A stretch of DNA of 64,000 nt from Maridesulfovibrio sp. (lineage in GTDB: Bacteria; Desulfobacterota; Desulfovibrionia; Desulfovibrionales; Desulfovibrionaceae). The number at the start of each line of letters is the position of its first letter. Position 1 is the first letter of the stretch. The notes beneath the pieces were generated by a model. That model was not told where the DNA came from and searched no databases. It was given only the letters and a program-made list of their open reading frames with translations. The stretch lies in the NCBI RefSeq assembly GCF_963666665.1, contig NZ_OY762999.1, positions 3,867,954 through 3,931,953 of the forward strand. The letters are read 5' to 3'. Both the position numbers and the translations under genes were made by a program. Of the stretch, positions 1 through 64,000 are shown piece by piece.

Positions 1-1107
1 GATATGCTTCTGCTCTGCGGTCTTGTGGGCCGTACAAACGGAGTCGATTTTTCAAAAGATTACTGGGCTCGCCTTGAGGCAATGATTGAATTCATCGGGT
101 CCATGGCAAACGCTAAGATGTCAGTGCCTATGATCGGCGATTCAGACGATGCGGTGATGGTCCGCTTTGTTCCGGACGATGGCTTTTCCGTTTATCAGTC
201 ACTGCTTGCAACCGGGGCAGTGCTTTTCAATCGCTCCGATTTTGCGCGGAAGGCTGGATTTTTTGATGACAAAAGTAGATGGCTCTTAGGTAAAGAGGGC
301 GAGTCGGTTTTTACAGAGTTACTGTCTGTCTCTCAAAATGATAGCATCGTATTTCGACAGGAGTATCCTGCAGGAGGCTACTATATTCTCGGGAAGGATT
401 TCGAAACTGATAAGGAAGTGAAGCTTATCGTTGATGCCGGACCTCTGGGGTATACCTCTATTGCGGCGCACGGCCATGCCGATGCTCTTGCCATGGTTTT
501 GTCCATTGGCGGGGATGAGATACTAATTGACCCCGGGACGTATGCCTACCATACAGAACGGAAATGGCGCGATTACTTTAAAGGAACATCCGCGCATAAT
601 ACGGTTCGTATTGACTTTCAGGACCAGTCAGTTTCAGGCGGTAATTTTTTGTGGACAACACATGCCAAGGCTTGGTTTGATTTATTTGAGGTTTCGACTG
701 AGCAGGATTGTTTTAGGGGAGCTCATGACGGCTATACTCGTCTTGCTGATCCTGTTGTTCATTACCGCAGTGTGAGATTTGAAAAAGAGTCGGAAAGGAT
801 TGAGGTCTGCGATAGTTTTGATTGTGCTCAGGAGCATGAAATTGAATTGTTCTGGCATATTTCGGAATCCTGTTCTGTTGAAATCAGCGAAGGGAGTGTG
901 TTCATACACTCCCCGAAAGTCTGTCTTGAAATGTCAATGCCTGAATCCGAGATGGAACCGAAGATGGTTCAAGGTAATGAGAATCTTCCGTTGGGTTGGA
1001 TTTCAAGGCGATTTGACTTCAAAGTCCCGTCCCCAACTATAGTCTGGACTGGGAAGATTGAAGGTAAGAGTAAGTTTTTAACGCTTTTAAAATATACTTT
1101 TAAGTAG
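1..1107 (+). CDS. heparinase II/III-like (alginate-lyase superfamily) protein, C-terminal part; the 5' end lies outside the window
   Basis: The ORF is open to the left edge (frame of track ORF 4..1107). It contains the HGHADAL histidine motif typical of Hepar_II_III family proteins and is followed by sugar-nucleotide and glycosyltransferase genes. Confidence 0.55.
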   Translation, partial: DMLLLCGLVGRTNGVDFSKDYWARLEAMIEFIGSMANAKMSVPMIGDSDDAVMVRFVPDDGFSVYQSLLATGAVLFNRSDFARKAGFFDDKSRWLLGKEGESVFTELLSVSQNDSIVFRQEYPAGGYYILGKDFETDKEVKLIVDAGPLGYTSIAAHGHADALAMVLSIGGDEILIDPGTYAYHTERKWRDYFKGTSAHNTVRIDFQDQSVSGGNFLWTTHAKAWFDLFEVSTEQDCFRGAHDGYTRLADPVVHYRSVRFEKESERIEVCDSFDCAQEHEIELFWHISESCSVEISEGSVFIHSPKVCLEMSMPESEMEPKMVQGNENLPLGWISRRFDFKVPSPTIVWTGKIEGKSKFLTLLKYTFK

Positions 1108-1115
1108 AGGCGGAA

Positions 1116-2429
1116 ATGAAGGTTAGCGTATTTGGTTTGGGTTACGTCGGCACAGTGTCTGCCGGTTGCTTAGCCAAAGAGGGGCATGAGGTTATCGGTG
1201 TTGATCCGAATCAGGTTAAAGTCGACTTGATCAACTCCGGTCAGACTCCTATCATTGAAGATCATATCGGTGATATTCTCCAACAGGCAGTTCAGGATGG
1301 TTCCTTGAAGGCAAGCACTTCTGCCGAAGAAGCGGTCTTTTCATCTGAAATTTCCCTTGTCTGTGTAGGAACGCCGAGCCAATTCAACGGTAGCCTTGAT
1401 TTAAGCTATGTCCGCCGGGTTTGTGAGGATATCGGTGCTATCCTCAAAGATAAGGAAGATTTTCATGTAGTTGTTATCCGTAGTACCGTCCTGCCGGGTT
1501 CCATGCGTGCGTTGGTTATTCCAGCCTTGGAAACCGCTTCCGGCAAAGTCGCCGGCGTAGACTTCGGCGTGTGTAATAACCCGGAATTCCTGCGCGAAGG
1601 CACCTCTGTTCATGATTTCTATAACCCACCCAAAACTGTTATCGGGGAAAGTGACTCGAAAAGCGGGGATGTTCTTGCCTCACTCTATGCAAATATTGAT
1701 GCGCCGCTGATCAGGACTGAAATGGAAGTTTCTGAAATGGTAAAGTATGCCGATAACAACTGGCATGCCGTCAAGGTGGCTTTTGCAAATGAAATAGGTT
1801 CGATCTGTAAAGAAGTCGGCATAGACAGCCACAAGGTTATGGATATTTTCTGCAAGGATACCAAGCTTAATATTTCCAGTTACTATATGAAACCGGGTTT
1901 TGCTTTTGGCGGTTCCTGCCTGCCAAAAGATGTGCGGGCCCTGACTTACAAGGCGAATCAATTGGGTTTGGATTTACCTCTTTTAAACAATGTGTTGCGC
2001 AGTAATAGGCGTCATATTGAAAGAGGGGTGTCCATGATCATGGGCAAGGGCAATAGAAAGGTCGGCTTTCTTGGATTCAGCTTTAAGGCCGGTACCGACG
2101 ATCTGCGGGAAAGCCCTTTGGTGGAAGTAATCGAACAGCTTATAGGTAAGGGGTTCGAGCTTAGATTGTATGATCGTAATGTTAATGCCGCCAAGCTTTT
2201 AGGTGCCAACCGGGATTACATCATGAATCGCATTCCGCATATTTCGAAGCTTATGGTTTCAGATATCGAGAGTGTTTTGGATTTTGCGGAAACGATTGTC
2301 GTTGGTAATAATTCTGCTGAGTTCAAGGACCTGCAATCTAAAATCCGGCCCGGTCAGGTCGTGGTGGATCTGGTCAGGGTTGATGAGCCTTCATCCGAAA
2401 ATGAGCATATTGACGGTATTTGCTGGTAA
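1116..2429 (+). CDS. nucleotide-sugar 6-dehydrogenase, AlgD-like (GDP-mannose 6-dehydrogenase family)
   Basis: 437 aa with the N-terminal Rossmann motif VFGLGYVG. It has the CVGTP and GGSCLPKD catalytic-Cys motifs of the UDP-glucose/GDP-mannose dehydrogenase family. Length and N-terminal sequence resemble AlgD as I remember it. Confidence 0.8.
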   Translation: MKVSVFGLGYVGTVSAGCLAKEGHEVIGVDPNQVKVDLINSGQTPIIEDHIGDILQQAVQDGSLKASTSAEEAVFSSEISLVCVGTPSQFNGSLDLSYVRRVCEDIGAILKDKEDFHVVVIRSTVLPGSMRALVIPALETASGKVAGVDFGVCNNPEFLREGTSVHDFYNPPKTVIGESDSKSGDVLASLYANIDAPLIRTEMEVSEMVKYADNNWHAVKVAFANEIGSICKEVGIDSHKVMDIFCKDTKLNISSYYMKPGFAFGGSCLPKDVRALTYKANQLGLDLPLLNNVLRSNRRHIERGVSMIMGKGNRKVGFLGFSFKAGTDDLRESPLVEVIEQLIGKGFELRLYDRNVNAAKLLGANRDYIMNRIPHISKLMVSDIESVLDFAETIVVGNNSAEFKDLQSKIRPGQVVVDLVRVDEPSSENEHIDGICW

Positions 2430-3654
2430 AGCTGACAGTTTAAACAGTGTGGAGAGCCTTGTGTCTCGAAAAGTTTTGATTCTTGTCGAAAATTTACCTT
2501 CCCCCTTTGACCGCCGGGTCTGGCAGGAAGCTATGTCTTTGTGCAGCGCAGGATACCATGTCTCCATCATATGCCCTACAGGTAAGGGGTATGAAGAGTA
2601 CTATGAAGAAATAGAAGGGATTCATATCTACCGCTATGACCTGCCATTGGAAGGGGAAGGGGCAAAGGGATACGCCGTGGAATACGGTGCGGCACTGTGG
2701 CACACCTTCAGGCTGGCTTGGAAGGTACGCCGGGAGCAGGGCTTTGATGTCATCCATGCCTGCAATCCGCCTGATCTTCTTTTTCTGGTCGGGATTGTTT
2801 TCAAATTGCTCTATAAAACCAAATTTATTTTTGATCATCACGACATCAATCCGGAACTGTACGAGGCCAAGTTCAACAGGCGTGATTTTTTCTGGAAGCT
2901 GATGGTCTGGCTTGAACGGGCAACCTTCATGGCTGCTGATATCTCTATTGCCACCAATGAATCATATAAGCGTATCGCCATTGAACGAGGCAAGATGGAC
3001 CCTGAAAAGGTCTATGTGGTTCGCAGCGGACCCAAGCTGGATCGCTTGAAGTTTCTCCCTCCTGTTGATTCACTCAAGAAAGGGCGGACCTATCTGGTTG
3101 GCTATGTGGGCGTAATGGGCAAACAGGAAGGACTCGACCTGCTGCTGCGCGCGGTTGATTACATAGTTCATGGCTTGGACCGTCATGATATTCATTTCGG
3201 TCTTGTGGGCGGAGGTACTTCTTTGGAGGAAATGAAGACTCTTGCAGAGGAATTGCGGGTATCCGATTATGTCACTTTTACCGGTAGAGTTCCTGATCAG
3301 GAGCTGCTGGAGATGCTTAATACCGCCGACATTTGTGTGAATCCCGACCGGGCCAATGAAATGAATGACAAGTCTACCATGAATAAAATCATGGAATACA
3401 TGGCTCTTGGGAAGCCCATTGTTCAGTTTGATCTGACTGAAGGACGATTTTCCGCTCAGGGGGCATCTCTTTACGCTGCGCCGAATGATTATAAGGACAT
3501 GGGCGATAAGATCGTGCAATTGCTTGATGCTCCGGATCTCAGAGAGAAAATGGGAGCATTGGGATACCGCCGGGTACGGAATGAGCTTGAGTGGAAGTAC
3601 GAAGAACCTAAGTTGTTAAAAGCTTATGAAGCTGTTTTTGCCGCTAAGGATTAA
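2401..3654 (+). CDS. glycosyltransferase family 4 (GT-B, WbuB-like)
   Basis: Typical GT4 pattern (KVLILVENLPSPFDRRVWQE ... C-terminal E-x7-E-like region). The track ORF starts at 2272 but overlaps the upstream gene. The internal ATG at 2401 (MSILTVF) or the GTG at 2449 is a more plausible start. Confidence 0.75.
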   Translation: MSILTVFAGKADSLNSVESLVSRKVLILVENLPSPFDRRVWQEAMSLCSAGYHVSIICPTGKGYEEYYEEIEGIHIYRYDLPLEGEGAKGYAVEYGAALWHTFRLAWKVRREQGFDVIHACNPPDLLFLVGIVFKLLYKTKFIFDHHDINPELYEAKFNRRDFFWKLMVWLERATFMAADISIATNESYKRIAIERGKMDPEKVYVVRSGPKLDRLKFLPPVDSLKKGRTYLVGYVGVMGKQEGLDLLLRAVDYIVHGLDRHDIHFGLVGGGTSLEEMKTLAEELRVSDYVTFTGRVPDQELLEMLNTADICVNPDRANEMNDKSTMNKIMEYMALGKPIVQFDLTEGRFSAQGASLYAAPNDYKDMGDKIVQLLDAPDLREKMGALGYRRVRNELEWKYEEPKLLKAYEAVFAAKD

Positions 3655-3682
3655 AGTTCTGTTTGGTGTTGAGCTGGGTGTT

Positions 3683-4627
3683 TTATTCATCAATGTGAAT
3701 GCAGTTGCGACCGGCCTGTTTACTTAAATAGAGTTGTTTATCGGCTCGCTTGATTGCCGAGGCAATTGTTTCATTTGTTTTGACTACAGCCCCACCTATT
3801 GATGCGGTGACGGAGATTCGTTCATCGTCAGTATCAAGCCATGACATTTCAATCAGCCTGCGGAGACGTTCTGCAAGATTTGTCAGTTTATCCGTCTCCA
3901 CGTCCGGAATAAATATTACAAATTCTTCTCCTCCCCAGCGACCGGCGAGATCCGTTGGGCGCAAGGCAGAAATAATCGTTTTGGCTACCATGGTCAGAAC
4001 CTTATCTCCGGCGTCATGTCCGAATATGTCGTTGACCGTTTTAAATTTATCAATATCCACAAACAGGATTCCCAGCTTTTGCCCTGTGCTTCTAAGAGAT
4101 TCTTCAAAATGTTCGGTTGCCATGTCCATTCCGCGCCGGTTTGCCATACCGGTGAGAAGATCGGTCATTGTCTCCTGACGCAATAAATCAAGTTCATGGG
4201 CTAATTCGTTAGTGTCAGTGACTCTTGTAAAGATTTCCAATGCTCCGTCAATTTGCCCGAGTTCATTTCTCAATGGAAATGATTTTACATGAACCAATAC
4301 CCTGTGTCCTTGTTTGTGGTGCATATATACATTTGCTTCTCGAGTTTTTCCGTCTTTCATTGTTGTCTCAAGAGGGCACCCGTTAATGCAAATTTCAATT
4401 CCATTCTCGTCTAAGTGACGAAGAAGATTATCTTTGCAGCGTTCCCCTTCTGCTTCAGCCGCTGTGTAGCCGGTCAGTTTCTCCGCTCCCTTATTCCAGA
4501 AGGTTATGCGCCTGTCTTTGTTAAGACAGTATATTCCATCTGTTATTGCGTTCAGGATATCTTTATTTTTTGATATATCTATCATGGTGAATTCAATTTG
4601 TTGCTGTAGGCCGTTACTTACTCTCAA
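3683..4627 (-). CDS. PAS-domain diguanylate cyclase (GGDEF)
   Basis: N-terminal PAS-like segment (ITFWNKGAEKLTGY) and a C-terminal GGDEF domain with an intact GGEEF active site and an RxxD-like upstream region. The start is uncertain: TTG at 4627 or ATG at 4585. Confidence 0.85.
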   Translation of the reverse strand: MRVSNGLQQQIEFTMIDISKNKDILNAITDGIYCLNKDRRITFWNKGAEKLTGYTAAEAEGERCKDNLLRHLDENGIEICINGCPLETTMKDGKTREANVYMHHKQGHRVLVHVKSFPLRNELGQIDGALEIFTRVTDTNELAHELDLLRQETMTDLLTGMANRRGMDMATEHFEESLRSTGQKLGILFVDIDKFKTVNDIFGHDAGDKVLTMVAKTIISALRPTDLAGRWGGEEFVIFIPDVETDKLTNLAERLRRLIEMSWLDTDDERISVTASIGGAVVKTNETIASAIKRADKQLYLSKQAGRNCIHIDE

Positions 4628-4712
4628 TAGAGATAAAGCTTATTGACAGTCAAAAGACTAAAATAATCATGTCTAAGTATATTATAAATTGAAATAGGCT
4701 GCTATTTATAAA

Positions 4713-5672
4713 TCATTTGTCAAAATCATAATTGGGATCGAACCATGCTGGCGGTTCTTGCGGTGCATCGGCCCGTGCGCAACCCTGCCAGATGCCCTTT
4801 TCCTTCATTGCTTTTTCAATCTCGTTAAGCACAGTGCGCTTCATGCGCACCCATTCCGGAGCGACAAGTCCGCCGGGGACAGCATCAGCCTTGAGGCGGT
4901 GGATGACGATGTCGGTGCGCAGGATTGAGATGGCTTCCACCAGCATGGAAATGTATTCATCCTGCTCAAGGGGAGTATATTCGCCCGCTTCGTAGAGTTT
5001 GGTCAGCGGAGTTCCCTTGCCAACGAAAAGATTGTGGAATTTGATTCCGGCAATGGGCAGTTCGTTGAGGAACCGCACTGATTCAAGGAAATCGTCACGG
5101 GTTTCTCCGGGTAAACCCGCTATAAGATGCGCGCAGACATCCAAGCCGTGGTCATGGGCCATTCTAACGGCCTCGGCAAATTGTTCGGCAGTATGGCCGC
5201 GGTTGATGTGTTCAAGCGTCGTATTGTTGGAGCTTTGCAGGCCGAGGTCCAGCCATGTCTCCTTGAGCCCCAGATTTTTGATCAGAGCAAGTTTGTCGTC
5301 ATCGAGACAGTCTGGGCGTGTGCCAATGCAGAGTCCGGCCAGTCCGGGAAGTCCGTCCAGTTGGTCGAGAGCGCATTTCAGCTCATCATGACTGCAATAG
5401 GTGTTGGAGTAGGATTGCAGGTAAGCCAGATAAAGCTTGGCGGTGTAAAGTTTAGAAAGTTTTTCCTGCCAGTGGGCCCATTGCTCCGGAATGGACATGG
5501 AAAGGCTGTGCAGTCCCGAACCTGAACCTTGCGGGCTGCAGAAAATACACCCCTTGCGGGAAATGGAACCGTCCCGGTTGGGACAGGTGAATCCGAAATC
5601 AAGCGGGATTTTCTGGACCCGTTCTCCGAAACTTTGTCTCAGCCGGGCAGCTAAACCGTAAAAACGGTGCAT
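4713..5672 (-). CDS. radical SAM protein, TIGR01212 (YhcC-like) family
   Basis: N-terminal FTCPNRDG...GCIFC cysteine cluster and overall similarity to the TIGR01212 family; 319 aa. Confidence 0.75.
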   Translation of the reverse strand: MHRFYGLAARLRQSFGERVQKIPLDFGFTCPNRDGSISRKGCIFCSPQGSGSGLHSLSMSIPEQWAHWQEKLSKLYTAKLYLAYLQSYSNTYCSHDELKCALDQLDGLPGLAGLCIGTRPDCLDDDKLALIKNLGLKETWLDLGLQSSNNTTLEHINRGHTAEQFAEAVRMAHDHGLDVCAHLIAGLPGETRDDFLESVRFLNELPIAGIKFHNLFVGKGTPLTKLYEAGEYTPLEQDEYISMLVEAISILRTDIVIHRLKADAVPGGLVAPEWVRMKRTVLNEIEKAMKEKGIWQGCARADAPQEPPAWFDPNYDFDK

Positions 5673-5862
5673 GAAATCTCCTTATTTGTAGTTTTTAAAA
5701 CTGTTTATTTACAGTTTAGTTGTAAAAGTTTGTTTTTACGGACTGTTATGATGATGGGACAGTAACTGATCGAAGTACTGTAATGTGTTGCCTGCTACAC
5801 TTTCTTCTGCTAGTTAACTCCTAGGATTTTCTTTTGATAGACGTTAAGTCCGCCTCCTGTGA

Positions 5863-6945
<1,083 letters not shown>

Positions 6946-6992
6946 TTGTCCGCTCCTTTTGCCGCGGATGGGATCGAGTGCACCAGTTACGG

Positions 6993-7043
6993 CTGAGGGC
7001 ATAGTTTTTTGCGGATTCTATCTGTAAAAAGCTATGTCCTCAG
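6993..7043 (+). promoter_or_regulatory. 20-bp stem / 11-nt loop hairpin in the mreB-mreC spacer
   Basis: CTGAGGGCATAGTTTTTTGC (6993-7012) pairs with GTAAAAAGCTATGTCCTCAG (7024-7043). That gives 17 Watson-Crick pairs plus 3 G-U pairs on the + strand RNA only. No U-tract follows. Confidence 0.5.
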
Positions 7044-7165
7044 AAATTAACCGCACCCGGATTTGAGATTGATTCCAATTTTCTCAGTCCGGATTTTCGT
7101 CTTTCTGGTTATAGCTATTTTCAATTTGTTTTTTAATCTCTGCTCTCAATTACAGAGGATTAAGT

Positions 7166-8056
7166 GTGAAGCTTAAGCGTGCCGCTATAGCCGTCATTAT
7201 TGGCCTGTTTGTCTACCTCAGTCTTTATTCATGGAACTTGAGGTCCGGACAACTGGACCGTCTCGCCGGGTTTACCGGTCTTGAAATCGTCAAATGGGTT
7301 CTGTGGCCCTGTGAATATGTGCATGACCAGTCGGTGGAGTTCTGGGACAAGTATGTTTATCTGGTGGGTTTGAAACAACTCAATGATCAACTGAGTTCCC
7401 AGAATGATTTGATGCGTCTTGAGATTATGAAGCTGCGTGAAAAGGCTGCCGAGGCCGAACGTTACCGGAACCTGCTTGAGATCAAGCCGGTGCATAACTG
7501 GAAAACAGACGGAGCCCGGATTATCGCCCAGCGGATGGGGCCTACAGCAGCCCTTGATACAATGATCATCAATAAAGGTGTAGTCTCGGGTGTCGATCCC
7601 GATACCCCTGTGATCACTCCTCTCGGAGTTGTGGGCCGGGTTGTAGAACCTGGACTCAGTGCTTCAAAGGCGATGCTGCTGACTGATTTGAACAGCAGGA
7701 TTTCTGTTCGCGGTCAGATCCACCGTTCAACCGGGCTTCTGGTCGGAAACGGAGATGGCGAGCCTTTAAGTGTAAAGTATATGAAGATCAATGCCCCGGT
7801 CACAGAGGGGGAAATTCTGGTCACCTCCGGACTTGCCGGTCTGTTCCCTCCTGGATTGCCGGTCGCCAAGATTATTTCTGTTGAGCGATCTGATATTTCG
7901 CTTTTTCTTAATGTGGAAGCTATTCCATTGGTGGACATGGAGAATACCGAAGAGGTGCTTCTGTTGCACAGGGGTGCTCCCGATACCAATTCTCCTGCCG
8001 GGAATGCAAACGCCACGTCCCGCACCGGAAATTCCACCACAGATGAAGGGAGGTAG
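7166..8056 (+). CDS. mreC: rod shape-determining protein MreC
   Basis: N-terminal TM segment, a coiled coil, a beta-rich C-terminal domain and a Pro/Asn/Thr-rich tail. Positioned between mreB and mreD. GTG start. Confidence 0.85.
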   Translation: MKLKRAAIAVIIGLFVYLSLYSWNLRSGQLDRLAGFTGLEIVKWVLWPCEYVHDQSVEFWDKYVYLVGLKQLNDQLSSQNDLMRLEIMKLREKAAEAERYRNLLEIKPVHNWKTDGARIIAQRMGPTAALDTMIINKGVVSGVDPDTPVITPLGVVGRVVEPGLSASKAMLLTDLNSRISVRGQIHRSTGLLVGNGDGEPLSVKYMKINAPVTEGEILVTSGLAGLFPPGLPVAKIISVERSDISLFLNVEAIPLVDMENTEEVLLLHRGAPDTNSPAGNANATSRTGNSTTDEGR

Positions 8057-8059
8057 GCC

Positions 8060-8521
8060 ATGTATTCCGCTTTTTGGTGGGCCTGCTTCAGCTTTTTAGC
8101 AATTTGGGTGCAGAAGATTATACCGGGAGTGGATTTCCTTGCTCCGGGATTGTTGCTCTGCATCCAGTTGGAGAAGAAGTATCATATCGTCTGGCTGATC
8201 CTGATCTGGTCTCTTGTTCAGGACGGTATCGGCGGTCTTCCCTTCGGTTATTCCGTTCTCTGGTATTCCTCAATACTCGTATTGTATCGTTGCGGAGCGA
8301 TGTTTTTTGATGTGCAGTCCATGATGTTCGCCCTGCTTTGCGGAGTTGTGCTTGGTGCGTTGCATCCTGCGTTGACCGCAATGATGTCTATGCTCGCGGA
8401 TATGATCTGGGTGCCGGACCGTTATATCTTTGAAGGAGTCCTGCAGGCCGTTATTTTTCCAGTTGAGTGGCTCCTGTTGAAATATATTTATCCGCAAAGG
8501 TTTAGACATGAGCCTGTATGA
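8060..8521 (+). CDS. mreD: rod shape-determining protein MreD
   Basis: 153-aa polytopic membrane protein immediately after mreC. It overlaps the mrdA start by 14 nt. Confidence 0.7.
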   Translation: MYSAFWWACFSFLAIWVQKIIPGVDFLAPGLLLCIQLEKKYHIVWLILIWSLVQDGIGGLPFGYSVLWYSSILVLYRCGAMFFDVQSMMFALLCGVVLGALHPALTAMMSMLADMIWVPDRYIFEGVLQAVIFPVEWLLLKYIYPQRFRHEPV

Positions 8522-10304
8522 ATCCAAAACCCAGCAACCTCCCAAGAACGGATTGTTGCTTTTGCAGGGGCTTATTCTGCTCCTGTTTTGCATTTTTGCA
8601 CTGCGTTTCTGGTACTTACAGATACATAAGGGCGAATATTTTTCCGAACAGGCCCGCAATAACCAGTTGCGTCAGGACAATCTATATGCCCCGCGCGGAC
8701 TGATCAGGGACCGTAACGGTCAGCTTCTGGCTGTAAACGAACCTGCCTATGCGCTCGGAATTGTCCGCGAAGACTGTAAGGATCTCGATGCCACTTTGAA
8801 AACCGTTTCCAAGTGGACCGGTGTTGAACTGGCTGAAATCGAGAAAGTTTTCAAAAAGTCCAGGCGCAGGGTCAAGCCCTTCGAACCTCTCATTCTTGTT
8901 CCCAACCTTACTTTTGAACAGGTGGCAGTGATTGAAGCCAATTCGCTGCACTGGCCCGGTCTTGAAGTTGTTGTCCGTCCCCGGCGTAAATATTTGCAGG
9001 GGCCGCTCCTTTCTCACGTCCTCGGATATGTGTCAGAGGTTGATGAGGCGGAACTGGAAGAGGATTCTGATTTGGCTGTAGGCGATTATGTCGGAAAGCA
9101 GGGTCTTGAGTCTGTGCTGGAAAAAAGGTTCCGGGGGGTCAAGGGCCGCAGGCAGAGCGAGGTCGATGCCACCGGACGGAGACTCAAGCAGCGCATTCTT
9201 AATCCGCCAATTGCCGGGGAGGATATCGATCTTTCAATTGATCTCGGCTTGCAGGAATTAGGTGGAAAGCTGCTTGAAGGAAAAGCCGGCGCAGTAGTGG
9301 TCATGAATCCTGATAACGGCCAGATTCTGGCTTTTGTCAGTGCTCCTTCATACGACAACAATGCATTCACTGACGGCCTCAGCCAGAAACAGTGGGTTGC
9401 CTTGCGTGATGATCCGCGTACACCGTTGCAAAACAGGGTTATCCAGTCGGTATATCCTCCGGGATCGGTTTTTAAGATGACTGTTGCCGGGGCTGGGTTG
9501 CATTACGGGATGATTACTCCTGAAGATACTGTTTATTGTCCCGGACATATGAAGCTCGGTAAATATGTTTTCCGTTGCTGGCGAAAGGGCGGGCATGGTG
9601 AAACAGACCTTGAAAAGTCGTTGGTTGAATCATGTGACGTCTATTATTACAAGCTCGGACTTAAGCTCGGTGTCGACAGGCTCAGTGAATTTGCCTTTGC
9701 CGCCGGATTCGGTAAGCCCACAGGAATTTCACTTCCGCATGAAAAAGGCGGCTTGATCCCGACCCGTGATTGGAAAAAACGGCGCTTCGGTGATATCTGG
9801 CATCCGGGTGAGAATCTCAACTTTTCCATTGGACAGGGATATACTCTGGTAACCCCCTTGCAAGTGGCCCGCTCCATTTCATCGCTCATTAATGGAGGCA
9901 AGCTGCTTCGTCCCCAGCTTCTGGCCGGTGAACCGGCTGAAGAGCAGGGCGAGCTTCCGCTTACAGACAAACAACGTGAAATAATTCGCAAGGCCATGAT
10001 CAAAACAGTTGATGGTCAACGGGGGACTGCCCGCAGGCTGCGCATGAAAGGGGTTGTTGTAGGCGGAAAGACAGGCACCGCACAGGTAGTTAAGCTTACT
10101 GATGAGCTTAAAAAAATGAAGGATGAAGATATCCCCTATAAATACAGGGACCATGCCTGGATGGCCAGTTTTGCTGAAAAAGGGACCCAGCGCTATGTGG
10201 TGGTCTGCATGGTGGAGCATGGATTGCACGGAAGCTCCGGCGCCGGTCCGATAGTAAAATCCATCTATGAGTATCTTTTCAAAGAAAAGAAGGAAAAGAA
10301 ATAA
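8508..10304 (+). CDS. mrdA: penicillin-binding protein 2 (elongasome transpeptidase)
   Basis: N-terminal TM anchor, SxxK (SVFK) and KTGT motifs. Conserved position upstream of rodA. Confidence 0.9.
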   Translation: MSLYESKTQQPPKNGLLLLQGLILLLFCIFALRFWYLQIHKGEYFSEQARNNQLRQDNLYAPRGLIRDRNGQLLAVNEPAYALGIVREDCKDLDATLKTVSKWTGVELAEIEKVFKKSRRRVKPFEPLILVPNLTFEQVAVIEANSLHWPGLEVVVRPRRKYLQGPLLSHVLGYVSEVDEAELEEDSDLAVGDYVGKQGLESVLEKRFRGVKGRRQSEVDATGRRLKQRILNPPIAGEDIDLSIDLGLQELGGKLLEGKAGAVVVMNPDNGQILAFVSAPSYDNNAFTDGLSQKQWVALRDDPRTPLQNRVIQSVYPPGSVFKMTVAGAGLHYGMITPEDTVYCPGHMKLGKYVFRCWRKGGHGETDLEKSLVESCDVYYYKLGLKLGVDRLSEFAFAAGFGKPTGISLPHEKGGLIPTRDWKKRRFGDIWHPGENLNFSIGQGYTLVTPLQVARSISSLINGGKLLRPQLLAGEPAEEQGELPLTDKQREIIRKAMIKTVDGQRGTARRLRMKGVVVGGKTGTAQVVKLTDELKKMKDEDIPYKYRDHAWMASFAEKGTQRYVVVCMVEHGLHGSSGAGPIVKSIYEYLFKEKKEKK

Positions 10305-11419
10305 TGTCTCCCATTGACCGCAGATTACTTATTCATATGAACTGGTTCCTGCTGGGACTGGCGGCAATGCTTTTCTTTGTCGGTGTCCTAAATCTTTATT
10401 CCGCCAGCGGGTTCAGGCTGGAGCAGGGCATGAGTGTAAGTTCCTTCTATCAGAAGCAGCTTATCTGGGGCCTGATGGGCTTCGCCGGAATGATCACTTT
10501 TATGCTTTTTGATTACCGGCACTTAAGGACTATTGCATGGCCTTTGTTCTGGGTGACCGTCATTCTGCTGGCCTGCGTTCCCGTAATTGGTAAGACCATT
10601 TACGGTGCCCGCCGTTGGCTTGATCTGGGTTTTTTTAATTTCCAGCCCAGTGAAATGGCTAAGATCACCATTCTGGTTATCGGGGCCAAGATTCTGTCAC
10701 GCAGCGGTGATCCCCTGAATCTTAAGAGTCTCGCTTATGTCGTCGGTGTGGGGCTTATTCCCGCAGGTATGGTAATTACTCAGCCGGACCTTGGTTCTGG
10801 TCTGAACATCCTGCTTATTCTTGGCGGGATGATTCTTTATCGAGGACTTACTCCCAAGCTGTTTAAGACATTGGCAATTATAGGACCGTGCCTGATTCCG
10901 ATCGGCTGGTTTTTTCTGCACGATTACCAGAAGCGGCGTATTGTTTCATTCATGAACCCGGCCAGCGATCCGCTGGGAGCGGGATATCATATCATCCAGT
11001 CGGAAATCGCTATCGGTTCCGGACGTGTCTGGGGTAAAGGATTTCTGGGCGGAACGCAGTCTCAGCTGCGGTTTCTGCCCGAAAAGCATACTGACTTCGC
11101 CATCGCTGTTTTCGGTGAGGAGTGGGGCTTTGCCGGAGCCATGGCTCTGCTTAGTCTTTTTTGTGTGTTTTTGTATCAAATGGTTGTGACAGCCAGAGAA
11201 GCAAAAGACCTGTTCGGAAGCTATCTTGCGGCAGGCGTATTCTTTTATTTCTTCTGGCAAATCCTTATCAATATGGGTATGGTCCTCGGACTAATGCCGG
11301 TAGTAGGCATCCCTTTACCATTCATCAGTTATGGCGGCAGTGGTACCGTCGTCAACCTTTGTCTCGTGGGGCTCGTTTTAAACGTTTCCATGAGGCGTTA
11401 CGTATTTAAACAGGGGTAA
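10304..11419 (+). CDS. rodA: peptidoglycan glycosyltransferase RodA (SEDS family)
   Basis: 371-aa polytopic FtsW/RodA/SpoVE-type protein. Its start overlaps the mrdA stop (TAATG). Confidence 0.9.
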   Translation: MSPIDRRLLIHMNWFLLGLAAMLFFVGVLNLYSASGFRLEQGMSVSSFYQKQLIWGLMGFAGMITFMLFDYRHLRTIAWPLFWVTVILLACVPVIGKTIYGARRWLDLGFFNFQPSEMAKITILVIGAKILSRSGDPLNLKSLAYVVGVGLIPAGMVITQPDLGSGLNILLILGGMILYRGLTPKLFKTLAIIGPCLIPIGWFFLHDYQKRRIVSFMNPASDPLGAGYHIIQSEIAIGSGRVWGKGFLGGTQSQLRFLPEKHTDFAIAVFGEEWGFAGAMALLSLFCVFLYQMVVTAREAKDLFGSYLAAGVFFYFFWQILINMGMVLGLMPVVGIPLPFISYGGSGTVVNLCLVGLVLNVSMRRYVFKQG

Positions 11420-11469
11420 GCCGCATGTTTGGGTTTTCAAAAACCGGCTCTGGGGAAAAGGAGATTAAA

Positions 11470-11838
11470 ATGGCAAAAGATGAAATAAATGCATTCTTAG
11501 GCAGCGGAACCGATTATCAGGGTAAGCTGAACTTTCAGGGTGCAGTACGTATTGACGGTAATTTCAACGGTGAAGTTGAATCCGAGGGAACTCTGGTCGT
11601 AGGCCGCGAAGCGAAGGTTGAAGGCGTTTTGCGTGTAGGTCAGCTTGTTCTTAGCGGGCGTGTGACAGGTGAGGTTTATGCTGGCGAAAAGGCAGTCCTG
11701 CATAAGACTGCAAATCTGCAGGGCAACCTGGTCACCCCCACATTGGTAGTGGAAGAAGGTGCGGTTCTGGAAGGGCGTGTAACCATGAGTTCTAGCTCGT
11801 CTTCTGCAACTGAAACAGAAACAGAAGAAATTAGTTAA
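11470..11838 (+). CDS. bactofilin (polymer-forming cytoskeletal protein, DUF583)
   Basis: Repetitive beta-helical G-x-V/I-x-G pattern (FQGAVRIDGNFNGEVESEGTLVVG...) with a Ser-rich tail. The preferred start is ATG 11470, preceded by AAGGAG; the track ORF starts at 11425. Confidence 0.8.
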   Translation: MAKDEINAFLGSGTDYQGKLNFQGAVRIDGNFNGEVESEGTLVVGREAKVEGVLRVGQLVLSGRVTGEVYAGEKAVLHKTANLQGNLVTPTLVVEEGAVLEGRVTMSSSSSSATETETEEIS

Positions 11839-11980
11839 AAAAATAACAAGCCAGTGTTGACGGGGGTTAATGGGCGAAAAGTAACCGATTCATTTTCAAA
11901 AACCCTTTGACACAAGCTCTAAATTTAGCTACACCGCAACTGACTTTGGACAAAAATTCACAACCTTTTCGGGAGCAGGC

Positions 11981-12397
11981 ATGATTGATTTAGATATTAG
12001 CTTTTTTATCCAGTTAGCGAACTTCATCATCACCCTTCTTGTTCTCAACCTTCTTATGTTTCGTCCTATCCGTGAAATCATCAGGAGACGCGCAGAGCTT
12101 ATGAGCGATCAACTCTCCAAGGTGGAAAATTTCAACGGACAGGCTGCAACCAAGGTTAAGGATTACGAAGCTGCTCTGGACTCTGCCCGCAAAGAGGGAA
12201 TGGAAATCCGGAACGACTTCAAAGATCAGGGAGCTGCTCAGGAACAAACATTGCTTGCCGAGGCCGGAAAAGTCGCAGCCGCGACTATGAAGGAAGCTCG
12301 CGCGGAGGTTGCAGCTGATAAAGGTGCAGCAATGAAAGTTCTTGGTGGCGAAGTTGAAGCTTTTGCTCAGAAGGTTACAGCCAAGGTTCTTGGCTAG
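11981..12397 (+). CDS. F-type ATP synthase subunit b'
   Basis: 138 aa with one N-terminal TM helix followed by a long charged helix. It is the first of two b-type genes ahead of atpH. Confidence 0.7.
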   Translation: MIDLDISFFIQLANFIITLLVLNLLMFRPIREIIRRRAELMSDQLSKVENFNGQAATKVKDYEAALDSARKEGMEIRNDFKDQGAAQEQTLLAEAGKVAAATMKEARAEVAADKGAAMKVLGGEVEAFAQKVTAKVLG

Positions 12398-12427
12398 GCC
12401 TAATCAATATCGAAGGGGGGTTTAGCC

Positions 12428-12997
12428 TTGAAGCGGAAAAACATGATCATGGCAACAACCGCTCTTTCCGTACTGCTGGCAGCAGGCGCAGCCTATGCAA
12501 GTGGTGGAGAAGGGGCGCACGAGATTCCCTGGGCAAACTTCGGTTGGCGTGTACTTAACTTGATCCTCGTCCTCGGGATCCTTTACAAGTTTGCTGGCGA
12601 GAAAATCGCCTCTCTCTTTAAAGGACGCCAGGCAGGCATCAAACAGGAGCTAAACGATCTGCAGTCCCGCAAGGAAGCAGCAGAGAAAAAGCTCCGCGAC
12701 GTCGAATCAAGTATTGCTAATCTGGAACAGGAAAAGGATTCCATCCTTTCCGAGGCCAGATCTCAGGGCGAGGCCATGAAGGCGGCGATCATCCAGAAAG
12801 CCGAGCAGACTGCCGAGCAGATCAAAGCTCAGGCCAAAGTCTCCGCAGAGCAGGAAGTAAACGTAGCACTGGACGAAATGCGTGCAGAAATGGCTGACAA
12901 AGTCATCGAAGCAGCTGAGAAAATCGTCAAGAGCAAGCTTACCAAAGCTCAGCACGAGACTCTGGTGGATGAATACTTAACAAAGGTGGTGCTCTAA
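12428..12997 (+). CDS. atpF: F-type ATP synthase subunit b
   Basis: 189 aa with an N-terminal hydrophobic segment and an Ala/Glu/Lys-rich helix, directly upstream of atpH. TTG start per the track. Confidence 0.8.
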   Translation: MKRKNMIMATTALSVLLAAGAAYASGGEGAHEIPWANFGWRVLNLILVLGILYKFAGEKIASLFKGRQAGIKQELNDLQSRKEAAEKKLRDVESSIANLEQEKDSILSEARSQGEAMKAAIIQKAEQTAEQIKAQAKVSAEQEVNVALDEMRAEMADKVIEAAEKIVKSKLTKAQHETLVDEYLTKVVL

Positions 12998-13548
12998 TGA
13001 CCGGGAACATAGTCTCACGCAGATACGCCAAGGCGCTGTTCTCCGTTGGCCAGAAGCAGGGAGAAACTGACCTTGCGGCGTATGGTAAGGCACTGTCCGA
13101 GTTGTCCCAGATACTGGAGGAATCCCCGGAGGCCCTGAGGCTCTTCCAGAATCCTGTTTTCAGTGCGGATGAAAAGAAAGCCGTGCTTGAAAAACTGCTT
13201 GAGAAGACCTCGGCAGGACCTGTGGTTAAAAACTTTTGCAGCCTTCTGGCCGACAAAGGACGTCTGCCGGTTATTCCCGAGATCGCAAGCGACTTCGCAG
13301 GAATGCTGGACAACGTTCAGGGTGTCGTCCGTGGCAAACTGGTGACTGCAATCAAGCTGACCGTTAAGCGTCAGAAAGAAATTCAAGACCGTCTTGAAGA
13401 ACAACTGAAAAGCAAACTTGAGCTCGAGTTTGCTATGGATAAAGACATCCTCGGAGGTGTTGTTCTCAAGGTAGGCGATAAAGTTCTTGATGCAAGCATT
13501 CGCGCACAGCTGCAAATGATGAAAGAACAGATTAAAAGGGGTGTGTAG
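12997..13548 (+). CDS. atpH: F-type ATP synthase subunit delta (OSCP)
   Basis: 183 aa with the OSCP-like N-terminus (RRYAKALF) and the conserved [10 protein letters not shown] region. Its start overlaps the atpF stop. Confidence 0.85.
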
Positions 13549-13552
13549 GGCC

Positions 13553-15061
13553 ATGCAGATTAAAGCGGAAGAAATCAGCAAAATCATTGAAGATCAGATT
13601 CAGAATTATGAGTCTAAGGTCGAAATGAGCGAAACCGGTACCGTACTGTATGTTGGTGACGGTATTGCTCGTGTACATGGTGTTGAGAACGCAATGGCTA
13701 TGGAACTCCTCGAGTTCCCCGGCGGCCTGATGGGCATGGTTCTCAACCTCGAAGAAGATAACGTCGGTGTTGCTCTCCTCGGTGACGACACAGGCATTAA
13801 AGAAGGTGACCCGGTAAAACGTACCGGCAAGCTCTTCTCCGTACCTGTTGGTGACGCTGTTATGGGTCGCGTTGTGAACCCTCTCGGACAGCCCATCGAC
13901 GGTCTCGGACCTATTGAAGCAAAAGAAACCCGTCCTGTTGAGCTTAAAGCTCCCGGTATCATCGCACGTAAGTCCGTACATGAACCCATGTACACCGGTC
14001 TGAAGGCGATTGATGCGATGACTCCCATCGGACGTGGTCAGCGTGAGCTGGTTATTGGTGACCGTCAGGTTGGTAAGACCGCTATCTGCGTTGACGCAAT
14101 TCTCGCTCAGAAAGATTCCGGTATCCATTGCTTCTACGTAGCTATCGGTCAGAAAAAAGCATCAGTTGCTCTTGTTGCTGACATTCTGCGTAAGCACGGT
14201 GCAATGGAATACACCACAATCATTTCTGCAACAGCATCTGAGCCTGCACCTCTGCAGTTTATTTCTGCATACACCGGTGCAACCATGGCTGAGTACTACC
14301 GTGACGGTGGTAAGCACGCCCTCATCGCTTACGATGACCTTTCCAAACAGGCTGTTGCTTACAGACAGATGTCTCTCCTGCTTCGTCGCCCTCCGGGACG
14401 TGAAGCATACCCCGGTGACGTTTTCTACCTGCACTCAAGGCTCCTCGAGCGTTCTTGTAAAGTAAATGATAGCCTCGGCGCCGGTTCTCTGACCGCACTG
14501 CCTATCATTGAAACTCAGGCAGGTGACGTATCCGCATACATCCCGACCAACGTTATCTCTATTACCGACGGTCAGGTTTACCTCGAGCCTAACCTCTTCA
14601 ACTCCGGTATCCGTCCTGCTGTTAACGTAGGTCTGTCCGTATCCCGAGTTGGTGGTGCTGCTCAGATTAAAGCTATGAAGCAGGTTGCCGGTACTCTGCG
14701 TCTTGACCTCGCACAGTATCGTGAACTGGCAGCTTTCGCAGCTTTCGGTTCCGACCTCGATAAGGCCACTCAGCAGAAGCTGAACCGCGGTGCCCGCATG
14801 GTTGAGCTTCTTAAGCAGCCTCAGTACAAGCCCATGAACGTCATGGAGCAGGTTGTATCTCTGTACGCCGGTACCCGCGGCTACATGGATGAAGTTCCTG
14901 TTTCCGCAGTACGTAAATATGAAGATGAACTCCAGGAATTCATCGCTAACGCGAAGCCTGAAATTCTGGAAGGCATCAAGACTAAAGGCGCTATTGACGA
15001 CGATATCGAAGGCAAGCTGAAGGCCGCTCTGGAAGAGTTTAATAAAGGTTTCACAGCTTAA
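13553..15061 (+). CDS. atpA: F-type ATP synthase subunit alpha
   Basis: Starts [12 protein letters not shown] with Walker A GDRQVGKT; highly conserved throughout. The track ORF begins 4 codons earlier, at a GTG. Confidence 0.97.
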
Positions 15062-15076
15062 TCCTGGGAGGTACTG

Positions 15077-15955
15077 ATGGCTTCTCTTAAGGATGTCCAA
15101 AACCAAATCGTCAGTATTAAAAAGACTAAGCAGATTACCAAAGCCATGAACATGGTTGCGTCGGCTAAACTGCGTGGTGCTCAGGACAGAATTGAGCGCT
15201 TCCGCCCCTACGCAGACAAGTTCTATGAAATGCTTGGCGATCTGGCAGCAGGCGCGGATTCCTCCGTTCACCCGTTGCTCGAAGTCCACGAAGAGATCAA
15301 GACCGTAGGTATCGTACTTACTACCTCTGATCGCGGACTTTGCGGTAGTTTTAATGCGAATATGATAAATGCAGCCCTTAAACTGGCTGCTGCAAAGAAG
15401 GCTGAAGGTAAAGCTGTAAAGTTTTACTGCGTAGGTAAAAAAGGCGCTGCCGCCGTTAAGAAGACTGAGTTCGAAATCATTGAAGCATATACTGATGATA
15501 TGAGCTCCTTCGACTTTAACCTTGCTGCATCCATCGGTAACAAAGTTATCGACGCCTACCTTGCTGAAGATCTTGATGAGGTTTTCCTCGTCTTCGGTAA
15601 ATTTGTAAACGTTGGCAGCCAGCCACCGGAAACCCTCCAGATCCTGCCCATGTCTTCAGACGCCGCAGGTGAAGAAGCTGAATCCGGTGCTAGCAGCGAA
15701 TACATTTACGAACCTTCCGTTGAAGGCCTTCTCGCGGAGCTGCTGCCCCGTTTTGTTAAAGTTCAGGTTTACCGCGGTCTGCTCGACACATCCTGCAGTG
15801 AACACGCTGCACGTATGGCTGCCATGGATAACGCATCCAGAGCATGCGACGATATGACCGAGACTCTGACTCTGCTTTACAACAAAACCAGGCAGGCCGC
15901 TATTACCGCGGATCTTATGGACATTGTCGGCGGCGCAGAAGCGCTGAAAGGATAA
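15077..15955 (+). CDS. atpG: F-type ATP synthase subunit gamma
   Basis: 292 aa with a conserved N-terminus (IKKTKQITKAMNMVASAKLR) and C-terminus (ITADLMDIVGGAEAL). Confidence 0.95.
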   Translation: MASLKDVQNQIVSIKKTKQITKAMNMVASAKLRGAQDRIERFRPYADKFYEMLGDLAAGADSSVHPLLEVHEEIKTVGIVLTTSDRGLCGSFNANMINAALKLAAAKKAEGKAVKFYCVGKKGAAAVKKTEFEIIEAYTDDMSSFDFNLAASIGNKVIDAYLAEDLDEVFLVFGKFVNVGSQPPETLQILPMSSDAAGEEAESGASSEYIYEPSVEGLLAELLPRFVKVQVYRGLLDTSCSEHAARMAAMDNASRACDDMTETLTLLYNKTRQAAITADLMDIVGGAEALKG

Positions 15956-15960
15956 TATAG

Positions 15961-17376
<1,416 letters not shown>

Positions 17377-17390
17377 CATAGGACGCGATT

Positions 17391-17819
17391 ATGGCTAGTA
17401 AGCTCCTTTTGGAAATCGTTACTCCTGATCGCAAGGTCCTTTCCCAGGAAGTCGACTATGTCGGCGCACCGGGAATTGAGGGTGAGTTTGGTATTATGGC
17501 CAATCACATACCCTTTCTTTCGGCTCTCGGCGTAGGTAACCTCTACTTTAAAGAAGGTAACCGCACTCACTATATCTTTGTTTCCGGCGGCTTTGCCGAA
17601 GTAGGAAACAATAAAGTGACCATTCTCGCTGAAGTTGCTGAAAAGGCCGTTGAGATCGACATCGCTCGGGCTCAGAAAGCTCAGGAAAAAGCGAAGGCTC
17701 GTTTGGCTAAAGCACAGGATCGCATTGAATCCGCTCGCGCGCAGGCCGCTCTCCAGAGAGCTCTTGCACGCTTAAGCTGCAAAGATGCGGCCCAGAAGGC
17801 CGGAACTACCACTCACTAG
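17391..17819 (+). CDS. atpC: F-type ATP synthase subunit epsilon
   Basis: 142 aa with an N-terminal beta-sandwich pattern and a C-terminal Ala/Gln/Lys-rich helical hairpin. It is the last gene of the operon. Confidence 0.9.
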
Positions 17820-17855
17820 AGCTTAGTTTCAGCCTCAAGCCCACATGGCTATCAG

Positions 17856-17890
17856 GGAGCAGACTGTTTAAACAGTCTGCTCCTTTTTTT
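17856..17890 (+). terminator. intrinsic terminator after atpC
   Basis: GGAGCAGACTGTT / AACAGTCTGCTCC stem followed by T7. Confidence 0.85.
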
Positions 17891-18019
17891 ATGTAATCTC
17901 TTAGATAGCATACTGAAATCATGTAAAAATTAAATTCAATAAAATTTTATTACGCATTTACTCAAGTCCGGCAACCTGATAACAAGTTGCGAGCAAATAA
18001 TATTGGAGAGTAATTTATT

Positions 18020-19402
18020 ATGAATAAATCATTTGCCTGCGCTCTTGTTCTCGCCGGAGGGAAGGGTACCCGCATGCATTCGGACAGCCCCAAGGTGCTT
18101 AAAACCTTACTCGGTGAGTCCATGCTCTACTATGTATATAAGGCCTTGAAACCTGCTCTTGGAGAGGATGTCTTTACCATTGTCGGGTTTGAAGCCGGAC
18201 AGGTTGAGAGTGCTTTTCCCGACATGAAGGACCGTTTTGTCCTTCAGGCCGAACAGCTTGGAACCGGTCATGCCCTCCAGATGGGCTGGGATCGGATCAA
18301 AGATTCCGGTGCTGAATACTGCTTGGTTATTAATGGTGATACTCCGCTGATTCAGGAACAGGCCGTGACAGATTTTCTTGAAGCGGTTAAAAATGATGTT
18401 GCCGATCTTTCTTTTATGAGCATCACTCCTGATAAACCGGCTGCTTTTGGGCGTGTTATCCGCGATAAGGCCGGTCGGGTTACCGCCATCGTGGAAGCCA
18501 AGGATTATGACGAATCAGTACTCGGTCCTGCGAGCGGCGAAGTCAATGCCGGGATCTATTGTCTTAAAATCTCTGCTGTGGACAGCTTACTTAGTAAACT
18601 GACCAACAATAATAAGAGTGGTGAGTATTATATTACTGATCTTGTTGACCTTGCTGTGGAATGTGGCATGAACGTCACCGCAGTGAATGCCGGAAACTCC
18701 ATTGATCTTATGGGGATTAATAGCCCGCTGGAGCTTGCCAAGGCAGAGTCGGCGCTTCGTTTGAGGACAGCTGAAAAGTTGCTTGAAAATGGGGTTACCC
18801 TGCACAATTGGGAATCGGTTGTAGTCGGTCCCGGTGTTGAAATTGAGCCGGGTGCTGAAATCACAGGGCCTTGCGAGATTTATGGTTCGTCAAAGATCTG
18901 TCGTGGTGCTGTACTTCAGTCACATGTGCGGATAGTGGACAGCTTTGTTGAATCCGGAGCAATAATTAAAGCATACAGCCACCTTGAGGAAGCTCAGGTT
19001 GGCCGTGACTGTATGGTCGGTCCATACGGACGTCTGCGCCCGGGTGCTGTTCTTGAGGAAGAGTCCAAGGTGGGCAACTTTGTAGAAGTAAAGAAGGCAG
19101 TTCTCGGTAAGGGAGCAAAGGCCAGCCACCTGACATACCTCGGAGACAGTGAAATCGGGGCAGGAACAAATATTGGAGCGGGTACTATCACCTGCAACTA
19201 TGATGGGGTGAACAAACACAAAACCGTTATCGGTGAAGGTGCGTTCATCGGCAGTAATACTGCTTTGGTGGCCCCGGTGACTATAGGCAAAGGTGCCTTG
19301 ATCGGAGCCGGTTCCACAATAACTAAGAATGTAAAAGATGGTGACCTCGGTGTCGCAAGAGGCAGGCAGGTCAACATTTCCCGGACTTCTAAGAAGTCTT
19401 GA
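18020..19402 (+). CDS. glmU: bifunctional UDP-GlcNAc pyrophosphorylase / GlcN-1-P acetyltransferase
   Basis: LAGGKGTRM nucleotidyltransferase motif and C-terminal hexapeptide repeats; 460 aa. Confidence 0.92.
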   Translation: MNKSFACALVLAGGKGTRMHSDSPKVLKTLLGESMLYYVYKALKPALGEDVFTIVGFEAGQVESAFPDMKDRFVLQAEQLGTGHALQMGWDRIKDSGAEYCLVINGDTPLIQEQAVTDFLEAVKNDVADLSFMSITPDKPAAFGRVIRDKAGRVTAIVEAKDYDESVLGPASGEVNAGIYCLKISAVDSLLSKLTNNNKSGEYYITDLVDLAVECGMNVTAVNAGNSIDLMGINSPLELAKAESALRLRTAEKLLENGVTLHNWESVVVGPGVEIEPGAEITGPCEIYGSSKICRGAVLQSHVRIVDSFVESGAIIKAYSHLEEAQVGRDCMVGPYGRLRPGAVLEEESKVGNFVEVKKAVLGKGAKASHLTYLGDSEIGAGTNIGAGTITCNYDGVNKHKTVIGEGAFIGSNTALVAPVTIGKGALIGAGSTITKNVKDGDLGVARGRQVNISRTSKKS

Positions 19403-19433
19403 TTTTGTAAAGATAAGGTATTAGGGTAGAACT

Positions 19434-19610
19434 ATGGAAATAATCGCTCATTTGGAAGAACGTTTCGATAAGATGCTGCAAAAAATTAAGCAACTCGAAG
19501 AAGAAAATGCTTTTCTTCTTGAGGAACTTGAGCAGGAGAAACAGCGTAAGGACGAGGTCCGCGATCGCATTGAAGTTCTCCTGAACAAAGTTGAAGGTAC
19601 CATCGAATAA
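19434..19610 (+). CDS. 58-aa coiled-coil protein, ZapB-like (below the ORF-track length cutoff)
   Basis: My own translation is MEIIAHLEERFDKMLQKIKQLEEENAFLLEELEQEKQRKDEVRDRIEVLLNKVEGTIE, read from ATG 19434 to TAA 19608-19610. It has a heptad-like Leu/Glu pattern and sits directly upstream of zapA. The track only lists an antisense ORF here. Confidence 0.5.
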   Translation: MEIIAHLEERFDKMLQKIKQLEEENAFLLEELEQEKQRKDEVRDRIEVLLNKVEGTIE

Positions 19611-19689
19611 GGGTTTTCAGATCCGTTTCCCTTCAAAAGGAGGGAACGGATTTATATAAATTCTACAGGAATACTGCCGCCGGATTAAT

Positions 19690-19938
19690 ATGCCCCGTTA
19701 TACTATTCCCGTTCTCGGACTTGAAATTTCTTTCAAGACCGATGCGGACAAAGAAAGAATTGAAGCCGCGAAAGATGTGCTCGAAGAGAGATTTGGCGAG
19801 CTTACCCGGGGCGGAAAAAATGTCAGCAGGGAGAAATTACTCACCTGTCTGGCTCTTAGTCTGGCCGATGATTACCTTGAACACAGCCGCAAACTCGAAA
19901 TGATGGAAGAGAAAATTAACGCGCTGTTAGAGAAGTGA
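19690..19938 (+). CDS. zapA: cell division protein ZapA
   Basis: 82 aa with a ZapA-like N-terminal beta region (IPVLGLEISFKTD) and a C-terminal helix. It is followed by a 6S-like RNA, as in the zapA-ssrS arrangement of E. coli. Confidence 0.7.
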   Translation: MPRYTIPVLGLEISFKTDADKERIEAAKDVLEERFGELTRGGKNVSREKLLTCLALSLADDYLEHSRKLEMMEEKINALLEK

Positions 19939-19977
19939 TAAGCTGTGCACGGCACTGCTTTTTAAGATATAAAGAAA

Positions 19978-20160
19978 TTTCCCTGGGGAGTGCGTGATTG
20001 CCCTATGGCTTTTGAACCAATATAAAAAGTAAGGGAGCAAGCTTCACCGGAGTGGTGTGCAGGCCCGGTTTTGCCGGGAAGCCTGAAATTCCGGGGGCGG
20101 CGCCCACCTGTTAGACTAGGTTCTAACGTATACGGCAACACGGCATCTCCGGGGTCCCAA
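19978..20160 (+). ncRNA. ssrS: probable 6S RNA
   Basis: About 180 nt. The 5' CCCTGGGGAGTGCGTGATTGCC pairs with the 3' GGCAACACGGCATCTCCGGGG, with bulges and G-U pairs, to form a long interrupted closing helix. There is an internal GC hairpin GGCCCGGTTTTGCCGGGAAGCC. The region is non-coding and lies downstream of zapA. The ends are approximate. Confidence 0.6.
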
Positions 20161-20272
20161 TATGGGTATTCTCGGTCTTGGTATGAATTAACAAGTTTAA
20201 TTTATTAAATTTCTACCGAACCACTTAAAAACACCTCATTCAGCCTTTAGTTCTCTTCTTTCCATTGCAGAT

Positions 20273-20281
20273 TGTTATAAT
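20273..20281 (+). promoter_or_regulatory. extended -10 promoter element (TGTTATAAT) upstream of rny
   Basis: TGnTATAAT match located about 72 nt upstream of the rny start. Confidence 0.4.
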
Positions 20282-20352
20282 CGTCCGATTGTATTAATCG
20301 GTAATGACGAATCAGGTCCTTTGAGGCCTGTCAACATACAAAGGAGAAAGGC

Positions 20353-21909
20353 ATGTTTGGGGATTTTTTTCTGATTTTATTTGGAATCGCCCTGGGTGCC
20401 GCAGGCGGATACGCCCTGCATCGGTACGTGAATTCCAAACGTCTGGCTGATTCTCAAGGATTGGCTGACCGTATTGTCCAGGAAGCCCGTAAAGAAGCTG
20501 AAGCCATGAAAAAGGAAATCAAGCTTCAGGGTCAGGATGAAGTTTATGCTCTGAAAAAAGAGCAGGAAAATGAGTATAAAGAGATGGAGCGCGGCCTGAA
20601 AAGGCAGGAGGAACGTCTCCAGGAAAAAGAAGAGCGTCTTGAACACAAGCTTGAGAAAGTAGCCAGTAAAGAGTCCGAAGTTGTGGCTCTTGAAAAGCGT
20701 ATGATCAAGCAGGAAAAGAAGCTCGAAGGTCTTCGCGAAGATCTCGAAAGAAGAAAGGATGAGCACGAGCGCAAATTGCAGGAAGTCTCCGGACTGACTG
20801 TTGAAGAAGCGCGTGAAAAGCTCATGACCGAAATTGAAAGCAGGACCCGCCACGAGGCTGCCAAAATGGTTCGCGCCATTGAAATGGAAGCCAAGGAAGA
20901 GGGAACCCGCAAGGCCCGCAAGATTCTCGCCCTCGCTATCCAGCGTTACTCCGGCGATTACGTCAACGAACAGACTGTTACAGCTGTAACCCTTCCTTCC
21001 GAAGACATGAAGGGCCGCATTATCGGACGTGAAGGCCGCAACATCCGTGCTCTTGAAGCTGCTACCGGTGTTGACCTGATCATTGATGATACTCCGGAAA
21101 CAGTTGTTCTTTCCGCTTACAGTCCGCTGCGCCGCGAAGTGGCTAAGCAGGCTCTTGAGCGTCTGATCCACGATGGACGTATCCACCCCGCACGCATTGA
21201 AGACATAGTCAACAAGGTCGAGCAGGAAATGGACGTCAAACTGCGTGAAATTGGTGAGCAGGCAACTTTCGATGTAGGCGTACACGGTATTCATCCCGAA
21301 ATCGTCAAACTCATCGGTCAGCTGCAGTACCGTACCAGTTTCTCCCAGAACGTGCTTCAGCACTCACTTGAAGTGGCTTTCCTCTGTGGAATCATGGCTG
21401 CAGAACTGGGCATGGACGAGAAAATCGCCAAGCGCGCAGGCCTGCTGCACGATATCGGTAAGGCTGTTGACCACGAAATCGAAGGTCCTCACGCTGTTAT
21501 CGGTGCCGACCTTGCCAAGAAGCATGGTGAATCCAAAGAGATCATCCACGCTATTCAGGCTCACCACGAAGATGTTCCGCCCAAATCCGTACTCGCAACC
21601 CTCGTACAGGCTGCGGACTCCCTGTCCGGTGCCCGTCCCGGTGCACGTAAGGAACTGCTGGAAAACTACGTTAAGCGTCTTGAAGAGCTTGAAAACGTGG
21701 CTACCGGTTTCGACGGTGTTTCCAAAGCCTACGCCATTCAGGCGGGCCGTGAGATCAGGGTTATGGTTGATGCTGAAAAAGTATCTGACGATAACACCCA
21801 TATGCTCTGTAAGGACATTGCCACCAAGATTGAAAACAACATGACCTATCCAGGCCAGATTCGTGTGACCGTTATCCGCGAACGGCGCTCGGTGGGCTAT
21901 GCAAAGTAA
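20353..21909 (+). CDS. rny: ribonuclease Y
   Basis: N-terminal TM helix, a long Glu/Lys coiled coil, a KH domain (GRIIGREGRNIRALE) and an HD domain (LLHDIGKA); 518 aa. Confidence 0.95.
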   Translation: MFGDFFLILFGIALGAAGGYALHRYVNSKRLADSQGLADRIVQEARKEAEAMKKEIKLQGQDEVYALKKEQENEYKEMERGLKRQEERLQEKEERLEHKLEKVASKESEVVALEKRMIKQEKKLEGLREDLERRKDEHERKLQEVSGLTVEEAREKLMTEIESRTRHEAAKMVRAIEMEAKEEGTRKARKILALAIQRYSGDYVNEQTVTAVTLPSEDMKGRIIGREGRNIRALEAATGVDLIIDDTPETVVLSAYSPLRREVAKQALERLIHDGRIHPARIEDIVNKVEQEMDVKLREIGEQATFDVGVHGIHPEIVKLIGQLQYRTSFSQNVLQHSLEVAFLCGIMAAELGMDEKIAKRAGLLHDIGKAVDHEIEGPHAVIGADLAKKHGESKEIIHAIQAHHEDVPPKSVLATLVQAADSLSGARPGARKELLENYVKRLEELENVATGFDGVSKAYAIQAGREIRVMVDAEKVSDDNTHMLCKDIATKIENNMTYPGQIRVTVIRERRSVGYAK

Positions 21910-21920
21910 GTAACTTCCTG

Positions 21921-21949
21921 AAAGGCCCGGTTAACCGGGCCTTTTCTTT
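21921..21949 (+). terminator. intrinsic terminator after rny
   Basis: AAAGGCCCGG TTAA CCGGGCCTTTT hairpin followed by a T-rich tail. Confidence 0.7.
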
Positions 21950-21962
21950 ATTATCACATTCC

Positions 21963-22751
21963 ATGCGCATATTATTTCTCGGTGACATATTCGGCAGGCC
22001 CGGTCGTAAGGGGATCGCTGCAAAAGCTAAGGCGCTTCGTGAGGAGCTTGGTCTTGATCTGATCATTGCCAACGGGGAAAATGCGTCTCAGGGAATCGGG
22101 CTTTCAATCAAGAATGCCCAGCAGCTTCTTGATTACGGGATTGACCTTTTAACTTCCGGTAACCATATCTGGAAGTTCAGTAATATTTATTCTTTCTTAA
22201 AGACCAATGACCGGATCGTGCGTCCGGCGAACCTGCCGGAAGGAACTCGTGGAAGAGGCTGGACTTCTTTTGCTGTCCGTGGTGAAGTGCCCGTTGCGGT
22301 TATTAATCTGCAGGGACGGGTCTTTATGGACCCGGTGGAATGCCCGTTTAAATGTGCGGATAAAATTTTAGAGGAAATCGGCCCAGAGATTAAGGTCATA
22401 CTGGTTGATTTTCATGCTGAGGCCACTTCGGAGAAGCAGAGCCTCGGGCGCTACCTTGACGGGCGGGTCAGTGCCATGCTGGGCACCCACACCCATGTTC
22501 AGACCAATGATGCCCGCATTTTTGAAAACGGCACCGGCTATATAACCGATGCAGGTATGTGCGGTCCGGTTGAATCCTGTTTGGGCTTAAGTCCCAATCC
22601 GGTCATCAAACGCTTTGTGACCGGTCTTCCCCAGAAATGGAAAGTTGCTGGCGGCCCCATAGAATTACAAGGCGTGCTGCTAGAAATAGATGAAGAAACA
22701 GGTCGGACTGTCTCAATTGAGACATACAATTCGGGCCGGATGACCGTATAA
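21963..22751 (+). CDS. YmdB-like metallophosphoesterase (TIGR00282 family)
   Basis: Starts MRILFLGDIFGRPGR and carries the GNH and GTHTH metal-binding motifs. The rny-ymdB neighbourhood is conserved. Confidence 0.85.
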   Translation: MRILFLGDIFGRPGRKGIAAKAKALREELGLDLIIANGENASQGIGLSIKNAQQLLDYGIDLLTSGNHIWKFSNIYSFLKTNDRIVRPANLPEGTRGRGWTSFAVRGEVPVAVINLQGRVFMDPVECPFKCADKILEEIGPEIKVILVDFHAEATSEKQSLGRYLDGRVSAMLGTHTHVQTNDARIFENGTGYITDAGMCGPVESCLGLSPNPVIKRFVTGLPQKWKVAGGPIELQGVLLEIDEETGRTVSIETYNSGRMTV

Positions 22752-22983
22752 GAAAAGTTTCTATAAAAATATTGCTTATCGACGATTTTCCCCAGCAAAG
22801 CTTAACAAAAGGTTTTGGGATTCTTGCTCTAGCCCTTAGGCGAGAAGTTCTGTTTCGAGTCTTAGGGATAGCGACAGTGGAACAAACCCTTTGCAAAAAG
22901 ATTTGAGTCCGCCGGGAGGCTCGCCGAAGGCATAAAAAGCCTAATGCAGGCAAATAAATACATTCTTAAAGAGGTTTAACCAA

Positions 22984-24252
22984 ATGAACATTTATGATGA
23001 ACTTAAGTGGCGAGGGCTGATCAATCAGGTGTCTGACGAAGAGAAGGTACGCGAGTATCTGGATACTCCGGGTCAGTACATGTATTGCGGCTTCGACCCC
23101 ACTGCCGACAGCCTGCATATCGGTAACCTTGTTCCTTTGCTCAGCCTTGTACGTATGAAGCGTGCCGGTCACAATCCGCTGTTTCTTCTTGGTGGTGCAA
23201 CCGGACGTATCGGTGACCCCAGCGGTAAGGACAAGGAAAGGGAATTCTCTTCTATTGAAAAAATTGAATCTCAGGCTGCAAATATCAAAGCCCAGATTGA
23301 ATCTTTTGTTGAGCGCAATACCGGTGAGAAGGCCGAAGTAGTTAACAATTACGACTGGATGAAAGAGATCTCCTTTCTTGATATGCTGCGCGATGTGGGT
23401 AAGCATTTCACCATCAACTGGATGATGGCCAAGGAATCCGTAAAAGGCCGTTTCGGTCGTGATGATGTTGGTATTTCCTATACTGAATTCAGCTACATGC
23501 TTCTGCAGGGCTACGATTACTACCATCTTTTCATGGAAAAAGGCTGCCAGCTCCAGATTGGTGGCGGCGACCAGTGGGGCAACATCACCGCAGGTTGCGA
23601 ACTGATCCGCCGCAAGGCTCAGGGTGAAGGCTATGCAGTAACCTTTCCGCTGATCACAACCGCATCCGGCCAGAAGTTCGGTAAAAGTGAAGGCAACGCC
23701 GTATTCCTGAATCCTGAACTGACTTCTCCGTACACATTCTACCAGTTCTGGATCAATACTGATGACCGTGATGTAATCAGTTTCCTCAAGTACTTCACCT
23801 TCCTTACCGAGGAAGAGATTGCTGAGATCGCAAAAGAGCATGAGGAAGCTCCGCACATGCGTGCCGCTCACAAGCGTCTTGCCGAAGAAACAACCATCAT
23901 GATTCACGGTAAGGAAGAACTGGAAAAGGTTCAGGCCGCAACCGCAGCTCTGTTCGGCAATGGCGATATCATGTCTGTTGATGCCGCAACCCTGCGCGGT
24001 GCCATGGAAGCTGCTCCCGGCGTTGAATACGCTAAGGCAGACCTGCCCGATCTGCCCCAGATCCTGCTCGACCTCGGCATGGTTAAATCCAAAGGTCAGG
24101 CCCGCAAGGATATTCAGGGTGGTGGATTGTACATTAACAACGAACGTGTCTCCGAGTTCGATTATGTTCCCGGCGAGAATGACTTTATCGGCGGTGAATG
24201 CATGCTCATCCGCAAAGGTAAAAAGAACTACGGTTTAGTTACCGTTAAATAA
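22984..24252 (+). CDS. tyrS: tyrosine--tRNA ligase
   Basis: HIGH-type motif (SLHIGNL), KMSKS-type motif (KFGKS) and a C-terminal S4-like domain; 422 aa. Confidence 0.95.
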   Translation: MNIYDELKWRGLINQVSDEEKVREYLDTPGQYMYCGFDPTADSLHIGNLVPLLSLVRMKRAGHNPLFLLGGATGRIGDPSGKDKEREFSSIEKIESQAANIKAQIESFVERNTGEKAEVVNNYDWMKEISFLDMLRDVGKHFTINWMMAKESVKGRFGRDDVGISYTEFSYMLLQGYDYYHLFMEKGCQLQIGGGDQWGNITAGCELIRRKAQGEGYAVTFPLITTASGQKFGKSEGNAVFLNPELTSPYTFYQFWINTDDRDVISFLKYFTFLTEEEIAEIAKEHEEAPHMRAAHKRLAEETTIMIHGKEELEKVQAATAALFGNGDIMSVDAATLRGAMEAAPGVEYAKADLPDLPQILLDLGMVKSKGQARKDIQGGGLYINNERVSEFDYVPGENDFIGGECMLIRKGKKNYGLVTVK

Positions 24253-24277
24253 ATAAAGTCCAATACGGATTGATTTG

Positions 24278-24310
24278 GCCCGCTGGAAGATCCTTTCAGC
24301 GGGCTTTATT
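24278..24310 (+). terminator. intrinsic terminator after tyrS
   Basis: GCCCGCTG ... CAGCGGGC stem followed by TTTATT. Confidence 0.7.
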
Positions 24311-24379
24311 GTGCATACTGCTTTGCAATCAGGATTAAGCAATGTATTGTGTGCATGCAATTTGAGTAGAGGGTAGTTT

Positions 24380-24823
24380 ATGCGACTGTTTTTCATTGTA
24401 ATGTCATTTCTCTTTGGTGCTCTTGCGCCAACTCAGGCCGGAGTTAACCTCAAGCTGCGCGGCTTTGTGGGCGATCCTGTTTTAGCTGCCATTGTTTCTT
24501 TTGCTGTCGGGACATTGAGTCTGCTGGTTTATGCCTATTTTACCAAGGTTCCGCTTCCGGAAGGTTCGACTGTCTTAAAAGGACCGTGGTGGATGTGGAC
24601 CGGCGGATTTATGGGCGCTTTCTTTGTGGCGGCGGCAGTGGTTGTTGCCCCGGTGCTGGGTGCCGGAACAATGATGTGCTGGATGGTTGCCGGGCAAATG
24701 GCTGCTTCCCTTGTGCTGGACCACTACGGAATCATAGGGTATGCCGTGCGGGAGGCAACGATGGGCCGTATTGTCGGCGCTTTGCTGGTCGTTGTCGGCG
24801 CAGTGCTGATTGAGAAATTTTAG
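24380..24823 (+). CDS. DMT-superfamily membrane protein, YdcZ/DUF606-like
   Basis: 147 aa with about 5 TM helices. The N-terminus (APTQAGVNLKLRGFVGDPVLAAIVSF) is YdcZ-like. Confidence 0.65.
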   Translation: MRLFFIVMSFLFGALAPTQAGVNLKLRGFVGDPVLAAIVSFAVGTLSLLVYAYFTKVPLPEGSTVLKGPWWMWTGGFMGAFFVAAAVVVAPVLGAGTMMCWMVAGQMAASLVLDHYGIIGYAVREATMGRIVGALLVVVGAVLIEKF

Positions 24824-24846
24824 GTTAAATATCAAGGAGTGGGGTT

Positions 24847-25731
24847 TTGAAGGATATTCTTTGCAAGTACTTGAAGAAGCTATGGGAAAATACTGTTCTG
24901 GTCTGCCGGATGGTCAAGATTGAACACTCCATTTTTGCTCTGCCGTTCGCTTATATGGGTGTTTTTTTGGCCAGCGGAACTTGGCCGGAATTCAAGCCTT
25001 TTGCCCTGCTGACCGTGGCTATGGTGGCTGTGCGCTCCTTTGCCATGGCTGTGAACAGGCTTTTTGATATCAATATCGACAGTGAAAATCCGCGTACCCG
25101 GACTCGCCCGCTTGTTACCGGGGAACTTACTCCTTTCTTTACTTTCTGCTTTATCGCGGTTTGTGCCGTTGTTTTTGTTTTCGCTTGCAAGGGCATGAAT
25201 GAACTTTGTTACAAGCTTTCCTTTTTTGCGCTGGGTTGGTCGGCTTTTTATTCCCTGACCAAACGTTTCACCATGCTTTGTCATTTTGTGCTTGGCTCAG
25301 TGCTTGGTCTGGCTCCTGTTGCAGGCTGGCTCTGTGTTGATCCTAATTTTTCCCTGCCCGCGATTTTGTTCTTCTTCGGGGTTACTTTCTGGGTGGCCGG
25401 ATTCGATATTCTCTACGCTACTCAGGACCGTAAATTCGACCGTAACCGGGGACTTAATTCCGTTCCGGCTAATCTCGGTATCCAGAAGGCTTTGACCATA
25501 TCAACCTTCAGTCACATTAATACGGTCATCTTTTTCGCGCTGGCCGGGCTGGCAGCCGGACTGGGCTGGATTTATTTTTCCACCCTCGCTGTAGTGGGCG
25601 GAATTCTCATTTTTGAACATCAGGTAATATCTGCTGAAGATATGAGCCGGGTTAATATGGCTTTTTTCACTTTGAACGGAGTGATTTCAGTACTCCTGTT
25701 CTTGGGTACTTTTGCCGACATAATGGTTTAG
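24847..25731 (+). CDS. UbiA-family aromatic prenyltransferase (4-hydroxybenzoate polyprenyltransferase-like)
   Basis: Polytopic protein with the Asp-rich NRLFDINID and YATQDRKFD motifs typical of UbiA prenyltransferases. TTG start preceded by AAGGAG. Confidence 0.8.
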   Translation: MKDILCKYLKKLWENTVLVCRMVKIEHSIFALPFAYMGVFLASGTWPEFKPFALLTVAMVAVRSFAMAVNRLFDINIDSENPRTRTRPLVTGELTPFFTFCFIAVCAVVFVFACKGMNELCYKLSFFALGWSAFYSLTKRFTMLCHFVLGSVLGLAPVAGWLCVDPNFSLPAILFFFGVTFWVAGFDILYATQDRKFDRNRGLNSVPANLGIQKALTISTFSHINTVIFFALAGLAAGLGWIYFSTLAVVGGILIFEHQVISAEDMSRVNMAFFTLNGVISVLLFLGTFADIMV

Positions 25732-25795
25732 ACTGCCGTACGTAAATATTTGCGTAGAATCCGCAGATTAAAAATATCTTAGTTACGAATAGGTT

Positions 25796-25836
25796 ACGGA
25801 GTCAGTGTAATACACTGACTCCGTTTGTATTTTTTT
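25796..25836 (+). terminator. intrinsic terminator after the UbiA-family gene
   Basis: ACGGAGTCAGTGT / ACACTGACTCCGT stem followed by a T-rich run. Confidence 0.75.
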
Positions 25837-26061
25837 AATATATCAAAACGAGTAGACAAGCTCTTATATAGTGTTTAGAAGCGAATTTGCGAGGTTTATT
25901 GAAGGTTCGGCTTTGGAAGGCTAAAAATACTCTTAATTCTACCGATATATTATTGTATCATATACGAATATAACCTTCGTTTGTGGAGACGAGGTGAATC
26001 GGTAGAAAGGGATGATCGGATAATTCAGTTGGTTATTCGCATTTAGCTGGGAGAAGTTGAT

Positions 26062-27645
26062 ATGGAGAATGGAAATGGAAAATTCATGCGTACTGTCGCA
26101 TGGATTTATTTTGGGGTGTTAGTTGTCGCTGCAGCCTTTTGCGGCGTGATCTTAACTGGTTTCAGCAATGAACCGTGGGCTATTACCGGGCTGGCTTTCG
26201 GCTTGATAGCACTTCTGGCCTTGCTTGGAATATGTATTTTTACCGTTCTTAAAAATCAGGTCGTCCGACCTGTTGAATGCCTTACAAATTTTGCCAATCT
26301 GGTGATCAAGGGTAAATACTCCGAAGCTGATAAATGCTCCAGTCCGGGGCTTGACGGCTTGCGTGCTGCTGTGAGCGATTTGAGTGATTCTTATAAGGAA
26401 CGCCTTGGCTTCAGCACCAGTATTCTTGAAGGCCTGCCTCTTGGTTGCTGCATTGTAGACACTAAGGAACACATCACTTTTCTCAACAAAGAAATTCTGG
26501 AAATGATCGGTTCCCGCGAGAAACCTGCTTCATATCATGGACGCATGATTTCCCAGATTTTTTACCATGATGATCGCAAGTCCCTGATCGGTCACTGTAT
26601 GGATGACGATACCCGGGCTATGAACCGCGAAGTCATTTTCAAGCATGTGGACGGTAGTGATATTAATATTCTGGCCAACCTGTTTCCCCTGCATGATGTG
26701 GTTGGCAATGTTATCGGCGGATGCTGTCTGTATATCAACACTACAGAATTAAAGCAGCGTGAAGCGCATATCCTTGATCAGAATGAACTTATCGCCAGAG
26801 CTGCTGACCAGGCCGATTCTGTTGTTTATGATTTGAGCAGCGCGGCTGAACAGTTACGTGGATTGGTCGGTGAGGCCCGCAAGGGAGCCATGGTTCAGAG
26901 TGAGGAAGCCGGACAGGCCGCTACTGCCATGGAAGAAATGAATGCCACTGTGCTCGAAGTAGCCCGCCATGCGCAGGAAGCCGCAAGTGATGCTGATAAA
27001 GCAAAGGCTGAAGCTGAGAAAGGTGAAGATATTGTTGCCGGTGTTGTCAGTGCAATTGATGAAGTTTCCGGGCAGGCCAATTCGCTGAAAGCGTCCATGG
27101 AAGATTTGGATATCAAAGCTGAAGCTATCGGTAATGTGCTCAGCGTGATTGAGGATATTGCTGACCAGACCAACCTGCTGGCTTTGAATGCTGCAATTGA
27201 GGCTGCACGTGCCGGTGAAGCCGGACGAGGATTTGCCGTTGTAGCAGATGAAGTCCGCAAGCTTGCGGAGAAAACCGTACAGGCAACAACCGAGGTTCAT
27301 CAGGCTGTTTCAAATATTCAGCAGGGAGCTAAGACTAACGTTAAGGCTACCGAAGCCGCGGTTGAGTCAGTTGCCCGCAGTACCTCGCTGGCCGGGGAAT
27401 CCGGTGAGGCTTTGGCGCGCATCGTCTCCATGTCCGAGGAGACTTCCGACCGGATCAGGTCTATCGCTACCGCTGCTGAGCAACAGGCTGCAGCAAGTGA
27501 GCAGATTAACCGTTCCACTGAGACGGTTAACCGCATTTCAAACGAGACCGAACAGGCCATGGTCGAATCCTCAGCGGCCATTGAAAAACTGGCCAAGCTG
27601 GCGGATGATCTTTCCGGTATTATTCACGGAATGCAGAAGAAATAA
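26062..27645 (+). CDS. methyl-accepting chemotaxis protein with a TM hairpin and a cytoplasmic PAS domain
   Basis: Two TM helices separated by only about 8 residues, a PAS-like region and the conserved MCP hairpin [40 protein letters not shown]. Confidence 0.9.
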
Positions 27646-27648
27646 ATT

Positions 27649-27688
27649 AAAAAGCGGGGCAGGTTCTACAGAACCTGCCCCGCTTTTT
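27649..27688. terminator. bidirectional intrinsic terminator between the convergent MCP and HDAC-like genes
   Basis: A-tract, then GCGGGGCAGGTTC / GAACCTGCCCCGC stem, then T-tract. Confidence 0.85.
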
Positions 27689-27742
27689 GTTAGGCGTTGA
27701 ACGCACCTATCCCCTCAGCCTGAGGAGTTTTCGTTTTTTTTG

Positions 27743-29062
27743 TCAAAATCCGTAGCGCAGGTAGTCCTTGTCTTTGCGGTTGATCAGCTGAATGTAGCGG
27801 TAGCGGCTTTTGACCTGTGCTTCTTCCAAAAGCGAATAGCCTTGATTACGGCACTTGTCGCAGGCTGCAGCAGGTATTTCAAGGCCAAAACCCATAGGAC
27901 CGCCTTCGCGCTGGGTCTCCACCTTAAGTAATCCCCGGCAGTCCTCGCAAAGCATCAGGGATTCGGTCTGTGATTCAGTGAATCCTTCAGTATCGTAGAA
28001 AATATTACGATGGCGAACGGACCAGCCTCCGCTGATGACGCCTTCACTGCTTTTTGTGGGAGGATTGAAATAGATGTCCTTAACGCCTTCGCAGATGTTT
28101 GCGATATAATTCATTATTTCTTCGGACTCCCTGAGGGTCTCAGGGTTGAAACCCGGCTCGCGCACATGGGAATAGTCCACTCCGGCCATGGCCAGACTGA
28201 TGCCCAGATTTACGTAAGGCAGGGCTCCCTGAATAGCATAGCCGCCTTCAAGTACGGCAATATCGGGCTTGAGCATGGAGTTGAGAGCTGCATAGCCCTG
28301 TGCCGAGAAATTCATGTTGGTGATCGGATCGGTGAAATGGTTGTCCTGTCCGGCGGAGTTGATGATTAAGTCCGGTTTGAAGTCTTCAAGAATAGGCATA
28401 ACCGCATTCTCCATGACCATCATGAATCCGGCATCGGATGTGCCGGGGGGCAGGGGGATATTCACCGTGCGTCCGAGCGCTTTGGGGCCGCCTGATTCCT
28501 TGGGGAATCCGGTTCCCGGATAGAGGGTGCGCCCATCCTGATGCAGGGATATGAACAGGGTGTCGGGGTCATGCCAGTAAACATCCTGTGTGCCGTCTCC
28601 GTGATGGCAGTCGGTATCCACAATGGCGATGCGCTTGGGACCGTAATGTTCACGGATGTATTCGCACATAATAGCTTCTATGTTGATGGCGCAGAATCCG
28701 CGTGATCCCTGTACTGTCTTCATGGCGTGGTGTCCCGGCGGCCGTACGAGTGCAAAGGCCCGGTCCCTTTCGCCTTCCAGAATAAGTTGTGCTGCTTTGA
28801 TGGCCCCGCCTGCGGAAATGTAGTGCGAACGGGTTGCAACGGCCTCGGCTTCGGGAAAGCAGAAATGAACCCGTTCAATATCTTCGCTGGAGGCAACTTC
28901 GGGCTTGTATTCGCGGATACCTTCGATGTCGAAGAGTCCTTCTTCGCGCAGCTGGTCCTGCGTGTAGAGCAATCTTTCTTCCCTTTCCGGATGGGTGGGG
29001 GAAATTGCCCAGTCAAAGGCGGGGAAAAATATGATTCCCAGACTGTTTTCAGCCTTGAGCAT
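27743..29062 (-). CDS. histone deacetylase-family amidohydrolase (AcuC/Aph-like) with a C-terminal CxxC...CxxC extension
   Basis: Carries RPPGHHA, DTDCHHGDGTQ and EGGY catalytic/zinc motifs. An extra tail of about 70 aa contains CEDC and CDKC pairs. Confidence 0.85.
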   Translation of the reverse strand: MLKAENSLGIIFFPAFDWAISPTHPEREERLLYTQDQLREEGLFDIEGIREYKPEVASSEDIERVHFCFPEAEAVATRSHYISAGGAIKAAQLILEGERDRAFALVRPPGHHAMKTVQGSRGFCAINIEAIMCEYIREHYGPKRIAIVDTDCHHGDGTQDVYWHDPDTLFISLHQDGRTLYPGTGFPKESGGPKALGRTVNIPLPPGTSDAGFMMVMENAVMPILEDFKPDLIINSAGQDNHFTDPITNMNFSAQGYAALNSMLKPDIAVLEGGYAIQGALPYVNLGISLAMAGVDYSHVREPGFNPETLRESEEIMNYIANICEGVKDIYFNPPTKSSEGVISGGWSVRHRNIFYDTEGFTESQTESLMLCEDCRGLLKVETQREGGPMGFGLEIPAAACDKCRNQGYSLLEEAQVKSRYRYIQLINRKDKDYLRYGF

Positions 29063-29074
29063 TCTAAACTCCGT

Positions 29075-30772
29075 TTATGAATATGTCCGGTCCACGCCGG
29101 GTTTTATCTGACATTTTACCCTGATATTGCGCCCGACAGTACTGGCCCCGTTAACCATATTAAATGATGAGGAACTGGTGATCTGGGCATTGGAACCGTC
29201 TGAGGCCACATGCATTTCGCCGAGATGGGCCAGCAGGTGGTTCATGGCGTCTCTTTCCGCATCTTCGATCTTGTAATTGCGGGGGATGTTCTCACGGTGT
29301 CCCAAAGAGGGGATGAACATGAGTCCGCGTTCGGTGTCGGCGAAGAGTTCCAGCTCGGTGGTTGTACGGGTCAGGGCCGCGCCGATTGCGTTTGCTACGT
29401 CGTAGTTTTGCGGAACTTCAGTCGAAAGTCGGAACTTGCGGAAGATATCCATTTTCATGGCCTGTGCCGGGCCGCCCATTATGTATATCTTGCGGGGGAT
29501 AATTTTTCTGTTCTCCAGCAATTCGTGGATGGTGTAGACCGGCTGCTGGTTGATCTCGTCCACTAGGCAGCGGGTGGAGTCATGGATTTTCTCTATTGCG
29601 TATCCGATGGCCTGATCTGCAAGTTCTTCAGCTTCAAAGCCGTGTTTAGCGGCAAAAGCACTAAATCCTGATTTCGAACGTTCTGTGTTGCCGCAGTCGC
29701 AGGAACCCTTCCAGATAAGCGCGTCAGTGAGGGTCGGGATTTCACCTCCGAAGGCAATGGACGGGCCGAGACGGTTGGGACCGACCCGGACGCTGCCGTC
29801 AAACATTGATATGGCCGAATCCCCGCCGATGCCGATGGAGTGGACTTTTAATGCCCGAACAAGGGTGGGGTGGGAGCCGATGTGGATGCCTTCCTGCTCT
29901 ATAAGCGGGCTTCCCCCGGCGAAAATTGCAATGTCTGTGGTGGTCCCGCCGATATCGTAGATGATGGAATCGTGGGTGATGTTGCACAGGGCAATGATGC
30001 CCATGACACTCGCTGCTGGGCCGGAAAAGATGGATTGCACCGGAACCCTGCGTGAAAGCTCCAGCGGCATGGTTCCGCCGTCCGCTTTGAGAATGTTGAC
30101 CTTGATCTGACCGAGTCCCATTTCATCAAGGGTCTCGGCAATGGCATCTGCGAACTTGTTGAAGACCCGCCAGACCGCACAGTTATAGAAGGCGGTGGAA
30201 ATGCGGCGCGGGAAGTTAAGTCTTCCGGTGAGCTGGTGACCTAAAGTGATGAAGTCCGCATTGTCGCCGATGGCCAGTTCAATGGATTTTTCATGGGCCG
30301 GGTTGCGGGGGGAAAATTTGGTGACTGCTGCATATACTTTGATTCCGGATTTACGGCAGGAAGCAATCGCTTCTTCAAGGGAGAGGTTGTCAAGCCGTTT
30401 GGTTTCCGAACCGCGGTGATCCAGCGATCCGGGGATAACGTGGAAATCCTTGCAGATCATGAAAGAATGGGGGTCGAGCCCCGGACCTGCGGAGACTATT
30501 ACGCCCACATCTTCGTAGTTTCCTTCAACAATGGAGTTGGTAGACAGGGTTGTGGACAGGTTCAGCTGGCGTATGCGGGAAGGGTCGGTGTGGCGGAGAA
30601 TTTCTCCAAGGCTGGTCCTGATGGAGGAGAGCAAGTTGTCATGTTCTGTGGCAACCTTGACCTGCGCTTCCAGTCCGTCTGGGCCTATGGCAACAGCGTC
30701 TGTGTGGGTTCCGCCGACATCAATTCCAAGAAGGAGCATCTGGTAATTCCTTGAATTCTTCCCCCGTTTCAT
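29075..30772 (-). CDS. hydantoinase/oxoprolinase-family (HyuA-like, ASKHA fold) protein
   Basis: The N-terminal LLLGIDVGGTHTD and later DIGGTTTD phosphate-binding motifs are typical of Hydantoinase_A. The alternative start ATG 30739 (MLLLGIDVGG) has a better AAGGA ribosome-binding site. Confidence 0.8.
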   Translation of the reverse strand: MKRGKNSRNYQMLLLGIDVGGTHTDAVAIGPDGLEAQVKVATEHDNLLSSIRTSLGEILRHTDPSRIRQLNLSTTLSTNSIVEGNYEDVGVIVSAGPGLDPHSFMICKDFHVIPGSLDHRGSETKRLDNLSLEEAIASCRKSGIKVYAAVTKFSPRNPAHEKSIELAIGDNADFITLGHQLTGRLNFPRRISTAFYNCAVWRVFNKFADAIAETLDEMGLGQIKVNILKADGGTMPLELSRRVPVQSIFSGPAASVMGIIALCNITHDSIIYDIGGTTTDIAIFAGGSPLIEQEGIHIGSHPTLVRALKVHSIGIGGDSAISMFDGSVRVGPNRLGPSIAFGGEIPTLTDALIWKGSCDCGNTERSKSGFSAFAAKHGFEAEELADQAIGYAIEKIHDSTRCLVDEINQQPVYTIHELLENRKIIPRKIYIMGGPAQAMKMDIFRKFRLSTEVPQNYDVANAIGAALTRTTTELELFADTERGLMFIPSLGHRENIPRNYKIEDAERDAMNHLLAHLGEMHVASDGSNAQITSSSSFNMVNGASTVGRNIRVKCQIKPGVDRTYS

Positions 30773-30917
30773 GCGGGAGGCTGGTGAGCAGTATTACATT
30801 AATGAATAGATCCATTTATTTCTCTAGCACCCGGCCAATGTTGACGTCCAGAGCTTTTACCGTCAGCGGCTTGATGTGTTCCGTGAGCGGTTTCATGCTT
30901 CTACTTTGCGGAGGACG

Positions 30918-32453
30918 TCAGTTGTTTTTACTTATGCCGAGCTTCTTCATGCGTGAATCAAAGGTGGAGCGATTAACTTCGGCAGCACGGGCTGCACGGC
31001 TGATGTTCCAGCGGTATTTCTCCAGCATTTTCATTATGTACGAGTATTCCATCTCTTTCCATGTGTAAGAGCTGAGGTCTTCCTGCGGTCCGTCCTGCAG
31101 AATTGTTTTTTCGCTCTGTTTGCGGGCTCTATTCTCCACGGGCGGTTTAGTCCCGGGGTGCACGATGTGCAGTGGAAGGTCTTTGATGGATATAGTGTCG
31201 CCGGGAACCATGGCTTGAAATTGTTTGACCATGTTTTCCAGTTCGCGGATGTTTCCCGGCCAGTTGTATTTCTCCATAACAGCCATTGCTTCGTTAGACA
31301 TATTTTTAGGCAGCATATGGCTATGGGCAGCTTCTCGGCTCAGGAAATGTCCGGTCAGCAGGTTGATGTCCTCTCTTCGTTCGCGCAGGGCGGGCAGCTT
31401 GAGGGGCAGGACGTTGAGCCTGTAGTATAAGTCTTCCCTGAATCTGCCGGAACGTACATCCTCTTCAAGGTTGCGGTTTGTGGCTGAGATGATGCGGATG
31501 TCGATTTTTTTTGTATGGGTGCCGCCAAGGGGTTTGATTTCACTTTCCTGCAGGACCCGAAGTAGTTTGGCTTGCAGGTTGATGTCCATGTCACCGATTT
31601 CATCAAGAAATACTGTGCCTCCATCCGCAGCTTCAAACAATCCGGATTTATTGCTGGTGGCGCCGGTAAATGCCCCTTTTACATAACCGAAAAGTTCACT
31701 TTCAAGCAGGTTCTCGGGAATGGCACTGCAGTTTTGGGTCAGGAAAGGTTTCTGGGCCCGCGAACTCTGGGCGTGAATTTCTTCGGCGAATAGTTCCTTA
31801 CCTGTCCCGGATTCGCCGTAGAGTAGGACCGGATAGTTTGTAGCTCCGTAATTTTTGACCAGTTTGAGGGCCTTGTTTACGGATTGGCTATTGCCCACAA
31901 TTGTCTTGTTGTTCCGGATGCTGCTCAAGGTCCGGCTGAGTTGGGCGAATTCAATGCGCTGTTTTTGAAATTCAATGGAATTGCGTAAGGAAATTGAACC
32001 TATATCCACCATGTCCTGCAGCATGGTCAGGTATGCCGGGTCAAGGTTGAGCTGTTCCCCTGCTGCACTGGTGTCGATGACCTGCACAGCTCCATAAACA
32101 TCCTGTCCTTCAAGTTTAAGTGGAAAGCAGAGGATCAGACGGCTTTTAATTTTGAAGTCTTTTTCCAGTGAGCTGTAATGCCGCGAGTCTCCTGCTTCGG
32201 CAATGGTCATTTCGCCATTTTGAATAACCCAGCCCACAATGCTTTTTTCCTGCGGAGAGATTCTGACTCCTTTCACGTTCTCGCTTTTTTCACCCAATGC
32301 TTCAACGCATTCATACATGCCGTCTCGTTCCAGCCAGAGGGAACCGCGTTCAACATTCTGCAGTTTAAGCAACAGGGTCAGAATTTGTTGCTGCAATTTT
32401 TCCGGGTCTAATTCTTTAGAAAGGGCCTTGTAATCATTTACAGATATAGTCAT
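30918..32453 (-). CDS. sigma-54-dependent transcriptional activator (GAF - AAA+ - Fis HTH)
   Basis: GAF-like N-terminus, Walker A GESGTGKE, GAFTGA loop (KGAFTGA), ESELFGY motif and a C-terminal HTH (NISRAARAAEVNRSTF). Confidence 0.9.
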   Translation of the reverse strand: MTISVNDYKALSKELDPEKLQQQILTLLLKLQNVERGSLWLERDGMYECVEALGEKSENVKGVRISPQEKSIVGWVIQNGEMTIAEAGDSRHYSSLEKDFKIKSRLILCFPLKLEGQDVYGAVQVIDTSAAGEQLNLDPAYLTMLQDMVDIGSISLRNSIEFQKQRIEFAQLSRTLSSIRNNKTIVGNSQSVNKALKLVKNYGATNYPVLLYGESGTGKELFAEEIHAQSSRAQKPFLTQNCSAIPENLLESELFGYVKGAFTGATSNKSGLFEAADGGTVFLDEIGDMDINLQAKLLRVLQESEIKPLGGTHTKKIDIRIISATNRNLEEDVRSGRFREDLYYRLNVLPLKLPALRERREDINLLTGHFLSREAAHSHMLPKNMSNEAMAVMEKYNWPGNIRELENMVKQFQAMVPGDTISIKDLPLHIVHPGTKPPVENRARKQSEKTILQDGPQEDLSSYTWKEMEYSYIMKMLEKYRWNISRAARAAEVNRSTFDSRMKKLGISKNN

Positions 32454-32623
32454 AATAATAAGTTTTTATCAGGTTATACGATTCTTTTATTTAGAGATAT
32501 TTATGATATATCGGTAAAATTACTCTTGGTCAACAATGATTGCACGGTGAATAATTAAGTTGATGGCGTTTTTGGGAGAACGATCCCTTTGAAATAGTGC
32601 TGTCAGCAGTTCTTGATAAAATT

Positions 32624-32639
32624 TGGCACGGATGGTGCT
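32624..32639 (+). promoter_or_regulatory. candidate sigma-54 promoter (TGGCACGGATGGTGCT)
   Basis: GG-N10-GC spacing with a TGGCAC -24 box and a GTGC -12 box. It is divergent from the activator gene and about 135 nt upstream of the small ORF at 32775. Confidence 0.55.
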
Positions 32640-32774
32640 GTAGGGAAGATAGCTTGTTAGTCAAGTATGGACCGGAGAGCCCACTCCACCTCCCCGACCC
32701 CTCCGGGCTTTCCGGTCCATAACCTTTTCAAGAACAAATTCGACGCAATTCCTCGAATATACGGAGATGGTCTG

Positions 32775-33008
32775 ATGAGTAGTGTTGAAAGTTTAATATC
32801 CATGCATCGCGAAGATATGTCTCTCTTGAGAATCGAAGCCAAACAGGCTCGGAGAGAACGCTTGGATAGCTGTCGTGAGATGGATCAGGCATTTAAAGAC
32901 CTGCGCAGCAGGCTTTCCGCTGAAATGCCGGTGACAAGTTCTTATTCTTTTAAGCTCCGTGCTCCCATTGCCTTTATGGCTACCCTGATGGGAGTGATTA
33001 GTTTTTAG
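32775..33008 (+). CDS. 77-aa hypothetical protein with a hydrophobic C-terminal tail
   Basis: In-frame ATG with GGAGA 8 nt upstream; the track ORF 32667..33008 extends further 5' without a ribosome-binding site. It has a charged helical body and the tail APIAFMATLMGVISF. I recognise no homology. Confidence 0.45.
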   Translation: MSSVESLISMHREDMSLLRIEAKQARRERLDSCREMDQAFKDLRSRLSAEMPVTSSYSFKLRAPIAFMATLMGVISF

Positions 33009-33049
33009 TAGTTTTGTGTACCCGCTATTTTGCGGGATGATCGCCAGCT

Positions 33050-33087
33050 AAAAAAAAGCCCGTTCATCAAATGATGAACGGGCTTTT
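33050..33087. terminator. bidirectional intrinsic terminator between the small ORF and the ZnuA-like gene
   Basis: A8, then GCCCGTTCATC / GATGAACGGGC stem, then T6. Confidence 0.85.
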
Positions 33088-33972
33088 TTAGTGTTGTGTT
33101 GCAAATGCGCTGGCTGTACGGCGCATGTTGGCGGCCCAGTCTTCGGCTAGCGGATCAGCTGTCAGTACGCGTGCTCCGATAGAGTTTGCTATGGTTTTTG
33201 CGCTTTTTTGGGAAAATTGGGGTTGGATGAAAATAGCTTTTACTGAATTGGCTTTGGCGAATTCGATGAGCTGGGCCAGCTTTTTGGGGCTGGGTTCCTT
33301 GCCTTCCAGTTCTATGGGGATCTGATTTAAACCGTATGTGTCAGCAAAGTATCCCCATGAAGGATGGTAAACCATGAAACTGAATTCCTGTCCTTTTTGG
33401 GTAAATGTTTTCAGGAGCTCGGAGTCAATTATGTTTATTTCAGCTGCAAAGTTCAGGTAGTTGCGGGTGTAGTCTTCTGCATGTGCTGGGTCGTGCTCAA
33501 TCAGGGTGTCTCTGATTTTCTGGCTGATGATTCTGACTAAGGGTGGGGCAAGCCAGATATGAGGGTCTTTGATTTGTGCTTCGCCATGGTCATCATGGTG
33601 GGCGTGTTCGTCTCCGTGGATGTGAGTCTTCATTGTCCGGTGAACAGCTTCTTTTCCAAGATTTATGATTTCAAGGTTGCTGTTGGCGGATTTGAATCGC
33701 GGAAGCCAAGCCTGTTCAAAGGGGACACCTATTGCAAAGTAAACCTCTGACTTGCTTAGGTCAGCCATCTGTTTAGGCTGTGGTTCATAGGTGGCAGGAC
33801 TGCTTCCGGCTTTGACCATAATGTTTATTTTTATTTTGTCTCCGCCGATTTTTTCTACGAAATATTTCAGAGGTGCAATCGAGACTGTCGCCTGGAGTTG
33901 TTCGGCGCCAGCTGCTGAATAGCCCAATAGTATGGTTATTGCGGTCAGTAAGATTGTTCTGGATAGTTTCAT
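33088..33972 (-). CDS. metal (Zn/Mn) ABC transporter substrate-binding protein, ZnuA/TroA family
   Basis: Signal peptide from MKLSRTILLTAITILL and a His/Asp-rich loop HIHGDEHAHHDDHGE typical of ZnuA. The start is taken at M18 of the track ORF. No znuBC genes are adjacent. Confidence 0.85.
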   Translation of the reverse strand: MKLSRTILLTAITILLGYSAAGAEQLQATVSIAPLKYFVEKIGGDKIKINIMVKAGSSPATYEPQPKQMADLSKSEVYFAIGVPFEQAWLPRFKSANSNLEIINLGKEAVHRTMKTHIHGDEHAHHDDHGEAQIKDPHIWLAPPLVRIISQKIRDTLIEHDPAHAEDYTRNYLNFAAEINIIDSELLKTFTQKGQEFSFMVYHPSWGYFADTYGLNQIPIELEGKEPSPKKLAQLIEFAKANSVKAIFIQPQFSQKSAKTIANSIGARVLTADPLAEDWAANMRRTASAFATQH

Positions 33973-34031
33973 GTCTTCTTCCTGTGTTTGAGATTCAATT
34001 TCATCTAGTTGAAGATGAGCCATATCTTATA

Positions 34032-34055
34032 TGATGTCAATTGTGATTGTCATCA
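34032..34055. promoter_or_regulatory. 10-4-10 inverted repeat upstream of the ZnuA-like gene (possible Zur/Fur-family operator)
   Basis: TGATGTCAAT tgtg ATTGTCATCA, with 9 of 10 arm positions complementary, located 60-83 nt upstream of the preferred start. Confidence 0.3.
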
Positions 34056-34279
34056 GTTTTGCCAAGTCTGATCCTCCCTGTTTTTTCGCTTTCTTCGAAT
34101 CTGAAAATTTAATTACTGATTGGGTCGCTGTTTTCGAATCTTAGTTGTGGTTCTTCTGCGATTTGATTTATTTAATTGTCTATGGTTAATAAATGTCAGT
34201 TGAATTTTCTGCCGCAATTTTCCAAATATGTTTTTTATGTGTATAAAAGTTGTCTTTATGTGTATGAAGTTTCCAGTTT

Positions 34280-34295
34280 TGGCACAGAGCGTGCT
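34280..34295 (+). promoter_or_regulatory. candidate sigma-54 promoter (TGGCACAGAGCGTGCT) upstream of amtB
   Basis: Correct -24/-12 spacing, about 128 nt upstream of amtB. Nitrogen-regulated amtB-glnK operons are classically sigma-54/NtrC dependent. Confidence 0.6.
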
Positions 34296-34422
34296 TTGTT
34301 ACTAGCTAAAATGCATTTTTGAAGGCTGATTTGTCTAAAATTGTAAAATAAGAAGCGTTAAAAACGATTTTAGAGACGAAATTGTAAAAAAGAGACATTG
34401 AATCAACGGGGGTTGATCAGAA

Positions 34423-35625
34423 ATGAATGCGGCGGATACTTCATTTATACTTATTTGTGCAGCTCTGGTTATGTTTATGACTCCGGGGCTGGCCCTTTTC
34501 TATGGTGGTATGGTGCGTAGCAAAAACGTATTGGCTACGATCATGCAGAGTTTCATCATGCTCGGACTGGTTTCAATTGTCTGGGCGGTCATCGGGTATT
34601 CCTTGTCCTTTGGGACTGACATCGGCGGTGTTATCGGCGGTATGGATTTCTTCGCCCTTAATGGTGTGGGCATGGATACAGTTAACAGCCCCGCCAGCAA
34701 CCTGCCTCATCTTCTTTTTATGGTTTTCCAGTGTATGTTTGCGGTCATCACCCCCGCACTTATAACCGGAGCCTTTGCCGAGCGTATGAAGTTCGGTGCA
34801 TTGCTGATTTTCAGCGCCTTCTGGGTTATCCTTGTTTATGCTCCCATGTGCCACTGGGTCTGGGGCGGCGGCTGGATGGGGGACCATGGTGCTCTCGACT
34901 TTGCAGGCGGCGCGGTTGTTCACATGAGTTCCGCAGCAGCAGCTCTTGCCGGATGTTTGGTCGTGGGTAAGCGCAAGGGATATGGTAAAGAGCCTTTCAT
35001 TCCCCACAACCTGCCTATGACCCTGCTCGGCGCGGGTATGCTCTGGTTCGGCTGGTTCGGTTTTAACGCCGGTTCCGCCCTTGCTGCTAACGGTCTGGCT
35101 GCCAATGCTTTTGTAACCACTCACCTTGCCGCAGCTGCCGCAGTTCTTGGCTGGTTGCTTGTTGAAGCCATGCATGGTGGCAAACCTACCACTCTCGGTG
35201 CTGCTTCCGGTGCTGTGGCCGGGCTGGTTGCCATCACCCCGGCAGCCGGTTTTGTAACTCCCATGGCTTCTATTGTTATCGGTTTCGGTGGCGGTATGGT
35301 CTGCTATGGTGGTGTGCTTATGAAATCCAAGTTCGGCTACGATGATTCCCTTGACGTTGTCGGTATTCACGGTCTGGGCGGAACTTACGGGGCTATCGTT
35401 ACCGGATTGTTTGCCAGCATCGGTGCGGAAGGTCTCTTTTACGGCAACGCCTCCCAGCTTTGGATCCAGATTGAATCCTGCATTGCCACCTGGGCATACT
35501 GTTTTACTGTAAGCTGGATTCTTTTCAAATTGATCGACAAGTTTTACGGCTTGCGTCCTTCTGAAGAAGAGGAAGTTGCAGGGATGGATGTCTCGGATCA
35601 CAGCGAAACCGGTTATCAGATTTAA
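34423..35625 (+). CDS. amtB: ammonium transporter
   Basis: 400-aa polytopic Amt family protein (FYGGMVRSKN, AGGAVVHMSS, DDSLDVVGIHGLGG). Confidence 0.93.
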   Translation: MNAADTSFILICAALVMFMTPGLALFYGGMVRSKNVLATIMQSFIMLGLVSIVWAVIGYSLSFGTDIGGVIGGMDFFALNGVGMDTVNSPASNLPHLLFMVFQCMFAVITPALITGAFAERMKFGALLIFSAFWVILVYAPMCHWVWGGGWMGDHGALDFAGGAVVHMSSAAAALAGCLVVGKRKGYGKEPFIPHNLPMTLLGAGMLWFGWFGFNAGSALAANGLAANAFVTTHLAAAAAVLGWLLVEAMHGGKPTTLGAASGAVAGLVAITPAAGFVTPMASIVIGFGGGMVCYGGVLMKSKFGYDDSLDVVGIHGLGGTYGAIVTGLFASIGAEGLFYGNASQLWIQIESCIATWAYCFTVSWILFKLIDKFYGLRPSEEEEVAGMDVSDHSETGYQI

Positions 35626-35745
35626 AACAGAGACTCGATGCGCCTCGCGCTTTTGTCAGATGATTTCGCCTCCGGCGGCCAGAGGAGCTAAGCCCCTTTG
35701 GAATCCCTAATAATGGGTTTGATCTTATAATATAGGATAGTTCCA

Positions 35746-36084
35746 ATGAGAAAGATTGAAATAATTGTACGGCCTTTCAAGGTCGATGATGTAAAGGACG
35801 CCATTGCTGCTCTCGGACTTAAGGGCATGACCGTAACTGACGTGAAAGGTTTCGGGCGTCAGGGTGGACACAAGGAAGTTTACCGTGGTGCCGAGTATCA
35901 GGTGGACTTCATTGCCAAGACCAAGGTTGAGATTGTGGTCGATGCAGACCGGGTTTCCGAAGTGATCGACGCAGTCAGTGCCGCTGCCAAGACCGGAAAG
36001 GTCGGCGATGGTAAAATCTTTGTTATCCCGGTTGAAGAAGTGGTGCGTATCCGTACGGGCGAGACTGGGCCGGAAGCCATATAA
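35746..36084 (+). CDS. glnK: nitrogen regulatory protein P-II
   Basis: 112 aa with the T-loop GFGRQGGHKEVYRGAEY, which includes the uridylylatable Tyr51. It is linked to amtB. Confidence 0.93.
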   Translation: MRKIEIIVRPFKVDDVKDAIAALGLKGMTVTDVKGFGRQGGHKEVYRGAEYQVDFIAKTKVEIVVDADRVSEVIDAVSAAAKTGKVGDGKIFVIPVEEVVRIRTGETGPEAI

Positions 36085-38622
36085 ATGAATACTGAAAAAT
36101 CCCCCGGATTGTCCCCTGAGACTTCCATTGACAGGTTGTTGGCGGGACGTGAAATACTCCTCGCGGCATGCTCCAAGAGCATGCCGCGGGACTTCCCGCA
36201 GCAGCTATGCGCTCTGGTGGATGAATACTTCAGGGCAAGAGTCAGGGAAGCCGTTTCCGAGGGACTCCTTTCTTCTTATGAAGACCTGTGTATTGTGGCC
36301 GTGGGTGGTTACGGACGGGGGCATCTTGCACCTTTTTCTGATATTGACGTCCTAATTCTTACAGATCAGACCCCACTGGAAGATCTTGAGGATTTGGCTT
36401 CTTTTCTATTTCACCCGCTCTGGGATCTTAAATTTGATGTTGGTCACGGTGTGCGCACCGTGGAGCAGAATATCGAATTGGCAAGGTCAGATTTCAAGGT
36501 ACTGGCTTCCTTGCTGGATTTACGGTTCATTTCCGGTCGCGACGAGCTATTTCAGCTTATTTCTAAAGAATTCAGAGCAAAAGTTCTCCCCGGTGCAGGC
36601 GATGAGTTCTGCCGTATTCTGTGGGAGAACCGTTCCAAGACCGGGAAGGGCATGGATTCCGTTGTTCTTGAGCCTGACCTGAAAAACGGCTGGGGAACCT
36701 TGCGCGATGTGCAGTTCATCCGCTGGTGTGCAGATATCAAGGGGGATTACTTCCCGCTGAACGAGAATGATCTGACAGATCTCTGCAGGGACGAAGCCTT
36801 GCTTATGCAGGCCCGTTCTGCTGTTCATCTTTTGCGTAAACGCAAGCAGGATAAATTGATCATTGAAATTTTACCGGATACTGCTTCGCTGTGCGGAGTT
36901 AAGGGGTATGATCCGGCAAAGCGCGGCAACGATCTGCTCACCTCAATCCATCAGGCGATGGTTCGGGTACGTTCCATGGGTGATGCCCTTTATCGGGAAT
37001 CATTTGATGCCGATTCGCGCTGCTTTATTGATCATCGCGGTATTGCCGGCCTCAAAGCCGGACTGGAAGTTTTCGGTATAAAGTCCAGAACCGGTGCGCC
37101 TCTTACACGTGAAGCACGTAGGGCGGTTTCAGGAATCAATTCTGCAAATGATATCAGTTTAACCCGCTCTCTGAAGATTATCATTGATATATTCAAGGGC
37201 GAGTACGGCTGGCGCGCCTCAGTGGAAATGCTTGATAGCGGGGTGTTCAAGTCTTTCCTTCCAGAATTTTCCAAGGTTTCCGAGCTGGTTCCTTATGACG
37301 GATACCATCAGTATCCTCCGGGCAGGCATTCATTGCTTACAGTCCATAAATGTTGCGATATTTTTCGCAACGAATTTTCAGAAGGTGGAAAATGTATTTC
37401 CGCTGCAGACTTCGATGCTTTGCTTCTCGGCGCGTTTTTTCACGATATCGGCAAGGGCAAGCGTAATCACAGTGAACGCGGGGCTGATATTGCTGATGAA
37501 ATTCTCTCCCGCACGGATTTTCCTGCGCGTTTTAAGGAGGATGTGGTCTTTCTGGTTCGCGAACACCTGCTTCTGATTCGTTCTTCGCGGTCTATTGATC
37601 TCAGCTCAGTTGAAGCCTTGCAGAAGATAGCTGAGAAGGTCGGCTCCCTGCGTCGCTTGCGTATGCTCTTTATCCTTTCCATGGCCGATTCCATGGCAAC
37701 CGGACCAAGGGTCTGGAATTCATGGAGTGAGTCTCTTTTACGGGAGATATATGCCGGATTGGAGCTGGTGCTTACTGACGAGTCTTTTGCTGAAATTGTC
37801 TCAGGAGAACAGCTTGGTGAGACCATGAACCGCATCCGCGAGTGTGCCGTTGACCTTATTGATCCGGAATTAGTGGAATCCATGATCAGCTGCATGCCCG
37901 AGCGTTATCTGCTGGTTGAGGATCCGGATGAGATTGTGCTGCATATGCATCAGGTTCTGGAGTTTAACCGGGCTTATGAGCTGGATATGGTGCGTAAGCC
38001 TTCGGGCAAGGGTGGCCTTGGCTTGAGTCTGGTTCGGGTTTTTGAAACCGAAGACGAAAAACGCATCAAGCTGGTTATTACTGCCAGAGATCAGAATTTT
38101 TTATTTGCTGCCCAGAGCGGCGTGCTGGCCCTGCACTCTGTGAACATCCTTTCGGCAGAAGTTTTCTCATGGGCCGACGGGACAGCGGTGAATATTTTCA
38201 TTGTGGAAGCTCCGGCGGAAAATTGTCCTGCCGATATTTGGGGCAGGGTGGAGCGTTCCATTATGTATGCGCTTACCGGAAGGTTGGCCCTTGATTACCG
38301 TCTGCACAAGAAGCGCAATTCACTTCTCGCCAAGTCTGTGCCCAGCAGGGTTCCTACCCGGATCAGTGTGGATAACGAATCCAGTGCCGAATGCTCGCTG
38401 ATTGAAGTGATTACTCAGGATCGTTCCGGTCTTCTCTATGATATGGCGGCCTTCTTCGCGAGAATGAATATTAATCTGCGCATGGCCCGTATTTCGACCA
38501 CCGGTCAGTCTGTCTTTGATGTCTTTCATGTAGAAGGACCGGAGGGTGGCAGGATTGAAGATCACATCCATTTGCGGGAGCTTGTCAGCGCCCTTGAATA
38601 CACACTTACAGGAAACAGTTGA
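36085..38622 (+). CDS. glnD: [protein-PII] uridylyltransferase / uridylyl-removing enzyme
   Basis: 845 aa with a nucleotidyltransferase motif (AVGGYGRGHLAPFSDIDVLIL), an HD domain (FFHDIGKG) and two C-terminal ACT-like regions. The ATG directly abuts the glnK stop. Confidence 0.9.
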   Translation: MNTEKSPGLSPETSIDRLLAGREILLAACSKSMPRDFPQQLCALVDEYFRARVREAVSEGLLSSYEDLCIVAVGGYGRGHLAPFSDIDVLILTDQTPLEDLEDLASFLFHPLWDLKFDVGHGVRTVEQNIELARSDFKVLASLLDLRFISGRDELFQLISKEFRAKVLPGAGDEFCRILWENRSKTGKGMDSVVLEPDLKNGWGTLRDVQFIRWCADIKGDYFPLNENDLTDLCRDEALLMQARSAVHLLRKRKQDKLIIEILPDTASLCGVKGYDPAKRGNDLLTSIHQAMVRVRSMGDALYRESFDADSRCFIDHRGIAGLKAGLEVFGIKSRTGAPLTREARRAVSGINSANDISLTRSLKIIIDIFKGEYGWRASVEMLDSGVFKSFLPEFSKVSELVPYDGYHQYPPGRHSLLTVHKCCDIFRNEFSEGGKCISAADFDALLLGAFFHDIGKGKRNHSERGADIADEILSRTDFPARFKEDVVFLVREHLLLIRSSRSIDLSSVEALQKIAEKVGSLRRLRMLFILSMADSMATGPRVWNSWSESLLREIYAGLELVLTDESFAEIVSGEQLGETMNRIRECAVDLIDPELVESMISCMPERYLLVEDPDEIVLHMHQVLEFNRAYELDMVRKPSGKGGLGLSLVRVFETEDEKRIKLVITARDQNFLFAAQSGVLALHSVNILSAEVFSWADGTAVNIFIVEAPAENCPADIWGRVERSIMYALTGRLALDYRLHKKRNSLLAKSVPSRVPTRISVDNESSAECSLIEVITQDRSGLLYDMAAFFARMNINLRMARISTTGQSVFDVFHVEGPEGGRIEDHIHLRELVSALEYTLTGNS

Positions 38623-38681
38623 TTCTTTGCGGTTAATCCCCGTCCGTATTCCCGATAATTTATACTTAATAGGAGTTGTTT

Positions 38682-40358
38682 ATGCCCGGCAGGATTGTTG
38701 TTCATATTGTGATTAATGTGTTGGTCCTGTTGGGGCTTTGTCTTGCGTTTGTCCTTGTTCCGGAAATATTCGTGGGCGGGAACCTTACTCCTTTGCTGGC
38801 GTTGTTTGCGGGAGCCGGTGCTGTGATTCTTCTTTCCGGATTTATGCTCAGGCGTATAATTAATGCTCAGTGGGCCGGTGTCAGCCGGTGGATTGATGGA
38901 CTTATTTCCGGTTATGAATCTAAAAGTGACTTAGATTTCACTTTCATTTTGCTGCCTTCTGCTGACAGATTGGAGGCTTATATAAGTGGGCTTCGTGCCG
39001 AGCTGGATAAAGCTGACAAGCAGTGTAAAATTGAAATTTCCCGACAGCTTGAGGCTTATAAAATGGCCGAGGATGCAAGGGTGCGTGGTGAACAGGCTCG
39101 AAGCAAGGGGCTTCTTTCCGCAGCAGGGACCCTTGAAAATGCAGTCGAGGGCATCCGCTCCAGTTCTGAGATGCTGGGAGAATCTTCTTCGCGGGCCAGT
39201 GAGGGAGCTGAAAAGCAGCTGGAGTACCTGTCATCAGTTGTAGCTTCCATGGAACAGATTGATGTTTCCATCCAGTATTCAGTGGAGCGGGCTGATTCCG
39301 CGGCGGTAGATGCTGAGTCCGCTGCTGAACGCGCAAGGGCTGGTGAAGATGTCCTTGAGCAGACCATCGAGTCAATCAATACGGTTATGAGTAATACCAA
39401 TGACCTTAACGGAAGGGTTGAGGCTCTCGGTAGGCAGGCTGAGGGCATTGGAAGCATCATGTCCGTTATCTCTGATATTGCCGATCAGACAAACTTGTTG
39501 GCGCTTAATGCCGCTATTGAGGCTGCTCGTGCCGGGGATGCCGGGCGCGGTTTTGCCGTAGTTGCTGATGAGGTCCGCAATCTTGCGGAAAAGACAATGG
39601 AAGCCACCCGTGATGTGGGTACCGAAATCAGCAGGATTCAGGAACACGTTGAAATGACAGTGGCCGGGGTTAATCATATTAATGATCTGGCCGGCAATGC
39701 GTCCGGTTTGGCCTCCAGTTCCGGGCAGGCGCTCGGCGAGATTGTTGATCTTGCTGAAAAGAGTTCCCGCGGAGTGCGCCTTATTGCCGAGGAAGCAGTT
39801 CAGCAGGCTGAAGCCAGCAACAATGTCCGTGAAGCCGTTAACGAAGTTCATTCTATTTCCAATGAAACCGGAGAAGCCATGGCGGGAGCAGGTGAAGCTG
39901 TTTCCGTTCTTGGTGGACGCGTAGCTGATCTTGATGATATGATCGGTGTGTTTAAGCTGGTCGGTAATGGTAAGGTACAGGAAGTGATTGATTCTCTCGC
40001 CAAATCTTCCGATGTGCTTTCCCTGAACAGGGGATTGCAGGAGCGGGCTATGCACAAAGCCTTGAGAGATAACCGTTTTCTCGAACTTCTCTACATCACC
40101 GATCACAACGGAATTCAGACGGTCAGCAATATCAGCGGCCAGTGGCAGAGCTTTGCCGAAGACGGTTCAGCCTGTGGAAAAGATTGGTCCGGCCGGGAAT
40201 GGTTCAGTGGAGCTGTAGAAGATCAGACTATGTATGTATCCGATGTTTATGAATCTTCAGCTACCGGGGAGAACTGTATTACGGTTTCCGGTCCGTTCTT
40301 TGATTCCAAGGGCCGGGTACTGGGTGTAATTGCCGCTGATGTGAAGGTTAACGGATAA
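38682..40358 (+). CDS. methyl-accepting chemotaxis protein with a C-terminal Cache/PAS-like domain
   Basis: TM hairpin, MCP signalling hairpin ([40 protein letters not shown]), then about 125 aa resembling a Cache core (GREWFSGA...[38 protein letters not shown]). ATG 38682 is preceded by AGGAG. Confidence 0.85.
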
Positions 40359-40498
40359 TTATTTCAGGCGTACGCATTTTCTTGCCAAATCTGCAATATT
40401 TATCTAAGTGATGCTTGCTGCCAACCTAATATTTTAGGAGGCAGTAATACCCACATACCCACAGGTCACTTCAGCTCAATCCCAAGAGGAATTATTTC

Positions 40499-41770
40499 AT
40501 GAAAATACTTGTTGTAGGTTCAGGCGGAAGAGAACACGCTTTGGCTTGGAAAATCAGCCAGAGTCCCAAGGTTTCTGAGATCTTTATCGCACCCGGTAAC
40601 GGCGGAACCCGTCTGCACGGCACCAATGTGCCCATCAAGGATGACGATCTGCCCGGACTGGTCAAGTTTGCCAAAGAAAACAAGATTGATCTTGTTGTGG
40701 CAGGCCCGGAACTTCCCCTCGTGCTCGGCATCAAGGAAGCCCTCGCCAAAGAAGGTATACCCTGCTTCGGACCTGGCGCATATGCAGCTAATCTTGAAGG
40801 CAGCAAGGCCTTTTCCAAGATCACTATGCGTGATTCCGGTGTTCCCACCGCTCCTTTTCAGGTTTTCGATGAGTATGAACAAGCCAAAAAATTTGTAGAA
40901 GAAAAAGGCGCACCCATCGTGGTCAAGGCTGACGGCCTTGCCGCAGGTAAAGGTGTTGTTGTTGCCGGAACTGTTGAAGAGGCTCTTGAAGCTCTCGACG
41001 ACATGATGGTTAAAAAAATCTTCGGCACTGCCGGTGAGCGCGTTGTAGTGGAAGAAGCCCTCAAGGGTGAAGAAGCTTCCTTTCTCGCTTTCTGTGCCGG
41101 TGAAGACTATGCCCTGCTGCCTTCCGCGCAGGACCACAAAGCCGTGGGCGAAGGTGATACCGGACCCAACACCGGAGGCATGGGTGCATACAGCCCGGCC
41201 CCCATTCTGCCCCGCGACAAATATGCTGAAACCGCTGAACTGGTTATCAAGCCCATTCTCAAACTGCTTGCCGAACGCGGCGAGCCTTTTACCGGTATTC
41301 TTTATGCCGGACTTATGTACACTGAAGACGGTCCTTCCGTTCTTGAATACAATGTTCGTTTCGGCGACCCAGAATGCCAGCCGCTCCTGATGCGTCTGGA
41401 TTGCGATCTGGTCGAAATCATGCTGGCCTGCGTTGAGAACCGCCTCCCTGAAGTGGACGTGAAACTCAAGGAAGAAACCACCCTTTGCGTGGTAATGGCT
41501 GCCGGCGGTTATCCCGGTCCCTATGAAAAGGGAGCAGAGATTACCGGTTTCGAGGAAGCTGAGAAGATTGAAGGCGTCAAGGTCTTTCAGGCCGGGACAA
41601 AGTATGAAGAGGGTAAAACATTAACCAGCGGCGGCCGTGTGCTGGGTGTTACCGCTCTGGGGGCGGATCTCGGAGCAGCCCAGAAAAAGGCTTATGAAGC
41701 TGTTGAAAAACTCAGTTTTGACAAAGCTTATTTCCGTCGCGACATAGGTGACAAGGGTCTTAAAAAATGA
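40499..41770 (+). CDS. purD: phosphoribosylamine--glycine ligase
   Basis: Starts MKILVVGSGGREHALAWK, has an ATP-grasp fold and is 423 aa. Confidence 0.95.
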   Translation: MKILVVGSGGREHALAWKISQSPKVSEIFIAPGNGGTRLHGTNVPIKDDDLPGLVKFAKENKIDLVVAGPELPLVLGIKEALAKEGIPCFGPGAYAANLEGSKAFSKITMRDSGVPTAPFQVFDEYEQAKKFVEEKGAPIVVKADGLAAGKGVVVAGTVEEALEALDDMMVKKIFGTAGERVVVEEALKGEEASFLAFCAGEDYALLPSAQDHKAVGEGDTGPNTGGMGAYSPAPILPRDKYAETAELVIKPILKLLAERGEPFTGILYAGLMYTEDGPSVLEYNVRFGDPECQPLLMRLDCDLVEIMLACVENRLPEVDVKLKEETTLCVVMAAGGYPGPYEKGAEITGFEEAEKIEGVKVFQAGTKYEEGKTLTSGGRVLGVTALGADLGAAQKKAYEAVEKLSFDKAYFRRDIGDKGLKK

Positions 41771-42258
41771 GTGCAAAAGTAGCTATTTTCATGGGGTCCA
41801 TTTCGGATAAGGATACAATGCAGCCTTGTTCCGATCTGCTGACCAAGCTCGGTATCCCCCACGTATTCACTGTTTCCTCTGCCCACCGTACTCCGGAAAG
41901 GACTGCGAAGCTGGTCAAGGAATTGGAAGATAACGGTTGCCAAATATTCATTTGTGCTGCAGGCCTTGCCGCGCATCTCGCAGGTGCCGTGGCAGCTAAA
42001 ACCATCCGTCCTGTTCTGGGGGTACCCATATGCGGTTCCGCTCTCGGCGGTATGGATGCCCTGCTGGCAACCGTGCAGATGCCTCCGGGATTCCCCGTAG
42101 GAACAGTTGCCCTTGATAAGGTAGGCGCAAAGAACTCCGCATGGATGGCAGCTCAGATTCTGGCTCTCCATGACGAAGAACTGGCCGGAAAGATCAGGGA
42201 AGCCCGTCAGGGTTTCATCGATTCCGTTGAGCAGGCTGCTGCTGAACTGGAAGGCTAA
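41767..42258 (+). CDS. purE: 5-(carboxyamino)imidazole ribonucleotide mutase
   Basis: 163 aa with GSISD, SAHRTP and AGLAAHLAG motifs. ATGA overlap with purD. Confidence 0.93.
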   Translation: MSAKVAIFMGSISDKDTMQPCSDLLTKLGIPHVFTVSSAHRTPERTAKLVKELEDNGCQIFICAAGLAAHLAGAVAAKTIRPVLGVPICGSALGGMDALLATVQMPPGFPVGTVALDKVGAKNSAWMAAQILALHDEELAGKIREARQGFIDSVEQAAAELEG

Positions 42259-42285
42259 TCTCTTTAATGCAAGAAAGTATTAAAA

Positions 42286-42320
42286 GGCCGTGCTCTTTTT
42301 TTGAGCACGGTCTTTTTTTT
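42286..42320 (+). terminator. intrinsic terminator after purE
   Basis: GGCCGTGCTC / GAGCACGGTC stem (one G-U pair) followed by T8. Confidence 0.8.
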
Positions 42321-42334
42321 AAGGGAGTGAATGC

Positions 42335-42961
42335 ATGTCAGTTGAGTTTTGGGGAGTATATGTGCTTACGGTTTTTCTGGCTTCCATAATCCCGGGACCG
42401 AGCATGATTCTGGCTTTGACCCACGGTGTTAAGTATGGAGCCAAGAGGGCAATTGCCACTGCTTTGGGTAATTCTGCTGCTTCATTTTTACAGGCAGTTG
42501 TTTCTATTGCCGGACTTGGGGCTTTGCTGGCAGCATCCGAAACAGCTTTTATGCTGGTTAAATATGCCGGAGCCGCCTATCTGGTCTGGCTTGGTATCGG
42601 AGTTCTTATGTCCGGTGATTTCACTTTCGAAGAGGACAGCCTTGATGCTGCCAAGAGTACCTCAAATTGGAAGCTCTTTTCGCAGGGATTCTGGGTCGCA
42701 GCCAGTAACCCGAAGGCAATTGTATTTTTCAGTGCTTTGTTTCCCCAGTTTATCAGCAGCGGACAGGCATCCATCCAGCATTTTGCCATGCTGCTTATTC
42801 TACTCACCATTATCGCATTCGGATGCATGATGATCTATGCCTGTGGTGGAGAAAAGATAAAGGAAATGATTAAGGGGACGGCTGTCTGCAGATATATAAA
42901 TAAAGTTCTGGGAACAGCTTTTGTGGGACTCGGGGTGAGTCTGGCCTGCTCCAGAAGGTAG
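42335..42961 (+). CDS. LysE/RhtB-family amino acid exporter
   Basis: 208 aa with 6 TM helices and the N-terminal IPGPSMILALTHG motif typical of the LysE family. Confidence 0.8.
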   Translation: MSVEFWGVYVLTVFLASIIPGPSMILALTHGVKYGAKRAIATALGNSAASFLQAVVSIAGLGALLAASETAFMLVKYAGAAYLVWLGIGVLMSGDFTFEEDSLDAAKSTSNWKLFSQGFWVAASNPKAIVFFSALFPQFISSGQASIQHFAMLLILLTIIAFGCMMIYACGGEKIKEMIKGTAVCRYINKVLGTAFVGLGVSLACSRR

Positions 42962-42977
42962 TGGACACTCTTGGATA

Positions 42978-43343
42978 TTAATTCAGCATAGAGTGCACTG
43001 TGCTCAGGAAATCGTTCTGGGTAAACGGTTTGACCAGTGCCTCTTTTGCCCCAAGGGCCTTGGCTTGTTTCAGGTACTCAAGACCTGTAAATTCTCCACC
43101 GCCGGATATGACCAGAATGCTGCATTCCGGTTTTTTCTGCTTTAATTCCATGATGGTCTGGATGCCATCCATATTCGGCATGAAAATGTCAATGATGACC
43201 AGATCCACCGGATTGGATTCAAATAAGGACAGACCTTTCTCGCCGTCTGTTGCAGCGAGAGTGGTAACCTCTTCTTTTCTGAGGTAGTGCTTGAGCAGTT
43301 CAAGCATCTTAGGGTCGTCATCAACGATCAGAATAGTCTTCAT
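42978..43343 (-). CDS. single-domain response regulator (CheY-like receiver)
   Basis: 121 aa with DD (LIVDDD), phospho-acceptor D (LVIIDIFMP) and K (VKPF) positions. Confidence 0.9.
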   Translation of the reverse strand: MKTILIVDDDPKMLELLKHYLRKEEVTTLAATDGEKGLSLFESNPVDLVIIDIFMPNMDGIQTIMELKQKKPECSILVISGGGEFTGLEYLKQAKALGAKEALVKPFTQNDFLSTVHSMLN

Positions 43344-43423
43344 AATAATTAGGTGGTTAGAAAGATTTTTATATTGCCTACCTCAAGCAGATTTAAAAAG
43401 GAAGTAGTGCGTATATTAAGTAA

Positions 43424-43819
43424 TTAATAACCTGTTTTTAGTTGTAAGTGCAACTGGCTGCTGGCTTCCGGCAGGAGCTCTATGGCCAATGCAATTTCTT
43501 TTGCCAGTTGAGGGAAAATTTCCAAGGACTCTTCCATGTCACCTTTTGCCGCGCCCTTTTCCAAGGCATAGCTCAGTGAATGGGCTTGAATAGCACCTAC
43601 AGCACCGCATTCACTTTTCAGGGTGTGGGAGCTGGCGGATGCTTCTTTCAGGTTGCCATGCTCGATACTAGTCTTGATTGCAGAAAGGTGCTTAACTGCT
43701 TCTTCTATAAAGATCTCAATAGCCTCTTCCAATAATTCATGATCACCTGAGAATCTATCCAATGCACTTTGCAGGTCAAAGCGTTCAGGGGAATCAGTTT
43801 CGTTCATTTTTATCTCCAA
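43424..43819 (-). CDS. Hpt (histidine phosphotransfer) domain protein
   Basis: Four-helix pattern with HTLKSECGAVGA (HxxKG-type phosphohistidine motif). Confidence 0.75.
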   Translation of the reverse strand: MEIKMNETDSPERFDLQSALDRFSGDHELLEEAIEIFIEEAVKHLSAIKTSIEHGNLKEASASSHTLKSECGAVGAIQAHSLSYALEKGAAKGDMEESLEIFPQLAKEIALAIELLPEASSQLHLQLKTGY

Positions 43820-43923
43820 TTTGCAATTGGCTGGGAGAGTTTGTCCTGCAGCTCAAGTCTAGTTCGGTAATTTATATTTTATCTTAAGCAGGGGCTGTCA
43901 GCAACATGGATTTGAAATAAATT

Positions 43924-43958
43924 AAAAAATCCCCGGCAACTATTGTTACCGGGGATTT
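43924..43958 (-). terminator. intrinsic terminator after htpG
   Basis: On the minus strand: ATCCCCGG ... CCGGGGAT stem followed by T6. Confidence 0.8.
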
Positions 43959-43982
43959 GATGCACTTTTTTGTAATATATTA

Positions 43983-45881
43983 CTAGTTTTTCTTTTCCAG
44001 CTCGGCATACCAGCCGCCGGCCTTGGTCAGCAGGCTCTGAATGCGGCCTACTAAGGCATGGGGATCGTTAAGGTAGCCTTCCAGCAGCAGGGCGGATTCA
44101 AGCAGCTGGTTAGAGGAAAGGGCGATGAACTCGTCATCAGGGTTGACCTTGAAGATTTCCAGCATGGAACGCAGCAGCGGATGGTCGGCGTTCACTTCCA
44201 TGGTCTTGGTGGGGATGGAGCTGTCTTTATTCATGGCCTTCATCAGTTTTTCCATGGAAGAAGTCATGGCTCCGTCTGGGTTGACCAGACGGCAGGGAGA
44301 GTCGGAAAGACGTTCGGAAACTTTTACTTCAGAAACCTGTTCGCCGAGGACTTCCTTCATCTTGGCGATGAGTGCCTCCATATCTTTTTCCTGTTCTTCG
44401 GAAAGCGGTTCCGGCTCATCTTCTTTTTTAGCTGATTCGAATTTATCCAGCTTTTCAAGGTCGGCATACTCAGCGGCTACAAAGTTGAAACCTTCGTGTT
44501 CACGGATGGATTCCATGACGAATTCATCAATGGGTTCGTAGAGGTAGAGTACTTCGATATCCTTGTTGCGGAAGATTTCGAGGTGCGGGTTGAGGTTTGC
44601 GGCCTCGCGGCTGGCAACAAAAGAGTAGTAGATTTCCTTCTGGTCTTCCTTGGCGCGTTCGATATAGTCCGCAAAAGATACAAGGGTATTGGCTTCGGCT
44701 TTGGAAGAGTCGAAGCGGAGCAGCTTGGCGTACTTGTCACGGTTGAGGAAGTCCATGTGCCCGGCTTTGAAAATCTTGGAGTGGGCTTTCCAGAATTTTG
44801 CGTATTTTTCTGCATCATCATTAGCGAGTTTTTCCAGCTGTCCCAGAACCTGCTTGGTCAGGGTTGCGCTGATTTTACCGATGAGCAGGTTGTCCTGCAG
44901 GGTCTCGCGGGAGATGTTGAGGGGCAGGTCTTCGGTGTCGACCACACCCTTGATGAAGCTCAGGTACTCGGGGAGCAGGTTTTTGTTCTGCTTTTCGATG
45001 AGCACGCGGCGTACGTAGAGATCAAGGCCCCAGTTGTCGCGGTCCATGCCGAAAATGTCGAGGTCATTTTCAGGGATGAAAAGCAGGGAGTTGAACTGTA
45101 CCGGAGCGTCTACGGAAAAGTGCAGGGTATCAATGGGAGGCTGCACGTCGTAGGTCAGGAATTTGTAGAATTCTTCGTACTGCTCCTGTTTGATCTGGAA
45201 TTTTGGTTCACGCCAGAGGGCGGATACGGTGTTAACGCGTTCGCCGCCGATCATGATCGGGAAAGATACAAAGTTGGAGTGGCGTTTGACGATGTCTTTA
45301 AGTTTGTCGTCGGAACCGAAGCGTCCGGCATTGTCTTCATTGAGGTGGATCTCGATGATGGTACCATGATCCATTTCAGCTTCAACTTCAGTGAGTTCAT
45401 ATGCGTTCTTGCCATCGGAGACCCACTGGATTGCAGGTTCGTCTTTGAGGTAAGACTTGGTGCGCACAACAACGTGGTCGGAAACCATGAAGATGGAGTA
45501 GAAACCGACACCGAAACGGCCGATAAGGGAATCAAGGCTTTCTTTGGAGCCGGCAGCCTGTTTGACGAATTCAGCAGAACCGGAATGAGCGATGGTTCCG
45601 ATGTTGGTCATGACTTCTTCGCGGGTCATGCCGATACCGGTGTCGGTCACGGTTACGGTCTTCTTCTCTTCGTCGTAGGCGATGAGGATTTCGGGTTCCA
45701 CTTCATCTTCCAGCTCGGGATTGCTGTTGATGGCAAAACGCATTTTATCGAGGGCATCGGATGCGTTGGAAACCAGTTCGCGCAGGAAAATTTCGCGGTT
45801 GGTGTAGAGTGAGTGGACCAGGATGTCCAGCAGCTGGTTAACTTCAGCCTTGAATTCGAATTTTTCTGTCTGGGCAGTCAT
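43983..45881 (-). CDS. htpG: molecular chaperone HtpG (Hsp90)
   Basis: Hsp90 signature YTNREIFLRELVSNASDALDK and the GxxGxG lid (GRFGVGFYS); 632 aa. Confidence 0.96.
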   Translation of the reverse strand: MTAQTEKFEFKAEVNQLLDILVHSLYTNREIFLRELVSNASDALDKMRFAINSNPELEDEVEPEILIAYDEEKKTVTVTDTGIGMTREEVMTNIGTIAHSGSAEFVKQAAGSKESLDSLIGRFGVGFYSIFMVSDHVVVRTKSYLKDEPAIQWVSDGKNAYELTEVEAEMDHGTIIEIHLNEDNAGRFGSDDKLKDIVKRHSNFVSFPIMIGGERVNTVSALWREPKFQIKQEQYEEFYKFLTYDVQPPIDTLHFSVDAPVQFNSLLFIPENDLDIFGMDRDNWGLDLYVRRVLIEKQNKNLLPEYLSFIKGVVDTEDLPLNISRETLQDNLLIGKISATLTKQVLGQLEKLANDDAEKYAKFWKAHSKIFKAGHMDFLNRDKYAKLLRFDSSKAEANTLVSFADYIERAKEDQKEIYYSFVASREAANLNPHLEIFRNKDIEVLYLYEPIDEFVMESIREHEGFNFVAAEYADLEKLDKFESAKKEDEPEPLSEEQEKDMEALIAKMKEVLGEQVSEVKVSERLSDSPCRLVNPDGAMTSSMEKLMKAMNKDSSIPTKTMEVNADHPLLRSMLEIFKVNPDDEFIALSSNQLLESALLLEGYLNDPHALVGRIQSLLTKAGGWYAELEKKN

Positions 45882-46084
45882 TTAGTTCCTCCATAAACAT
45901 AAAATTCCTTCCGGCTGTTCAAGACAGTCGGAAGGTAATTGAAATTTTAATGTACTATCAAACTGTTCAAAAGTAGTGAGATGCAAGGCGCAAGAAAAGC
46001 TCAAGACCGAAGCGTATACTTAATACGTGAGGGTTTGAGCTTTTTGCAGCTACGCCGCAGGTCGCTGCTTTTCAGCAGTTTGAT

Positions 46085-46699
46085 CTATTTAGTTACTGCT
46101 TTGAGCTTGTCAAGGAGGAACTTTTCCATTTCCCGGCGGTCTTTGCGCAGCCGGACCAGCTCTGCTTCCATCACAGAAAGTTTTTCTTTGAGCTGTGTGT
46201 TTTCGTCTTTTAAACCTGCAATGCTTGCATTCTGGGCATTCAGGTCGGCGTTTGCCTTGTCCATGCAGGCTCTTACGTCTTCGGATATTGCTCCCTGCGG
46301 CATGCAGGAGAGCATTCCCTTCAGGCCCTCATTGATAGATTTCGCGATTTCAGTTCCCATGGCAGCGGCAAGTTGGATGGCAGGTTCCAAACTGGCCTGC
46401 TGGATCTGAACGGGGGCGGCCGGTGTTGCCAGTTCCGGTCCTTGCGGATCAATGGCTACGTTGACCGGATACTTGCGGGAAAGTTCGGCCATAACGTCTT
46501 CGGCTGTATGGCCCTGTTTGAGCATGGAGGCGATAATTTTAAAAATTTCAATTGCTTCAGATTTGAATCTTTTTTGCCGGTTGCGACCGGTACTGGGCAG
46601 GTACTGGGCGAAACGGTTTTTCCAGTAGTGGAGGGTTGACTCTGGTACCTCCAGCAAGCGCGAAATTTCGGCGATGGAAAGAAGTTTTTTGTCTGGCAC
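46085..46699 (-). CDS. MerR-family HTH transcriptional regulator with a C-terminal coiled coil
   Basis: N-terminal LSIAEISRLLEVPESTLHYWKNRF helix-turn-helix and a C-terminal heptad-rich region. Confidence 0.7.
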   Translation of the reverse strand: MPDKKLLSIAEISRLLEVPESTLHYWKNRFAQYLPSTGRNRQKRFKSEAIEIFKIIASMLKQGHTAEDVMAELSRKYPVNVAIDPQGPELATPAAPVQIQQASLEPAIQLAAAMGTEIAKSINEGLKGMLSCMPQGAISEDVRACMDKANADLNAQNASIAGLKDENTQLKEKLSVMEAELVRLRKDRREMEKFLLDKLKAVTK

Positions 46700-47021
46700 G
46701 GCATGCTCCGCATTGGGGTTTCATGGGAAATTCAAACTTTATTTATTATTATTTTTTTTTAGTTTTTAATGCAAGTCCAGTCTATAAACTATCAAATTAT
46801 TATAAAAATGTTGCAATTCGAACATTTTTGTGTTCACTTTCGATCAGAAAACCATATTGATTCCTTTTCAAGAATGGAGTACGCGGTCAACCTGACAGGT
46901 CTTAAAAGGCTGGCCGAAAAGAGGAATCAACAGTGATTTTCGTTTTTCGGACGGTCTTTGAAAACTAGCCCCGGAGTGTACCATAATTGTCTCGCAATCA
47001 TGTTTTTAGTTTCTGCGGAAT

Positions 47022-47855
47022 ATGGTATTAGTTTTGGAGCAAGAATCCAGCAAGCAGCGGAGTTCAACGTTGAGTTCGGAAACTATTTTACTTTTTGATG
47101 TGGGAAATACCAATACCAAAATCGGTTTTTCCACCCGTGATAAAATTGGCCCTTCATTCACTCTGCCCACCGATCCCGGGGGCACTGCGGATTCGTGGGG
47201 ACTCAAGCTTATTGAAATCTGCCGGGTTGCCGGGTTCTCCAATGAAGACATCATCGGCGGAGCCGTATCCTCGGTTGTTCCGCCCATGAACCCTATACTG
47301 AAGCGGGCCGTGGAAAGATTTTTTCCCTGTGAGCTTCGTTTTGCGCCGGATTCCATTCCTCTGGCACTGAATAACAAGTATGAAAGGCCGTGGGAAGTCG
47401 GTGCAGACAGGCTGGTCACAGCTTTTGCGGGCCGCCGGATCAGCGGCAGCGAGAATCTCATTGTTGTCGATTTCGGCACTGCCACCACTTTCGACTGTGT
47501 GGTGGGCATGGATTATATGGGCGGATTGATCTGCCCCGGGGTGCTTTCTTCCACCAAGGCGCTGGCATCCGGGACCGCAAAACTGCCGCATATTTCTCTT
47601 GAGATCGAGTCCGATACCATCAGGCCGGGCAAGAGCACTGCAGACAGCCTTAACCAGGGGCTTATCTTCGGGTTCGCAGCCATGGTTGAAGGCTTGAGCG
47701 AGCGTTTGGGCAAGACTCTCGGCGGGGAGGTTGAGCTCATCGCCACCGGAGGGTTCGCCTCTAAGATAGCTGAAGTCTGTCAGGCCATTGACCGTGTGGA
47801 GCCGACCCTCCTTCTGGACGGGTTGCGCATGGCTTGGTTTGGCAGTGAAAAATAG
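47022..47855 (+). CDS. coaX: type III pantothenate kinase
   Basis: LLFDVGNTNTKIG and DFGTATTFD ASKHA motifs. The true start is probably the TTG at 47070, preceded by GGAG; the longest ORF begins at 47022. Confidence 0.85.
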   Translation: MVLVLEQESSKQRSSTLSSETILLFDVGNTNTKIGFSTRDKIGPSFTLPTDPGGTADSWGLKLIEICRVAGFSNEDIIGGAVSSVVPPMNPILKRAVERFFPCELRFAPDSIPLALNNKYERPWEVGADRLVTAFAGRRISGSENLIVVDFGTATTFDCVVGMDYMGGLICPGVLSSTKALASGTAKLPHISLEIESDTIRPGKSTADSLNQGLIFGFAAMVEGLSERLGKTLGGEVELIATGGFASKIAEVCQAIDRVEPTLLLDGLRMAWFGSEK

Positions 47856-47901
47856 TTTAGTGTAGGTTTTTTGCCGGGGACGTACCCGGTAGTTCAAGTA
47901 A

Positions 47902-49230
<1,329 letters not shown>

Positions 49231-49257
49231 AAACAGTCAGTCTGTTTAGTTTAGTAC

Positions 49258-49291
49258 AAGGCTGCGGGATTTTTCCCGCAGCCTTTTTTTG
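49258..49291 (+). terminator. intrinsic terminator after eno
   Basis: GGCTGCGGGA / TCCCGCAGCC stem followed by T7. Confidence 0.85.
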
Positions 49292-49356
49292 TGATGTTAT
49301 AACACGATCAAGTCTCTTATTATTGACCCGTTATGCTGCGAAAGGTATGTTTGAGT

Positions 49357-50151
49357 ATGCGTGCAAATTTAATTTTTTCGGCATTACTTGCTGTACTTTC
49401 TTTTTCAAGTGTCACTTATGCGGAGGTAAGTGTCCGGTATTCATGTTGCGAAACGAGGAACAACCAGTTTGTAGGAGAGTTGCTCTCCAGTGCTTTAAAA
49501 GCCAGCAGCCCTGATGTTAATTTTGTTATGCTGAAATGCTACCCGAATTTGCGCAAACGCCGCATGCTTGAACATGGTTCAATCGATGTACTACCGCTGA
49601 TCCAAAGTAAGAAGTATGACGAAGAGCATATTCCAATTAACGTTCCGCTCACTAAGGGCAATATTTCAAAGCGAGTGCTGGTTGTTTCAAAATCTAAAGT
49701 AGGCCTTTTTGAAAATGTAAATTCATTAGAAGATTTTCGGGCCTTGAATTTAGTAGGCGCGTTCGGCCAAAAATGGTTCGATAACAAAGTGTGGGAAGAG
49801 AATGGTCTAAAGCATGTCTCTGTGGCGGATTGGCAGCTTATTTATTGTATGCTGAGTCGTACGAATAGAAATGTTGACTATTTTCCGCGATCTGTTCTTG
49901 AAGCAAAGGAAGAGATTCGTACTTATTCGGACTTGGTAATTGTCCCGAATATCCTTTTTTCTTATGATAAGAACATCATAATCTATCTTTCACCCAAACG
50001 TAGGGAATTGAAGCCTATATTGGAGAAAGCCTTGCGAAATGCACAATCGTCAGGCTTAATCGATAAACTGGTGGATAAATATTATGGGCAGGATCTAAAC
50101 AGTCTTGAAATTGATAAGCGGAAGGTCTTCCATTTAAAGACACCGGAGTAA
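49357..50151 (+). CDS. exported hypothetical protein, family-3 solute-binding-protein-like
   Basis: Signal peptide MRANLIFSALLAVLSFSSVTYA. The length and alternating pattern resemble orphan SBP_bac_3-like proteins. It is visibly more AT-rich than the flanking eno and folD. Confidence 0.45.
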   Translation: MRANLIFSALLAVLSFSSVTYAEVSVRYSCCETRNNQFVGELLSSALKASSPDVNFVMLKCYPNLRKRRMLEHGSIDVLPLIQSKKYDEEHIPINVPLTKGNISKRVLVVSKSKVGLFENVNSLEDFRALNLVGAFGQKWFDNKVWEENGLKHVSVADWQLIYCMLSRTNRNVDYFPRSVLEAKEEIRTYSDLVIVPNILFSYDKNIIIYLSPKRRELKPILEKALRNAQSSGLIDKLVDKYYGQDLNSLEIDKRKVFHLKTPE

Positions 50152-50238
50152 TCATTCAGTAGGCTGTGTGCTTGCCAGTCCTCAAAAATTACAATATGCA
50201 TTTTTCACCCACAGGCCATAAACAGCGGAGAAATTTCA

Positions 50239-51099
50239 ATGCAGATTTTGAATGGTAAAGAAACAGCTCTTACTATTCGTGAAGAGCTGAAAGTAGAGAT
50301 AGACGGACTTAAAGAAAAACACGGTAGAGCGCCCGGTCTGGCCGTTATTCTGGTCGGCGAGGACCCCGCATCTCAGGTATACGTGCGCAACAAGGAAATT
50401 GCCTGCGAAAAGGCAGGAATTGTTTCCACTGCCCACCGTATCGATGCATCCGTTTCTCAGGAAGAGCTTGAAGCACTGATCCAGAATCTCAACGCAGACG
50501 AGACCATCGACGGTATCCTGCTGCAGCTGCCCCTGCCCAAGGGACTGGACAGCCAGCGCTGTCTCGAACTCATTGATCCCGGCAAGGACGTGGACGGCTT
50601 CCATCCCATGAACGTAGGTAAGCTCATGCTCGGCCTGCCCGGTTTCCGTTCCTGCACCCCTGCAGGTATCATTACCCTGCTGGAACGCTACAACCTGCCC
50701 ACTTCCGGTAAGAAAGCCGTAGTAGTAGGTCGTTCCAACATCGTTGGTAAGCCTCTCGCCATGATGCTCATGCAGTACGGTGATTTCGCAAACGCCACCG
50801 TGACTGTCTGCCATTCCCGCACTGACAACCTCGCTGAGGAAGTCAAAGCCGCAGACTTCGTTTTCGCTGCCATCGGCATTCCCAAGTTCATTAAGAAAGA
50901 GATGGTTAAAGACGGCGCAGTTGTAGTTGATGTAGGCATCAACCGAACTGACGAAGGTCTGGTCGGTGACTGCGATTACGCAGCACTGGAAGACGTGGCA
51001 TCCGCCATGACCCCCGTTCCCGGCGGAGTCGGTCCCATGACCATCGCTCAGCTGCTGATCAACACCGTACAGGCTTATAAGGAGCATGTCGGGGCTTAA
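50239..51099 (+). CDS. folD: bifunctional methylenetetrahydrofolate dehydrogenase / methenyl-THF cyclohydrolase
   Basis: 286 aa with the conserved [22 protein letters not shown] and PGGVGPMT motifs. Confidence 0.95.
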
Positions 51100-51129
51100 T
51101 TTATTGGTTTATGCGTGTTTGAAGTTTTG

Positions 51130-51167
51130 AAAAACTCCCTGTCTCGGTTGAGGCAGGGAGTTTTTTT
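51130..51167 (+). terminator. intrinsic terminator after folD
   Basis: AAAAACTCCCTGTCTC / GAGGCAGGGAGTTTTT stem followed by a T-run. Confidence 0.85.
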
Positions 51168-51192
51168 GTGGACTAGGTTAATTGACAAATTT

Positions 51193-51251
51193 AAATATTC
51201 TACTAGAATAATTCTAAGAGAATAAAATTTAGCATTCTTTTAGAATAATTT
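51193..51251. repeat. 59-nt structured repeat, left copy (palindrome ATTCTACTAGAAT plus a 13-bp-stem hairpin)
   Basis: Sequence is AAATATTCTACTAGAAT-A-ATTCT-N26-AGAATAATTT. It aligns position by position with the copy at 52384..52442. Confidence 0.8.
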
Positions 51252-51261
51252 GGAGTATGTT

Positions 51262-52383
51262 GTGAATAATCCTTTTCGCTTTAATACCTTGCGACCAAGT
51301 GATCCCTTTTGTGACCGTGAAAAGGAACTCACTGATTTGATTTCACACGGCATGAATGGTGCGAACGTAACCCTATTTTCTCCGCGCAGGTACGGGAAAA
51401 CATCTTTGATTAAACGTGCCCAGAAGGAAATGCATGATAAGGGCGCCTATGTGTTTTATGTTGATTTTTACAGGGTCATGTCGGTTGAGGATCTTGCTTC
51501 GAGATTGGCGCGGGCTGTTTATGAAGGATTGAGCGAGTATGTATCTTTTTTCGAGAAAGGTAAAAAGGCTCTGCTTGAATTTTTCAAGACTTATAGGCCT
51601 GTTTTTACTCCCACTGAAGAAGGGGGAGTAAAAATAGATGTTCGTGCTACTGAAGGCATTTCCGGTTATGACCTGCTTGAATCCCTGCTCTCCGAGATAG
51701 GGCGGTTTACCGAGAAGTCGGATAAGCCAGTGCATATTGCCATGGATGAGTTTCAGGATATTGTTGAAGTGGACAAGGGTAAGACTGAAGCTTTACTGCG
51801 AACGCATATCCAGATGCATGGCGCGGGGTATATATTTGCAGGAAGCAGGCGACGTATTCTTAAATCCATGTTTACTGACAGGCATCGTCCTTTCTATAAC
51901 AGCACCCTTTTGATGGAACTCCCTCCTCTGCCACATGAAGATCTTGTGGAGTATATTGTCGAGCTTTTCAATAAGGGTGGTAAGTCCATTTCGCACGAAG
52001 CTGCCTCTACCGTTTCAAATCTTGTACAGCAATATCCTTACTACGCGCAGCTTTTCAGTTATTTGTTATTCAGTATGGGAGACAACCCCAGTCTAGAGGA
52101 TGTTGATGAATGTTTTGAGTCACTTCTTGCGAGTGAGAGGTATTCCTATCAGGGGATTGTTGACGGCTTAACACCGGTGCAACTGGCTTTGCTGGTGGGG
52201 TTGGCAAAATATCCGGGGAGCAAGGTTACTTCTCAGGTGTTTTTGAAGGAAACGAATCTATCGTCAGGTGGAGTCCAAAAGGCTTTAAAACACCTGAGTA
52301 TACAGGATTTAGTTAGCAATGAAGAAAACGGTTGGGAGCTTGTTGATCCTGTTTTTAGAAAGTGGCTGGTCAGGACATTTTAA
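51262..52383 (+). CDS. AAA+ ATPase, Arch_ATPase/DUF234-like
   Basis: Walker A (SPRRYGKTSL), Walker B (VHIAMDEFQDI) and a C-terminal winged-helix-like region. The preferred start is GTG 51262 after TGGAG; the track ORF starts at TTG 51250. Confidence 0.75.
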   Translation: MNNPFRFNTLRPSDPFCDREKELTDLISHGMNGANVTLFSPRRYGKTSLIKRAQKEMHDKGAYVFYVDFYRVMSVEDLASRLARAVYEGLSEYVSFFEKGKKALLEFFKTYRPVFTPTEEGGVKIDVRATEGISGYDLLESLLSEIGRFTEKSDKPVHIAMDEFQDIVEVDKGKTEALLRTHIQMHGAGYIFAGSRRRILKSMFTDRHRPFYNSTLLMELPPLPHEDLVEYIVELFNKGGKSISHEAASTVSNLVQQYPYYAQLFSYLLFSMGDNPSLEDVDECFESLLASERYSYQGIVDGLTPVQLALLVGLAKYPGSKVTSQVFLKETNLSSGGVQKALKHLSIQDLVSNEENGWELVDPVFRKWLVRTF

Positions 52384-52442
52384 AAATATTCTACTAGAAT
52401 TATTCTGACAGAACATTTTTAAATGTTCTGTCAGAATAATTT
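52384..52442. repeat. 59-nt structured repeat, right copy
   Basis: Sequence is AAATATTCTACTAGAAT-T-ATTCT-N26-AGAATAATTT, starting right after the ATPase stop codon. The internal hairpin ATTCTGACAGAAC / GTTCTGTCAGAAT is perfect. Confidence 0.8.
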
Positions 52443-52561
52443 TGATCTATCTCCTTGCCTCTTCCATCTTCACCAACTTCCCCCCTATCCCACACCAAAC
52501 AATTTCAGTATAAAGTCGTAAGACATCTACACCCCATTCACACTAATCTACGGACTGCCAC

Positions 52562-53368
52562 ATGAAAGGACTCACCGAATTGCTGACTTGTATTCAGGAA
52601 ATTTCCGGCGGAAATTATTCCAATGACATCATGCATTTGACTACTGATGAATATGATCCTTACGTGCGGGAACTGGCGGAATCAGTTGGCTTGATGATGG
52701 TCCGTATTGAGGCCCGTGAATTTGCGCTTGAGCAGGCTAATGAAGAACTTAAGTGTAATGTGGTTGCAACCGTCAAAGCCGTGGCTCGCGGTTTGAGTCT
52801 GCGCGATCCGTATACCCGCGGACATGCGGAACGGGTTGGTAATTATTGCGAGCGCTTGGCTCGCAGGATGGGACTTTCCGAAGATGAAATCTGGACCGTG
52901 CATGTAGCTGGAACCCTGCATGATATAGGCAAGATCGGGTTCAGTGACCGCTTGATCCAAAATGTAGATACCAAGGTTGATGCGGATATGCTGGCGGAGA
53001 TCAAGCAGCACCCGGAATGGGGATTCAAGATGCTGCGCGGGCTGGAGTTTCTCGGTCCTGCTTTGGAATATGTGCGTTCGCACCATGAGCGTCTGGACGG
53101 GACCGGATATCCCAACGGCTTGCAGGGCGATGAAATCAAGACCGGATCACGTATCCTTTCTATTGCCGATGTGTTTGACGCTGTAACCACCACCCGCAGT
53201 TATCAGGAAGCTATGGATTTGGAAAAAGCCTATTCTACCCTGCGTAAGCTGGCTGGCCCTTCTCTTGATCCTAAGTTGGTGGAGTTTTTCATAGCCGAAA
53301 CTAAAGAAAACGGCCTTGAGGATGTGGAAGAAAATTTCAGTACCTGCCCTATGGGAAAATCAGGTTAA
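52562..53368 (+). CDS. HD-GYP domain c-di-GMP phosphodiesterase with an N-terminal HAMP-like segment
   Basis: HDIGKIG and HHERLDGTGYP motifs. The N-terminal LTELLTCIQEISGGNYSNDI...DEYDPYVRELAESVGLMMVRI resembles a HAMP AS1-connector-AS2 unit. Confidence 0.88.
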   Translation: MKGLTELLTCIQEISGGNYSNDIMHLTTDEYDPYVRELAESVGLMMVRIEAREFALEQANEELKCNVVATVKAVARGLSLRDPYTRGHAERVGNYCERLARRMGLSEDEIWTVHVAGTLHDIGKIGFSDRLIQNVDTKVDADMLAEIKQHPEWGFKMLRGLEFLGPALEYVRSHHERLDGTGYPNGLQGDEIKTGSRILSIADVFDAVTTTRSYQEAMDLEKAYSTLRKLAGPSLDPKLVEFFIAETKENGLEDVEENFSTCPMGKSG

Positions 53369-53385
53369 TAGTATAGGCCCTTGTT

Positions 53386-53427
53386 GGGGCTTCTTTAGAC
53401 TATTAAAGAAGCCCCTGTTGTATTTTT
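53386..53427. terminator. hairpin terminator between the convergent HD-GYP gene and the AT-rich operon
   Basis: GGGGCTTCTTTA / TAAAGAAGCCCC stem. A T-rich tail is present on the + strand only. Confidence 0.65.
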
Positions 53428-54502
53428 ACTGCTCACGATTTGTGAAATTCAAAGACCTTTTGCCTGGATTGGTTATCGTCTTTTGAACTAATATAATCAT
53501 GAATAGAAATGGAACAAAATCCAATGTTAAGCATAAGGCCCACCAGTGCAGCATGTTCAGAATATTATTGTAACATAATTTTATAGTTGGCTCGCTGGAG
53601 GCCAAATCTTTTAGTGGTGCAATTGTTATATCTAATGCTTTGAATGCCTTTTGTATCTGTTCTAAATCACCCTGTAATGTGTTGGCTTCAGTTGTTAAAG
53701 CCTTTTGGGTGCTTGTTTGCTTCTGCTGGGAGTACTCACGGAGAGTTTGCTCGAGGTTTTTAATTGAGTTTTCAAGTGATATTTGTCCAATCCCTATTCC
53801 GGGAGATAGTATTTTTTGTAACTCCAGATTAATTGTGCGGACATGGTTCGAATAGTTCCTTTTAGTAAATGATTCAGGGTCAGATTCCATTATGCTCAGT
53901 TCAGAAGTAATAATTTTCTGTGATGCATTTATCTTTTCAATGTTAGAGTCTACTTTATTTTGTATATCAGATATTTTTTTATCTACAATGGTAGCAGATT
54001 TCCATATTGTGCCTTTTTTTTGATTTCCAGTATATAAACCTTGACTTGAATTTTTAAGAATTCTTTCTGTGTCTTTTTGTGCGATGTTGATAGATTGCTG
54101 TGCGGTTATATATTTGGGTATTAAGTCGCTTTCAGTGAAATTGTTTGAGAATGTTTTGTATTGATCATAGTTGGATAATCTATAGATTTCATTTTTGGAT
54201 AATCCTACAATTGACCACATTGTAGAACTAGAGAATATAAGAATTGCCGCAGTTATTATTAGTAGTATTCTTGATATGAAACTGTGTGTTGAGCTTAGAA
54301 ATTTTGCTATTATATTTGAAAAGTACAGCATTAGAAAGAAGCTTGCTAGTGCAACTGTTGAAGCTATGAATGGTGATACGCTGTCTATGAGCCCTGTATA
54401 TGTTGCGTATGCTGATGCACTTGTGCATATTAATATTGTTAATAAAAGTCCAAAAGTTGTCAGTGCTGTTTTAAGCTGTTCTATTTTTCTTCTGTTAAAC
54501 AT
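53426..54502 (-). CDS. hypothetical membrane protein: 3 N-terminal TM helices, a hydrophilic helical region of about 210 aa, and 1 C-terminal TM helix (operon gene 4)
   Basis: 358-aa ORF with GAGG 6 nt upstream of the ATG and an 8-nt overlap with the preceding gene. Hydrophobic segments lie at about 13-35, 42-65, 76-100 and 316-338. The central region is Ser/Asn/Lys/Gln/Ile-rich. I recognise no family. Confidence 0.7.
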   Translation of the reverse strand: MFNRRKIEQLKTALTTFGLLLTILICTSASAYATYTGLIDSVSPFIASTVALASFFLMLYFSNIIAKFLSSTHSFISRILLIITAAILIFSSSTMWSIVGLSKNEIYRLSNYDQYKTFSNNFTESDLIPKYITAQQSINIAQKDTERILKNSSQGLYTGNQKKGTIWKSATIVDKKISDIQNKVDSNIEKINASQKIITSELSIMESDPESFTKRNYSNHVRTINLELQKILSPGIGIGQISLENSIKNLEQTLREYSQQKQTSTQKALTTEANTLQGDLEQIQKAFKALDITIAPLKDLASSEPTIKLCYNNILNMLHWWALCLTLDFVPFLFMIILVQKTITNPGKRSLNFTNREQ

Positions 54503-55634
54503 TGTATACCTCTATTGACCCTTCAATATTGTTTTTCTCTGCCCATTGCTCACACAGTTTTGCAATTTGATGGTATTGTCTTCTTTTGGGACTTCGTTTG
54601 GGGTGTTGAGTCCTTTCATCTCCTCGCTCAATTCCTATTTTTAGGTGATTGGCTTTGATTAGCATTGAGAAATGGCTCGTTTGTAATATCTCAGAGAAGC
54701 ATGCGAAAAAAATATATGAATTCCAGTCTTCCCATTTGTTGTTGCTTGTGGATGATAAGTTGTCAGGAATCAGTGATGTTATTTTAGTAGAAGATAGTCC
54801 CAGTATTTTGCAGGCAAGAATAGCTTCGTATGAAATATTACAGATTACTCCATTTTTTGTATAAGCTTCTGTGTTCAGGGTGAATTTCTTTTGATCCTCT
54901 ATGTCATTTAGAAATACATGGGCTGATAGTGGAGGAATGATGCTGGTTGTATGTATGTTGAGTTTTTCCAAGGTTTTTGTGATTATATTTTTTTTTCTGT
55001 CGATTGAGTTGTGAATTTTGCTTAGTTGTCGTTTTGATAGGATCGCACAGTATCCAGATTTCAATACGTGTAGGTATTGGTCGTTTTCATTTATTTCTAT
55101 TGGAATAATCGCCGGCTGTGTTGAGCTTAATTCTGCTGCAACAGCAATTAATTCTGCTAATGACCCTGAATCAACCGAGACTATCTGATGTTTCTTATTT
55201 TCAATGTGCTGATAGTTAATTAGATGGCTAAAATGCGATCTTAATGCAATATCTTGCATTTGGGTGTCCCAGAGGTCTGTTTCCGTCGAGAGTAGTGCAT
55301 TGAATGCCTCTATCTCCTGTTCAAATGCGGCCGAAACGGCATATTCTTTAATTGATTTTATGTCAGTTTTATTAAGGTGCTCAAGTTTGCGTATGAGATG
55401 TTCAATGAAATAGTACACCGCTACGGAGTCGTTTTTGTTGGTGTATTGGAATCTTAATATTAGCCTGCCTTCTCTCCCTTCGAGTCGCTTTATTGGTTTG
55501 CTTTTGTATGTTTGTATATATTTTTTGTCTTGGGTGGTGTTTATTGTAAACATTTCCATGGGATAGTCTATGAAGTGAGATAGCTCGGAGGTGTAAACCT
55601 CTGTCTCTGGTGATATGTCGGCTCCAGTAATCAT
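54495..55634 (-). CDS. hypothetical soluble protein, 379 aa (operon gene 3)
   Basis: Long uninterrupted ORF in AT-rich DNA. ATGA start/stop overlap with the GTPase gene. Basic C-terminal patch RTQHPKRSPKRRQYHQ. I recognise no motif. Confidence 0.7.
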   Translation of the reverse strand: MITGADISPETEVYTSELSHFIDYPMEMFTINTTQDKKYIQTYKSKPIKRLEGREGRLILRFQYTNKNDSVAVYYFIEHLIRKLEHLNKTDIKSIKEYAVSAAFEQEIEAFNALLSTETDLWDTQMQDIALRSHFSHLINYQHIENKKHQIVSVDSGSLAELIAVAAELSSTQPAIIPIEINENDQYLHVLKSGYCAILSKRQLSKIHNSIDRKKNIITKTLEKLNIHTTSIIPPLSAHVFLNDIEDQKKFTLNTEAYTKNGVICNISYEAILACKILGLSSTKITSLIPDNLSSTSNNKWEDWNSYIFFACFSEILQTSHFSMLIKANHLKIGIERGDERTQHPKRSPKRRQYHQIAKLCEQWAEKNNIEGSIEVYNV

Positions 55635-56491
55635 TTTGCAATCCGTTCAATAAAGTTTATAAAGCTTCTTGTATATATGTGTCCGTCTATTTCTATGTAG
55701 TATTCATAGTCTGGGTACGATTTGTTGTTTATTGTGTGAGTATTGCCCACTGTAGAATGCCATGTGTAAGAGATATTCTCTGGGTTAAAACAGTCTTTTA
55801 GAAGGTTGCTCGCGGTGAAATATTTTTTGCTAAAAAACGTTTTTGCTGTATCTCCCTCGGTATATAGGTCTTCAACTTTATCGGTTTTAAAGTGAATGTC
55901 AGATTTGTTGAGGACTACCATAACAGGAATGTTGACTGGGTTACCAATGTCCAACCCATAGTTGAGTGACATCATTTCCGCTAATCGCCTGATGAACATT
56001 GTGTCAGACATAGGTGTTGTTTGGCCTAAAGCGAATTTGTTGCTGACTTCATACGGTTCAGGGATTGCAGGGTCGTCAAGATCCAGCATGATGATGATTC
56101 CATCAGCTTGGCAAATACTGAGTAGTAATTGTTCGTCAGGGTCATTTGATGTGGAAAGAAGTTGTTTTATTACATTGGGTGGTTGTTTTTGAAAGTACTC
56201 TAATTTACGGGCCAGGCGTTCTAAATCCCCTCCTGAGATGTCAGGAAGGTTGAAAGAAACATCTAGCTCTCTATCACTCAGATTCATTATTACCGATCTT
56301 CGAACCAATTCTTTTGCTTCTTTGTTTTGAATTGTCGGCTTAATCCATTCTCTTCTGTCAATAGCATCACTAATTTCGTGGTTTCTTGCTATGGTATGGC
56401 ATCCGTACAGATCGTGTTGCCTTATTTTTTCAAGCATTAAATACAAATAGCACGTCTTTCCTGATTTTCTTTTTCCAATTATTAATATCAA
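55631..56491 (-). CDS. Ras-like (TRAFAC-class) P-loop GTPase, 286 aa (operon gene 2)
   Basis: G1 GKRKSGKT, G3 DISGG at the end of a beta-hairpin (VIMNLS...LDVSFNLPDISGG), and G4 NKSD after a hydrophobic strand (IPVMVVLNKSD). The start is reassigned to TTG 56491, with GGAGG 7 nt upstream and a TTGA overlap with the upstream stop. The track start at 56620 would overlap the upstream gene by 133 nt. Confidence 0.7.
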   Translation of the reverse strand: MILIIGKRKSGKTCYLYLMLEKIRQHDLYGCHTIARNHEISDAIDRREWIKPTIQNKEAKELVRRSVIMNLSDRELDVSFNLPDISGGDLERLARKLEYFQKQPPNVIKQLLSTSNDPDEQLLLSICQADGIIIMLDLDDPAIPEPYEVSNKFALGQTTPMSDTMFIRRLAEMMSLNYGLDIGNPVNIPVMVVLNKSDIHFKTDKVEDLYTEGDTAKTFFSKKYFTASNLLKDCFNPENISYTWHSTVGNTHTINNKSYPDYEYYIEIDGHIYTRSFINFIERIAK

Positions 56492-56955
56492 AACAAAGCC
56501 TCCCCACAGATTAAAAGTCCACTTGCTAGTCCCGTCATTGAACTTGCCCCATATATTATTTCCCGTTTGCGTGATTTGTTGGGGATAGCTTGGGTCAAGC
56601 CAATATTTACAATAAACCACGCAATTGAAGCGATGGTTAGTTTTAAGGGCAAAGAGATCAAAGGCGTGTCCAGAAGATGAGAAAAGATGATGAAGGTGGA
56701 AAACGTAAGGATCTCTAAAATATATATTGCAGGTTTTGTCGCTTGAAGCGTTTTGTTTATTATGTGTATTTTGATTGTACAGATAGTGAGAGCAACCAAA
56801 CCGGTAAAACCTGCTAATGAATAGAATTTATGAAATATGGGTAGAAGCTTTATCGGTGGGGCATCAATGATGATTTGGGTAATTCCGTATATTGTGAGGA
56901 ATATACCGACTCCACCATAAAAAAGACGAATAGGTGGTTTTGAGTTGTTCTTCAC
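56488..56955 (-). CDS. small polytopic membrane protein, 155 aa, 4-5 TM helices (operon gene 1)
   Basis: GTG start with GGGAGA 7 nt upstream. Four to five hydrophobic helices. I recognise no family. Confidence 0.65.
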   Translation of the reverse strand: MKNNSKPPIRLFYGGVGIFLTIYGITQIIIDAPPIKLLPIFHKFYSLAGFTGLVALTICTIKIHIINKTLQATKPAIYILEILTFSTFIIFSHLLDTPLISLPLKLTIASIAWFIVNIGLTQAIPNKSRKREIIYGASSMTGLASGLLICGEALF

Positions 56956-56983
56956 TATAGATTCTCCCGTAATTGTTTTCCGT

Positions 56984-57012
56984 AATATTTGTTAAAAAAA
57001 TAACACTGTCAA
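56984..57012 (-). promoter_or_regulatory. candidate sigma-70 promoter for the AT-rich operon (TTGACA-N17-AATATT)
   Basis: On the minus strand, TTGACA at 57012-57007 and AATATT at 56989-56984 with a 17-nt spacer, about 30 nt upstream of the GTG start. Confidence 0.3.
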
Positions 57013-57393
57013 TTAATATGTTAAATTAAAAGTTTTAATAAGTATTTATTAGTTAATAAAGTTCATGATTTTAAATGGTTGTGTAATGTTGATTTGTATA
57101 AAATTAAGAATCATTACTAATTTTCTTGCCTTCTTTTTAGAAGTGCTTATTATCTTTCTTCGTGTTAAGTATATCTTAACAGTCGCATGGCACAGCGAAG
57201 ACCTAATAAAAGGTTTTGATTTGCCTCTTTCAGAGGTTCACCCCTTCGAATCGTTGCTTTTAAGGCAATTTTCAAGTCTGCTTTTATGTGGGTTTGCAGG
57301 GTTCTTAAACTCTTTTTACGAAGAGGGGGAAAGCTGGAGGAGGTAAATTTTAATAAACTAAAAGCGCGATGCGCATCAAATCAGCCTCTTATC

Positions 57394-60141
57394 ATGAACA
57401 AAAAATCTATCCATATTGAAGGTGCGCGTCAGCACAACCTTAAGAATTTGAACCTTGATATTCCGCGTGATCAGCTGGTGGTGGTCTGCGGTCCGTCGGG
57501 GTCCGGTAAATCAACCCTCTCTTTCGACATTGTCTATGCCGAAGGCCAGCGGCGTTACGTGGAATCTCTTTCCGCTTATGCCCGCCAGTTCCTGCCGCAG
57601 CTGGATAAACCGCAGGTTGATAAGATTGAGGGTCTTTCCCCGGCGATCTCGCTGGAACAGCAATCCACTTCGCGCAACCCGCGTTCAACCGTAGGTACTG
57701 TGACCGAAATTTACGACTTCTTGCGTGTTTTCTTTGCAAGGCTGGGTAAATTTCATTGTCCTGAGTGCGGTATTCCCATTGAAGCTCAGACTTCGGACGA
57801 GATTCTGGAGCGGATCATGGCTTTTGGTGAAGGCACAAAATTTATGCTGATGGCTCCATTGGTTGATCATCAGAAGGGTACCCACAAGGATCTGTTCAAG
57901 AAGCTGAAAAAAGAGGGCTTCGTCCGTGTGCGCGTGGACGGTACGGTCTATACCATCGATGATGTGCCTGACCTTGAGAAGAACAAGAAGCACAATGTTG
58001 ATCTGGTTGTGGACCGCCTTGTAATTAAGGGCGATATGAAAAAGCGCCTCGGCGATTCCCTCGAGCTGGCCCTGCGCTATGGGGATGAATCCATCGTGGT
58101 CTCCATTATTGGCGGCGAGGATGTGTATCTTTCAACCATGTCCACCTGTCCGTCATGCAAGATCAGCATGCCCAAGCTTTCCCCTCAGTTATTTTCATTT
58201 AACAGCCCGCAGGGGGCCTGTACGCTTTGTTCGGGTATCGGCAGTGTTGAATATTACGAGCCGGAACTTCTGGCACCCAACAAGGGGCTTTCATTAAAGA
58301 CCGGAGCGGTCATTCCGTGGAAATCCCCGAAGATGTTCGAGCGCTATGAAAAGGATTTCCGGGCGCTGGGCAAGAAGCATGGCTTCAAGGTAGATACTCC
58401 GCTCGCAGAATTTTCAGCTGACGCATATAAGGCCCTGTTCTACGGTGACAAGGAATTGGGCTGGGAAGGCGTGGTTGACCTGCTTGAAGTGGGGCATAAT
58501 CTCGGGCGTATCTGGCGCGATGAGCTTTCCCGTTTCAGACAGTCGCAGCCCTGCCCGGCCTGTGAAGGTGCGAGGCTTCGTCCTGAATCATTAGCCGTAA
58601 AAGTGAACTCCATTTCAATTTTTGAATTCTGCTCCATGTCCATCAAACGTGCATTGGACTGGTTGGAAGGGCTGGAGTTTACCGGCCATGAACTGCTCAT
58701 CGCTGAGCCGCTCCTGAAGGAACTGACCCATCGCTTGGGATTCATGGTTAATGTCGGGCTTGATTATCTTAACCTTGGTCGGAATATGGCGACCCTTTCC
58801 GGTGGGGAGGCTCAGCGCATCAGGCTGGCTGGTCAGCTCGGTTCCGGGCTGGTGGGCGTTACCTACGTGCTTGATGAACCTTCCATCGGTCTGCATCCGC
58901 GTGATAACGAGCGTTTGATCAAGACTCTGCGTTCCTTGCAGTCCCGCGGCAATACCGTGCTGGTGGTGGAGCATGATGAATCCACCATTCGCAATGCCGA
59001 CCATGTTATTGAAATCGGTCCCGGATCGGGTATGCTCGGCGGGGAGATTGTTTTTCAGGGCAGTGTGAAACAGCTGCTTGGCAAGGCTCAGACTTTGACC
59101 GCCAAGTATCTACGTGGTGAACTTGCCTTGGATAAGCCTGAAGAGCGGCGTATTCCCAAGGATTGGATTAAGCTCAAGGGTGTTAAGACCAACAACCTCA
59201 AGAACCTTGATGTTGATATCCCGCTGGGGGTGCTCTGCTGCTTTACCGGGGTTTCCGGTTCGGGCAAAAGTTCTCTTGTTGTGGATTCCATGTATAAGCA
59301 TCTTGCCCTTTCGCGCGGTGTGAAGGTTGATCAGCCCGGACGTATTGCAGGAATTGAAGGGATTGAAAAAGTGGAGAAAGTTATTTCCATTGACCAGTCA
59401 CCCATTGGCAGGACCCCGCGTTCCAACCCGGCCACCTACACCAAGATTTTTGATGAAATACGCAAGATTTTTTGCGCTACCAAGGAAGCCAAGAAACGCG
59501 GATACAAGCCGGGAAGATTCAGCTTTAACGTGCGCGGCGGACGTTGCGAAGCATGTCGCGGTGACGGTCAGATCAGGGTGGAAATGCACTTTCTGCCCGA
59601 TGTCTACGTGACCTGTGATGTCTGCAAGGGCAAGCGCTACAACAGCCAGACTCTGGAAGTGGATTACAAGGGCAAGAACATCGCCGAAGTTCTTGATCTG
59701 ACCGTGCGTCAATCCAAGGCCTTCTTTGAAAATCATCCTACCCTCAAGCGCAGGCTGGAAGTCTTGGAGCAGGTCGGCCTTGAATATCTGCAGCTGGGAC
59801 AGCCCGCCACCACCCTTTCAGGCGGTGAAGCACAGCGGATCAAGATTTCCCGCGAGCTTGGTAAACGCAGCCTGCCCGGAACATTGTACATCCTTGATGA
59901 ACCTACTACCGGCCTGCATATGCACGAAGTGGGCAAACTGATCAAGGTCCTGCAGCAGTTGGTAGATAGAGGGGCCACGGTTATAGTCATCGAGCATAAT
60001 ACCGATGTGATCCGTGCTTCTGATTATGTATTTGATTTAGGTCCCGGAGGCGGGGAGTCCGGTGGGCAGATTGTAGCTCAGGGGACTCCTGAAGAGATTA
60101 TTGCCAACCCGAATTCAGTGACCGGAGAGTTCCTGATTTAA
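57394..60141 (+). CDS. uvrA: excinuclease ABC subunit A
   Basis: Starts MNKKSIHIEGARQHNLKN, with two ABC Walker A motifs (GPSGSGKST, GVSGSGKSS) and zinc-finger Cys clusters. The track ORF extends 36 codons upstream without support. Confidence 0.96.
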   Translation: MNKKSIHIEGARQHNLKNLNLDIPRDQLVVVCGPSGSGKSTLSFDIVYAEGQRRYVESLSAYARQFLPQLDKPQVDKIEGLSPAISLEQQSTSRNPRSTVGTVTEIYDFLRVFFARLGKFHCPECGIPIEAQTSDEILERIMAFGEGTKFMLMAPLVDHQKGTHKDLFKKLKKEGFVRVRVDGTVYTIDDVPDLEKNKKHNVDLVVDRLVIKGDMKKRLGDSLELALRYGDESIVVSIIGGEDVYLSTMSTCPSCKISMPKLSPQLFSFNSPQGACTLCSGIGSVEYYEPELLAPNKGLSLKTGAVIPWKSPKMFERYEKDFRALGKKHGFKVDTPLAEFSADAYKALFYGDKELGWEGVVDLLEVGHNLGRIWRDELSRFRQSQPCPACEGARLRPESLAVKVNSISIFEFCSMSIKRALDWLEGLEFTGHELLIAEPLLKELTHRLGFMVNVGLDYLNLGRNMATLSGGEAQRIRLAGQLGSGLVGVTYVLDEPSIGLHPRDNERLIKTLRSLQSRGNTVLVVEHDESTIRNADHVIEIGPGSGMLGGEIVFQGSVKQLLGKAQTLTAKYLRGELALDKPEERRIPKDWIKLKGVKTNNLKNLDVDIPLGVLCCFTGVSGSGKSSLVVDSMYKHLALSRGVKVDQPGRIAGIEGIEKVEKVISIDQSPIGRTPRSNPATYTKIFDEIRKIFCATKEAKKRGYKPGRFSFNVRGGRCEACRGDGQIRVEMHFLPDVYVTCDVCKGKRYNSQTLEVDYKGKNIAEVLDLTVRQSKAFFENHPTLKRRLEVLEQVGLEYLQLGQPATTLSGGEAQRIKISRELGKRSLPGTLYILDEPTTGLHMHEVGKLIKVLQQLVDRGATVIVIEHNTDVIRASDYVFDLGPGGGESGGQIVAQGTPEEIIANPNSVTGEFLI

Positions 60142-60146
60142 ATATG

Positions 60147-60182
60147 AAAGGCCGGAAGGATACTCCTTCCGGCCTTGTTTTT
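60147..60182. terminator. hairpin terminator between convergent uvrA and the Hpt gene
   Basis: GGCCGGAAGGA / TCCTTCCGGCC stem followed by TTGTTTTT. Confidence 0.8.
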
Positions 60183-60513
60183 ACTCATCTATTTCGATGT
60201 ATTCAATGTCCAGATTGGTTAGAAAATGTCTGATTTTTGCCGTGTAGTCCGGAACATCAGACATATCCTCCCCCATGGCTTTGTCTTCAATGAGTGTTCC
60301 CAGCCGGGTCAGTTCATCAAGCCCGTATGAGGACCCCGTGCCTTTGAGGCGGTGTCCAAGAAGCCTTATGATTTCGAAATTTTTTTGCTCAACAGCTTCT
60401 TCAAGTTCAACAAGTTCTTTTTGCCTGATTTCCAGATACCGGTCCATGATGGCTTCAAGGTCTTCATCTACCTGTACGAGAATGCGTTCACTCATAATAT
60501 ATCTCCCGGACAA
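60181..60513 (-). CDS. Hpt (histidine phosphotransfer) domain protein
   Basis: 110 aa with the HRLKGTGSSYGL phosphohistidine motif. Confidence 0.7.
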   Translation of the reverse strand: MSGRYIMSERILVQVDEDLEAIMDRYLEIRQKELVELEEAVEQKNFEIIRLLGHRLKGTGSSYGLDELTRLGTLIEDKAMGEDMSDVPDYTAKIRHFLTNLDIEYIEIDE

Positions 60514-60556
60514 TATAATTCAGTCACAAAATGGAATTGTTAGATTTTGACCAATG

Positions 60557-61354
60557 TTACTTCTTCTCAGAATCTTTTTCCACTTCTTTTAATTCTTTTT
60601 GTCTGTCCTGTTCAAATCTGGATTCGAGAAAGCTTTTGGTTTCCGGGAGCTGGAGCTGAAATTCGCTGTATGTTCCGACCTTGGCAGCCAGATTGCTGAA
60701 AATGCAATTCAAGACGTGTCCCCCGGAGGTACGTTCTTTGGTAATAAAGTGCCAGTGGAAGCCGGGAACACCGATTCCTTTGATATAAGACGGGCTCTTA
60801 ATGCCGATCAAGGTCCCGGTGATGTCCTTGAATCCGAAAATACTCTGATTCTTAACCACTTCTTTCAGCGGAGGATATGGTTTATCCTGAGCAGGAACGC
60901 TGCGGGTGCGTATTTTGCTGAATTTACCGTCAATACGGATGATGTAGAAAAGATTTTCAGAGTCGAGAGAGTTTGAAATCTTGCTGTTCAAGTCTTCAAG
61001 GGATTTAACTGAATCAAGCTTGATTATTTTTCCTGTCTTGAAAAAGGCAGCAGCAGCAAAGGGAGTGCGTTCGCTATCATTCATTTTAACGGCAGTGCCG
61101 TGAGCATTAACCTTGTAAACTTCGCCATCGAGGAAAACCATTTCCCCGTCCAGCCGGTTAAATGTACCCAGTCCGGTATCCCCGTGTTTTTTGAGACCGC
61201 CGATAGTTAATTCCCCGTCATAATTGCCTGCAAGCAGGGAATCAATGATCGAATATTGGTAAATGGGCTCGCCGGCACGGGATATTCCGGTTAGGCTGAA
61301 AAGAAAGATAGTGAACAGTAAAAGAACTGAATATAGCTTGCTAGTGAATTTCAT
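60557..61354 (-). CDS. alpha-acetolactate decarboxylase-family protein with an N-terminal signal peptide
   Basis: AlsD-like core (IYQYSIIDSLLAGNYDGELTIGGLKKHGDTGLGTFNRLDGEMVFLDG) and zinc-binding His pattern (GFHWHF...GGHVL). The N-terminus MKFTSKLYSVLLLFTIFLFSLTGISRA looks like a Sec signal. Confidence 0.8.
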   Translation of the reverse strand: MKFTSKLYSVLLLFTIFLFSLTGISRAGEPIYQYSIIDSLLAGNYDGELTIGGLKKHGDTGLGTFNRLDGEMVFLDGEVYKVNAHGTAVKMNDSERTPFAAAAFFKTGKIIKLDSVKSLEDLNSKISNSLDSENLFYIIRIDGKFSKIRTRSVPAQDKPYPPLKEVVKNQSIFGFKDITGTLIGIKSPSYIKGIGVPGFHWHFITKERTSGGHVLNCIFSNLAAKVGTYSEFQLQLPETKSFLESRFEQDRQKELKEVEKDSEKK

Positions 61355-61355
61355 T

Positions 61356-61907
61356 TTATTCTTGCAGACGGTGGCCGGTTAGATGGCTAGAACATATTTT
61401 TTTCAAGCCGCTTGATCCAGACGTCTCCGGAGTAAGTACAGAAAGAAGTTTTCTGCCCACGTTTCCGCCTACATCCATGCTTACAGGCTTGAGTCCTTTT
61501 GCTTCCAAATTTTGAAGTGCGGCATCAACATTTCTATTGCCGATACCCAGCGCGCATGAGGGCCTTACCTGAGAATAAGTCAATCCGGTTGCACCACCGA
61601 ACAGTTTTACTTCAAGTTCGTTTTTCCTGACCCCCAAACGTCTCATGCTCTTTAGCAAATGGTCTACTGCTGTGTCCACATATCTGCAAATCTGAATTGA
61701 CGGCTCGTTTATATCCTTGATTTCAGCGCGTGAAGGCAGGAATGCGTGGCAGATGATACCTTGTCTTTTCCGGGAAGAATACATGGAGATTGCCACACAG
61801 GACCCGAGTACGGTGGAGACAATAGTCGGTTTAACTCCGAGGTATGCGTCTCCGGTATGCAGGAATACCCTGCGGATATCAGATTGATTTTGTGGCATTG
61901 TGTTCAT
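61356..61907 (-). CDS. cheD: chemoreceptor glutamine deamidase CheD
   Basis: Conserved LGSCVAI catalytic Cys and ICHAFLP His regions; 183 aa. Confidence 0.85.
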   Translation of the reverse strand: MNTMPQNQSDIRRVFLHTGDAYLGVKPTIVSTVLGSCVAISMYSSRKRQGIICHAFLPSRAEIKDINEPSIQICRYVDTAVDHLLKSMRRLGVRKNELEVKLFGGATGLTYSQVRPSCALGIGNRNVDAALQNLEAKGLKPVSMDVGGNVGRKLLSVLTPETSGSSGLKKICSSHLTGHRLQE

Positions 61908-62039
61908 GTTGTCCGCGATTTGGAAATTTTTAGCAGGTCTTATGATAATATATCACTATCGCATTGCTGCCCAGTATTTTATGCTCTTTCGCGTTGTTCA
62001 GCTTAAATAATAGAGTGTGAAGTCTCTGTTATAAATAGC

Positions 62040-62816
62040 TTAATTGGTGCGGATCATCCGGAGTACTTCCTCAAATTCATCGAGGGGAGCAGCTCCAGTT
62101 ACAGTAACCCCGTTAACAAGAAAGACCGGGGAGGCTGTCAGGCCGAGCTTGCGTGCCTCCTTGCGGTCTCCGTCAATGCGCGCATTTACCTGCGGGGAAT
62201 TCAAGTTCTGGTGCAATTGATTCATGTCTGCACCGCATTCTTCTGCCAGCTCATCAAGCTTTTTTATCCCGTTTTTCTTAATTGCCAATCTGTTCTTTAA
62301 GATCAGTCGGTTAAGCTTTTTTGCTTTAGCCTGATCCTGCAGGGCAAGGGCTTCGTAATAACTGGCTGCCGGAAGTGACATTTTATGTAATCCCAGAGGA
62401 TTATGGCGGAATCGGTAGTTGATATCAGGGTTTTGCTGCAGAAGTTTATGAATAATTAGATCAGCCTTGGCGCTGGTTGCGCTTTGGAAGTCTGAAAAGA
62501 CAATGATGCTGATTTTCGCATTGGGAGATCCCCATATCGGACGGTCCGGGTGGAGAGCTGCTATTTTTGGATTTCTAAGTTGCTTGAGCCTGCCTTCTCT
62601 GATCCGTGATTTGTTCTTTTTTTCCAGTCCGACCTGTAAAAGGTCATAGAGTTCTTCTTCGTGTCCCTGAAGGGCTTCGAAGATGACTTCGGGGTTGTCC
62701 TTAAGGATTTGGCGGACCTCTTCTTTGCTAACGGTCCGGGAAGTTTCTGCCCCGCATATTTGTGCATGAAAAATTATTGCCGAAGTCAGCAGAATAGTCA
62801 GGGCAGGGCGTAGCAT
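62040..62816 (-). CDS. DsbA-family thioredoxin-fold protein lacking the CxxC active site
   Basis: DsbA-like pattern with a signal peptide from MLRPALTILL (M32 of the track ORF, which also avoids overlap with the upstream gene). The FSDFQ-CPxC position reads FSDFQSATSAK, while the cis-Pro loop (ASPVF) is retained. Confidence 0.7.
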   Translation of the reverse strand: MLRPALTILLTSAIIFHAQICGAETSRTVSKEEVRQILKDNPEVIFEALQGHEEELYDLLQVGLEKKNKSRIREGRLKQLRNPKIAALHPDRPIWGSPNAKISIIVFSDFQSATSAKADLIIHKLLQQNPDINYRFRHNPLGLHKMSLPAASYYEALALQDQAKAKKLNRLILKNRLAIKKNGIKKLDELAEECGADMNQLHQNLNSPQVNARIDGDRKEARKLGLTASPVFLVNGVTVTGAAPLDEFEEVLRMIRTN

Positions 62817-62826
62817 GCCGGGCTCC

Positions 62827-63162
62827 TCAGGATATTTTTTCCGCAGCAACAAGGGCGGAACTGTATAGATTGAACATAGTTCCGAATCCGGAAATCTCAA
62901 AAACTTCACTTATCATCCCGGTGATATTAGCGAAGGCTATGTCTCCATCAATTGTCTTCAGCTTTTTGGCGCAAAAAAGTATGGCCCGAAGTCCTGCACT
63001 GGAAATATATTCCAGCTCACCGAGATCCAGAACAATTTTAGTTTCGCCGGCGTTGATGAGTTCGCACATCCTGCTTTCCAGCTTGCTGGAGGTAAGGGCA
63101 TCAAGGCGGCCATTTATGCCCATGATCAATACTTCGCCGACTTTTTTGCTGCTGATTTCCAT
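62827..63162 (-). CDS. STAS-domain anti-sigma-factor antagonist (SpoIIAA-like)
   Basis: 111 aa with GRLDALTSSKLE and the YISSAGLRAIL phosphorylatable-Ser region. Confidence 0.85.
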   Translation of the reverse strand: MEISSKKVGEVLIMGINGRLDALTSSKLESRMCELINAGETKIVLDLGELEYISSAGLRAILFCAKKLKTIDGDIAFANITGMISEVFEISGFGTMFNLYSSALVAAEKIS

Positions 63163-63266
63163 TGTGATTCCTTAAAGAGATATGGCTGTGTGATTCGTTC
63201 TTAGATGTGTATTTATTAAAAGATTAACTTCATCCATTTGTGGTGGTTTGTAAAGAGGAAGACGTT

Positions 63267-63998
63267 TTATAGGCTTTGATCTTCCTGAAAATTAATCCAT
63301 GCCGGGACCAGTCTTCCAGCTTCGGAAAGTTCTCTTTCCAATTTGTCTACATTCGGTTCGACCATTTTTACCAGCCTCCAGTATTTAGCGGAATGGTTCA
63401 GGTGTACTGTGTGGCAGAGTTCATGAATGAGTACATAGCGGGCTAGGCGGTAGGGCAGGAACATGAGTTTCATGTTCAGGTTGATGTTGCCTTTGGCGGA
63501 GCAGCTGCCCCAGCGTTTGCGCTGCGCGCGGATGAAGACCTTGCTGAAGGGCAGGTTAAGTTCTTCTGAAATTTTTTTCAGTTCCGGCACAAGGAAGTCG
63601 CGGGCTTCGCTGCGCACAAAACGGGTCAGTACTTCAAGTTCTTCTTCAGGTGACCAGCCTTTGCCGCTCAAGAGCAGCTTATCCACATTACGTCGCATGC
63701 GCAGGCCGGATTTACGGTTTTCCACTCTCCTTACCGAGAAGACTTTCCCGCTGGCGGCAAAGCAGATTTCATCAGGCAGAACCAGTTCCGGCGGGGTCAG
63801 GGACAATCCTTTTCCTTCCAGTTTACGGATATTATGTTCTATCCAATCCCGGCGTTTTTCCAGAAAATAGGGGACATCCCTGCGGTTGGCTCCCTTTGGC
63901 AGCACTACTTCTATTCCTTTGTCCGGAATTAATTTGATTATTACGTTTTTTGCCCTTGGGCTGACCCGCACTGAGTACGGGGGAGGAAAGTCTGCCAT
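63267..63998 (-). CDS. YgjP-like / DUF45 zinc metallohydrolase (M48-related, HExxH)
   Basis: 243 aa with WGSCS and the HELCHTVHLNHS motif typical of the DUF45 family. Confidence 0.8.
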   Translation of the reverse strand: MADFPPPYSVRVSPRAKNVIIKLIPDKGIEVVLPKGANRRDVPYFLEKRRDWIEHNIRKLEGKGLSLTPPELVLPDEICFAASGKVFSVRRVENRKSGLRMRRNVDKLLLSGKGWSPEEELEVLTRFVRSEARDFLVPELKKISEELNLPFSKVFIRAQRKRWGSCSAKGNINLNMKLMFLPYRLARYVLIHELCHTVHLNHSAKYWRLVKMVEPNVDKLERELSEAGRLVPAWINFQEDQSL

Positions 63999-64000
63999 AT

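Follow-up and report, generated by a model that had tools for sequence, protein, structure and literature searches.

The window analyzed here, a 64,000-nucleotide stretch of a Maridesulfovibrio sp. genome, carries on its minus strand four ORFs, A (155 aa; 56488..56955), B (286 aa; 55631..56491), C (379 aa; 54495..55634) and D (358 aa; 53426..54502), which overlap at every junction: through TTGA at 56488-56491 between A and B, ATGA at 55631-55634 between B and C, and 8 nt at 54495-54502 between C and D. The ORF coordinates and junction overlaps reported in an earlier note on this DNA were verified. The closing hairpin of that note was found as a bidirectional intrinsic terminator with a 13-bp stem (53386..53415), located between the convergent HD-GYP gene and D and followed by a T-run. 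Its core, GGCTTCTTT...AAAGAAGCC, is also present in the module-bearing loci L002 and L004, which indicates that the terminator travels with the module. At the opposite end, the candidate sigma-70-type promoter TTGACA-N17-AATATT is found on the minus strand at 57012-56984, a predicted element ~29 nt upstream of the start of gene A. Its -35/-10 pair is kept at equal spacing in L004 amid otherwise diverged sequence, and promoter-like matches around the module show no enrichment (16 versus 13.6 +/- 4.1 in shuffles). The spacer upstream of A, earlier described as AT-rich and 440 nt long, measures 435 nt and is composite: its AT-rich part (56956-57101; GC 0.20) belongs to the insert, whereas 57102-57390 is the conserved uvrA leader and not part of the module. 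Judged from its sequence, the block is a single, translationally coupled operon with its own predicted promoter and terminator.

Gene A starts with GTG, is preceded by a GGGAGA ribosome-binding site, and encodes a small polytopic membrane protein with ~4 predicted transmembrane (TM) helices and a C-terminal segment rich in K/R residues. No other component of the module evolves as fast, and identity within Maridesulfovibrio is 27-41%; homology across genera is not demonstrable for A, the counterparts having size, position and TM character alone in common. For gene B, the mechanical ORF list places the start at GTG 56620, but the real start is TTG 56491, preceded by GGGGAGG, as indicated by the TTGA junction and the N-terminus, MILI(A/I)GKR(K/R)SGKT, both of which are conserved in L002 and L003. 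The product carries the G1 (GKRKSGKT, residues 6-13), G3 (DISG, 84-87) and G4 (NKSD, 195-198) motifs, all three invariant in an eleven-sequence alignment, together with a Trp (W49) that precedes the putative switch I and is likewise invariant, and a ~90-aa C-terminal extension with an invariant HS...PDY...Y signature (HS at 245-246; the C-terminal PDY...Y motif is family-specific). The Pfam family DO-GTPase2 (PF19993) is matched by 9 of the 11 B members, five of which pass the gathering cut-off of 27 bits (28-37 bits), whereas the B protein of the window stays under it at 18 bits. By these motifs and matches, B is a divergent DO-GTPase2-type TRAFAC GTPase.

B had previously been described as a P-loop, Ras-like GTPase. 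The first part of this description stands; the Ras-like label is wrong in its detail, B being of the DO-GTPase type (five members above the Pfam threshold) and having no significant match to the Ras, Arf and Rab families of Pfam. B does resemble Ras-superfamily and extended-Ras GTPases (Arf, SR-beta, Ral, G-alpha) in its P-loop, DxxG and NKxD motifs, and a PDB search with the B-family profile yields marginal matches, the best at E 5.5e-5, among chains of G-alpha, SR-beta, GPN and Ral, but its C-terminal extension and W49 set it apart from them.

Gene C encodes a soluble, cytoplasmic protein whose N-terminal half is conserved across genera and whose C-terminal half is variable: the hhalign match between the Maridesulfovibrio and Pseudodesulfovibrio families (95% probability, E 3.7e-8) is confined to residues 19-203. 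An AlphaFold2 model reaches pLDDT 70-86 at residues ~1-116, which form five strands and three helices, and is of low confidence elsewhere; a Foldseek search of the PDB with this mostly low-confidence model gave no significant match. The product of gene D has TM helices at residues 13-31, 41-59, 74-92 and 321-339, which enclose a ~228-aa helical domain (93-320) that is predicted to be periplasmic from hydropathy and the positive-inside rule alone. This corrects the earlier outline of D as a TM/coiled-coil/TM protein: the N-terminal part comprises three TM helices and the C-terminal part one. D is the most conserved component, with cross-genus BLAST E values of 1e-30 to 1e-46 and a dN/dS of 0.045. 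In an eight-sequence alignment its TM segments are nearly invariant, including polar residues within the TM helices; the invariant positions of the protein include C26, S30, T34, Y35, G37, S93, T94, W96, V99, G100, K103, N151, G155, Y157, G159, W320, W321, D328 and P331.

In agreement with the earlier statement that A, C and D resemble nothing nameable, searches of Pfam, NCBIfam, PADLOC, PHROGs and the PDB gave no matches for them (for D, nothing beyond coiled-coil noise in Pfam, PADLOC, PHROGs and the PDB), and neither the profile searches nor PADLOC place any of the three in a characterized system. PADLOC returned zero significant matches for any component in any lineage, and none of the components contains a recognizable effector domain, such as a nuclease, peptidase, TIR or SLATT domain.

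Comparison of close relatives between HD-GYP and uvrA showed a present/absent pattern, with the nearest relatives empty. In L005 and L006, where the site is empty, homology breaks off at 53359-53364 and restarts at 57102; the whole present/absent segment (53360..57101; 3742 bp, GC 0.36), which comprises the terminator, D-C-B-A and the promoter region, stands in place of ~33 bp of the HD-GYP-tail/uvrA-leader junction. The uninserted junction is common to L005, L006 and L001 and is the ancestral state. The site is empty in the closest species (dS 0.23-0.48), and the module is present in more distant ones (dS ~1.1). In L001, the module occupies the adjacent folD|HD-GYP slot, which in the nearest relative, L005, holds the PADLOC defense candidate PDC-S73 (E 4e-196) and in the window an ATPase_2-wHTH gene; the HD-GYP|uvrA slot of L008 and L009 holds a glycosyl-/sulfotransferase cassette. 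The module is thus an accessory insert, a 3.74-kb indel in a variable genome hotspot. That it is no classical mobile island, as had been proposed, agrees with the finding of no flanking or terminal repeats around the segment, no integrase in an ORF survey of 40-64 kb, and a sole tRNA call in the window, 18 kb distant and apparently spurious.

The expectation that the genes co-occur elsewhere in the same order was borne out in 8 lineages of the genera Maridesulfovibrio and Pseudodesulfovibrio, where the identical four-gene order stands in unrelated neighborhoods and at a location that differs in every lineage. Junctions are overlapping or nearly abutting throughout, and component sizes vary little (A, ~150-180 aa; B, 275-286 aa; C, 365-382 aa; D, 346-361 aa). 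In all 8 lineages the genes are intact and evolve under purifying selection (dN/dS 0.045-0.17 across the module genes in the closest pair). Their dN is 0.14-0.48, whereas the core genes that flank them reach 0.01-0.03 between these genomes, A and C being the quickly evolving genes of the module. Among 1.84 billion representative proteins, searched exhaustively with HMMER, there are only ~9 family members; all long-contig relatives belong to Desulfovibrionaceae, and three short-contig members have no assigned host. This rarity leaves little statistical power for guilt-by-association. No copy of the module was found in phage records, plasmid records or viral contigs.

The locus is, then, an uncharacterized accessory operon of a few marine, sulfate-reducing bacteria that joins one DO-GTPase2-type GTPase to three families without detectable relatives. 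Established are its gene order and coupling, the purifying selection on its genes, the family affinity of its GTPase, its extreme rarity, its presence/absence polymorphism and its place in a hotspot. The closest point of reference is provided by Kaur, Burroughs, Iyer and Aravind (eLife, 2020; PMC7159879), who predicted computationally the DO-GTPase-GAP1 class of GTPase-centric conflict systems, in which the GAP1 gene lies immediately downstream of the GTPase gene; 67% of DO-GTPase conflict systems have TM components (PMC7159879). The searchable literature holds no experimental characterization of DO-GTPase systems. Since B falls in the DO-GTPase family (Kaur et al., 2020; PMC7159879), the module varies a type of system already described and is not entirely without precedent. 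It resembles DO-GTPase-GAP1 systems, especially those of the GAP1-N2/DO-GTPase2 type, in its TRAFAC-class GTPase (some family members exceed the PF19993 threshold) and in having a partly constant, partly variable partner encoded downstream of the GTPase (here C), membrane components, a patchy, mobile-looking distribution and a proposed accessory conflict-type role. Tentatively, we favor the reading that the module is a GAP1-less, membrane-embedded variant of GTPase-centric conflict systems. The hotspot, with PDC-S73 in the slot that holds the module in L001, backs a conflict-type role circumstantially. Against this reading weigh the lack of a recognizable effector domain and of the GAP1, GASH and FNIII partners, the failure to identify a defense gene beside the Pseudodesulfovibrio modules, and the lack of copies in the phage, plasmid and viral records searched.

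A less probable reading, though one to be weighed seriously, is that the operon encodes an accessory envelope machine without a defense role, i.e., a GTPase-regulated membrane complex of certain marine Desulfovibrionaceae that would act in signaling, transport, membrane repair or remodeling, or surface-structure assembly, with D as sensor or transporter and B as regulatory switch. No other component is nearly as constrained as D, and invariant polar TM residues, as in D, are typical of transporters or receptors. The neighbors of the Pseudodesulfovibrio modules are mostly housekeeping genes by Pfam (Fur/ZnuA, hydrogenase maturation, Iso_dh, PanB), with the exception of one SIR2 and one CI-repressor/S24 gene, and no defense gene was identified near these modules, PADLOC having covered five unannotated neighbors and the CI/S24 gene. 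In L013, same-strand surface-polymer genes follow the module (MptE-like, IspD, Glyphos_transf, sulfotransferase), and the transferase cassettes of L008 and L009, as well as the lack of a detected effector or toxin domain, point in the same direction. However, a patchy distribution with empty sites in the nearest relatives, a different genomic location in each lineage and the fast evolution of A and C argue against such a machine, as do the slot held in common with PDC-S73 and the occurrence of the closest GTPase relatives in predicted conflict systems (PMC7159879).

It is improbable that the module is a canonical DO-GTPase-GAP1 system in which C would descend, with strong divergence, from GAP1, and D would be a GASH or TM effector that has diverged. 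The DO-GTPase2-type affinity of B, the place of C directly downstream of the GTPase, like GAP1 (PMC7159879), the constant and variable parts of C and the largely alpha-helical character of D, suggested by weak coiled-coil-type matches, are consistent with this idea. Yet at E <= 0.1 none of the eight C family members has a match to GAP1-N1, -N2, -M or -C, and the C profile aligns at 0.1% hhalign probability with the GAP1-M-like protein adjoining the outgroup GTPase P0017, the single such protein examined, which has 756 aa versus 379 aa for C. In addition, A, C and D show no match to FNIII or GASH, B lacks zinc ribbons, there is no paralogous second GTPase, and C and D are not degenerate GTPases. 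The module differs from DO-GTPase-GAP1 systems in being devoid of GAP1 (N1/N2, M, C), GASH, an FNIII-repeat protein and recognizable effector or EAD domains, and in consisting of a fixed set of four genes, three of which (A, C, D) represent novel families. The hosts differ too: those identified for the module are marine Desulfovibrionaceae, whereas DO-GTPase-GAP1 systems reside mainly in multicellular bacteria.

The module has a GC of 0.366 versus 0.487 in the remaining window and no other 3.5-kb block of the window is as low in GC (minimum of 0.357 against a mean of 0.481, with an sd of 0.031), with a GC3 of 0.30-0.38 in its genes versus 0.51-0.59 in folD, HD-GYP and uvrA. This profile sets it apart, as the claim of a compositionally foreign block had anticipated, but a recent foreign acquisition is not readable from GC. 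Maridesulfovibrio modules that are 46-60% identical, with saturated synonymous sites, keep a GC of 0.37-0.38, so the composition appears long-standing and not recent; the offset in Pseudodesulfovibrio modules is merely 3-9 points. A recently transferred island from an AT-rich donor, its genes perhaps in decay or selfish and of no use to the host, is accordingly hard to credit: the low GC, the sharp indel boundaries and the segment's own promoter and terminator would fit it, but the conserved composition, the intact genes under purifying selection in 8 lineages, the failure to find any AT-rich donor, plasmid or phage with the module, and the confinement of long-contig relatives to Desulfovibrionaceae (the three short-contig members having no assigned host) speak against it.

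For the favored reading, a GAP1-less conflict system embedded in the membrane, the following mechanism can be proposed. D, possibly with A, would form a membrane complex, and the extracytoplasmic domain of D would report events at the envelope, for instance its damage or an attack by phage. B would dock at the membrane and serve as a GTP-dependent threshold switch. C would bind B via its constant N-terminal domain, in the gene position held by canonical GAP1, and its variable C-terminal half may be a specificity or output element. Activation would then proceed via the invariant polar TM core of D, e.g., through membrane permeabilization or abortive infection. A functional analogy is offered by Zorya and Kiwa, membrane-anchored multi-gene anti-phage systems that combine a membrane sensor/effector with cytoplasmic partners. 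The module resembles them as a small operon of polytopic or coiled-coil membrane proteins and cytoplasmic proteins in variable hotspots, but HMM scans show no sequence relationship to either, and neither is known to use a GTPase of the DO-GTPase family. A role in defense, abortive infection or membrane remodeling is putative; most likely, the module would provide these Desulfovibrionaceae with a new membrane-associated conflict or defense system.

The four-gene module lies on the minus strand, where gene A (56955..56488), gene C (55634..54495) and gene D (54502..53426) follow the ORF list and gene B (56491..55631), which encodes the GTPase, follows it with a TTG start at 56491. All four ORFs were found where an earlier note had placed them, and minus-strand reading bore out the overlaps it had described at the three junctions (TTGA, ATGA and 8 nt, respectively). 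The mechanical ORF list instead opens B at an upstream GTG; the TTG at 56491 is preceded by GGGGAGG, and both the TTGA junction and the B N-terminus, MILI(A/I)GKR(K/R)SGKT, are kept in two metagenomic orthologues from the Maridesulfovibrio loci L002 and L003. The public gene calls for metagenomic B orthologues (P0002 and P0003) set in too late, at an internal ATG, so that the P-loop is lost; the real start is a TTG in the region 5' of the called genes (L002 250-294; L003 370-414), where it overlaps the gene A stop. Such truncated start calls would mask the GTPase nature of these proteins from domain annotation.

The control signals around the genes required small corrections. The closing hairpin is present as a 13-bp stem (53386-53415) between the convergent HD-GYP gene and D, and the core of this terminator is common to L002 and L004 (a further Maridesulfovibrio locus), and therefore travels with the module. 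The proposed promoter, TTGACA-N17-AATATT, exists in the sequence; promoter-like matches are not enriched here (16, versus 13.6 +/- 4.1 in shuffles), and the candidate -35/-10 pair is kept in L004 at the same spacing amid diverged sequence. The AT-rich spacer upstream of A (435 nt) had been assigned to the module as a whole, which is correct for 146 nt (GC 0.20), whereas the other 289 nt are the conserved leader of uvrA. This leader (57102-57390, plus strand) is 94% identical to that of L005, a close species, over 499 bp including the coding start, and has no match in Rfam. It holds a promoter-like TTGCCT-N16-TATTAT (57126-57153), an ~80-bp block (about 57200-57285) shared by the window, L005 and L006 (another close species) alone and, just 5' of the uvrA start, a conserved AAAGCGCGAnGCGCATCAAAT palindrome (57361-57381; five of six loci), which may be an operator for damage-inducible control. 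With these corrections the observation is confirmed: the module is a real feature and no artefact, and its four genes are a conserved operon.

The module is very rare. Word-seeded searches of 5.8 billion proteins returned only four to five relatives each of B, D and C, and an exhaustive HMMER search of 1.84 billion representatives with a B profile returned 11 proteins at E <= 1e-3, nine of which are true family members (248-282 aa). Among the 11, P0017 is a zinc-ribbon DO-GTPase-like outgroup, and P0016 was rejected as a spurious match to a repeat protein. Every family member with readable context has the same four-gene layout, i.e., a membrane protein of ~150-180 aa, a GTPase of 275-286 aa, a protein of 365-382 aa and a TM-helical-TM protein of 346-361 aa, with junctions that overlap or nearly abut. 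They comprise Maridesulfovibrio loci (the window, L001, L002 and L003/L004) and Pseudodesulfovibrio or related ones (the P. profundus-like L013/L014, L015, L016/L017 and L018), and their neighbourhoods are entirely unlike one another. Searches of plasmid and phage records with the B protein, of plasmids with D and of viral contigs with the B and D profiles found nothing, and a metagenome scan with the D profile yielded nothing beyond one contig that was already known.

Across genera, homology is clear for B (22-28% identity) and D (24-28% identity, E 1e-30 to 1e-46) and is found in the N-terminal half of C (residues 19-203; hhalign 95%, E 3.7e-8); for A it is not demonstrable, and size, position and TM character are all that the proteins have in common. 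The module genes are under purifying selection, with dN/dS in the closest pair of 0.045 for D, 0.089 for B and 0.169 for C, and constraint falls in the order D > B > C > A.

The B family has the TRAFAC motifs (Walker A, the Walker B/G3 DxxG and NKxD), and in an alignment of 11 members G6, G11-K12-T13, G87, K196 and D198 are invariant and D84 and N195 nearly so; family-specific residues include W49, HS245-246, a PDY motif at 260-262 (Y262 invariant) and Y273. The window protein itself matches Pfam DO-GTPase2 (PF19993) with 18.0 bits (E 0.0025), under the 27-bit gathering cut-off, and DO-GTPase1 (PF19975) with 16.7 bits. The two models are matched by nine and seven of the 11 members, respectively, and five of them (P0009, P0010, P0015, P0014 and P0013), found with the B profile at E-values of 4e-21 to 3e-7, obtain 28-37.4 bits on DO-GTPase2 over model positions ~3-193 of 226 (P0009 also reaches 30.1 bits on DO-GTPase1). 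Since these relatives pass the DO-GTPase2 threshold over most of the model, homology extends transitively to B, and P0013 and P0014 lie in the same four-gene layout. We classify B as a predicted divergent DO-GTPase2-type TRAFAC GTPase outside the Ras family because nine of 11 members match that model and five exceed its cut-off; NKxD further predicts a GTP-specific P-loop protein. The label "Ras-like" in the earlier note does not hold: TIGR00231 (small_GTP) reaches 19.4 of the 42.5 bits required and covers the P-loop only, and Arf is matched by two of the 11 members (best E 0.026). Against PDB, the B profile gave marginal matches to G-alpha, SR-beta, GPN and Ral and nothing else, and an AlphaFold2 model from the single sequence was uninformative (pLDDT 36.5). 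A conserved glutamate is described for the Walker B of DO-GTPases (Kaur et al., 2020, PMC7159879); in the 11-sequence alignment P0009, P0010, P0013 and P0015 read DxxGE, and the Maridesulfovibrio proteins read DISGG(D/Q)LE, with the glutamate four residues past the glycine.

Among the four products, A and D are membrane proteins. In A there are about four TM helices, and the tail is K/R-rich. D has TM helices at residues 13-31, 41-59, 74-92 and 321-339, and its ~228-aa helical domain (93-320) is placed in the periplasm because the positive-inside rule predicts an N-in/C-in topology. The TM core of D is the most constrained element of the module, with invariant polar or small residues in its TM segments (C26, S30, T34, Y35 and G37; S93, T94, W96, V99, G100 and K103; W320, W321, D328 and P331). 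C is soluble and consists of a constant N-terminal half and a variable, unannotated C-terminal half. Its AlphaFold2 model, built from a five-sequence alignment (mean pLDDT 49), is usable for residues ~1-116 only, where five strands and three helices reach pLDDT 70-86. Foldseek found no match to this model in PDB at E <= 1e-3; its weak matches, TagF and Lst4-longin (E 0.2-2), are a lead that the N-terminal domain might adopt a longin/roadblock-like GTPase-binding fold. The C and D profiles likewise have no relatives in PDB, and Pfam, NCBIfam, PADLOC and PHROGs returned nothing for the four window proteins and their distant orthologues except DO-GTPase hits below threshold and noise from coiled-coil or P-loop stretches. 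A, C and D are three new families by all five resources. The idea that C or D is a degenerate second member of a "double" GTPase was rejected by profile comparison with B, and the system therefore has one GTPase only.

We infer most of the mechanism that could unite these components. D, perhaps with A, would build a complex in the membrane and sense an envelope event through its periplasmic helical domain, and at the membrane B would serve as a threshold switch that depends on GTP. C, at the gene position that GAP1 would take, would bind B through its conserved N-terminal domain, and its variable C-terminal half could supply specificity or output. The output itself might pass through the conserved polar TM bundle of D, leading to permeabilisation or abortive infection. 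A role in conflict or defence is the reading that we adopt, tentatively. In its stronger form, that of an autonomous four-component membrane GTPase machine acting as a previously undescribed anti-invader system of the abortive-infection type, it is doubtful; here a DO-type GTPase regulated by the adaptor C would gate D, which would both sense the envelope event and permeabilise the membrane. The alternative, an envelope machine built from the same parts and unconnected with defence, is possible but on the unlikely side.

The defence reading invites comparison with the GTPase-centric systems, which are defined by a DO-GTPase, often zinc-ribboned and often present as a paralogous pair, together with GAP1 (N1/N2, M, C), GASH or FNIII and variable effectors (Kaur et al., 2020, PMC7159879). 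Within these systems a GASH helical protein pairs with GAP1-N1 and an FNIII-repeat protein with GAP1-N2, and TM components occur in 67% (PMC7159879). The module resembles them in its predicted GTPase family, membrane association and patchy distribution: close species have or lack it at one locus, and its location changes from lineage to lineage. It differs in lacking GAP1, GASH/FNIII, effectors, a second GTPase and a zinc ribbon. GAP1 domains had no match at E <= 0.1 in eight C-family members, nor in A or D; GASH/FNIII had none in any component of any lineage; Pfam, PADLOC, PHROGs and NCBIfam found no effector-type domain (SLATT, peptidases, EAD-linked); and no zinc ribbon is evident in the sequence of B, which starts directly at the P-loop strand. 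A canonical system with a GAP1 that has diverged past recognition is highly improbable. Besides the eight negative C-family members, the C profile reached 0.1% probability in hhalign against the GAP1-M-like protein encoded next to P0017, and C as a cryptic GAP1 was rejected. The module is not filed with the DO-GTPase-GAP1 systems because their defining partners were tested and not found; we treat it as a GAP1-less variant around what its sequence predicts to be the same GTPase family.

The canonical arrangement is seen at the outgroup P0017, itself a zinc-ribbon GTPase, whose gene precedes one for a 756-aa protein that faintly matches GAP1-M. Four genes follow P0017 in its locus (L019 139-7402), encoding this GAP1-M-like protein, a TraG/VirD4-type coupling-protein-like ATPase, SMI1_KNR4 and Tox-GHH, and the locus looks like a GTPase-centric system beside polymorphic-toxin/immunity genes. 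PADLOC (PADLOC-DB v2.0.0) returned nothing at E <= 1 for the window proteins and, for the L013 and L018 orthologues, noise only (E >= 0.0027, on coiled-coil or P-loop stretches).

The genomic setting identifies the module as an accessory insert in a hotspot. An HD-GYP scan of GTDB species genomes showed that in the closest species (L005, L006 and L007) the HD-GYP gene, whose protein is 84-95% identical to that of the window, is directly followed by uvrA (93-99%). Homology to these empty sites ends at 53359-53364 and resumes at 57102, which delimits a present/absent segment of 3742 bp; no terminal repeats of this segment were found, and no tRNA or Rfam element near the module. The sole tRNA call, an over-long ARAGORN tRNA-Phe of 92 nt (35129-35220, plus strand), is probably a false positive, being G+C-rich and coding-like by eye. 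L005, L006 and L001 share the uninserted junction, where the uvrA leader takes over from the HD-GYP tail (...KDSKNN* in L005), and so this junction represents the ancestral state; the window has had about 33 bp of it replaced. In L001 the module instead lies on the opposite side of the HD-GYP gene, in the folD|HD-GYP slot. Although the HD-GYP gene always adjoins the module in Maridesulfovibrio, a functional link was set aside and the adjacency considered positional, because this core gene also occurs where the site is empty and because Pseudodesulfovibrio modules do not adjoin it. HypC and HycI are encoded close to the module in L015 and L018; a link with hydrogenase maturation was likewise dropped, as this proximity appears in one related pair of contexts only.

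The same slots carry other cargo. Between folD and HD-GYP, L005, the nearest relative, has an Mrr-nSTAND3 protein that hits PDC-S73, a PADLOC defence candidate (E 4e-196), and L006 and L007 have a 396-aa ORF whose N-terminus by eye resembles an iron-type alcohol dehydrogenase. In the window this slot holds a gene (51250-52383, plus strand, GC 0.44) for a 377-aa ATPase_2 (archaeal-type AAA) protein with a MarR-type wHTH, itself variable cargo. Between HD-GYP and uvrA, the more distant Maridesulfovibrio loci L008 (10789-14068) and L009 (same coordinates) bear an overlapping three-gene cassette encoding a 383-aa protein without a Pfam match, a group-1 glycosyltransferase and a sulfotransferase. 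Additionally, orf272 (49333-50151, plus strand, GC 0.40) encodes a protein whose N-terminus looks like a signal peptide and which matches nothing in Pfam or PADLOC; it is missing from the short eno|folD spacers (108-182 bp) of L001, L005, L006 and L007, so that these 8 kb of core genome contain a third, separate insertion.

The block that the earlier note had called compositionally foreign is low in GC: the module averages 0.366 against 0.487 elsewhere in the window and is the lowest-GC stretch of the 64 kb (3.5-kb minimum 0.357, mean 0.481, sd 0.031), with GC3 of 0.30-0.38 in its genes against 0.51-0.59 in folD, HD-GYP and uvrA. Maridesulfovibrio modules (in the window, L001, L002 and L004) share a GC of about 0.37-0.38, about 11 points under their hosts, and the deficit of Pseudodesulfovibrio modules against their flanks is only 3-9 points. 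A recent island of foreign junk would have such a composition, but this explanation is highly doubtful, since the low GC is retained in orthologues with saturated synonymous sites and is thus no signal of recent transfer. The nearest, module-less relative lies at dS 0.23-0.48 from the window and module-bearing relatives at dS ~1.1; module dN (0.14-0.48) is 5-50 times that of flanking core genes. Module pS (0.73-0.81) also exceeds that of the flanks (0.30-0.60), which is only suggestive of a separate history because both are near saturation.

DO-GTPase systems are computational predictions so far (Kaur et al., 2020, PMC7159879), and the searchable literature holds no later experimental work on them. 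The module is a variant on this already known, itself uncharacterised, kind of system, with A, C and D as its new elements; it combines a clean architecture and a very narrow distribution with a function predicted from sequence. About nine proteins among 1.84 billion representatives limit its general impact, and its rarity is also what renders it a clean example of lineage-specific innovation. For Maridesulfovibrio, it marks eno-folD-HD-GYP-uvrA as a variable hotspot that trades a PADLOC defence candidate, surface-modification genes and the module. If true, the anti-invader reading would establish three new protein families and a branch of GTPase-centric immunity that does without GAP1. As a minimal version of the DO-GTPase theme, with one GTPase, three partners in invariant order, no GAP1 and no swappable effector, the module could be a tractable entry point into the membrane role of this GTPase family.

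Follow-up and report, generated by a model that had tools for sequence, protein, structure and literature searches.

The window, a 64,000-nt stretch of a Maridesulfovibrio sp. genome (contig NZ_OY762999.1), carries four tightly packed genes on the minus strand. Gene 1 (56488..56955) encodes a 155-aa membrane protein with four predicted transmembrane (TM) helices, and its TGA overlaps the start of gene 2 (55631..56491), whose 286-aa product, read from a TTG codon, we assign to the TRAFAC GTPases as a divergent member of the DO-GTPase family. Gene 3 (54495..55634) encodes a soluble protein of 379 aa, and its ATG overlaps the GTPase stop codon (ATGA), so that the GTPase gene shares 4 nt with each neighbor. 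Gene 4 (53426..54502), which overlaps gene 3 by 8 nt, encodes a membrane protein of 358 aa that begins with three TM helices, continues as a helical region for ~225 aa, and closes with a single TM helix. A hairpin with a 13-bp stem (53386..53415), located in the gap where gene 4 and an HD-GYP gene converge, is a probable bidirectional terminator. A promoter-like site (TTGACA, 17 nt, AATATT; 56984..57012, minus strand) lies 29 nt 5' of gene 1 and matches 10 of the 12 consensus positions; sites of this kind are no more numerous in the region than shuffling predicts, and a role as the operon promoter is only suggestive. Rfam models detected no RNA element in 53200-57500.

We place the translation start of the GTPase at the TTG at 56491-56489, which forms a TTGA overlap with the gene 1 TGA (56490-56488) and follows a Shine-Dalgarno sequence, GGAGG (56499..56503, minus strand), located 7 nt upstream; an earlier note on this DNA had pointed to the same codon, ribosome-binding site, and overlap, all of which are real. 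Three related loci (L001, L002, and L003) combine a TTGA or ATGA overlap with GGAGG at the same 7-nt spacing, and in L001 the counterpart of the TTG codon is an ATG. The long form discussed in the earlier note would begin at 56620, where the codon is GTG and not the ATG that had been reported; the 133-nt overlap with gene 1 had been given correctly. A start at this GTG would produce a 329-aa protein with a 43-residue N-terminal extension from within gene 1. In the window genome the reading frame stays open back to 56620, but the GTG lacks an upstream Shine-Dalgarno sequence, stop codons close the extension frame in all three of L001, L002, and L003, and L001 uses its ATG instead. Homologues begin 1–5 residues ahead of the first strand, and the form on record in a public protein collection has 286 aa, making the longer protein very unlikely. 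The choice bears on the design of expression constructs, since 43 spurious residues would precede strand β1 in the 329-aa form.

The P-loop (G1, GKRKSGKT; 56453..56476, minus strand) spans residues 6–13 of the minus-strand ORF 55631-56491 (MILIIGKRKSGKT), one position before the 7–14 of the earlier note, whose G1, G3, and G4 are otherwise present where it had put them. A predicted β hairpin (residues 64–81) precedes DISGG (84–88), in which DISG (84–87; 56231..56242, minus strand) represents G3/Walker B and G88 occupies the site of a Glu in canonical DO-GTPases and of Gln61 in Ras. The strand IIIMLDL comprises residues 131–137. The guanine-specificity motif G4, NKSD (195–198; 55898..55909, minus strand), is embedded in IPVMVVLNKSD, and a G5-like HS (245–246; 55754..55759, minus strand), C-terminal to strand β6, corresponds in the alignment to SA in canonical DO-GTPases. 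The candidate for the G2 switch-I Thr is T53 in a conserved W-x-x-P-T, where the model has pLDDT <50 and eight of 11 relatives have Thr.

Conservation was assessed in these 11 relatives, which are 22–61% identical (about 25% being typical). Residues G6, G11, K12, T13, G87, D137, L194, K196, D198, H245, and S246 are invariant; D84 is kept in ten relatives and is Glu in the remaining one, and N195 is likewise kept in ten. Conservation over this range argues that the G motifs are more than chance. The spacings, 72 residues from K12 to D84 and 111 from D84 to N195, come close to the earlier estimates of about 70 and 105. They are long relative to Ras, as the earlier note held in proposing inserts; the long spacings are, however, traits of the DO-GTPase family and partly variable within it.

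Structural comparisons are consistent with the motifs. The AF2 model of the GTPase has low confidence (mean pLDDT 58), and its strand order agrees with a G domain. All 50 matches listed by Foldseek against the PDB are TRAFAC GTPases (E about 1e-4). When the model was compared with 48,161 chains by VIA-align, the best 50 were small or translational GTPases (Z 9.1–12.2, 138–196 residues aligned). LokiRagO is closest (Z 12.2, rmsd 3.3 Å, 168 residues); next come RABL3, RagD, Miro, Arl2, SR-β, and G-α-i. Searched against PDB sequences, the family profile matches G-α, SR-β, GPN, Ral, and Era. Profiles of the Ras and Arf families, a search suggested in the earlier note, returned little: no match to Ras Pfam among the 11 family members and a weak one to Arf (E 0.026) in two of them. 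The sole NCBIfam match, TIGR00231 (small_GTP), covers the P-loop only and scores 19.4 bits against a cut-off of 42.5 bits.

These data identify gene 2, at the level of sequence and model, as a TRAFAC-class GTPase whose NKSD motif is guanine-specific, and not as an ATPase of the AAA or ABC type, in agreement with the earlier note. A P-loop NTPase of another kind (AAA+, ABC, KAP, or kinase-like), in which the G motifs arose by coincidence, could draw on Pfam matches of some relatives to AAA_14 and AAA_24, which are weak (E 0.001 or weaker) and confined to the P-loop. Conservation of NKxD in the relatives, significant structural and profile matches that are all to TRAFAC GTPases, and a strand order that is that of a G domain render such a coincidence hardly credible.

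The GTPase family is tiny, with 11 representatives among 1.84 billion proteins, and homologous to a described group. PF19993 is matched by nine of the 11 members and PF19975 by seven. The window GTPase falls below the 27-bit Pfam cut-off (18.0 bits for PF19993, 16.7 bits for PF19975), whereas two relatives from other cassettes, P0006 with 37.4 bits and P0011 with 36.5 bits, exceed it and score at the level of canonical DO-GTPases. In hhalign, the alignment of family profile A2 with DO-GTPase2 of locus L011 runs from G1 to G5 and covers 214 columns (97.2%, E 3.3e-11). We conclude from these profile matches that the GTPase is a divergent side branch homologous to the DO-GTPases PF19975/PF19993. 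An unrelated 964-aa candidate from the exhaustive search, P0013, proved to be a spurious hit, an immunoglobulin-domain protein.

DO-GTPases belong to the conflict systems, termed 'GTPase-centric', that Kaur, Burroughs, Iyer, and Aravind predicted in 2020 (PMC7159879). An N-terminal zinc ribbon (60% of members) and a paired paralogue (38%) are frequent there and not obligatory, TM components occur in 67% of GTPase-centric systems, and some DO-GTPases carry a fused N-terminal unit of four TM helices (PMC7159879). The systems have been catalogued by computation alone, with no experimental work found in the searchable literature, and the text of the supplement to Kaur et al. (2020) has no Desulfovibrio-type or DUF4407 entry.

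The protein of the window shares with DO-GTPases a TRAFAC G domain of similar length in which the motifs GxxxxGK[ST], PDxxG, hhhhD, xKxD, and S-x-x-G align, and its cassette shares with their systems a dedicated partner gene immediately downstream, associated TM proteins, and a mobile, patchy distribution. It differs in having only 5 residues ahead of the P-loop and therefore no zinc ribbon, and its branch has a single GTPase gene with no second paralogue. Canonical DO-GTPases have PDxAGE at Walker B; the Glu (DxxGE) is present in four of the 11 family members, whereas the window protein and three close relatives have DISGG, with Gly in its place. The 4-TM protein is encoded by a separate gene immediately upstream instead of being fused; a search for longer GTPase-related proteins returned none, which is weak evidence regarding fused forms. 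The cassette also lacks GASH, an FNIII component, and variable effector domains, its gene 3 protein has no detectable sequence similarity to GAP1-N/M/C, and its fixed set of four genes includes a 3+1-TM coiled-coil protein not described in those systems.

The order of the four genes (4-TM protein, GTPase, 379-aa protein, 3+1-TM coiled-coil protein) is conserved. The cassette is complete in eight loci, with the same order and similar sizes in the window, L001, a JGI contig, L004, L005, L006, and L015; in L002 only the beginning of gene 1 is missing, cut off by the contig end, and L003 is partial. Genes 2, 3, and 4 overlap by 4–11 nt in nearly all loci, and genes 2 and 3 of L005 are 1 nt apart. 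A gene 1 counterpart (151–178 aa) is immediately 5' of the GTPase gene in every locus with enough sequence, its sequence being weakly conserved (18–28%). A scan of the genome collection for the GTPase yielded one extra locus (L006) because a single peptide pattern was used. Loci with a taxonomic name come mostly from Desulfovibrionaceae-like genomes, and this restriction, together with the extreme rarity of the family, explains why automated annotation leaves the four genes 'hypothetical'.

The GTPase had been regarded as a stand-alone orphan of the Ras superfamily, that is, a protein acting on its own with private inserts and no dedicated partners. Its small-GTPase-like structural neighbors of the Rag, Rab, and Arf type fit that description, as do the lack of a fused domain and, weakly, the failure to find longer fused forms. 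The description is already contradicted by the conserved operon, in which the GTPase gene overlaps both neighbors by 4 nt and the four-gene order persists down to about 25% identity. The homology to DO-GTPases and the barely registering Ras and Arf profiles also speak against it, and we consider it extremely improbable: the GTPase gene stands second in a cassette of four overlapping genes that is itself conserved, and its product belongs to a family related to described ones.

Gene 3 occupies the position of GAP1 in DO-GTPase systems. Its homologues (376–382 aa) are always immediately downstream of the GTPase gene, and homology extends across distant cassettes (hhalign 95%, E 3.4e-8). The AF2 model has low confidence (mean pLDDT 49), with values of about 70 for residues 30–116 and <50 elsewhere. 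It predicts an N-terminal domain (residues 1–116; 55287..55634, minus strand) of five strands and two helices that looks longin/PAS-like. Residues D23, Y43, S45, R54, and G56 of this domain are invariant, R54 in eight loci. Longin domains account for nearly all of the first 31 rows of a VIA-align search with the model, with Z 5.3–7.6, 'middling' on the scale of the tool. A shape search of the ESM Atlas, whose own gene 3 model is poor (pTM 0.19), returned FLCN/SMCR8, DENND11, and Avl9 at TM 0.26–0.33 and, weakly (TM 0.29), a bacterial cluster carrying GAP1-N2. Sequence searches with gene 3 gave no match in Pfam, PDB sequences (E up to 10), PADLOC, or PHROG. GAP1 was also tried as a direct sequence relative and rejected: none of six gene 3 family members matches a Pfam GAP1 model, and hhalign gave a probability <1% against two GAP1-N2 proteins.

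The arrangement invites comparison with small GTPases that work with roadblock or longin proteins: MglA-MglB, Rag with Ragulator/FLCN/GATOR1, SR-β with SRX, and Rab with DENN, TRAPP, or Mon1-Ccz1. As in these pairs, the G domain of the cassette adjoins a protein whose N-terminal domain, about 116 residues, resembles a longin domain in a structural scan, and the best structural neighbors of the GTPase include RagA-like proteins, RagD, Arl2, and SR-β. The gene 3 domain also has an invariant Arg, which recalls arginine-finger longin GAPs. Unlike in these pairs, the cassette proteins show no sequence similarity to them, the gene 3 scores are modest (Z ≤7.6, pLDDT about 70), and Foldseek with the gene 3 model found no significant match. 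The predicted order of strands and helices is not an exact match to either the longin or the roadblock topology, and we do not claim membership. Judged from the model, the N-terminal domain of gene 3 thus weakly resembles longin-type GTPase regulators. A more specific proposal, which we advance only tentatively, is that gene 3 is a bacterial longin-type regulator, possibly longin-DENN-like and GAP1-related, that would give the arginine finger R54 to a DO-family GTPase deprived of its catalytic Glu and would form with the two membrane proteins a minimal fixed module. If this proposal is right, the cassette would represent, in compact bacterial form, a counterpart of the machines in which eukaryotic and Asgard small GTPases work with longin proteins on membranes, and it would offer a tractable model of DO-GTPase/GAP1 systems.

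Gene 4 is homologous across distant loci, with 36 invariant columns at 22–80% identity. Its nearest ESM Atlas clusters by language-model features (0.95–0.97) carry the automatic name 'DUF4407 domain-containing', and these clusters have no Pfam family in common. Like DUF4407 proteins, gene 4 has three TM helices followed by a long helical stretch and a further TM helix; it is DUF4407-like by language-model features only. Assignment of gene 4 to DUF4407 (PF14362) was rejected, as the Pfam model was not matched by any of five family members at E up to 1; a search for PF14362 in 201 genomes of the phylum turned up no protein above the cut-off that could serve for comparison.

The cassette coincides with an inserted low-GC segment of about 3.7 kb (53359..57103) that is absent from a congeneric genome, G007. 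Synteny with G007 stops at 53358 and resumes at 57104, forming a clean indel beside uvrA. GC content is 0.37 in the cassette and 0.49 in the rest of the window, and the cassette is below its flanks in GC in all seven loci examined. The cassette was detected in two of 26 species genomes of the genus and in none of 35 others in the order. In L001, it is located on the opposite side of the HD-GYP gene from that in the window; UvrA and HD-GYP of the two loci are 96% and 91% identical, against 30, 46, 30, and 57% for the four cassette proteins. The ends of the inserted segment have no terminal direct or inverted repeats, and tblastn found no GTPase copy on plasmids and no gene 4 copy on plasmids or phages. 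Genomic comparison marks the cassette as accessory and horizontally acquired.

We consider it fairly probable that the GTPase, a side branch of the DO-GTPases, provides the nucleotide switch in a membrane-associated cassette of four genes for which a role in conflict is most likely. We infer the physical interactions, direction of regulation, and role as follows. The GTPase would be anchored at the membrane via gene 1 and/or gene 4, and the gene 3 protein would set its GTP/GDP state through the longin/PAS-like domain with the invariant Arg. The clade of the window GTPase has lost the Glu beside Walker B, and therefore hydrolysis probably needs help in trans. The nucleotide state may then gate the gene 4 membrane protein, the likely output. 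Built from a single GTPase, a soluble partner, and a pair of membrane proteins, the cassette is the smallest and most fixed DO-GTPase-type version found; its small, fixed composition and translational coupling within 3.7 kb make it a practical entry point. It opens to study how the GTPase switch works, whether the partner is a longin-type GAP or GEF, and how the membrane output acts.

Among possible functions, conflict, be it anti-phage or anti-mobile-element, ranks as most likely and envelope stress as second. The same cassette and switch could serve a housekeeping-like management of envelope or membrane stress, or membrane remodeling, rather than defense; we regard this as possible, though clearly less probable than conflict. 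A published comparative study reports DO-GTPase family proteins beside psp operons and predicts a membrane-stress role. The flanks are housekeeping at all loci (uvrA, folD, eno, hydrogenase maturation, isocitrate/isopropylmalate dehydrogenase), with no recognizable defense island. PADLOC produced no match beyond noise for the cassette genes and the 11 GTPase relatives, nor did PHROGs match any cassette gene. The gene set is fixed and, in contrast to described DO-GTPase systems, has no variable effector. A role in conflict, our preferred reading, accords better with the patchy distribution (two of 26 congeners), independent insertion sites in one hot spot, divergence that is very high relative to the flanks, and consistently low GC; such features typify accessory or conflict genes and not core physiology.

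The GTPase gene of the window is a divergent DO-GTPase within a rare, conserved and mobile four-gene membrane cassette. Translation of its minus-strand ORF from a TTG codon at 56491 yields 286 residues with the G motifs proposed in the earlier note: MILIIGKRKSGKT at the N-terminus with the P-loop (G1) at residues 6-13 (one position ahead of the 7-14 first given), G3 (DISGG, residues 84-88), a strand IIIMLDL (residues 131-137), and G4 (residues 195-198), which ends the stretch IPVMVVLNKSD.

The frame is open from 56620 to a TGA at 55631, but the annotated start at 56620, formerly described as an ATG, is a GTG, and no ATG is present from there to 56491. The TTG, at 56491-56489, overlaps the stop codon of the 155-aa gene upstream (TGA, 56490-56488), and a Shine-Dalgarno sequence GGAGG (56503-56499) ends 7 nt before it, as the earlier note had stated; with the codon at 56620 and the P-loop numbering corrected, the observation of that note is confirmed. 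The arrangement recurs in three close relatives: in two metagenome contigs (L002 and L003) GGAGG is followed after 7 nt by TTGA, and in the chromosome of another Maridesulfovibrio sp. (L001) by ATGA, the homologous codon being a true ATG. In all three, stop codons within ~20 codons close the frame upstream of the start; thus, the 43-codon extension is open in the window genome only. Distant homologues begin 1-5 residues ahead of strand β1 in the alignment, and the 286-aa form is already in a public protein collection (P0002). Together these observations back the re-assigned start, and we consider TTG 56491 very probably the correct one.

Relatives of the protein are few. Only three came up when 5.8 billion protein clusters were searched by word index, and an exhaustive profile search with HMMER over 1.84 billion representatives (E ≤0.001) returned 11 proteins, nine of them real relatives of 248-282 aa. 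In the family alignment (11 sequences, 22-61% identity to the window protein) G6, G11, K12, T13, W49, G87, D137, L194, K196, D198, H245, S246, Y262, and Y273 are invariant; D84, N195, P189, and the PD of a C-terminal PDY motif are nearly so. Although the AF2 model has low confidence (pLDDT 58, pTM 0.67), its order of strands and helices is that of a G domain. With this model, Foldseek against the PDB retrieved TRAFAC GTPases exclusively (E ~1e-4), among them G-alpha Ras-like domains, Arl2, Rac1, SelB, EF-1A, BipA, and septin. In an independent VIA-align scan of 48,161 chains all top 50 were GTPases, led by an Asgard RagA-like GTPase (Z 12.2, rmsd 3.3 Å over 168 residues) and followed by RABL3, RagD, Miro1, Arl2, SR-beta, and G-alpha-i. 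The family profile matches G-alpha, GPN-loop, SR-beta, Ral, and Era among PDB sequences. These results argue against a non-GTPase P-loop fold, which the earlier note had named as what would refute the call.

The label 'stand-alone Ras-like' of the earlier note is wrong. Kaur et al., 2020 (PMC7159879) defined the DO-GTPases, which correspond to Pfam DO-GTPase1 (PF19975) and DO-GTPase2 (PF19993). The window protein scores 18 bits with DO-GTPase2 and 16.7 bits with DO-GTPase1, both below the cut-off of 27 bits; across the family, DO-GTPase2 matches nine of 11 members and DO-GTPase1 seven, and two proteins exceed the cut-off (P0006, 37.4 bits; P0011, 36.5 bits). Three canonical DO-GTPases from the same phylum (L010, L011, and L012) score at the same level as these two. 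An hhalign comparison of the family profile with one canonical member spans 214 columns from G1 to G5 (97.2% probability, E 3.3e-11), and the motifs align one for one. The cassette GTPase is a variant of a computationally defined kind already on record.

The variant departs from the canonical pattern in several respects. Zinc ribbons and paired occurrence are common in DO-GTPases, the partner protein GAP1 is always present and membrane association is frequent (Kaur et al., 2020, PMC7159879), whereas the window family lacks a zinc ribbon and has a single GTPase. Only 4 of 11 family members retain the Walker-B glutamate (PDxAGE); the window clade (the window GTPase and three close relatives) reads DISGG where the canonical family has glutamate, so that Gly stands where Ras has Gln61. 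The long distances from G1 to G3 and from G3 to G4, previously taken to imply inserts, are mostly a family trait, and the window clade has in addition two stretches without counterpart in shorter members (~28 residues before β4 and ~10-16 after it). Among the canonical proteins, L010 is fused to Sel1 repeats, and L011 and L012 have zinc-ribbon-like Cys motifs with GAP1-N2 and FGE-sulfatase neighbors. The gene order at the latter two loci, FGE-sulfatase gene, zinc-ribbon GTPase, GAP1-N2 protein (canonical DO-GTPase2), is that of the FGS-effector variant described by Kaur et al. (PMC7159879) for planctomycetes, but in the phylum of the window.

Nor does the gene stand alone, as had been supposed. 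Genes 1-4 form one unit on the minus strand: gene 1 (56955-56488; 155 aa, four predicted TM helices) overlaps the GTPase gene (56491-55631) by 4 nt (TTGA), which overlaps gene 3 (55634-54495; 379 aa, soluble) by 4 nt (ATGA); gene 3 overlaps gene 4 (54502-53426; 358 aa, three TM helices, ~225 helical residues and one further TM helix) by 8 nt, and gene 4 has no overlap with a next gene. A promoter-like site lies directly ahead of gene 1 and a hairpin with a 13-bp stem directly behind gene 4. The same four genes, in order and at similar sizes, are kept in every locus with enough sequence: L001 (151-277-379-361 aa), a 17-kb contig from JGI 3300010430 (158-286-379-358 aa), a TARA ocean scaffold (L004, 165-282-382-354 aa), an ENA metagenome scaffold (L005, 178-276-378-347 aa), a Pseudodesulfovibrio MAG (L006, 167-279-379-354 aa), and GCA_942491395.1 (L015, 169-275-376-346 aa). 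The JGI metagenome contigs L002 and L003 lack the start of gene 1 and are partial, respectively. Gene 4 has 36 invariant alignment columns at 22-80% identity, gene 3 is homologous between near and far loci (hhalign 95%, E 3.4e-8), and gene 1 keeps its size and position, with weak sequence conservation. In language-model features, gene 4 lies nearest to ESM Atlas clusters (0.95-0.97) that bear the name 'DUF4407 domain-containing'; we left gene 4 outside DUF4407 because the Pfam model matches none of five family members.

Sequence searches with gene 3 gave no match in Pfam, PDB, PADLOC, PHROGs, or NCBIfam, and comparison with GAP1-N2 proteins detected no similarity. The AF2 model of gene 3 is poor as a whole (pLDDT 49), but residues ~30-116 (pLDDT ~70) and a strand at 2-10 make a sheet of five strands, after which come two helices. 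Longin domains fill nearly all of the first 31 VIA-align rows, including synbindin (Z 7.6) and an Asgard Roadblock-Longin protein (Z 7.3), values in a range that the tool calls common for unrelated models; VAMP7, DENND1A, GATOR1, the SRX domain of SRP receptor, Ykt6, Sec22, Lst4, FLCN, sedlin, C9orf72-SMCR8, Mon1-Ccz1, and adaptor sigma/mu subunits are also among the rows. An Atlas shape search gave FLCN/SMCR8, DENND11, Avl9, an Asgard 164-aa cluster, and a bacterial cluster with GAP1-N2 in 26% of members, all at TM 0.26-0.33. Foldseek returned nothing significant, with LOV/PAS, SecB, and longin mixed, and the predicted topology is not exactly longin. Given these Z values, the Foldseek result and the topology, we tentatively treat it as a lead rather than a finding that gene 3 has a GTPase-interacting domain of longin/PAS-like type, which may be a very divergent GAP1. 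Longin and roadblock domains are established as ancient GTPase-interacting modules (PMC3521125). The N-terminal domain has D23, Y43, S45, R54, G56, S101, and N112 in each of eight loci; an invariant arginine in this partner of the GTPase, paired with the lost Walker-B glutamate of the GTPase, would fit GTP hydrolysis assisted in trans.

The cassette is best read as a membrane-bound GTPase switch, in which gene 1 and/or gene 4 would hold the complex at the membrane, gene 3 would set the nucleotide state of the GTPase, and gene 4 would be the output. Fusion to four N-terminal TM helices is noted for some DO-GTPases (Kaur et al., 2020, PMC7159879); by analogy, the separate 4-TM gene 1, with its stop overlapping the GTPase start, could be a split equivalent.

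The GC content of the cassette is 0.37 against 0.49 for the rest of the window, and it falls below that of the flanks in seven of seven loci examined. Of the genomes searched with a gene 4 profile, the cassette was present in 2 of 26 from species of the genus and absent from 35 others of the family and order. A congeneric genome without the cassette (G007) has flanks 82-92% DNA-identical to the window and lacks exactly 53359-57103, its uvrA upstream region beginning ~30 bp past the HD-GYP stop. In L001, the HD-GYP gene has the cassette on its opposite flank; protein identity to the window is 96% for UvrA and 91% for HD-GYP, whereas the four cassette proteins reach 30, 46, 30, and 57%. We conclude that the two congeners carry very different cassette alleles at two different sites of one hot spot. 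No terminal repeats were found flanking the inserted segment, and tblastn found the GTPase on no plasmids and gene 4 on no plasmids or phages. An accessory, fast-diverging cassette inserted at a hot spot favors a role in conflict over one in envelope stress or membrane remodeling; the latter is kept alive by the housekeeping flanks, the fixed composition of the cassette and the lack of a recognized defense domain in it.

The whole interval from eno/folD to uvrA (49290-57103) is a variable hot spot within the genus. The L001 cassette lies between HD-GYP and folD, that of the window between HD-GYP and uvrA. G007 also lacks the segment 49290-50164 and the ATPase_2/MarR-like gene (51250-52383), in place of which it has a different 220-aa ORF. 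A 59-nt element flanks the ATPase_2 gene (51193-51251 and 52384-52442); the first copy matches, inverted and at 78% identity, G007 DNA beside its HD-GYP gene, and the HD-GYP synteny block with G007 opens at 52387, inside the second copy, so the element is not private to the window genome. An ~83-nt element (57299-57381) directly ahead of the true uvrA start recurs three times elsewhere in the genome (74-77% identity), and congeneric genomes have copies of it at several sites; Rfam gives no match, and the element may be a repeat of REP or MITE type. The uvrA ORF as called mechanically, with its start at 57286, is too long: L001 UvrA aligns only from residue 39 onward, which places the real start near 57400 (MNKKSIH).
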